Made by a program: the position numbers and the translations under genes | Notes under the pieces: generated by a model | Databases searched by the model: none | Seen by the model: the letters and a program-made list of their open reading frames with translations, nothing else | What the model was told of the DNA's origin: nothing | Shown: positions 1-31,007 of the stretch, one piece after another | Layout: each line of letters begins with the position of its first letter | Position numbering within the stretch: position 1 is the stretch's first letter | IMG/VR virus record: IMGVR_UViG_2917881069_000004 | Source of the DNA: a virus | Taxonomy: Duplodnaviria > Heunggongvirae > Uroviricota > Caudoviricetes | Strand: one strand, 5' to 3' | Length of the DNA stretch: 31,007 nt

Positions 1-140
1 ATGGAGGCTAATTTTTCTATTTCTGGCAACGGGTTAATGACAGTTACTATTTTTCGAGAAGCTGATACTGACCTGAGGGATGCTGTATATGTCTGGACTG
101 TAATTGAATGGGGTTTACACACGATGGAATCTGGACCAAT

Positions 141-162
141 AAAAAAGCCCGCATCAGCGGGC
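141..162 (-). terminator. Terminator-like hairpin in the chromosomal flank
   Basis: Seen in sequence: A6 (141-146), then GCCCGC (147-152), loop atca, GCGGGC (157-162). On the minus strand the stem is followed by TTTTTTATT. About 135 nt beyond the ssrA-derived core in the direction of ssrA transcription. Confidence 0.45.
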
Positions 163-294
163 TTTAATGTCACAGGGAGTCGCGACTCCGTTGCGTATTC
201 CTTTTTTGTCCTCCCCACCGTCTGGTCGGTGTCCTGATGAGACTTCTAACTTCCTGTTTTTGTTGGTGTTGTGATAACACCATCCAATCATGAT

Positions 295-339
295 TGGTGG
301 AGCTGGCGGGAGTTGAACCCGCGTCCGAAATTCCTACAT
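295..339 (-). other. Prophage attachment-site core: 45-nt copy of the 3' end of ssrA (tmRNA), ending in CCA
   Basis: Reverse complement of 295-339 reads ATGTAGGAATTTCGGACGCGGGTTCAACTCCCGCCAGCTCCACCA, matching the 3' terminus of enterobacterial tmRNA as I recall it. Sequence to the right of 339 no longer matches ssrA, so this is a partial copy and not the gene. Confidence 0.75.
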
Positions 340-489
340 ACCATTTTTACCATAACAAAAACATTAAGTTTCATTTAAAATCAGTCTGTTATTGTTGTTT
401 TGTGTTTGTCCGTTTTACGCTTTTTTAATGCTCTGCCGCCAAAATGCCGCCACATTGTAGGTATTAAGTCTACTATTTATCACCTGTTG

Positions 490-1387
490 TTAAGACACGC
501 GGGCATCGTACCCATACAAGTCTTGAAAGCATGAGTAAAACAATTCTTGATTGTTGAGTTCGCCCTTTGTTTCCGGTATTTCACTCTGTAGAAAATTTTT
601 ATTAATTGTCCACTCAATAGCTAAAGTATTAGTGTAGTTTGTTGAACTACTAATTTTAGCATTATTAGGATGAAAAAGTTGCTGTATAAATTCAATATCT
701 GAATCAAGTGAAATAAAATGTATGTTTGCATTATCTTTTAATCTATCATCAAATCTAAGTTGGATAGTGGTTTTGTAATGATTAAAATCAGCAATTGGGT
801 TATAAGATGAAAAATTTTTACTTTTAAATTTTAATATCTTCTCAGCTCGTTGGCTTCCAAAGATATACATCAGAGCTACAATTGTAAACGGTTGGTTTTT
901 AAATTCATTAAACTCGTTTACTATCTCTTTAAACTCATAATATGTATTCTCTCGTTGTTCTACTTTCTTTGTTTCCCCTATTTTTTCTTGTAGCTTATCA
1001 AGGAATTTTGTTTTTTTATCTATTAATCTGTCAGTTTCTTTTTCATATATTATTTTTGATAGTTTATTTACATTGGATGTTAGGAAATCATAATCAGTGT
1101 TAGCTTCTTTAATAAATGATTTTACAATTTCACTATCCTCTATAATTAATTTTCTTATTTTTTTATTAGGTGTTTTTATGATTTCTAATTTGCCGTTACT
1201 GTCAAGTTTTTTTATGGGTTTTTCCTTCTATTATTGATAGTAAAGGTGAGAAAGTATTTCCTTTGATATCTAATGCTTTTAATTTATTAAGCATATCAAT
1301 TCTATTAGGTTCTGGGATATTAGAAGAATTGTTGTGCTTATTCATTAGATCAATTATGTTTCGATCTAAAAGGTAGAGCTCTGTCAT
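490..1387 (-). CDS. AT-rich cargo ORF of unknown function, about 298 aa if joined; split by a 1-nt frame shift at a T7/A7 tract
   Basis: Track ORFs 1202..1387 (61 aa) and 490..870 are parts of one reading frame. By hand translation the frame of 490..870 stays open up to 1227, and removing one A from the A7 run (plus-strand T7 at 1207-1213) fuses the 61-aa ORF to it (..THKK-LDSNGKLEII..). Composition is strongly AT-rich compared with the phage backbone. The N-terminus LYLLDRNIIDL resembles the first strand of PIN-like nuclease folds (weak, by eye). Confidence 0.5.
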
Positions 1388-1399
1388 AATAATTACCTT

Positions 1400-2425
1400 T
1401 TAATTAGTAGAAAAAAGAGTGGCTAAAGGATTTTTTGTCACCGCATCTTCAAGATGCTCTGGTGCGAAATGAGCATAAATCATGGTCATTTTTATATCGG
1501 TATGGCCTAAAATTTCTTTAAGCACAAGTATATTACCGCCATTCATCATAAAGTGGCTGGCGAATGTATGGCGTAGCACGTGGGTGCATTGTCCTTCTGG
1601 CAGTTCGATACCGGCCCGCTTTACTGCCCGCTCAAAGGCTTTTCTGCATGGTGTGAATAATTTCCCTCTATTTTTGGGAAGTTCGTCATACAGATCCTGA
1701 GATATTGGCACGGTACGGTTTTTCTTGCCCTTCGTCTTGGTGTATGTGATGCGGTATTTTGACAACTGGTGTCCCTGCAGATTTTCTGCTTCACTCCAGC
1801 GTGCTCCGGTGGCCAGGCATATTTTTGCAATCATCAGCAGGCTGGGGCTTTGAGAATCTGCGCAGGCATCCAACAGGCGCTTGATTTCGTCCATGGAAAG
1901 AAAGGCCAGCTCACCTTCAGCAATTTTAAATGTAGGAAGTCCTGCCAGTGGGTTTGGTGCTGACCAGTGTCCCAGCTTTTTCAGTGTGCCAAAAACCGAT
2001 GACAGGTTGCGTTGTTCAAGATTTACCGTGCGGGGCTTAACAGGCGACATAAGCGCGCCATCTTCATTTCGCACTTCACCCTTTAGCCGTGCTTCCCGGT
2101 ATTTCGTAAAATCACCGGCGGTCAGTTCTGAAGCGATGGGATCGCCCAGACCATTACAGATAATTTTAAGTTTCGCCATCAGGCGTTTGGGGTCAGCAAG
2201 CGTCTGTCCGTAAAGTGAGTACCATTGTTCAATCACTTCTGACAAATGTCGCCGATCTTCCTTTTCCCCCAGCCACGGTTTTTTGTTCACTTCTTCCATT
2301 GTGAAACGTTCAAACGCAATGGCTTCGCCTTTTGTCGCAAATTGTTTACGTACGCGTTTGCCATCTCGCCCGTTTGGGTAGCATTCACATAACCACTTTC
2401 CGTTCGGCTGTTTTCTGATCGTCAT
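1400..2425 (-). CDS. int: Tyrosine integrase (P2 Int-like)
   Basis: 341 aa. C-terminal catalytic signature visible (ARWSE, VLRHTFASH, HTDIKMTMIYAH). Adjacent to the att core. Start lies 2 nt beyond the cI stop, suggesting a cI-int operon. Confidence 0.9.
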   Translation of the reverse strand: MTIRKQPNGKWLCECYPNGRDGKRVRKQFATKGEAIAFERFTMEEVNKKPWLGEKEDRRHLSEVIEQWYSLYGQTLADPKRLMAKLKIICNGLGDPIASELTAGDFTKYREARLKGEVRNEDGALMSPVKPRTVNLEQRNLSSVFGTLKKLGHWSAPNPLAGLPTFKIAEGELAFLSMDEIKRLLDACADSQSPSLLMIAKICLATGARWSEAENLQGHQLSKYRITYTKTKGKKNRTVPISQDLYDELPKNRGKLFTPCRKAFERAVKRAGIELPEGQCTHVLRHTFASHFMMNGGNILVLKEILGHTDIKMTMIYAHFAPEHLEDAVTKNPLATLFSTN

Positions 2426-2427
2426 TA

Positions 2428-3066
2428 TTAGATGCTCTTAATCACTTTTACCACACGCCCTACAACGGCTACGTCATCAACTGCACATTCAAAGGTTGTT
2501 TCTTCCTGATGAACAACAAGCTTATTTCCGGGAATTCGAGCTACTTTTACGATGCTTTTCACTCCATCAATATCAACAAGCCAAGAGCCATTACTGATCT
2601 GTTTTACAGATACATCAACAATAAAACTTTCTGTTGTCGTTTGTATGAATAGATAGTTTGACGAATCGCCCTCAACCAACCTGCTATCTAATAAAATTTC
2701 GTCATATGATTGAAGTTCACCATTTCTTAATTCTGTGTATTTGATACTGGGAGCTACGATTTTAGAAAGTGGTCTAATTGTGACGTCATTATCATTTTTG
2801 AGAATGTTTGAGTCACAGTTATCTGCATACATATCACCCTGTCCGGTTGCCAACCAAAGAAGCGAGATCCCGGTTTCTAGAGCACATTGAATTACCCACT
2901 CTGCTGGAAAGCTATCTCTTAAGTATCTGTTTGCCATGGTGCTTTTAGATACTTTTAAGTGTTCGCAGAGTTGTTGGCGTGAGCTGAAATTGTAGGCTTT
3001 TATCAGCCTGTTGATGGCATCACGACCCCCACTATCGTTTCCACCCTTGATTAGACTCATAATCAA
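2428..3066 (-). CDS. cI: Immunity repressor, 186-type CI family
   Basis: 212 aa. Position between int and the divergent early operon. N-terminal HTH-like region (CALETGISLLWLATGQG) and C-terminal motifs (WLVDIDG, FECAVDD, GRVVKVI) resemble phage 186 CI as recalled. AAGGGG sits 7 nt upstream of the ATG. Confidence 0.7.
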   Translation of the reverse strand: MIMSLIKGGNDSGGRDAINRLIKAYNFSSRQQLCEHLKVSKSTMANRYLRDSFPAEWVIQCALETGISLLWLATGQGDMYADNCDSNILKNDNDVTIRPLSKIVAPSIKYTELRNGELQSYDEILLDSRLVEGDSSNYLFIQTTTESFIVDVSVKQISNGSWLVDIDGVKSIVKVARIPGNKLVVHQEETTFECAVDDVAVVGRVVKVIKSI

Positions 3067-3071
3067 ACCCC

Positions 3072-3100
3072 TTGACGCATATAAAATGAGATCTTAATAT
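3072..3100 (+). promoter_or_regulatory. Candidate early rightward promoter (pR-like)
   Basis: TTGACG (3072-3077), 17-nt spacer, TAATAT (3095-3100), in the cI/apl divergent intergenic region. Confidence 0.45.
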
Positions 3101-3143
3101 CCATTCATGGTTTGAAAAGCAAAACCAAACCACATAAAACGAG

Positions 3144-3425
3144 ATGATACGATTACAAACTAAGAGATACTGCACTATGAGCAACGACATTTCAATTCGT
3201 GTACCAAAAGTGATGGCGACACCAGCTGAGTTCGCGGAATGGGAAGGCCGCTCTCGCGGTTCGGTATATCAAATGATTCATAATGGAAAACTCGCTAAAT
3301 TCTTGGAAAGAAAAGAAAAACCGAAAGACAGAGTATGTATACGTTACCTTGAGTACAAAAAGGAACAAGTCAGGAAAAACATGGGCCAATCCAATTTCAA
3401 CTTTAATGTCATCGTTGGTGACTAA
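3144..3425 (+). CDS. apl: Apl/Cox-like small excisionase and switch regulator
   Basis: First gene of the rightward operon facing cI; 82-93 aa depending on start (alternative ATG at 3177, MSNDIS..). Size and position match 186 Apl / P2 Cox. Family assignment is by synteny only. Confidence 0.55.
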   Translation: MIRLQTKRYCTMSNDISIRVPKVMATPAEFAEWEGRSRGSVYQMIHNGKLAKFLERKEKPKDRVCIRYLEYKKEQVRKNMGQSNFNFNVIVGD

Positions 3426-3457
3426 GTTCAATTATGAGAACTTTCTAAGGGGGCAGC

Positions 3458-3967
3458 ATGTTTGATTACAAGATTTCCAAACATCCGCATTTTGATGAAG
3501 CCTGTAGAGCTTTTGCACTACGTCACAATATGGCGAAGCTGGCAGAACGTGCAGGAATGAATGTTCAGACACTGCGAAACAAACTCAACCCAGATCAATC
3601 GCATCAGCTCACCGCACCAGAAATCTGGCTGCTTACCGATCTGACTGAAGATTCAACGCTGGTAGATGGCTTTCTGGCACAGATTCACTGCCTGCCATGC
3701 GTACCGATTAATGAAGTGGCAAAAGAGAAACTGCCGCATTACGTCATGAGTGCAACTGCAGAGATCGGGCGTGTTGCTGCAGGTGCGGTATCTGGCGATG
3801 TAAAAACCAGTGCAGGTCGTCGTGATGCTATCAGCAGCATTAACTCTGTAACACGATTGATGGCGCTGGCGGCTGTTTCATTGCAGGCCCGTTTACAGGC
3901 TAATCCTGCGATGGCGAGTGCAGTTGATACCGTGACTGGCCTCGGTGCTTCATTCGGTTTGCTGTGA
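3458..3967 (+). CDS. cII: CII-like lysogeny establishment regulator
   Basis: 169 aa, the same length as 186 CII; follows apl; strong RBS AAGGGGG before the ATG. Confidence 0.6.
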   Translation: MFDYKISKHPHFDEACRAFALRHNMAKLAERAGMNVQTLRNKLNPDQSHQLTAPEIWLLTDLTEDSTLVDGFLAQIHCLPCVPINEVAKEKLPHYVMSATAEIGRVAAGAVSGDVKTSAGRRDAISSINSVTRLMALAAVSLQARLQANPAMASAVDTVTGLGASFGLL

Positions 3968-3974
3968 GGTGCTT

Positions 3975-4366
3975 ATGCTGACGAAAGAACCATCATTTGC
4001 ATCGCTGCTGGTAAAACAAAGCCCGGCAATGCACTACGGTCACGGCTGGATCATGGGTGAGGATGGTAAACGCTGGCATCCGTGCCGTTCACAAGATGAA
4101 TTGCTGTCTGAATTGACCACGGGGAAACGGAGAAAGTCAAAATGTATGCAGCGGAAAGTGAAGTGGTTTATCAGTTTCGTTACAGAGGGGAGAGTTATTC
4201 AGTACCTGAAGATGATTTGCTCTGTTGTTATCCGTCGTTGTCGGGCGATGGCAGTTACTTTTTCACGCTAAAGGATGGGACGTTTTTACGGGGAGAGCAG
4301 GTTAAAGAGATGATACGAAAAAATATATCTCCTCTTGAGCGTTACCGTAAGAACAAAGAGCGATAG
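3975..4366 (+). CDS. Early-region hypothetical protein, about 130 aa; apparent 1-nt frame shift near 4125-4140
   Basis: Track ORFs 3945..4271 and 4142..4366 overlap in different frames. Adding one A in the agaaag run joins them (..GKRRKVKMYAAESEVVY..). Confidence 0.45.
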
Positions 4367-4388
4367 TTGCGTTTTGGGGATATGAATT

Positions 4389-4730
4389 ATGGCAATTAAT
4401 GGCGCTGCGGCGACTGTTCCATTAAGCCCAGGTGAACGCCTGAATGGACTTAATCATATTGCGGAATTAAGGGCGAAAGTATTTGGCCTGAATATTGAGT
4501 CAGAGCTTGAGCGGTTTATTAAAGATATACGTGATCCACGGGATGTTAATTATGAACGAAATAAACGGGCACTGGCTGCTATATTCTTTATAGCAAAAAT
4601 TCCAGCTGAACGTCATAGCATCAGCATTAATGAGCTGACCACTGACGAAAAGCGGGAGTTGATTAAAGTAATGAATCATCTTCGTGCAGTGGTGAGCTTA
4701 TTTCCCAGACGGCTAGCCATGCCGAATTAA
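4389..4730 (+). CDS. Early-region hypothetical protein
   Basis: 113-aa ORF co-directional with the early operon; no recognisable motif. Confidence 0.5.
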   Translation: MAINGAAATVPLSPGERLNGLNHIAELRAKVFGLNIESELERFIKDIRDPRDVNYERNKRALAAIFFIAKIPAERHSISINELTTDEKRELIKVMNHLRAVVSLFPRRLAMPN

Positions 4731-4791
4731 CCAATTAATGAAATTCATGGCGTAAACCCGCCGGGCATTCCTTTATCTAAATTCAGGAGAA

Positions 4792-5031
4792 TTGATTATG
4801 CGTAATATTGAAACCCTCTCGACTAAAACCGGACCGGATGACGCAGGACTTAATATTTTACTGACAGAGGCTCGTCTGGAAGAACGTCGGGCAAGAGCTG
4901 AAGCAATGGCAGCTCGCCTTGATAGCCTTGCGTGCCATATCACATCCCGCCAGCTAAACCACGTTGAAGCGGCTGAACTGCTGCGTGTGGCAGCTGAAGC
5001 AATCCAGAACGAAGCGCAGGAGATCCACTAA
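4792..5031 (+). CDS. Early-region hypothetical protein
   Basis: 79-aa ORF (alternative ATG at 4798 preceded by CAGGAGA); stop overlaps the next start. Confidence 0.5.
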   Translation: MIMRNIETLSTKTGPDDAGLNILLTEARLEERRARAEAMAARLDSLACHITSRQLNHVEAAELLRVAAEAIQNEAQEIH

Positions 5032-5258
5032 TGGCTGATGCAATGGATCTCGTACAGCAGCGCGTTGAAGAAGAACGCCAGCGTCATATCCGTGCCGCCC
5101 GTGCCAAAACGCCGGGCGTGTCCCGCGTGCTTTGCATTGAGTGTGAAGCGCCAATTCCGCCAGCACGCCGCCGTGCCATTCCGGATGTGCAGCTTTGCAT
5201 TACCTGTCAGGAAATCGCAGAGCTGAAAGGCAAACATTACAACGGAGGTGCTGTATGA
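5031..5258 (+). CDS. TraR/DksA-family C4 zinc-finger protein
   Basis: 75 aa with CIEC...x17...CITC, the CxxC-x17-CxxC spacing typical of TraR/DksA-type phage proteins. Its stop overlaps the Dam start (ATGA). Confidence 0.7.
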   Translation: MADAMDLVQQRVEEERQRHIRAARAKTPGVSRVLCIECEAPIPPARRRAIPDVQLCITCQEIAELKGKHYNGGAV

Positions 5259-6112
5259 GCACCATCCTGAAATGGGCGGGAAATAAAACCGCCATTATGT
5301 CCGAACTGAAAAAGCATCTTCCTGCTGGCCCGCGACTGGTTGAACCTTTCGCGGGTTCCTGTGCAGTGATGATGGAGACGGAGTACCCCAGCTATCTTGT
5401 TGCGGATATTAATCCTGATTTAATCAACCTCTATAAAAAGGTTGCTGCTGATTGTGAATCGTTTATATCTCGCGCCAGAGTTTTATTTGAGATCGCAAAC
5501 AGGGAGGTGGCTTATTACAACATAAGGCAGGAGTTTAATTACTCAACTGAAATTACTGATTTCATGAAAGCGGTATATTTCCTGTATCTCAATCGTCACG
5601 GTTACCGTGGTTTATGTCGCTATAACAAGAGCGGGCATTTCAACATTCCCTACGGTAATTATAAAAATCCGTATTTCCCTGAAAAAGAAATTCGCGCATT
5701 TGCAGAAAAAGCCCAGCGAGCAACGTTTATCTGCGCCAGCTTTGATGAAACGCTGGCGATGTTGAAGGCGGGGGATGTGGTGTATTGCGATCCGCCGTAT
5801 GACGGTACGTTTTCCGGCTATCACACTGATGGCTTCACTGAGGATGACCAGTATCACCTGGCATCCGTTCTTGAACATCGATCATCTGAAGGTCATCCGG
5901 TCATTGTTTCTAACAGTGACACATCCCTGATTCGTTCGCTGTATCGCAATTTCACTCACCACTACATCAAGGCAAAACGCAGCATCGGCGTGTCGGCTGG
6001 CGAGAGTAAATCTGCAACAGAAATCATTGCTGTTTCCGGGGCGCGCTGCTGGGTGGGATTTGATCCTTCGCGTGGCGTGGATAGTTCTGCTGTGTACGAG
6101 GTGCGTGTATGA
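5255..6112 (+). CDS. dam: DNA N6-adenine methyltransferase (Dam-like), orphan
   Basis: About 285 aa starting [11 protein letters not shown] with GGAGG 7 nt upstream. Motif I-like PFAGSCAV and catalytic DPPY ([10 protein letters not shown]) are present. No adjacent restriction endonuclease candidate. Confidence 0.85.
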
Positions 6113-8522
6113 GTCATGACGATATGAGCAACTCTAGCGGCTTTAACGAGGCCGCAGCAGCATTTTCATGGAACGGCCCGAAAAAGGCCATTAACCCTTA
6201 TCTGGACCCGGCGGAAGTTGCGCCGGTTTCTGCGCTTTCAAACCTGATCACTCTGTACGCTGCCGATAACGAGCAGGAACAACTGCGCCGCGAGGCACTG
6301 AGTGATCAGGTCTGGGAGCGTTATTTCTTTAATGAATCCCGTGATCCTGTCCAACGCGAAATGGAGCAGGATAAGCTCATTAGCCGGGCAAAGCTGGCGC
6401 ATGAGCAGCAGCGTTTTAATCCAGATATGGTCATTCTGGCGGACGTCAATGCCCAGCCTTCCCATATCAGCAAGCCGCTGATGCAACGTATTGAATACTT
6501 CAGCAGCCTGGGCAGGCCAAAGGCTTATTCCCGCTATTTGCGTGAGACGATTAAGCCATGTCTGGAACGACTGGAGCATGTACGCGACAGTCAGCTATCC
6601 ACTTCTTTTCGCTTTATGGCAAGCCATGAAGGGCTGGACGGCCTGCTGATCCTGCCTGAAATGAGTCAGGATCAGGTGAAACGCTTGTCTACCCTTGTCG
6701 CTGCGCATATGAGCATGTGCCTTGATGCAGCTTGTGGCGATTTGTATGTCACCGATGACGTTAAGCCAGAAGAAATCCGCAATACATGGGAAAAGGTGGC
6801 AGCGGAAACCCTGCGTCTGGATGTCATCCCGCCTGCGTTTGAGCAACTCCGCCGGAAAAGAAACCGCCGTAAACCCGTGCCCTATGAACTCATTCCGGGT
6901 TCGCTGGCGCGTATGTTGTGCGCTGACTGGTGGTACCGGAAATTATGGAAGATGCGTTGCGAATGGCGGGAAGAGCAGTTGCGTGCTGTCTGCCTGGTCA
7001 GCAAAAAAGCATCTCCCTATGTCAGCTATGAAGCCGTGATGCATAAACGTGAGCAGCGCCGTAAGTCGCTGGAGTTTTTTCGTTCTCATGAACTGGTGAA
7101 CGAAGACGGCGACACGCTGGACATGGAGGATGTGGTAAACGCCAGCAGCAGCAACTCTGCGCATCGCCGCAATGAGATGATGGCCTGTGTTAAAGGCCTG
7201 GAGCTTATCGCGGAAATGCGCGGTGACTGCGCCGTTTTCTACACCATCACCTGTCCGTCACGTTTCCATTCCACGCTAAATAACGGCAGGCCCAACCCGA
7301 CCTGGACAAATGCGACGGTAAGACAAAGCAGTGATTATCTGGTCGGCATGTTTGCTGCATTTCGTAAGGCGATGCACAAAGCCGGATTGCGCTGGTATGG
7401 CGTGCGGGTGGCTGAGCCGCATCATGACGGTACAGTTCACTGGCACCTGTTGTGTTTTATGCGCAAAAAAGATCGCCGCGCCATTACTGCTTTGTTGCGT
7501 AAGTTTGCCATTCGTGAAGACCGCGAGGAGCTGGGGAATAACACGGGACCACGCTTTAAGTCTGAGTTGATTAACCCGCGCAAAGGAACGCCGACAAGCT
7601 ACATCGCGAAATATATCAGCAAGAACATTGACGGGCGTGGTCTGGCTGGCGAGATCAGCAAGGAAACGGGTAAATCTCTGCGTGATAACGCTGAATACGT
7701 TAATGCCTGGGCGTCTCTGCATCGTGTTCAGCAATTCCGCTTCTTTGGTATTCCGGGGCGTCAGGCTTACCGTGAACTGCGATTGCTGGCTGGTCAGGCG
7801 GCAAGGCAACAGGGCGACAAAAAGCAGGTGCGCCGGTACTGGATAACCCGCGCCTTGATGCCATCCTGGCTGCTGCTGATGCTGGTTGTTTTGCCACTTA
7901 CATCATGAAGCAGGGTGGTGTACTGGTTCCCCGCAAATATCACCTCATCAGAACTGCTTATGAAATTAACGAAGAGCCGACCGCCTATGGCGATCACGGC
8001 ATTCGTATTTATGGCATCTGGTCACCCATTGCAGAGGGCAAGATCTGCACTCATGCAGTGAAGTGGAAAATGGTTCGTAAAGCCGTTGACGTTCAGGAGG
8101 CGGTAGCCGACCAGGGCGCTTGCGCCCCTTGGACTCGTGGCAATAACTGTCCCCTTGCTGAAAATTTGAACCAACATGAGAAAGATAAATCAGCAGACGG
8201 GGATACCAGAACGGACATTTCCTGCATGGATGACAAGGAATTGCACGATTACCTGCACAGTATGGGCAAAAAAGAGCACCGGGAACTGGCAGCAAGATTA
8301 CGCCTGGTTAAACCGAAACGGCGTAAAGACCACAAACAGCGAATTACAGACCATCAGCGTCAGCAGCTCGTCTATGAACTGAAGTCCAGAGGATTTGATG
8401 GCAGCGAGAAAGAAGTCGATTTACTGCTTCGTGGCGGCAGTATTCCGTCAGGAGCAGGCCTGCGTATCTTCTATCGGAACCAGCGTTTGCAGGAAGATGA
8501 TAAGTGGCGGGATCTGTATTAA
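6109..8522 (+). CDS. A: Rolling-circle replication initiator (P2 gpA-like); apparent 1-nt frame shift near 7810-7820
   Basis: HUH-type motif [10 protein letters not shown]. Track ORFs 6109..7908 and 7905..8522 are continuous in sense (..QGDKK / [32 protein letters not shown]..) if the A5 run is A6. Confidence 0.8.
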
Positions 8523-8615
8523 TTACGCGGGTTAACAATTCGTGCTCTTAATAATACCAGGCATATCAGGCTGATGAACGTAAAAAAAACGTTTTACATC
8601 AGTAAGATTATTATA

Positions 8616-8635
8616 TACTGTAAATATAAACAGTG
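8616..8635 (+). promoter_or_regulatory. LexA (SOS) box overlapping a candidate promoter
   Basis: TACTGTAAATATAAACAGTG fits CTGT-N8-ACAG and matches 17 of 20 positions of the consensus TACTGTATATATATACAGTA. A -35-like TTTACA lies at 8593-8598. The box is 42 nt upstream of the 8677 ATG. Confidence 0.7.
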
Positions 8636-8676
8636 GTTATATATACAGTGTTGCGTATGGTGTTATAGGAGGAAAG

Positions 8677-8865
8677 ATGCAGGACTATTTTTGGGAGTCT
8701 TTGAAGCTCCAGCGCATTGATTTTTTTCTTAAGCTTGTAGCGGCTAGTGAGTGTAGCGATGAAGAGAAGGGGCTGGCTCTGCAGTGGGTTTCTGAATTGA
8801 CTGATGAGTTGATGGCGAAAATTCGAAGCCATGAATACAGTAGGTCGATGGATGTAATCAGTTGA
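8677..8865 (+). CDS. Small protein (62 aa) under a LexA box; candidate SOS-induced antirepressor or moron
   Basis: Strong RBS (TAGGAGGAAAG then ATG). Occupies the position of 186 tum (between A and cos) in a phage with a 186-type CI. No sequence resemblance to DinI recognised. Confidence 0.55.
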   Translation: MQDYFWESLKLQRIDFFLKLVAASECSDEEKGLALQWVSELTDELMAKIRSHEYSRSMDVIS

Positions 8866-8898
8866 GCTTGTTTCGTTAGGACTTGATAAGGGAACCGA

Positions 8899-8919
8899 AA
8901 AGGGGCATTAAGCCCCTTT
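8899..8919. terminator. Bidirectional hairpin between convergent genes
   Basis: AAAGGGGC-attaa-GCCCCTTT, an 8-bp stem, between the stop of 8677..8865 (+) and the stop of 8933..9232 (-). Flanking U-tracts are short. Confidence 0.45.
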
Positions 8920-8932
8920 CTCATAAGTTGAT

Positions 8933-9232
8933 TTAGTTGTTCCCCAAAGAGCCGGCCATGGCTGCATATTTAATTTCTTCGCTGGGTATTTCAGGATGTA
9001 GTTGAATTTGCCTGATGACATAGCCAGGAACTTCGTCACTCCACAGTTTCGCCGCGTCCTTACAGACCTTATACGCGAAGTCTCTATTCTCAAAGGCATA
9101 GGATTTTCCGTATGCATATTGCTGACAGGCATGAACATAAGCTCCGAAGTCGCCGTCTTTATCTGGCAAAGCACATCCAGCCAAGGCTATGATGATTGCT
9201 ACTAACGTAAAGGAGAAAGTTATACGTTTCAT
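8933..9232 (-). CDS. Small lipoprotein (99 aa), unknown function
   Basis: Signal peptide with lipobox LAGC (MKRITFSFTLVAIIIALAGC..). Located in the A-Q variable island. Confidence 0.65.
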   Translation of the reverse strand: MKRITFSFTLVAIIIALAGCALPDKDGDFGAYVHACQQYAYGKSYAFENRDFAYKVCKDAAKLWSDEVPGYVIRQIQLHPEIPSEEIKYAAMAGSLGNN

Positions 9233-9340
9233 GGTCTCTTTCTAAGCGTTTAGCATTATTTAACTAAGGGGTATCTGCCGTGATTTGGTAGTCCCTGATA
9301 TATATTCTCAGGGACTATGCTGAAGTAGCTTTAATTTCGA

Positions 9341-10147
9341 TTATTTAGAAAGGTACTTATCTCTAAGTTGATTCAGTCTGTCAGCATCGCGTTCTGAAAA
9401 CTCGGCGTCACCATAGATCGATTTCCCATCTGCGTCTTCAAGGCCAATGACTGTGACGGTAAATATAGCATCAGCCGGAACTTTAAGTTTTCCCCAATCA
9501 GAGTATCTATTAGGGGCTAATTTCCAGTTGGCTTTCTCACCTGGTTCCAGACCTCCAGAAATTTTATAGTTGAAGACGTCAGAGAACCAAGGGACGCTTC
9601 TTCCTGGACTGGCAATAACTCCTTTGAAGAATACTCTGGCAACCGCTTTGTCTGTTCCGTTTTCAACGCTAATATCCAGAATTGGCTGATCATTGCCGTA
9701 ATCCTCTTTCTGGAAATAAAAACGGGAACGTTCGACCTTGAAGGCTTTCATTTTTTCCGCAGCCTGTGTTGCAGAGGTTTGTTTGGCTTCCAGTTCTTTT
9801 ATTTCTTGCAGAGCCTGTTCTTTCTCTCTCTTCTCACGCTCAAGGCGAATAGTTTGTGCGTAATTTATAACCTCATCACCAGTTTTACCTTCCAACGCTG
9901 ACTTAATTTTTGTTTCGTAGACGTCCCCAGAAGACGTTCCAGCCTGCATTAGCTCTCTCATGTTGATTTGGCTAAAGGCAACGACTTTAACTGCATCATC
10001 AAACTGAGCTTTTTTATCTGCAGGTAAGGACTCTCTTACTTTTTGAATGGACTCTTTCATCGACTGATCGCTTGATGCATCGATCTTCGGTTTGTCACAA
10101 GCAGTAAGCAGCAGAGCAAAAGCAATTACGCCAGTTAATTTCTTCAT
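9341..10147 (-). CDS. Lipoprotein (about 267 aa), unknown function
   Basis: Track ORF 9341..10219. The likely true start is the internal ATG at 10147 (MKKLTGVIAFALLLTAC, lipobox LLTAC), because the upstream extension is the translation of a hairpin plus T-run. Central Lys/Glu-rich predicted coiled region. Confidence 0.65.
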   Translation of the reverse strand: MKKLTGVIAFALLLTACDKPKIDASSDQSMKESIQKVRESLPADKKAQFDDAVKVVAFSQINMRELMQAGTSSGDVYETKIKSALEGKTGDEVINYAQTIRLEREKREKEQALQEIKELEAKQTSATQAAEKMKAFKVERSRFYFQKEDYGNDQPILDISVENGTDKAVARVFFKGVIASPGRSVPWFSDVFNYKISGGLEPGEKANWKLAPNRYSDWGKLKVPADAIFTVTVIGLEDADGKSIYGDAEFSERDADRLNQLRDKYLSK

Positions 10148-10161
10148 ATCCCTATCCCAAT

Positions 10162-10197
10162 CGTAAAAAAACAAGGCTAATCCTAACAGGATTAGCT
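10162..10197 (-). terminator. Terminator-like hairpin plus U-tract in the leader of the lipoprotein gene
   Basis: On the minus strand CTAATCCT-gtt-AGGATTAG (perfect 8-bp stem) is followed by CCTTGTTTTTTT, 15 nt upstream of the ATG at 10147. A candidate -35/-10 pair (TTTATA-17-TATGAG) lies just upstream. Confidence 0.5.
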
Positions 10198-10662
10198 GGC
10201 ATGACAAACTCATAGCCATATAGGTGTGCTGTATAAATTAGCGGGATGAGAAAGCCTGCGCAGCCCCTCATGTTGAAACTTGATTTTAGCTCAAAAGAGC
10301 TGACACTAAATAACTGCGCGGAATAATGCTCCACTTTCGGTTAGCCCTTGCTGGGTAAGGCGTGGGGCCGTTTTCTTCGCCTGATCCTGCTGTATCTGGC
10401 CTACAGTATGTTGCCCTTACGCGACATGCCACATGTCAGTAAACGGCAGGTGTAGCAGTATTAGACGCAGCTATTTAGTGTGTATTAAGCTGGCTCATAT
10501 TTATGACTGGTTTCAAGGTTTGACCGATTTTCATGTCATGCATGTCTATGCTGCATGAGTTCGCATGATCGTTTGAGGATCGGTTTGGCTAAGACATGCC
10601 AGAACTGGCGGGCTTTTGCTCATGTCATGCAGGTGCATGAAAACCACTACATAAAGCGGGCA

Positions 10663-10681
10663 GGCGTGGCGGGGATACGAG
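10663..10681. other. cos site (cohesive-end region)
   Basis: GGCGTGGCGGGGATACGAG resembles the 19-nt cohesive ends of P2 (GGCGAGGCGGGGAAAGCAC) and 186 as recalled. Correct position between the variable island and portal gene Q. Confidence 0.6.
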
Positions 10682-10770
10682 CGCGCGCAACGGGGTAAAA
10701 TGGCCAAAATCCGGCACAGCCTCTGGCCCGCTGGCGGCCTCATTTAGTGGAGGGGGGGCGATGTCAGGGC

Positions 10771-10806
10771 AAAAAGAAACGCCCCGCAGAATGCTGCTGA
10801 GGCGTT
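10771..10806 (-). terminator. Possible terminator of the leftward P-Q late operon
   Basis: AACGCC / GGCGTT arms with an internal GCAG/CTGC mini-stem, followed on the minus strand by a T-run; about 40 nt downstream of the Q stop. Loop is long, so weak. Confidence 0.3.
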
Positions 10807-10841
10807 GTGAGAGTTGGTCGGTTATTGATGTTATGAGTATG

Positions 10842-11885
10842 TCAGCTTCGTTTGCCCTTAAGTCCTAAGTCATAGGCTTCAAAACGGATAACCTCTTCAT
10901 CCAGCCAGTCATTCAGCTCCTGCAGTCGCTTTTGCAGGGGCATCAGTTCATTGCGGACGAAGACACGGCTCGCTTTTTCCACATCCCCAAAGCCGCCAGT
11001 GTTGTTGGGAATGATGCCCATCATTTGCGGCGGTACGCGGTGAGCCGCCATCATGTCATCGCGGCTGACGTTCTTGATGTTCAGAAATTCATCCTTCGCC
11101 GCGACTTCCGACAACGGGATAATCTGAATGCCATCTTTTTTGCCGTTAGGCGAGTACATAAACAGGTTGCGGAAGTTGCCCGGTCCTTTAGCACTTTTCA
11201 TTGCCTTGCGGATGTTGTTCACATCCTCCTGGTTCTGTGCGGCGTCGGTCATGTACATGATGAAGCCTGCGTGGCTGCCGTTAATGTAATACTTGCGGCG
11301 GAACAGCGTGGCGGATTCGTTGAGCAGAGCTGACGGAATGGCAGAAAGGTAACCCGGCAGACCATAAATCTCCTGGTTGATATCCGGCTCCATCAGGTGG
11401 AAGACGTTACCTTTTGTGAACTGATACGGCTGTGTCGTCAGGCTGTATTGCACAAACCAGTATGTTTCAAGGTCAAGCCCGCGTCGGGTGTATTTTGCCA
11501 GTGCAGGCTCCAGCGAAATAACTTCACCAAAGCGGTTCGTGCGTTTCTCCAGGTAGGCGTTACCAAAAACCAGATAGTCCTGCACAAAACGGGTAAATGC
11601 CTGCTGGCTGAGAAGGCGATGTGGAATATAGGTACTGCTGATAATGTCACGCTTAACACTGATCGGGGAGCTGTGGTGCACGGCGGCGCGGAAGGTGCGC
11701 GCCAGTCCGTCAAAGCTGACGGGTGGCTCATACCAGCGATCCATCTGTACGCATTCCACATAGTCCAGCAGTTCGCGGCGGTCCAGTACAGGAATGGGAT
11801 CACCAAAGCTGAAAGCCTCCGCAACGGGTTTTTTAGTTTCTTCTGCAGTTACGGTTTCGCCTGGCGCGATATGTTCTTTCATCAA
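10842..11885 (-). CDS. Q: Portal protein (P2 gpQ-like)
   Basis: 347 aa (P2 Q is about 344 aa). Start overlaps the terminase stop. Position next to cos. Confidence 0.85.
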   Translation of the reverse strand: MMKEHIAPGETVTAEETKKPVAEAFSFGDPIPVLDRRELLDYVECVQMDRWYEPPVSFDGLARTFRAAVHHSSPISVKRDIISSTYIPHRLLSQQAFTRFVQDYLVFGNAYLEKRTNRFGEVISLEPALAKYTRRGLDLETYWFVQYSLTTQPYQFTKGNVFHLMEPDINQEIYGLPGYLSAIPSALLNESATLFRRKYYINGSHAGFIMYMTDAAQNQEDVNNIRKAMKSAKGPGNFRNLFMYSPNGKKDGIQIIPLSEVAAKDEFLNIKNVSRDDMMAAHRVPPQMMGIIPNNTGGFGDVEKASRVFVRNELMPLQKRLQELNDWLDEEVIRFEAYDLGLKGKRS

Positions 11886-13646
11886 AAAATCTCCACAATA
11901 TTGCTGGTATTGGCGGACTCGCCCTGCAGCGGTTCGTTAAACAGTGCGTGCATGGTTGCCCATGCCAGATCGGCGTGGCTGGCTTCTTCGCTGCGGCTGG
12001 CTTCGTAGGTCGGGCGGTTGCCACTGGCGGTGGTGGCGCGACGGATTGCCATGAATGACTGCGCAATGTCGGTATGTCCGGCGTCAAACTCCAGACGGCG
12101 GTGGCTGATAATGTCGTAGGCCTTGAGTACCAGGGCGTTTTTAACGTTGGGGTTGTAGACAAACTCCCGGACGGCAGGAAAGAACGCTTTCACGTTCTCG
12201 TAAACCCCGTGACCGACGCCGGTTGAGTCGATACCGATATAGGTCACGTTGTACTGTTCGGTCAGTTTTTTGATGGCGTCAGCTGGGCGCGGAAGTCCAT
12301 CCCGCGCCACTGGTGACGCTCAAGAATGCGGAACTTACCGCCTGGCACGGCTGGCGGTGCCACCACCACGCATCCGGCGCTGTCGCCGTTCTGCGTACCT
12401 TTTGCCGGGTCATAACCGATCCACACTTCGCGCCAGCCAAACGGGCGCAGGGCCAGTGCATGAAAGTCGGTCCAGACTTCCCAGCTGTCCACCATGCACG
12501 CCTGCAATTCGCTGAGCGGGAACACAGATGCGAGATCGTCAACGAACTCGCACATCAGCAGGTTCTGGTATTCGTCCGGGCTGTACTCCATGCGCAACTG
12601 GTCGAGGTCGAACAGGTTACAGCCGCCGCGTACCGCATCTTCCACGGTGATTATCTGGCGGTATTGCCCGTCTGCGCACAGCAGGCCGGGGGCCAGATTG
12701 CTGTGGGACAGGTCGATGTCCACCTTATCGGCTTTGTTGCGCCCACGGTTGAACAGCGCACCGGACCAGAACGGATAAGCACTGTGTGTCAGGCTGGATG
12801 GCGTGGAAAAATAGGTCTGTCGCCATTTCTTGTGAATAGCCATACCGGAAGCCACTTTGCGCAGCTCCTGGAATTTCGGTATCCAGAAATATTCATCCAG
12901 ATACAGGTTGCCGTGGTAACTCTGGGCCGTGCGGGCATTGGTGCCGAGGAAATACAGTGTGGCCCCGTTGGGAAGCACCATCGGATCGCCTTTCAGCTCC
13001 ACCTCCACTTCTTTGGCGAAGTCGATGATGTACTGCTTAAAGACGTGGGCCTGTGCCTTACTGGCAGAAAGGAAAATCTGGTTACGTCCGGTAAGCAGGG
13101 CGTCAATCAGGGCTTCACGGGCAAAGTAAAAGGTCGCACCGATCTGGCGTGACTTCAGCAGGTTGCGGATGCGGTTGGTTTTTCCGGCTTCCCACCAGTG
13201 GCGCTGGTAGTTGAACATGGAGGAATGGAAGATTTCTTCCAGCTTCTCAATCTGTTCATCGGTGAAAACGTTCTTTTCCGGCTGACGACGCGGGCCTTTG
13301 TTGCGGTTGGCGACGTTAGGGTTTAAGTCGCTTCGTTGCCGCCATTGTTAAACTTGCCGATCCGCGCGTGGCGCTCCGACTGGCGCGCCAGCAGGTCAAT
13401 CTCTTTGAAATCTTTCCCTTCTTTGTGCTCCTTCATAATGAGCTGGCAGTAGCGTGCGGCGGTGGTGAGCTGCATCTGATCCAGCGGCCCATAATCACCC
13501 CACTTGTCGCGTTTTTTCCAGCTGTGAACGGTTGCAACTTTCTCGCCCAGCATTTCAGCAATGCGGGCTACGCGGTATCCCTGAAAGTACAGCAGCATGG
13601 CCTGCCGACGGGGATCGAGATCTGCGGGTGTCAGTGTGGTGTTCAT
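11882..13646 (-). CDS. P: Terminase large (ATPase) subunit (P2 gpP-like); two apparent 1-nt frame shifts
   Basis: Three track ORFs (13323..13646, 12262..13218, 11882..12310) tile one gene of about 588 codons. Junctions lie near 13327-13347 and near 12285-12300 (ccc run). The sense continues across both junctions. Confidence 0.8.
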
Positions 13647-13692
13647 GGCACAAACCTACAGCCTTGAATGAAGGCTTTCCCCGCCTGCGGTT

Positions 13693-13710
13693 TGTGTGGT
13701 TGTCGGTACA
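13693..13710 (+). promoter_or_regulatory. Late-promoter activator dyad TGT-N12-ACA (PO-like)
   Basis: TGTgtggttgtcggtACA in the P/O divergent intergenic region, centred about 87 nt upstream of the O start. P2 late promoters carry this dyad near -55 (established). Confidence 0.55.
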
Positions 13711-13788
13711 AATACCGCGCATTGTTTCACTGCCCCCATCACCGCAACCATAAGGCTCCAGTAAGTTTTTTCTAACGGAGCACGGCTC

Positions 13789-14621
13789 ATGACAGTGAAA
13801 GCAAAGCGTTTTCGCATCGGGGTGGAAGGTGCCACCACCGACGGACGCGAAATCCAGCGTGAATGGCTGGAACAGATGGCAGCCAGCTACAACCCGGCGG
13901 TGTATACCGCGCTGATTAACCTTGAGCACATTAAGTCTTATCTGCCGGACAGCACCTTTAATCGCTACGGCAAGGTGACGGCATTGTTTGCTAAAGAAAT
14001 CACGGAAGGTCCGCTGGCGGGCAAGATGGCGCTGTATGCCGACGTTGAGCCAACGGAGTCCCTGGTGGAGCTGGTGAAAAAAGGCCAGAAATTATTCACC
14101 TCTATGGAAGTCAGCCCGAAGTTTGCTGATACGGGCAAAGCCTACCTGGTCGGCCTGGCTGCCACTGATGATCCCGCCAGTCTGGGTACGGAAATGCTGA
14201 CATTCAGCGCCAGTGCAGCCCATAACCCGCTGGCAAATCGCAAGCAGAATCCCGCCAATCTCTTTACCGCCGCAGAGGAAACGGTGATCGAACTGGAAGA
14301 AGTCCAGGACGACAAACCGTCCCTGTTTGCCCGCGTCACGGCGCTGTTCACCAAAAAGAGCAGTCAGACGATGCCCGGTTCTCTGATGTGCATAAGGCCG
14401 TGGAGCTGGTCGCCACTGAGCAGCAAAACCTGAGCGGACGCACCGAAAAATCCCTGTCTGAGCAGGAAGAACGCCTGTCTGAGCTGGAGACTGCTCTGCA
14501 GGAGCAGCAAACCGCCTTTAACGAACTGGTGAATAAGCTGAGTCATGAAGACAGCCGCCAGGACTACCGCCAGCGTGCAACAGGCGGTAACGCCCCCGCT
14601 GACACTCTGACCAATTGCTGA
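13789..14621 (+). CDS. O: Capsid scaffold protein (P2 gpO-like); apparent 1-nt frame shift near 14370
   Basis: Track ORFs 13789..14433 and 14388..14621 overlap in different frames and sum to about 277 aa (P2 O is about 284 aa). Confidence 0.75.
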
Positions 14622-14637
14622 TGGAGCACAAAACCCG

Positions 14638-15696
14638 ATGAAGAAGAATACCCGCTTTGCTTTTAACGCTTACCTGCAGCAGCTGGCGCGTCTGAACGGT
14701 GTGGCAGTTGAAGAACTGTCCAGCAAGTTCACCGTAGAGCCGTCCGTGCAGCAGACGCTGGAAGACCAGATCCAGCAGTCCGCCGCTTTCCTGACGCTGA
14801 TTAACGTCACGCCAGTGACTGAGCAGTCTGGTCAGTTGCTGGGGCTGGGTGTTGGCAGCACCATTGCCGGAACCACTGATACCACAGCTAAAGAGCGTGA
14901 GCCTGTCGATCCGACGCTGATGGTCGATGTGGAATATAAATGCGAGCAGACCAACTTTGACACGGTGCTGACCTACGCGAAGCTGGATCTGTGGGCGAAG
15001 TTTCAGGATTTCCAGGTGCGCATCCGTGACGCCATCGTGAAACGTCAGGCACTGGACCGCATCATGATCGGCTTTAACGGCGTGAAGCGTGCGAAAACCT
15101 CCAACCGTAGCGAAAACCCGCTGCTGCAGGATGTGAATAAAGGCTGGCTGCAGAAAATCCGTGAGGATGCACCGGATCACGTCATGGGCAGCACCACCAC
15201 GGGCGGTGAAACCACACCGGGCGCGGTGAAAGTCGGCAAAGGTGGCGAATATGCCAACCTGGACGCCGTAGTGATGGATGCCGTTAATGAGCTTATCGAC
15301 GTGGTCTACCAGGACGATGACGATCTGGTGGTGATTTGCGGTCGTGAACTGCTGTCTGACAAGTATTTCCCGCTGGTCAACAAAGAGCAGGAAAACAGTG
15401 AAAAACTGGCTGCCGATATGATCATCAGTCAGAAACGCATGGGTGGCCTGCAGGCCGTGCGTGCGCCGTTCTTCCCGCCGAATGCGCTGCTTATCACCCG
15501 TCTGGATAACCTGTCCATCTACTGGCAGGAAGACACCCGCCGCCGTTCAGTTATCGACAACCCGAAACGTGACCGGATTGAAAATTTTGAATCCGTTAAC
15601 GAAGCCTATGTGGTTGAGGACTACCGCTGCGCTGCACTGGTGGAAAACATCCAGATTGGCGACTTCAGCGCCGCCGCAGCAGAAGCCGGAGCGTAA
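14638..15696 (+). CDS. N: Major capsid protein (P2 gpN-like)
   Basis: 352 aa; position and size match P2 N. Confidence 0.85.
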   Translation: MKKNTRFAFNAYLQQLARLNGVAVEELSSKFTVEPSVQQTLEDQIQQSAAFLTLINVTPVTEQSGQLLGLGVGSTIAGTTDTTAKEREPVDPTLMVDVEYKCEQTNFDTVLTYAKLDLWAKFQDFQVRIRDAIVKRQALDRIMIGFNGVKRAKTSNRSENPLLQDVNKGWLQKIREDAPDHVMGSTTTGGETTPGAVKVGKGGEYANLDAVVMDAVNELIDVVYQDDDDLVVICGRELLSDKYFPLVNKEQENSEKLAADMIISQKRMGGLQAVRAPFFPPNALLITRLDNLSIYWQEDTRRRSVIDNPKRDRIENFESVNEAYVVEDYRCAALVENIQIGDFSAAAAEAGA

Positions 15697-15699
15697 CCC

Positions 15700-16350
15700 A
15701 TGAGCCTGAGTCCCGCACGGCAGCATCGCCTGCGCGTTCAGGCTGAACAGGCCGCCCGCGAGGGCGGCAGCGTTCGCCACGCGTCGGGCTATGACCTGAT
15801 GCTGCTGCAACTGGCGGAAGACCGCCGCCGTCTCAAGGGCGTTCAGTCCACGGTGAAAAAAGCGGAAATCAAGGTGGAGCTGCTGCCGAAATATGCCGCC
15901 TGGGCGGAGGGCGTCCTGGCTGCCGGAGGCGCTCAACAGGATGACGTGCTGATGTACGTGATGCTGTGGCGCATTGATGCCGGAGATTATGCCGGGGCGC
16001 TGGAGATCGGGCGTCATGCCCTGCGTCATGGCTGGGTGATGCCGCTGGGTAATCGCAATGTGCAGACCGTGCTGGCAGAGGAAATGGCAGACGCCGCGCA
16101 GAGCGCAATGCTTGCCGCCACCGGCTTTGATGCCGATCTGTTGCTGCAGACACTGGAGCTGACAGACGGTCTGGATATGCCGGACCAGTCACGGGCGCGT
16201 CTGCATAAAGCGATTGGCGCTGTCCTGAGTGAAAGCAATCCGGCTTCCGCCCTTAATCATCTCAACCATGCGTTACAGCTCGATCCCCGCTGTGGCGTGA
16301 AAAAAGACAAACAGCAGCTGGAGCGCAGACTGCGCAATGACAGCCGCTGA
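15700..16350 (+). CDS. M: Terminase small (endonuclease) subunit (P2 gpM-like)
   Basis: 216 aa, immediately after N. Confidence 0.75.
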   Translation: MSLSPARQHRLRVQAEQAAREGGSVRHASGYDLMLLQLAEDRRRLKGVQSTVKKAEIKVELLPKYAAWAEGVLAAGGAQQDDVLMYVMLWRIDAGDYAGALEIGRHALRHGWVMPLGNRNVQTVLAEEMADAAQSAMLAATGFDADLLLQTLELTDGLDMPDQSRARLHKAIGAVLSESNPASALNHLNHALQLDPRCGVKKDKQQLERRLRNDSR

Positions 16351-16445
16351 CAGAACGTGCCCCCGCGCACGGGCGGCACGGGGTGGCGAAAGGCACTGCC
16401 ACATCAAAACCCCGTCCACCGCCCTTTATTTCAGGAGAAAGCAGC

Positions 16446-16910
16446 ATGAAGTTTGTTGCGCCAGAACAGGCACCGGAACAGGCGGAAATCATCAGAAATA
16501 CGCCGTTCTGGCCTGATGTGGACCTGTCGGAGTTTCGCAGTGTCATGCGCACTGACGGCACGGTGACGCAGCCGCGTTTAAAACAGGTTGCCCTGTCGGC
16601 AATTTCGGAGGTCAACGCAGAGCTGTATGAGTTTCGCAGACGCCAGCAGATGCTGGGATATGCCTCGCTGGCAGAGGTTCCGGCAGAACAGCTGGATGGG
16701 AAAAGTGAGCGCATTCAGCACTATTTCAACGCGGTTTACTGCTGGGCACGCGCCATGCTCAACGAACGTTACCAGGACTATGACGCCACGGCGTCCGGTG
16801 TGAAGCGGGGCGAAGAACTGGCGGAAGCCAGCGGTGATTTGTGGCGTGACGCCCGCTGGGCCATCAGCCGGGTACAGGATGCACCGCACTGTACAGTGGA
16901 GCTTATCTGA
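16446..16910 (+). CDS. L: Head completion protein (P2 gpL-like)
   Basis: Start taken at MKFVAPEQ with CAGGAGAAAGCAGC upstream; about 154 aa. Confidence 0.75.
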   Translation: MKFVAPEQAPEQAEIIRNTPFWPDVDLSEFRSVMRTDGTVTQPRLKQVALSAISEVNAELYEFRRRQQMLGYASLAEVPAEQLDGKSERIQHYFNAVYCWARAMLNERYQDYDATASGVKRGEELAEASGDLWRDARWAISRVQDAPHCTVELI

Positions 16911-17119
16911 TGAAAGTACGTGCGCATCAGTATGACACGGTGGACGCGCTTTGCTGGCGTCATTACGGACGCACGCAGGGTTTCACGGAGCAGGTACTGA
17001 AGGCAAATCCGGGGCTTGCCGAATATGGCCCCTTTTTACCTCACGGGCTGCAGGTGGAGCTGCCGGACATTCCGACCACCACCACCGTGCAGACGTCCAG
17101 CTATGGGACTGAATTATGA
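16910..17119 (+). CDS. X: Tail protein X (P2 gpX-like)
   Basis: 69 aa, overlapping start and stop with its neighbours. Confidence 0.7.
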   Translation: MKVRAHQYDTVDALCWRHYGRTQGFTEQVLKANPGLAEYGPFLPHGLQVELPDIPTTTTVQTSSYGTEL

Positions 17120-17331
17120 CGCTTGAGCGAATCAGCGCCTTTATCACGTATTGCATCGCCGTTGTGCTGGCCTGGCTGGGTGATTTGTCCATCAAGGATG
17201 CCTCAACGCTGGGCGGCCTGATGATTGGTGTGCTGATGCTGGCTATCAACTGGTACTACAAACACAAAGCCTACCAGCTTCTGCGCGACGGGCAGATCTC
17301 GCGGGAGGACTATGAATCCATCAATCGTTAA
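17116..17331 (+). CDS. Y: Holin
   Basis: 71 aa with hydrophobic segments (ISAFITYCIAVVLAWLG, LGGLMIGVLMLAINWYY) and a charged C-terminus; first gene of the lysis cassette. Confidence 0.7.
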   Translation: MTLERISAFITYCIAVVLAWLGDLSIKDASTLGGLMIGVLMLAINWYYKHKAYQLLRDGQISREDYESINR

Positions 17332-17824
17332 ACGCTGCCTTGTCGGGACCGTGCTGGCTATTGCTGCCACGCTGCCGGGTTTTCAGCAGCTTCACACCTC
17401 CGTGGAGGGGCTGAAACTGATTGCCGATTACGAAGGCTGTCGTCTGCAGCCGTATCAGTGTAGCGCGGGTGTCTGGACCGATGGCATTGGTAATACGTCG
17501 GGCGTCATTCCCGGCAAAACTATTACGGAGCGACAGGCAGCGGAAGGGCTGATCTCTAACGTGCTGCGTGTGGAGCGGGCGCTGGAAAGGTGTGTGAAGC
17601 AACAGCCGCCGCAGAAGGTGTATGACGCTACGGTGTCGTTTGCCTTCAACGTGGGAACGGGCAATGCCTGCAGTTCCACGCTGGTGAAATTACTCAACCA
17701 GCGGCGCTGGGCGGATGCGTGCCGACAGTTGCCGCGCTGGGTTTATGTGAAAGGTGTGTTTAATCAGGGGCTGGATAACCGCCGTGCGCGGGAGATGGCC
17801 TGGTGCTTACAGGGAGCAAACTGA
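17312..17824 (+). CDS. K: Endolysin, phage lysozyme (P2 gpK-like)
   Basis: 170 aa with YEGCRLQPYQCSAGVWTDGIGNT, fitting the Glu/Asp/Thr catalytic pattern of GH24 phage lysozymes. Confidence 0.8.
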   Translation: MNPSIVKRCLVGTVLAIAATLPGFQQLHTSVEGLKLIADYEGCRLQPYQCSAGVWTDGIGNTSGVIPGKTITERQAAEGLISNVLRVERALERCVKQQPPQKVYDATVSFAFNVGTGNACSSTLVKLLNQRRWADACRQLPRWVYVKGVFNQGLDNRRAREMAWCLQGAN

Positions 17825-17825
17825 A

Positions 17826-18203
17826 ATGAAAAAGAAATTAATCAGCGGGCTGTTTCTGATGTTATGGATGGCGCTGTTAATCGCAGCAATGGTGTATCCG
17901 CAGGGGATTTTTCCGGTACTGGCAGCGTCCGGCGTTTGGGTAGCCTGTTTGCTGACATGGGCGGTAATTCCGGTAGCACTGGCTGCGTTAATTAAGAATG
18001 GCCCGCTCTGGCAGGAGTTGAGGGCATCTTTGCTGAAGAAAATTACCCGAAAAGAAAACGTATTTATCAGCTGGGTGATGCGATTGCTGATTGTCGTCAG
18101 TCTCGCCTGGACGGGGTGGGCCATTACCCTGGTCTTTTATCTGCTGACCGTTATTGCCTTCTGGATCACCCGTAATCAGATGGCGCAACAGGTAGCAGCA
18201 TGA
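17826..18203 (+). CDS. lysA: Lysis-timing membrane protein (P2 LysA-like)
   Basis: Start at MKKKLISGLFLMLWMALLIAAMV with AGGGAG upstream; several hydrophobic helices. The track ORF start at 17754 overlaps K and is rejected. Confidence 0.65.
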   Translation: MKKKLISGLFLMLWMALLIAAMVYPQGIFPVLAASGVWVACLLTWAVIPVALAALIKNGPLWQELRASLLKKITRKENVFISWVMRLLIVVSLAWTGWAITLVFYLLTVIAFWITRNQMAQQVAA

Positions 18204-18628
18204 ACCGGTTGCTGCTGGTTGTGCTGGTGTTATTACTGGCGGCGCTGGGCTGGCAGACGTGGCGGCTGGCTGATGCCAGCCAGACCATCACCACGCAGGC
18301 AGACGAGCTGCAGAGCAAAAGCCAGGCACTGGCAAAGAGCAACAGCCAGCTTATCAGCCTGTCCATTCTGACTGAAACCAACAACCGGGAGCAGGCGCGA
18401 CTCTATGCCGAAGCAGAACAGACCAGCGCGCTGCTGAGACAACGACAACACCGGATCGAGGAACTGAAACGTGAGAACGAGGATTTACGCCGCTGGGCTG
18501 ATACTCCTTTGCCTGCTGACATTATCCGGCTGCGGGAACGGCCGACACTCACCGGAGGTGCAGCTTACCGTCAGTGGTTGTCCGCGAGTGACGCCGTGTC
18601 GGCTGGGGCAGGAAGCGCCGCGCACTAA
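18200..18628 (+). CDS. lysB: Rz-like inner-membrane spanin (P2 LysB-like)
   Basis: N-terminal transmembrane segment (LLLVVLVLLLAALGW) followed by a coiled periplasmic region. Confidence 0.7.
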   Translation: MNRLLLVVLVLLLAALGWQTWRLADASQTITTQADELQSKSQALAKSNSQLISLSILTETNNREQARLYAEAEQTSALLRQRQHRIEELKRENEDLRRWADTPLPADIIRLRERPTLTGGAAYRQWLSASDAVSAGAGSAAH

Positions 18629-18761
18629 CGGTGACCTGAACGCGTTGCTGGATGAAACGGAGGCCGCCTGGGCGGTCTGTGCAGACAAAGTGGACATGAT
18701 TATTGCGTGTCAGGAGCGAAACAGTGAACAAACCACAATCCCTGCGCCATGCCCTCAATAA
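18471..18761 (+). CDS. lysC: Rz1-like outer-membrane lipoprotein spanin, overlapping lysB in another frame (P2 LysC-like)
   Basis: MRTRIYAAGLILLCLLTLSGC has a lipobox; overlaps the 3' part of lysB in a different frame. Confidence 0.65.
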   Translation: MRTRIYAAGLILLCLLTLSGCGNGRHSPEVQLTVSGCPRVTPCRLGQEAPRTNGDLNALLDETEAAWAVCADKVDMIIACQERNSEQTTIPAPCPQ

Positions 18762-19155
18762 AGCGGTGCCTTATGTCCGTCATAACCCGGACAAACTGCA
18801 TCTGTTTGTGGATAACGGTTCGCTGGTTGCCACGGGGGCCAGCTCCATGTCATGGGAGTACCGTTACACCCTGAACGTGGTGATTGAGGATTTCAGCGGC
18901 GACCAGAATCTGCTGATGGCACCGGTTTTGCTGTGGCTGCGGGATAACCAGCCCGATGCCATCAATAACCCGGCGTTACGGGAAAAGCTATTCACCTTTG
19001 AGGTGGATATTTTGCGCAACGATGTCTGTGATATCAGCCTTAACCTGCAACTGACGGAGCGTGTGCTGGTCAGCACTGACGGCAGTGTGTCGAGTGTTGA
19101 AGCTGTAGCGGAACCCGATGAACCTGAAGAAATGTGGACGGTGAAACGTGGCTGA
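18703..19155 (+). CDS. R: Tail completion protein (P2 gpR-like)
   Basis: 150 aa; position after the lysis cassette. Exact start uncertain (a GTG near 18724 with GGAGCG upstream is an alternative). Confidence 0.65.
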   Translation: MRVRSETVNKPQSLRHALNKAVPYVRHNPDKLHLFVDNGSLVATGASSMSWEYRYTLNVVIEDFSGDQNLLMAPVLLWLRDNQPDAINNPALREKLFTFEVDILRNDVCDISLNLQLTERVLVSTDGSVSSVEAVAEPDEPEEMWTVKRG

Positions 19156-19595
19156 ACTGCAGAAGGTGGACGACTGGCTGAATGCCTTGCTGGCGAATCT
19201 GGAACCAGCCGCCAGAAGCCGCATGATGCGCCAGCTGGCGCAGGAACTGCGCCGGACACAGCAGCAGAACATCAGGATGCAGCGCAATCCTGATGGCAGC
19301 AGCTATGAACCGAGGCGAGTAACAGCACGCAGTAAAAAAGGCCGTATCAAAACGTCAGATGTTTGCAAAGCTGCGCACCACAAAATACCTGAAAACCGCC
19401 GCCAGCGCCGACTCTGCCAGCGTCCAGTTTGAAGGCAAGGTACAGCGCATTGCCCGTGTTCATCACTACGGCCTGCGCGATCGCGTCAGTCGTAAGGGAC
19501 CGGAGGTCCGTTACGCAGAGCGTCGCCTTCTGGGTGTAAATGATGATGTTGAGGCAATGACCCGTGACATGATTCTGCAATGGCTGGCGGGGTGA
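19148..19595 (+). CDS. S: Tail completion protein (P2 gpS-like); apparent 1-nt frame shift near 19340
   Basis: Track ORFs 19148..19432 and 19359..19595 join to about 149 aa (P2 S is 150 aa) if an aaaa run is aaa (..GRIKRQMFAKLRTTKY..). Confidence 0.7.
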
Positions 19596-19599
19596 TCTT

Positions 19600-19617
19600 T
19601 GTATCAGCACTGATACA
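19600..19617 (+). promoter_or_regulatory. Late-promoter activator dyad TGT-N12-ACA (PV-like)
   Basis: Perfect palindrome TGTATCAGCACTGATACA, centred about 55 nt upstream of the V ATG. Confidence 0.55.
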
Positions 19618-19663
19618 AGTTGCAGCACTGCCGCCTTTCTTCCCCTGATGGCAACCTTTCCCT

Positions 19664-20242
19664 ATGAACGCACAATTAACCGAAATCATGCGCCTTATCA
19701 CCAATCTGATCCGCACAGGTGTAGTCACCGAAGTGGACCGGGAAAACTGGCTGTGTCGGGTGAAAACGGGCGACCTTGAAACTAACTGGATCAGTTGGCT
19801 GACGCTGCGTGCCGGGAATGCCCGCACATGGTGGCGACCATCGGAAGGTGAGCAGGTGGTGCTGCTGAGTCTGGGAGGCAATCTGGAAACCGCCTTTGCG
19901 CTGCCCGCTGTCTATTCGAATCACTTCGCGCCACCGTCGACGTCGGCGGAAGCCTGCGTGACAGAACATCCTGACGGTGGCTGGTTTGAATACGAACCCA
20001 CCACCGGGCGCTGGTATGTCAGGGGCATCAAATCCATGGTCATTGAGGCTGCCGACAACATAACCCTGAAAACCAGTGAGTTTGTACTGGAGGCTGACCG
20101 CACACGTATTAACAGTGAAGTGGTGATCAATGGTGGCGTTACCCAGGGCGGCGGAGCGATGAGTTCTAACGGGATCGTGGTTGATGCACATCAGCATACT
20201 GGCGTCCTGAAAGGCGGCGACACAACCGGAGGCCCGGTATGA
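19664..20242 (+). CDS. V: Baseplate spike protein (P2 gpV-like)
   Basis: 192 aa; N-terminus IRTGVVTEVD, WLCRVKTG, WLTLRAG resembles P2 V as recalled. Confidence 0.8.
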   Translation: MNAQLTEIMRLITNLIRTGVVTEVDRENWLCRVKTGDLETNWISWLTLRAGNARTWWRPSEGEQVVLLSLGGNLETAFALPAVYSNHFAPPSTSAEACVTEHPDGGWFEYEPTTGRWYVRGIKSMVIEAADNITLKTSEFVLEADRTRINSEVVINGGVTQGGGAMSSNGIVVDAHQHTGVLKGGDTTGGPV

Positions 20243-20598
20243 CGCTTTATAGCGGGATGAACAATACCAGCGGTAAAGCCATTACTGATATTGACCATCT
20301 GCGCCAGTCGGTGCGGGACATTCTGCTGACACCGCAGGGTAGCCGTATTGCCCGTCGTGAATATGGTTCCCTGCTGTCGGCACTGATAGATCAGCCACAA
20401 AATCCGGCGTTACGCCTGCAGGTCATGTCGGCAGTGTATGTGGCGCTGAGTCGCTGGGAGCCACGGCTGACGCTGGATTCCATCACCATCAACAGCAATT
20501 TTGACGGTTCAATGGTGGTGGAGCTGACCGGGCGGCGTAATAACGGTGTGCCTGTTTCCCTTTCCGTATCAACAGGAGCAGAGAATGGCAGTGATTGA
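20239..20598 (+). CDS. W: Baseplate wedge protein, gp25/GPW family (P2 gpW-like)
   Basis: 119 aa with DIDHLRQSVRDILLTPQGSRIARREYGSLL, typical of GPW/gp25. Confidence 0.8.
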   Translation: MTLYSGMNNTSGKAITDIDHLRQSVRDILLTPQGSRIARREYGSLLSALIDQPQNPALRLQVMSAVYVALSRWEPRLTLDSITINSNFDGSMVVELTGRRNNGVPVSLSVSTGAENGSD

Positions 20599-21493
20599 CC
20601 TTTCGCAGTTACCTGCACCGCAGATTGTCGATGTGCCGGACTTTGAGACGCTACTTGCCGAACGCAAGGCTGAATTTGTGGCGCTTCATCCGAAAGATGA
20701 ACAGGAAGCTGTGATGCGTACGCTGGATCTGGAATCTGAACCCGTCACTAAATTGTTGCAGGAAAACGCTTACCGTGAGTTGCTTCTGCGCCAGCGCATT
20801 AACGAAGCCGCGCAGGCGGTGATGGTGGCTTATGCGATGGGCGGTGATCTGGACCAGCTCGCTGCCAACTACAACGTGACACGCCTGACGGTGACGCCTG
20901 CTGATAATGACGCTGTGCCGCCCGTTGCGGCTGTGATGGAAAGCGATGAAGCGTTACGCCTGCGTGTGCCTGCAGCCTTTGAAGGACTTTCAGTTGCGGG
21001 GCCAACTGCAGCTTATGAATTTCATGCCCGAAGCGCCGACGGTCGGGTGGCGGATGCCAGTGCAACCAGTCCGGCGCCTGCAGAGGTGGTGCTGACTGTC
21101 CTTAGCCGCGAAGGCGACGGAACAGCAGAAAAAGACCTGCTGGATGTGGTGGAGAACGCCCTGAACAGTGAGAGCGTCCGCCCGGTGGCTGACCGTCTGA
21201 CGGTTCGCAGCGCAGAAATCATCCCGTACCGCGTGGAAGCCACCATTTTTCTCTATCCGGGGCCGGAAGCAGAGCCGGTAATGGCAGCGGCAAAAGCCAG
21301 CCTGCAGAAGTACATCGCCAGTCAGACGCGGCTTGGTCGGGATATTCGCCGTAGTGCCATCTTTGCCGCCCTGCATGTTGAGGGTGTTCAACGTGTGGAA
21401 CTGGCTTCCCCGCAGGCGGATGTGGTCCTGAACAAAACGCAGGCGGCATCATGTACGCAGTGGAGCGTGACCAACGGGGGAACGGATGAATAG
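20585..21493 (+). CDS. J: Baseplate protein (P2 gpJ-like)
   Basis: Start at MAVIDLSQLP with AGGAGCAGAGA upstream; 302 aa, the same as P2 J. Confidence 0.8.
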   Translation: MAVIDLSQLPAPQIVDVPDFETLLAERKAEFVALHPKDEQEAVMRTLDLESEPVTKLLQENAYRELLLRQRINEAAQAVMVAYAMGGDLDQLAANYNVTRLTVTPADNDAVPPVAAVMESDEALRLRVPAAFEGLSVAGPTAAYEFHARSADGRVADASATSPAPAEVVLTVLSREGDGTAEKDLLDVVENALNSESVRPVADRLTVRSAEIIPYRVEATIFLYPGPEAEPVMAAAKASLQKYIASQTRLGRDIRRSAIFAALHVEGVQRVELASPQADVVLNKTQAASCTQWSVTNGGTDE

Positions 21494-22091
21494 TCTGCTG
21501 CCACCGGGTTCAACGCCACTGGAGCGCCGACTGGCGCAAGCGTGCAGCGGGATTTCTGATTTGCAGGTACCGCTGCGTGACCTGTGGGATCCGGCTACCT
21601 GTCCGGTCAGTTTCCTGCCTTATCTCGCCTGGGCGTTCTCTGTGGATCGCTGGGACGAGGACTGGACGGAAAGCGTCAAGCGCCAGGTGGTAAAGGATGC
21701 TTTTTATATCCATCAGCATAAAGGAACCACCAGTGCCGTGCGGCGGGTGGTGGAGCCGTTCGGCTTTCTGATCCGCATTATTGAGTGGTGGCAGACCGGA
21801 GAGACACCGGGCACGTTTCGCCTGGACATCGGCGTGCAGGACCAGGGCATCACTGAAGATACCTATCTGGAACTTGAGCGGCTGATAAGCGATGCCAAAC
21901 CATGTAGCCGTCACATGATCGGCATGTCCATCAATCTGCAGACCAGCGGCCCGCATTGGGTGGGGGCAGCCAGTTATCTTGGCGAAGAAATCACGATCTA
22001 TCCGTATATCAACGAAACAATTATTTCTGGCGGCACCGCGCATGAAGGCGGGGCGGTCCACGTTATTGACACAGTGAGAGTGAATCCATGA
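21486..22091 (+). CDS. I: Baseplate/tail protein (P2 gpI-like)
   Basis: 201 aa, overlapping J's stop; position before the tail fibre gene. Confidence 0.75.
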   Translation: MNSLLPPGSTPLERRLAQACSGISDLQVPLRDLWDPATCPVSFLPYLAWAFSVDRWDEDWTESVKRQVVKDAFYIHQHKGTTSAVRRVVEPFGFLIRIIEWWQTGETPGTFRLDIGVQDQGITEDTYLELERLISDAKPCSRHMIGMSINLQTSGPHWVGAASYLGEEITIYPYINETIISGGTAHEGGAVHVIDTVRVNP

Positions 22092-23491
22092 GCACAAAAT
22101 TTTATACCCTGCTGACGGAGATTGGTGCGGCGAAACTTGCCAGCGCCGCCGCGCTCGGTGTGCCGCTTAAAATTACCCATATGGCGGTGGGGGATGGTAG
22201 TGGAGCATTGCCGACGCCGGACGCAAAGCAGACTGCACTGGTAAATGAGAAACGCCGGGCTGCGCTGAATATGCTCTATATCGACCCGCAAAACAGCAGT
22301 CAGATTATTGCTGAACAGGTGATCCCTGAAAACGAGGGCGGTTGGTGGATACGTGAAGTGGGACTTTTTGATGAGTCAGGGGCATTGATTGCCGTGGGCA
22401 ACTGCCCGGAAAGCTACAAGCCGCAACTGGCTGAAGGCAGCGGGCGCACCCAGACTGTGCGCATGGTGCTGATTACCAGCAGCACGGAGAATATCATCCT
22501 GAAAATCGACCCTGCCGTCGTGCTGGCAACCCGCAAGTATGTGGATGATAAGGTACTGGAGCTGAAGGTGTACGTGGATGACCTGATGGCAAAACATCTT
22601 GCCGCACCGGACCCGCATTCACAGTACGCGCCAAAAGCCAGCCCGACGTTTACCGGAACCCCCAAAGCGCCAACTCCAGAGGCAGGGAATAACACCACGC
22701 AGGTTGCGACCACCGCGTTTGTTCAGGCGGCACTGCTCACCCTGATTGACGGTGCGCCAGCCACGCTGGACACGCTGAAAGAAATTGCAGCTGCTATTAA
22801 TAATGACCCGAAATTCAGTACCACCATTAACAATGCGCTGGCACTCAAAGCACCGCTGTCGAGTCCTGCACTCACCGGAACGCCAACAGCACCTACTGCG
22901 GCACAGTCGGTCAACAATACACAGATTGCCACCACGGCTTTTGTGAAATCGGCAATTGCGGCAATGGTGGGTTCTGCACCTGCGGCACTGGATACGCTGA
23001 ACGAACTGGCGGCGGCGCTGGGGAATGACCCGAACTTTGCCACGACAATGCTCAATTCGCTGGCGGGAAAACAACCGCTGGATAATACGCTGACTAATTT
23101 GAGTGGAAAGGATGTTGCTGGTCTTCTCGCATACCTTGGTTTGGGAGAAGCGGCAAAACGGGATGTGGGAACGGGGGTAAATCAGATACCGGATATGAGC
23201 TTTCAGGGTTATGGGCCTAATTGGGTCAAAACTGTAGGTGGAATGATTATTCAAAAGGGATCGCTGGGATTTAGTATTGGTTCAAATCTATCAAGCACTA
23301 CATTTCCGATCGCGTTTGCTTCAGGGGCAGTAGTCAATCTAACGTGGTCTGACGTCACGTCAGGTGGCGCAGCTCCGGGGACTACAATGTCTTATGGAAT
23401 AGTCGTGGGGTCACAAACCAGGACAGGTTTTCAGGCCTGGATGAGTGGTGCCGGTGGATTCAACCTCTCATATATAGCTGTGGGGTATTGA
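22088..23491 (+). CDS. H: Tail fibre protein (P2 gpH-like)
   Basis: 467 aa. N-terminus MSTKFYTLLTEIGAAKLASAAALG is typical of P2-family fibres; internal tandem motifs (PTFTGTPKAPT..TTAFVQAAL / PALTGTPTAPT..TTAFVKSAI). Confidence 0.85.
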   Translation: MSTKFYTLLTEIGAAKLASAAALGVPLKITHMAVGDGSGALPTPDAKQTALVNEKRRAALNMLYIDPQNSSQIIAEQVIPENEGGWWIREVGLFDESGALIAVGNCPESYKPQLAEGSGRTQTVRMVLITSSTENIILKIDPAVVLATRKYVDDKVLELKVYVDDLMAKHLAAPDPHSQYAPKASPTFTGTPKAPTPEAGNNTTQVATTAFVQAALLTLIDGAPATLDTLKEIAAAINNDPKFSTTINNALALKAPLSSPALTGTPTAPTAAQSVNNTQIATTAFVKSAIAAMVGSAPAALDTLNELAAALGNDPNFATTMLNSLAGKQPLDNTLTNLSGKDVAGLLAYLGLGEAAKRDVGTGVNQIPDMSFQGYGPNWVKTVGGMIIQKGSLGFSIGSNLSSTTFPIAFASGAVVNLTWSDVTSGGAAPGTTMSYGIVVGSQTRTGFQAWMSGAGGFNLSYIAVGY

Positions 23492-23919
23492 TAATGAAAT
23501 ACAGATATTCTGGCGAGACAAATTCTTTTTATCCCTGGGCATTATTTGATGATTACACGCGAGTTAATGCATGGCCTGAAAATGGGGTGGATGTTGACGA
23601 AGATATTTTTACGGAATATAGCGGCACACCGCCAGAAGGCAAAACTCGCGGCCCGGATGTTAATGGGAAACCATCATGGATAGATGCACAGCCACCATCT
23701 AAAAAAGAACAAATTATCGCTGCGGACTTTCAGAAATCAGCATTACTGGCGGAGGCAACGGCGATTATCGCCCCACTGGCAGATGCTCAGGCAGGAGGCT
23801 ACATCGACGATGTTGACGTGCCACGTCTGGCTGAATGGCAGCGGTACCGCTACAAACTGACTAAAGTCGATACCAGTACCGCGCCTGACATTACCTTTCC
23901 ACCGAAGCCGGAGGTGTAG
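23488..23919 (+). CDS. G: Tail fibre assembly chaperone (P2 gpG-like)
   Basis: 143 aa with C-terminus ..YRYKLTKVDTSTAPDITFPPKPEV, typical of Tfa chaperones. Confidence 0.8.
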   Translation: MIMKYRYSGETNSFYPWALFDDYTRVNAWPENGVDVDEDIFTEYSGTPPEGKTRGPDVNGKPSWIDAQPPSKKEQIIAADFQKSALLAEATAIIAPLADAQAGGYIDDVDVPRLAEWQRYRYKLTKVDTSTAPDITFPPKPEV

Positions 23920-24028
23920 GCCATTTGATATCTGGTGCGATGGTCGTATCTACCACCTCAAGCGCATCCAGATAATCTGGCCATGTATAGAAAATTTCCG
24001 GCAAATAAGAGCAATGAATCGCCCTGAA
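23894..24028 (-). pseudogene. Remnant of an inverted second tail-fibre-assembly gene (C-terminal 45 codons, no start codon)
   Basis: Minus-strand open frame reads ..LPEIFYTWPDYLDALEVVDTTIAPDIKWPTPPASVER, parallel to the C-terminus of G (VDTSTAPDITFP). It converges tail-to-tail on G and overlaps its last codons. Confidence 0.5.
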
Positions 24029-24075
24029 TCAGCATTATTTTGATTTTTTCTGTGAGCGGACAAATACCGTCATTT

Positions 24076-24093
24076 TGTGTGAATAACGGTACA
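24076..24093 (+). promoter_or_regulatory. Late-promoter activator dyad TGT-N12-ACA (PF-like)
   Basis: TGTgtgaataacggtACA, centred about 85 nt upstream of the FI ATG; CAGGAGG RBS at 24155-24161. Confidence 0.55.
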
Positions 24094-24169
24094 ACTGCGC
24101 TTAGCTGTTTGTCAGGCACAATCACTTCAATATAGGGCGAAGCCTAATCCAATCAGGAGGTTCGCCACT

Positions 24170-25341
24170 ATGGCTCAGGATTACCACCACGGGGTGCGCG
24201 TTGTTGAAGTCAACGAAGGCACCCGATCCATTACCACGGTGAGCACCGCCATCGTGGGTATGGTCTGCACGGGCGATGATGCCGATGCAAAAATGTTTCC
24301 TCTTAATAAACCCGTGCTGATCACTGATGTACTGACCGCCAGCGGTAAAGCGGGTGAGTCCGGCACGCTGGCCCGTTCGCTGGATGCCATCGCTGACCAG
24401 GCAAAACCCGTGACCGTTGTTGTGCGTGTGCCGCAGGGTGAAACGGAAGAAGAAACCACGACCAATATCATCGGCGCAGTGACTGCTGAAGGTAAAAAAA
24501 CAGGCATGAAAGCCCTGTTATCTGCCCAGACACAGCTCGGCGTTAAACCGCGCATTCTCGGCGTGCCAGGTCACGATAACAAAGCCGTTGCTACTGAGTT
24601 GCTGAGTGTGGCGCAAAGCTGCGTGGGTTTGCCTACCTGTCAGCGTATGGCTGCAAGACGGTACAGGAGGCGATCACTTACCGTGAAAACTTCAGCCAGC
24701 GCGAAGGAATGCTGATCTGGCCTGACTTTACTGGCTGGGACACGGTGCTGAATGCCGAAGCAATGGCATATGCCACCGCTCGTGCGCTTGGTCTGCGTGC
24801 CAAAATTGATGAGCAGACCGGGTGGCACAAAAGCCTGTCCAACGTGGGCGTGAACGGTGTCACCGGAATTTCTGCAGATGTGTTCTGGGATCTGCAGGAC
24901 CCGGCAACCGATGCAGGTCTGCTGAACCAGAACGACGTCACCACGCTTGTGCGTAAAGACGGGTTCCGCTTCTGGGGTTCCCGCTGTCTGAGCGATGATC
25001 CGCTCTTTGCCTTCGAAAACTACACCCGCACGGCGCAGGTGCTGACGGACACAATGGCAGAAGCGCATATGTGGGCGGTGGACAAACCGCTGAACCCGTC
25101 GCTGGCCCGCGACATTATCGAAGGTATCCGCGCCAAAATGCGCAGCCTGGTCAGTCAGGGCTATCTCATTGGTGGTGATTGCTGGCTGGACGAGTCGGTG
25201 AATGACAAAGACACGCTGAAAGCCGGAAAACTCACCATCGATTACGACTACACGCCAGTACCGCCACTTGAAAACCTGATGCTGCGTCAGCGCATCACCG
25301 ATCAGTACCTGGTGAATTTCTCCAGCCAGGTAAGCGCGTAA
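24170..25341 (+). CDS. FI: Tail sheath protein (P2 gpFI-like); apparent 1-nt frame shift near 24616-24620
   Basis: Track ORFs 24170..24715 and 24709..25341 sum to about 390 aa (P2 FI is about 396 aa). The frame is restored if caaag is caaaag (..[41 protein letters not shown]..). Confidence 0.8.
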
Positions 25342-25350
25342 GGGGGCAAC

Positions 25351-25866
25351 ATGGCTTTACCACGTAAATTAAAACACCTGAACCTGTTTAATGACGGGAA
25401 CAACTGGCAGGGGATCGTTGAGTCGCTGACGCTGCCGAAATTCACCCGCAAATATGAGAAGTATCGCGGCGGCGGAATGCCGGGTGCGGTGGATGTGGAT
25501 CTGGGGCTGGATGACGGCGCACTGGATACTGAATTTTCCATTGGCGGTACTGAGCTACTGCTGTTTAAGCAGATGGGCAAAGCTACGGTGGATGGCATCC
25601 AGCTGCGCTTTACCGGCTCTATCCAGCGTGACGATACCGGGGAAGTGCAGGCCGTGGAGCTTGTAGTGCGTGGACGTCACAAAGAAGTGGATTCCGGCGA
25701 GTGGAAGACGGGCGAAAGCAACACCACCAAAGTGACCAGTACCAACAGCTACGCGAAGCTGACCATCAATGGTGAGGTGCTTTATGAAGTGGACCTTATC
25801 AACATGGTGGAAATTGTGGACGGTGTGGACCTGATGGAAGCGCACCGCAACGCCCTCGGCCTCTGA
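25351..25866 (+). CDS. FII: Tail tube protein (P2 gpFII-like)
   Basis: 171 aa directly after the sheath gene. Confidence 0.85.
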   Translation: MALPRKLKHLNLFNDGNNWQGIVESLTLPKFTRKYEKYRGGGMPGAVDVDLGLDDGALDTEFSIGGTELLLFKQMGKATVDGIQLRFTGSIQRDDTGEVQAVELVVRGRHKEVDSGEWKTGESNTTKVTSTNSYAKLTINGEVLYEVDLINMVEIVDGVDLMEAHRNALGL

Positions 25867-25920
25867 TGTATCTGAACGGCGCGGATTGCCGCGCCAGAAC
25901 CCAATTTACAGGACAACAAA

Positions 25921-26223
25921 ATGAGCGATAAGCAGACTGAAAAGACCATTCAACTGGATACTCCCATCATGCGCGGTAAAACAGAAATTACCGAAATTGT
26001 GTTGCGTAAACCGCAGTCCGGTGCGCTGCGCGGCACACGCCTGCAGGCCATTATGGATATGGATGTGAACGCGATGATGACCGTGATCCCCCGCATCTCC
26101 AGTCCGGCACTGACTGCACAGGAAATTGCAGAGCTGGATCCGGCAGATCTCACTGCCATGTCGGTTGAGGTTGTCACTTTTTTGTTGAAGAAGTCGGTGC
26201 TTGCCGGTTTACCGACAGCCTGA
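25921..26223 (+). CDS. E: Tail assembly chaperone E; an E+E' fusion to 26357 is expected by -1 frame shift
   Basis: 100-aa ORF just upstream of the tape measure gene. The -1 frame is open from the slippery site to a stop at 26355-26357, overlapping the T start. Confidence 0.75.
   Translation: MSDKQTEKTIQLDTPIMRGKTEITEIVLRKPQSGALRGTRLQAIMDMDVNAMMTVIPRISSPALTAQEIAELDPADLTAMSVEVVTFLLKKSVLAGLPTA
26178..26184 (+). other. Programmed -1 ribosomal frameshift site (slippery heptamer T_TTT_TTG) for E/E+E'
   Basis: TTTTTTG in X_XXY_YYZ register relative to the E frame, at the conserved position near the 3' end of E. The equivalent chaperone frameshift is established for P2 E/E' and lambda G/GT. Confidence 0.7.
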
Positions 26224-26349
26224 CGGTTGACGATCTGGTGGCTGATATCGCCACCATCTTTCACTGGCCGCCATCCGTTACTGACGTTATGCCGCTGACC
26301 GAAGTGCTGGAATGGCGGTATAAAGCGATTCAGAGAAGCGGGGCCAGCC

Positions 26350-29300
26350 ATGAGTGACAATAACCTGCGTCTGCAGGTGATTCTGAATGCGGTTGACAAG
26401 CTCACCCGCCCATTTCGATCCGCGCAGGCCAGTTCAAGAGAACTGGCTGCTGCTGTCAAAAAATCCCGCGATGCAATAAAGCAGCTTGATCAGGCCGGGA
26501 GCAGTCTGGACAGCTTCCGAAAGCTGCAGGCAGAAAATCAGAAATTAGGCGACAGGCTGAACTATGCCCGCCAGCGTGCAAATTTACTCAGTCATGAACT
26601 GGGATCAATGGGGCCGCCTTCGCAACGTCAGGTTGTTGCTCTGGGCCGTCAACGGCTGGCTGTTCAGCGCCTGGAAGAACGCCAGAAAAAGCTGCAGCAG
26701 CAGACGGCGCTTGTGCGTGCAGAACTTTATCGTGCTGGTATTTCAGCTAATGATGGCGCCAGTGCGACGGCCCGCATTACCCGTGAAACGATGCGTTATA
26801 ACAGGCAGCTTTCTGAGCAGGAAGCGAGGTTACGACGTGTCGGGGAGCAACAGCGAAAAATGCACGCCGCCCGGGGGGCTTACGCCAGGCGTCTTGAAGT
26901 AAGGGATCGGATTGCCGGGGCCGGAGCCACCACCACGGCTGCAGGGCTGGCAATGGGCGCACCAGTGATGGCGGCAGTAAAAAGCTATACCAGCATGGAA
27001 GATGCCATGAAAGGTGTGGCAAAGCAGGTCAATGGTCTGCGTGACGATAATGGCAACCGCACTGCGCGTTTTTACGAAATGCAGGATGCCATCAAGGCTG
27101 CCAGCGAACAGTTGCCGATGGAAAACGGTGCTGTGGACTTCGCCGCACTGGTTGAAGGTGGTGCGCGCATGAACGTCGCAAACCCTGACGACAGTTGGGA
27201 AGACCAGAAACGTGACCTGCTGGCCTTCGCCAGCACGGCGGCAAAGGCGGCAACAGCCTTTGAGCTGCCAGCGGATGAACTGTCAGAAAGTCTGGGGAAA
27301 ATCGCCCAGCTCTACAAAATCCCTACACGCAATATTGAACAGCTCGGTGACGCGCTGAACTATCTGGATGATAACGCCATGTCGAAAGGGGCAGACATCA
27401 TTGATGTCATGCAACGCCTGGGCGGTGTGGCTGACCGTCTGGATTATCGTAAAGCGGCGGCGCTGGGTTCAACCTTCCTGACACTGGGCGCTGCGCCGGA
27501 GGTTGCAGCCAGTGCAGCAAACGCGATGGTGCGTGAATTGTCCATTGCCACCATGCAGAGCAAGAGTTTCTTTGAAGGAATGAATCTGCTGAAACTCAAT
27601 CCTGAAGTGATTGAAAAGCAGATGACGAAGGATGCGATGGGAACCATCCAGCGCGTACTGGAGAAGGTGAATGCGCTTCCGCAGGATAAGCGCCTGTCTG
27701 CCATGACCATGTTGTTTGGTAAAGAGTTTGGCGATGACGCGGCGAAACTGGCAAACAACCTGCCGGAACTGCAGCGCCAGCTAAAACTGACAGCGGGCAA
27801 TGATGCGCTCGGCTCCATGCAGAAAGAATCCGACATTAACAAGGATTCACTTTCTGCGCAGTGGTTGCTGGTCAAAACCGGAGCGCAGAACACCTTCAGC
27901 AGCCTGGGCGAAACGCTGCGCCAGCCGCTGATGGATATTCTGTACACGGTGAAAAGCGTCACGGGGGCGTCGCGTCGCTGGGTGGAAGCTAACCCGGAAC
28001 TGACGGGCACACTGATGAAAGTAGCCGCTGTTGTGGCTGCGGTTACCGTGGGCCTCGGCACCCTGGCTGTGGTGTTGGCTGCAGTGCTGGGGCCGCTGGC
28101 AGTCATCCGTCTGGGATTCTCTGTGCTGGGTATCAAGACGTTACCTTCGGTGACGGATGCAGTAACACGAACCAGCAGCGCGTTATCCAGGCTGGCAGGC
28201 GCGCCACTGGCAGTACTGCGACGCGGGTTTGCTTCATCGGGGAGCAGTGCGGGTTTGCTTACTGCGCCGCTGTTGTCTTTGCGCCGCACGGCATCACTGA
28301 CGGGAAATGCCCTGAAAACTGTGGCAGCTGCGCCTGTTGCACTGTTGCGGTCCGGTTTATCCGGTTTACGTGCTGTTGCCTTGATGTTTATGAATCCACT
28401 GGCGGCACTGCGCGGTGGACTGACTGCCGCAGGTGCAGTGTTGCGAGTGCTGGCATCCGGTCCGCTGGTGATGCTGCGCGTTGCCCTGTATGCCATATCT
28501 GGTCTGTTAGGTGCTCTGCTCAGTCCGATAGGTCTTGTGGTTACTGCACTGGCGGGCGTGGCGCTGGTTGTCTGGAAATACTGGCAACCCATCACCGCAT
28601 TTCTCGGTGGCGTGGTGGAAGGATTCAAAGCGGCGGCAGGTCCCATCAGTGCCGCATTCGAACCACTTAAGCCCGTGTTTCAGTGGATTGGTGACAAAGT
28701 GCAGGCTCTGTGGGGCTGGTTTACTGATCTGCTGACGCCCGTTAAGTCGACCTCTGCCGAACTGCAGAGCGCAGCGGCAATGGGGCGACGATTCGGGGAG
28801 GCGACTGGCAGAAGGGCTGAATATGGTCATGCATCCGCTGGACTCCCTGAAATCCGGCGTTTCCTGGTTGCTGGAGAAACTCGGCATTATCAGTAAAGAG
28901 GCTGCAAAGGCGAAACTGCCGGAAAGCGTGACGCGTCAGCAACCCGCAACAGTGAATGCAGACGGCAAAGTGATGATGCCATCAGGTGGTTTTCCGTCAT
29001 GGGGATATGGCTTTGCGGGGATGTATGACAGCGGCGGGTATATCCCGCGCGGGCAGTTTGGCATCGTCGGTGAAAACGGGCCGGAAATTGTTAACGGCCC
29101 GGCAAATGTGACCAGCCGGAGAAATACAGCTGCACTGGCTGCCGTTGTTGCCGGAATGATGGGCGTTGCTGCCGCGCCAGCAGAGCTTCCACCGTTGCAT
29201 CCTTTGGCGCTTCCCGCGAAAGGCGGCAAAGCGATGGTGAGTCGCGCAGCTACTGTGCCGCCCGTTCACCGGATTGAGGCACCGACGCAGATCATCATCC

Positions 29301-29428
29301 AGACGCAGCCAGGACAAAGTGCGCAGGATATTGCGCGGGAGGTGGCCCGCCAGCTTGATGAACGTGAACGCAGGCTGAAGGCAAAAGCCAGGAGTAACTA
29401 CAGCGATCAGGGGGGATACGACGCATGA
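26350..29428 (+). CDS. T: Tail tape measure protein (P2 gpT-like); apparent 1-nt frame shift near 28790-28825
   Basis: Track ORFs 26350..28896 and 28823..29428 overlap in different frames. The second carries a typical tape-measure C-terminal region (GGYIPRGQFGIVGENGPEIVNGPANVTS). Coiled Ala/Leu/Gln-rich body. Confidence 0.8.
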
Positions 29429-29909
29429 TGATGGTGCTGGGATTGTATGTGTTTATGCTGCGCACCGTACCGTATCAGGAACTGCAGTATCAACGCAGCT
29501 GGCGACATGCGGCTAACAGTCGGGTAAACCGTCGTCCGTCCACGCAGTTTCTGGGACCGGACAACGACATGCTGACGCTTTCTGGTGTTCTTATGCCGGA
29601 GATAACAGGCGGCAGGCTGTCGTTGCTGGCACTGGAGCAGATGGCAGAACAGGGGAAAGCATGGCCCCTGATTGAAGGCAGCGGCACGATTTATGGCATG
29701 TATGTGATTGAGGGACTGAATCAGACTAAAACGGAGTTTTCCGCGACGGTATGCCGCGCCGGATTGAGTTCACCCTGTCGCTCAAACGGGTGGATGAATC
29801 TCTGTCCGATATGTTCGGTGATCTCAGTGCGCAACTGAATAATCTGCAGGAAACGGCAACATCTGCTTTAAGCGATATCAGTAAAACGGTGGGAGGGCTG
29901 CTGTCGTGA
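29425..29909 (+). CDS. U: Tail protein (P2 gpU-like); apparent 1-nt frame shift near 29745-29755
   Basis: Track ORF 29425..29838 (137 aa). Adding one T to a T4 run gives ..TEFFRDGMPRRIEFTLSLKRVDESLSDMFGDLSAQLNNLQETATSALSDISKTVGGLLS, ending at the stop at 29907-29909; total about 161 aa (P2 U is 159 aa). Confidence 0.75.
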
Positions 29910-31007
29910 ATTTCAGCTCTGAACTGCTTAACAAAGGCAACAAAACTCCCGCATTCAGCATCAGTATTGAGGGCAGGGAGTATCACTACTGTCCTGGATA
30001 AGCGCCTGATGAGTCTGACGCTGACGGACAACCGGGGCTTTGAAGCAGACCAGCTTGATCTGGAGCTGGACGACGCCGACGGAAAAATCGTGCTGCCGCG
30101 CCGTGGTGCGGTCATTACGCTGGCGCTGGGCTGGAAGGGGCAGCCGCTTTTCCCGAAAGGGGCATTCACGGTGGACGAGATTGAACACACTGGCGCACCG
30201 GACCGCCTGACTATCCGGGCGCGAAGTGCTGATTTTAGGGAAACGCTGAATACCCGCCGCGAAAAATCGTGGCACAAGACCACTGTCGGGGAAGTGGTGA
30301 AGGAAATAGCCGCACGTCACAAGCTGAAGATGGCACTGGGTAAAGACCTGTCGGATAAGCCCGTGGAGCATATAGACCAGACTAATGAGAGTGACGGTAG
30401 TTTTCTGATGCGGCTGGCGCGCCAGTACGGTGCTATTGCGTCGGTGAAAAATGGCAATCTGTTATTCATCCGGCAGGGACAGGGTAAAAGTGCCAGCGGT
30501 AAACCACTGTCGGTGATCACTATCACACGTAAGGACGGCGACAGTCACCGCTTTACCCTGGCAGATCGCGGAGCTTACACGGGCGTAATTGCCAGCTGGT
30601 TGCATACCCGCGAACCCACGAAGAAAGAAAGCACTACAGTGAAGCGTAAGCGCAGGACTAAGGCCCAGAAGAAAGAGCCGGAAGCGAAGCAGGGCGATTA
30701 CCTGGTGGGGACGGATGAAAACGTGCTGGTACTTAATCGCACTTATGCCAACCGGAGCAACGCCGAACGAGCGGCGAAAATGCAGTGGGAACGCCTGCAA
30801 CGCGGTGTTGCGTCATTCTCACTACAACTGGCAGAAGGGCGGGCGGATCTCTACACGGAAATGCCAGTGAAAGTCAGTGGCTTTAAACAGCCGATAGATG
30901 ATGCGGAATGGACCATTACGACTCTGACGCATACCGTCAGCCCGGATAACGGTTTTACGACCGGTATTGAACTTGAAGTGAAAATTGATGATCTTGAAAT
31001 GGAATAA
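29906..31007 (+). CDS. D: Tail/late protein D (P2 gpD-like); apparent 1-nt frame shift near 29975-29985
   Basis: Short N-terminal frame from the GTG at 29906 (..NKTPAFSISIEGR..) joins the 346-aa track ORF 29967..31007 (..ITTVLDKRLMSLTLTDNRGFEADQLDLELDD..) if a ggg run is gg. The stop is the last codon of the window. Confidence 0.75.

Follow-up and report, generated by a model that had tools for sequence, protein, structure and literature searches.

A conserved slippery heptamer at the E/E' tail chaperone locus of a P2-like prophage

Results

Organization of the E/E' locus

The window, i.e., the whole stretch of 31,007 nucleotides of viral DNA that was analyzed (IMG/VR record IMGVR_UViG_2917881069_000004), contains tail genes in the order FII-E-E'-T-U-D, which is that of phage P2, with E and E' flanked by the tail tube gene and the tape-measure gene (Table 1). 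The base at position 26178 is the third base of an ACT codon, and the zero-frame codons AC_T TTT TTG thus form an X_XXY_YYZ motif in register. This T6G motif is the only in-register heptamer within gene E. The -1 frame is open across it from position 26169, and since a TGA shuts this frame directly upstream, the shift from E to E' must fall within 26169-26223. The predicted fusion coding sequence, join(25921..26184,26184..26357), encodes a gpE+E' of 145 aa, and its stop codon at 26355-26357 overlaps the start region of the tape-measure gene, whose ATG lies at 26350, within ATGAGTGA. The initial annotation had described a T_TTT_TTG in register near the end of E and an open -1 frame of 57 codons with a stop overlapping the T start; the position of the heptamer proved to be exact to the base, and the frame indeed runs open from 26184 to its TGA.

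Table 1. Features of the E/E' region and its neighboring genes (positions in the window)
Feature	Position	Strand	Remarks
FII, major tail tube gene	25351..25866	+	Directly upstream of the chaperone pair; Pfam Phage_tube, 6e-60; intact ORF
Gene E, zero-frame tail assembly chaperone	25921..26223	+	ATG 25921 to TGA 26223; ORF of 100 aa
TGA closing the -1 frame upstream	26166..26168	+	From the -1 frame translation
Shine-Dalgarno-like GAGGT, candidate stimulator	26167..26171	+	6 nt upstream of the heptamer
Slippery heptamer T_TTT_TTG	26178..26184	+	In register with gene E
E', -1 frame extension	26184..26357	+	57 codons plus TGA
Dual-coding overlap	26185..26223	+	C-terminal tail of E (frame 0) and start of E' (frame -1)
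In-frame GTG	26238..26240	+	Annotated in relatives as start of a separate 39-aa E' CDS; not considered a genuine start
T, tape-measure gene	26350..29428	+	Pfam PhageMin_Tail; frame broken as recorded by a 1-bp insertion at 28803

Both strands of the window were scanned for sites of comparable geometry. The criteria were an X_XXY_YYZ heptamer of any kind preceded by 60 or more open codons, a zero-frame stop close by, and a -1 frame that stays open for 40 codons or more. Six sites including E/E' were recovered, and the other five are located at accidental indels of the record or at gene overlaps. Heptamer and ORF geometry alone can therefore not set the E/E' site beyond chance; as judged from the sequence comparisons below, it is homology and conservation that do so.

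Homology of the two halves and comparison with phage P2

Gene E matches the Pfam family Phage_TAC_7 (PF10109; 3.4e-18, 65.9 bits versus a cut-off of 25) and PHROG 103 (2e-43), and the -1 frame peptide matches Phage_P2_GpE (PF06528; 5.8e-19, 67.7 bits versus a cut-off of 23) as well as the tail families PHROG 1756 and 6416. A BLASTP comparison of the predicted fusion with P2 gpE+E' revealed homology of both halves, with 48% identity over 141 residues and without gaps across the junction (4e-51). The concern that the -1 frame product might lack similarity to E' of relatives is dispelled by the Phage_P2_GpE match and the alignment with the P2 fusion. NCBIfam contained no model matching E, E', or the fusion, and a PDB sequence search retrieved no solved relative at E values of up to 1. 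PADLOC gave no match for the cargo ORFs.

The E and E+E' products of the P2 FETUD tail operon were reportedly described by Christie et al. in 2002 (J Bacteriol 184:6522), and the frequency of the P2 shift is said to be roughly 10%. The P2 RefSeq record contains a joined E+E' CDS and places its "site of -1 translational frameshift" immediately behind an identical TTTTTTG. A -1 shift at this motif of P2 results in an E of 91 aa and an E+E' of 142 aa (PMC3091744, PMC3931495). That the fusion is made at a low, fixed ratio and is essential for tail assembly was established by experiment in P2 only, as cited in these two articles. The comparison of coordinates with P2 that had been proposed in the initial annotation showed an identical heptamer, an identical register, the 57-codon extension, and the overlap of the E' stop with the T start in both phages, and in both the pair is situated between FII and T and has no downstream stimulatory hairpin (for P2, see PMC3091744). 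The differences are a longer E (100 aa versus 91 aa in P2), a longer zero-frame tail past the heptamer (13 versus 7 codons), a fusion of 145 instead of 142 aa, a DNA identity of about 67% that extends over the 3' half only, and a 186/Fels-2-type immunity region with CI and CII in the phage studied here.

Conservation and coding phase among relatives

A run of six T followed by G, A, or C occupies the same column in the same register in all 88 relatives examined, and the 57-codon extension is present in 85 of them. The relatives recovered from IMG/VR are all close ones with 82-95% amino acid identity. The wider diversity is represented by P2, ENT90, and vB_YenM_42.18 together with published statements for phages of Burkholderia and Stenotrophomonas. 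The T run is preceded by a Thr (ACT), Gly (GGT), or Leu (CTT) codon, i.e., the amino acid varies and the terminal T is always retained. Of 85 third codon positions elsewhere in gene E, 71 vary among the 69 unique relatives. Polymorphism in this set is greatest at third codon positions, namely those of E ahead of the heptamer and those of E' beyond the E stop. Within the dual-coding overlap, the mean minor-allele frequency is 0.02-0.03 in all three codon phases, versus 0.21 at the upstream third positions, and both translations are kept across the relatives. The coding phase accordingly switches from E to E' at the heptamer. Homology, heptamer conservation, and the P2 gene order support the earlier reading of the site as the conserved P2 E/E' -1 frameshift signal, and we regard it as very probable that it is a tail-assembly-chaperone recoding site of the P2 family, i.e., a programmed -1 frameshift.

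The start of E'

Many GenBank and RefSeq entries of relatives list E' as a separate gene whose 39-aa product, a "GpE family phage tail protein", starts at the equivalent of GTG 26238 and would require no recoding (NC_049342 gp39, CP019275 BWI89_26590, RefSeq WP_000763312.1, RE-2010, and Cartapus), and P2 even has an ATG at the corresponding codon. The GTG is the sole in-frame start codon of E'. However, its duplex with the anti-Shine-Dalgarno sequence (-2.5 kcal/mol) equals the background mean of the window (-2.4 kcal/mol), and it has no ribosome-binding site. Moreover, the -1 frame ahead of it is conserved as protein over 18 codons in this phage, P2, ENT90, and a Yersinia phage, with E91, G93, L101, D105, and L106 invariant, and the alignment of PHROG 1756 begins at residue 3 of the -1 peptide. 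An independent start of E' is hence absent from the sequence. The invariant in-register heptamer of the 88 relatives speaks equally against a separate gene, as does P2, in which E' reportedly has no ribosome-binding site and is produced by extending E (PMC3091744, PMC3931495). We therefore consider a stand-alone E' gene to be extremely unlikely; its annotation in relatives reflects that automatic gene callers cannot model frameshifts.

Frame breaks in the surrounding operon

The many apparently accidental frame shifts ascribed to the record have counterparts in the immediate vicinity of E/E', where FI (24619), T (28803), U (29737), and D (29980) each contain one window-specific 1-bp indel. The description of the tail chaperone module as normally organized thus holds for the gene order but not for its client gene T, which as recorded is split into two ORFs (26350-28896 and 28823-29428) by an insertion that was seen against three references. 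From 25351 to 26537, comparison with three independent references revealed no indel in the window, so that a correction of the record does not bring the heptamer out of register.

Altogether, comparison with two or three references revealed ten isolated window-specific 1-bp indels, and the tail operon accounts for four of these. The ten indels would be compatible with a defective prophage, in which the breaks in FI, T, U, D, and other genes are real and the E/E' signal is a relic that has not yet been hit. With indels at a density of about 10 per 25 kb, the probability that a 437-bp stretch escapes is near 0.84, and the intactness of E/E' therefore says nothing about selection. However, the window-specific substitutions are overwhelmingly synonymous (synonymous:nonsynonymous, 17:2 in FI, 7:0 in FII, 71:19 in T, 9:2 in U, and 37:8 in D), which indicates selection until very recently, and because of this pattern the frame breaks of FI, T, U, and D probably reflect errors in sequencing or else arose very recently. 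Seven of the ten indels have a same-base neighbor, as is typical of sequencing errors, including two reductions of A6 to A5 and one of T5 to T4. A relic is consequently an unlikely explanation, and it concerns the use of the site in this particular copy rather than its identity as a recoding site. If the four indels were real, the signal would be without functional consequence in this copy.

Candidate stimulators of the frameshift

The stem-loop or pseudoknot that had been suggested for 26185-26230 found no support. For the 46 nt that follow the heptamer, RNAfold predicted -13.5 kcal/mol (z = -1.1), and shuffled sequences fold equally well in 21 of 200 cases; a weak hairpin starting 8 nt past the heptamer was obtained for 26185-26260 and 26185-26230. 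The equivalent regions of P2 and ENT90 have no significant structure (z = 0.06 and z = -0.01, respectively), the Alifold consensus of seven diverse sequences (-6.2 kcal/mol) showed no covariation (covariation term, -0.02), and an Rfam scan of 25300-26800 detected no family but just snoRNA matches at chance level (E around 0.6). A stimulated -1 frameshift of the dnaX or IS3 type was rejected, given that a stable, conserved RNA structure 5-9 nt past the heptamer is absent according to folding and Alifold. A second hairpin at 26235-26255 was dismissed as well; its distance of 51 nt downstream of the heptamer is too large to influence the slip.

The Shine-Dalgarno-like GAGGT forms a duplex of -6.3 kcal/mol with the 3' end of 16S rRNA, which is roughly among the top 8% of the window positions, and the third, synonymous base of its GAG is invariant in the 69 unique relatives. 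The motif is missing from ENT90 and vB_YenM_42.18 and is hence not family-wide.

Discussion

The current study places E/E' of this prophage in a known system. The E/E' frameshift of P2-like phages has been described before, and it is intact and ordinary here; the site advances no open biological question. Its chief value is that of annotation, i.e., gpE and the joined gpE+E' CDS should replace two separate genes, and the change of frame between them should be left in place during any repair of the record's accidental indels. E/E' may also serve as an internal control for a real, selected frameshift, which is recognizable by its register, its conservation, and the switch in coding phase, none of which is shown by the roughly ten single-base indels of the record.

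According to the proposed mechanism, most ribosomes starting at ATG 25921 would terminate at 26223 and release gpE, and a minority would slip back by one base on T_TTT_TTG. During the slip, the tRNA-Phe in the P site would re-pair from UUU to UUU and the tRNA-Leu in the A site from UUG to UUU, and the slipped ribosomes would continue with GUU GAA GAA up to the TGA of the -1 frame, thus producing gpE+E'. The predicted junction of the fusion is ...VVTF-L/F-VEEVG..., with VVTFLVEEVGACR expected for the slip with Leu in the A site and VVTFFVEEVGACR as the alternative. By analogy with E/E+E' of P2 and G/GT of lambda, both products would carry the same N-terminal domain, which would cover the tape-measure protein T, and the extension of the rarer fusion presumably recruits the protein of the tail tube. 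The arrangement may serve to fix the ratio of the two chaperones at the level of translation. For this phage, we infer the slippage as such, its frequency, the residue at the junction, and the division of labor between the two products.

A homopolymeric run is also the substrate of transcriptional slippage, and an RNA polymerase that slips on T6 and adds a single U would place E and E' in one frame. The resulting fusion would be the same (junction, FFV), and the computed evidence accommodates both mechanisms. However, transcriptional slippage in bacteria normally requires runs of about 8-9 or more, for which six T are short, and it does not depend on a register, whereas in every relative the run starts precisely with the third base of a codon. 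The literature and the P2 record describe a translational frameshift (PMC3091744, PMC3931495). A change of frame during transcription is therefore very unlikely.

With respect to the efficiency of programmed frameshifting, U_UU.U_UU.G does not belong to the heptamers listed as most efficient in E. coli (Sharma et al. 2014, PMC4066793), and the lack of a significant downstream structure suggests that the efficiency may be low. Based on these two observations, it is conceivable, albeit improbable, that this lineage depends on unrecognized local stimulators that together set the ratio of E to E+E', with the Shine-Dalgarno-like GAGGU and the constraint on the 39-nt overlap as candidates. If true, this would add a minor mechanistic detail to an established system.

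Frameshifting at E/E' can furthermore be compared with that of other systems. In E. coli dnaX, a very high frequency of shifting at A_AAA_AAG, which relies on two strong stimulators, an upstream Shine-Dalgarno sequence and a downstream hairpin, results in a shorter product. Tandem -1 slippage of bacterial ribosomes on a heptamer and the upstream GAGGU are shared features, but the E/E' site has no significant downstream structure, its Shine-Dalgarno-like element is not conserved family-wide, and its shifted product is the longer one. The G and GT proteins of phage lambda, which were reportedly studied by Levin, Hendrix and Casjens (1993) and by Xu, Hendrix and Duda (2004, 2013, 2014), are likewise two chaperones with a common N terminus, produced by an infrequent -1 shift close to the end of a gene just upstream of the tape-measure gene. 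They differ in the absence of sequence similarity, in a slippery sequence (G_GGA_AAG) unlike T_TTT_TTG, and in the siphovirus-type, i.e., noncontractile tail of lambda. Neither lambda product is found in the virion (PMC5009743).

Close counterparts are Fels-2 (STM2699/STM2697.1) and prophages of Wadgaonvirus, Elveevirus, and Felsduovirus in E. coli, Klebsiella, and Salmonella, which agree in lengths and heptamer, differ by a few substitutions only, and have a DNA identity of 86-98% across E-E'. The Fels-2 record already states that gpE+E' arises by translational slippage. A close copy of this tail region is present in about 1,100 of 5,426 complete E. coli genomes. The E' of the window ends with ...GASHE, and the same ending occurs in at least one E. 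coli prophage.

The E/E' frameshift site

A conserved P2-type E/E' -1 frameshift signal had been proposed in the initial annotation, and rereading of the sequence confirmed the coordinates throughout, i.e., those of the slippery heptamer, its register with the tail assembly chaperone gene E, the open -1 frame of 57 codons, and the overlap of its stop with the start of the tape-measure gene T. The site reads gag gtt gtc acT TTT TTG ttg aag. The heptamer opens with the last base of codon ACT, since (26178 - 25921) mod 3 = 2, and the zero-frame reading AC_T TTT TTG represents X_XXY_YYZ in register. Stop and start overlap because the ATG of T lies at 26350 and the TGA of E' at 26355-26357. Upstream of the heptamer, the -1 frame is shut by TGA 26166-26168, and any shift joining E to E' is therefore confined to 26169-26223; T6G is the only in-register heptamer across the entire E gene.

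Features of the tail operon around the E/E' site
Feature	Position	Strand	Remark
FI	24170-25341		tail operon
FII (major tail tube)	25351-25866		tail operon
FII-E intergenic spacer	25867-25920		holds GC-rich hairpin
E	ATG 25921 - TGA 26221-26223	+	100-aa ORF
SD-like GAGGT (mRNA GAGGU)	26167-26171		6 nt upstream of heptamer; -6.3 kcal/mol vs 16S 3' end
Slippery heptamer TTTTTTG	26178-26184	+	in register with E
E' extension	26184 - TGA 26355-26357	+	57 sense codons, VEEVGACRFTDSLTVDDLVADIATIFHWPPSVTDVMPLTEVLEWRYKAIQRSGASHE
T start	ATG 26350	+	overlaps E' stop within ATGAGTGA
T	26350-29428		tail operon

Both strands were scanned for X_XXY_YYZ motifs preceded by 60 or more open codons, with the zero-frame stop no more than 30 codons away and the -1 frame open for 40 or more codons; six sites in the window qualified, including E/E'; the other five lie at accidental indels of the record or at gene overlaps, and TTTTTTG itself occurs 11 times. 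Heptamer and ORF geometry alone is insufficient to exceed chance, and it is homology and conservation that distinguish the E/E' site from the others. AAAAAAG/AAAAAAC heptamers at 7003 (+) and 12271 (-) also combine a slippery site with a long -1 ORF; their host genes have indels or overlapping frames, and nothing indicates that they are programmed.

Homology and conservation

E matches Pfam Phage_TAC_7 (3.4e-18) and the -1 peptide alone Phage_P2_GpE (5.8e-19), with which the PHROG tail families 103, 1756, and 6416 are consistent. The conceptual fusion is 48% identical to P2 gpE+E' over 141 residues with an ungapped junction (E = 4e-51), so the claimed similarity of the -1 product to E' holds. 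Among 88 relatives (8 annotated phage records and 80 IMG/VR loci), an in-register T6 is present in all, followed by G in 84, A in 3, and C in 1, and the extension comprises 57 codons in 85. The codon providing the first T is ACT, GGT, or CTT; the residue varies, but the final base is always T.

In 69 unique sequences sharing the same geometry, the part of E before the heptamer is polymorphic at 71 of 85 third positions, compared with 24 first and 14 second positions. Past the E stop, polymorphism is highest at third positions of the E' frame instead (24 of 44, versus 12 and 7), and all three phases show low variability in the 39-nt E/E' overlap. This pattern marks a change of coding frame at the heptamer and genuine dual coding of the overlap.

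A separate 39-aa "GpE family" CDS appears in many records. The sole in-frame start codon of E', GTG 26238, has an anti-SD duplex of -2.5 kcal/mol versus a window background mean of -2.4, compared with -7.0 for T, -11.0 for FI, and -11.2 for FII, and protein-level conservation of the 18 codons before it reaches P2, ENT90, and a Yersinia phage. A duplex at background level and conserved coding upstream of the GTG argue that the separate gene is a gene-caller artefact and that E' has no start of its own.

Proposed slippage mechanism and candidate stimulatory elements

Tandem -1 ribosomal slippage is the reading with the best support: the tRNAs on UUU (P site) and UUG (A site) would each move back by one base and pair with UUU. 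Reading would resume with GUU GAA GAA in the E' frame and yield a 145-aa fusion with a predicted Leu or Phe at the junction. As U_UU.U_UU.G is absent from the list of efficient Escherichia coli heptamers (Sharma et al. 2014, PMC4066793), infrequent shifting is plausible. A small fraction of the long form suffices for a chaperone pair, e.g., in lambda, with a G:GT ratio of ~30:1 (PMC5009743). By analogy with the lambda and P2 literature, the shared N-terminal domain would bind the tape measure and the extension would recruit the tube protein. Lambda G/GT works alike, yet is not homologous to E/E'.

A downstream stem-loop or pseudoknot, suggested as a stimulator, was not borne out. The 46 nt past the heptamer fold to -13.5 kcal/mol (z = -1.1; 21 of 200 shuffles fold as well), the equivalent stretches of P2 and ENT90 have z near 0, Alifold found no covariation after the heptamer, and Rfam gave no match around the site. 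The same outcome, a missing downstream hairpin, has been published for P2 and its Burkholderia relatives (PMC3091744). The site does not count among the -1 frameshift sites that a hairpin or pseudoknot stimulates. In the upstream SD-like motif, all 69 unique close relatives keep the synonymous third base of GAG, and P2 carries AAGGTGGT at this position; ENT90 and vB_YenM_42.18 do not have the motif, which is thus no more than a candidate lineage-specific modulator.

Comparison with known systems

The RefSeq record of P2 describes E+E' as a two-piece CDS and places the "site of -1 translational frameshift" on the base right after the same TTTTTTG. Its extension likewise has 57 codons and a stop overlapping the T start, and all defining features of P2 E/E+E' testable from sequence were recovered. 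The Fels-2 record, 88% identical across the E-E' stretch, already describes the same arrangement, and conserved T6G, T7G, or T7C sites are known from P2-like phages of Burkholderia and Stenotrophomonas (PMC3091744, PMC3931495). Homology and conservation thus uphold the overall reading of a conserved P2 frameshift signal; the feature is already known and ordinary, and the prophage lineage is very common. For annotation, E+E' should be recorded as join(25921..26184,26184..26357), and this frame change should be left as is when the accidental indels are repaired.

Accidental indels

The record does contain accidental frame breaks, as had been remarked. Compared with three independent references, single-base indels occur at 24619 (FI), 28803 (T), 29737 (U, T5 to T4), and 29980 (D), and six further isolated indels lie elsewhere (7819, 12283, 13330, 14353, 17094, and 19349). 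All ten are specific to the window in comparison with two or three references, and they disrupt FI, T, U, D, and several genes of the head and baseplate; seven of them lie next to an identical base (including A6 to A5 twice and T5 to T4 once). Window-specific substitutions in the tail genes are overwhelmingly synonymous (synonymous:nonsynonymous, FI 17:2, FII 7:0, T 71:19, U 9:2, D 37:8), which together with the same-base adjacency points to sequencing or assembly errors or very recent events, rather than decay, as the most likely origin. No indel relative to the references was found in 25351-26537, so that the heptamer stays in register in a corrected sequence. At ~10 indels per 25 kb, a 437-bp stretch would be spared with a probability near 0.84, so that finding E-E' intact is by itself no evidence of selection in this copy. 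The 5' part of T (26538-26892) is far more divergent from all references than its flanks, with many mutually compensating 1-bp gaps in BLAST and an ORF that is still open; this suggests a genuine mosaic or divergent segment rather than an error.

Prophage surroundings

Overall, the window represents an almost complete prophage of the P2 family (186/Fels-2 type). Integrase, CI, CII, and Dam methylase lie at the left end; next come the genes for replication, head, lysis, baseplate, and tail fibres, and a tail operon in the order FI, FII, E, E', T, U, D. The nearest records (94-96% identity) are Escherichia phage 500465-1 (Wadgaonvirus), Klebsiella phage KP12, and many E. coli prophages, and ~1,100 of 5,426 complete E. 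coli genomes contain a close copy of the tail region.

The cargo region 8866-10930, flanked by the replication/DinI genes on one side and the portal gene on the other, shows no relationship to the closest phages, where a TIR-domain protein and other genes take its place; accessory and defence genes are known to gather at this position in P2-like phages. Its ORFs of 292 aa (9341-10219, minus strand, with DUF6694) and 99 aa had no PADLOC match. The gap between the tail-fibre genes and FI (23190-23981) measures ~790 bp versus ~2.4 kb in the closest relatives, which have a DNA invertase (Hin/Cin type) and alternative tail-fibre segments there. One tail-fibre assembly gene is retained (23488-23919, Caudo_TAP), and the invertible tail-fibre cassette appears to be missing.

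The FII-E spacer contains the hairpin GGCGCGG-attg-CCGCGCC at 25878-25895, which has no T tail. GC hairpins of differing sequence occupy the same spacer in P2, ENT90, and Klebsiella Gegavirus (z -1.75 to -2.6), and the element may be an attenuator or mRNA-stability element parting abundant FI/FII from the low-level E-T-U-D products.
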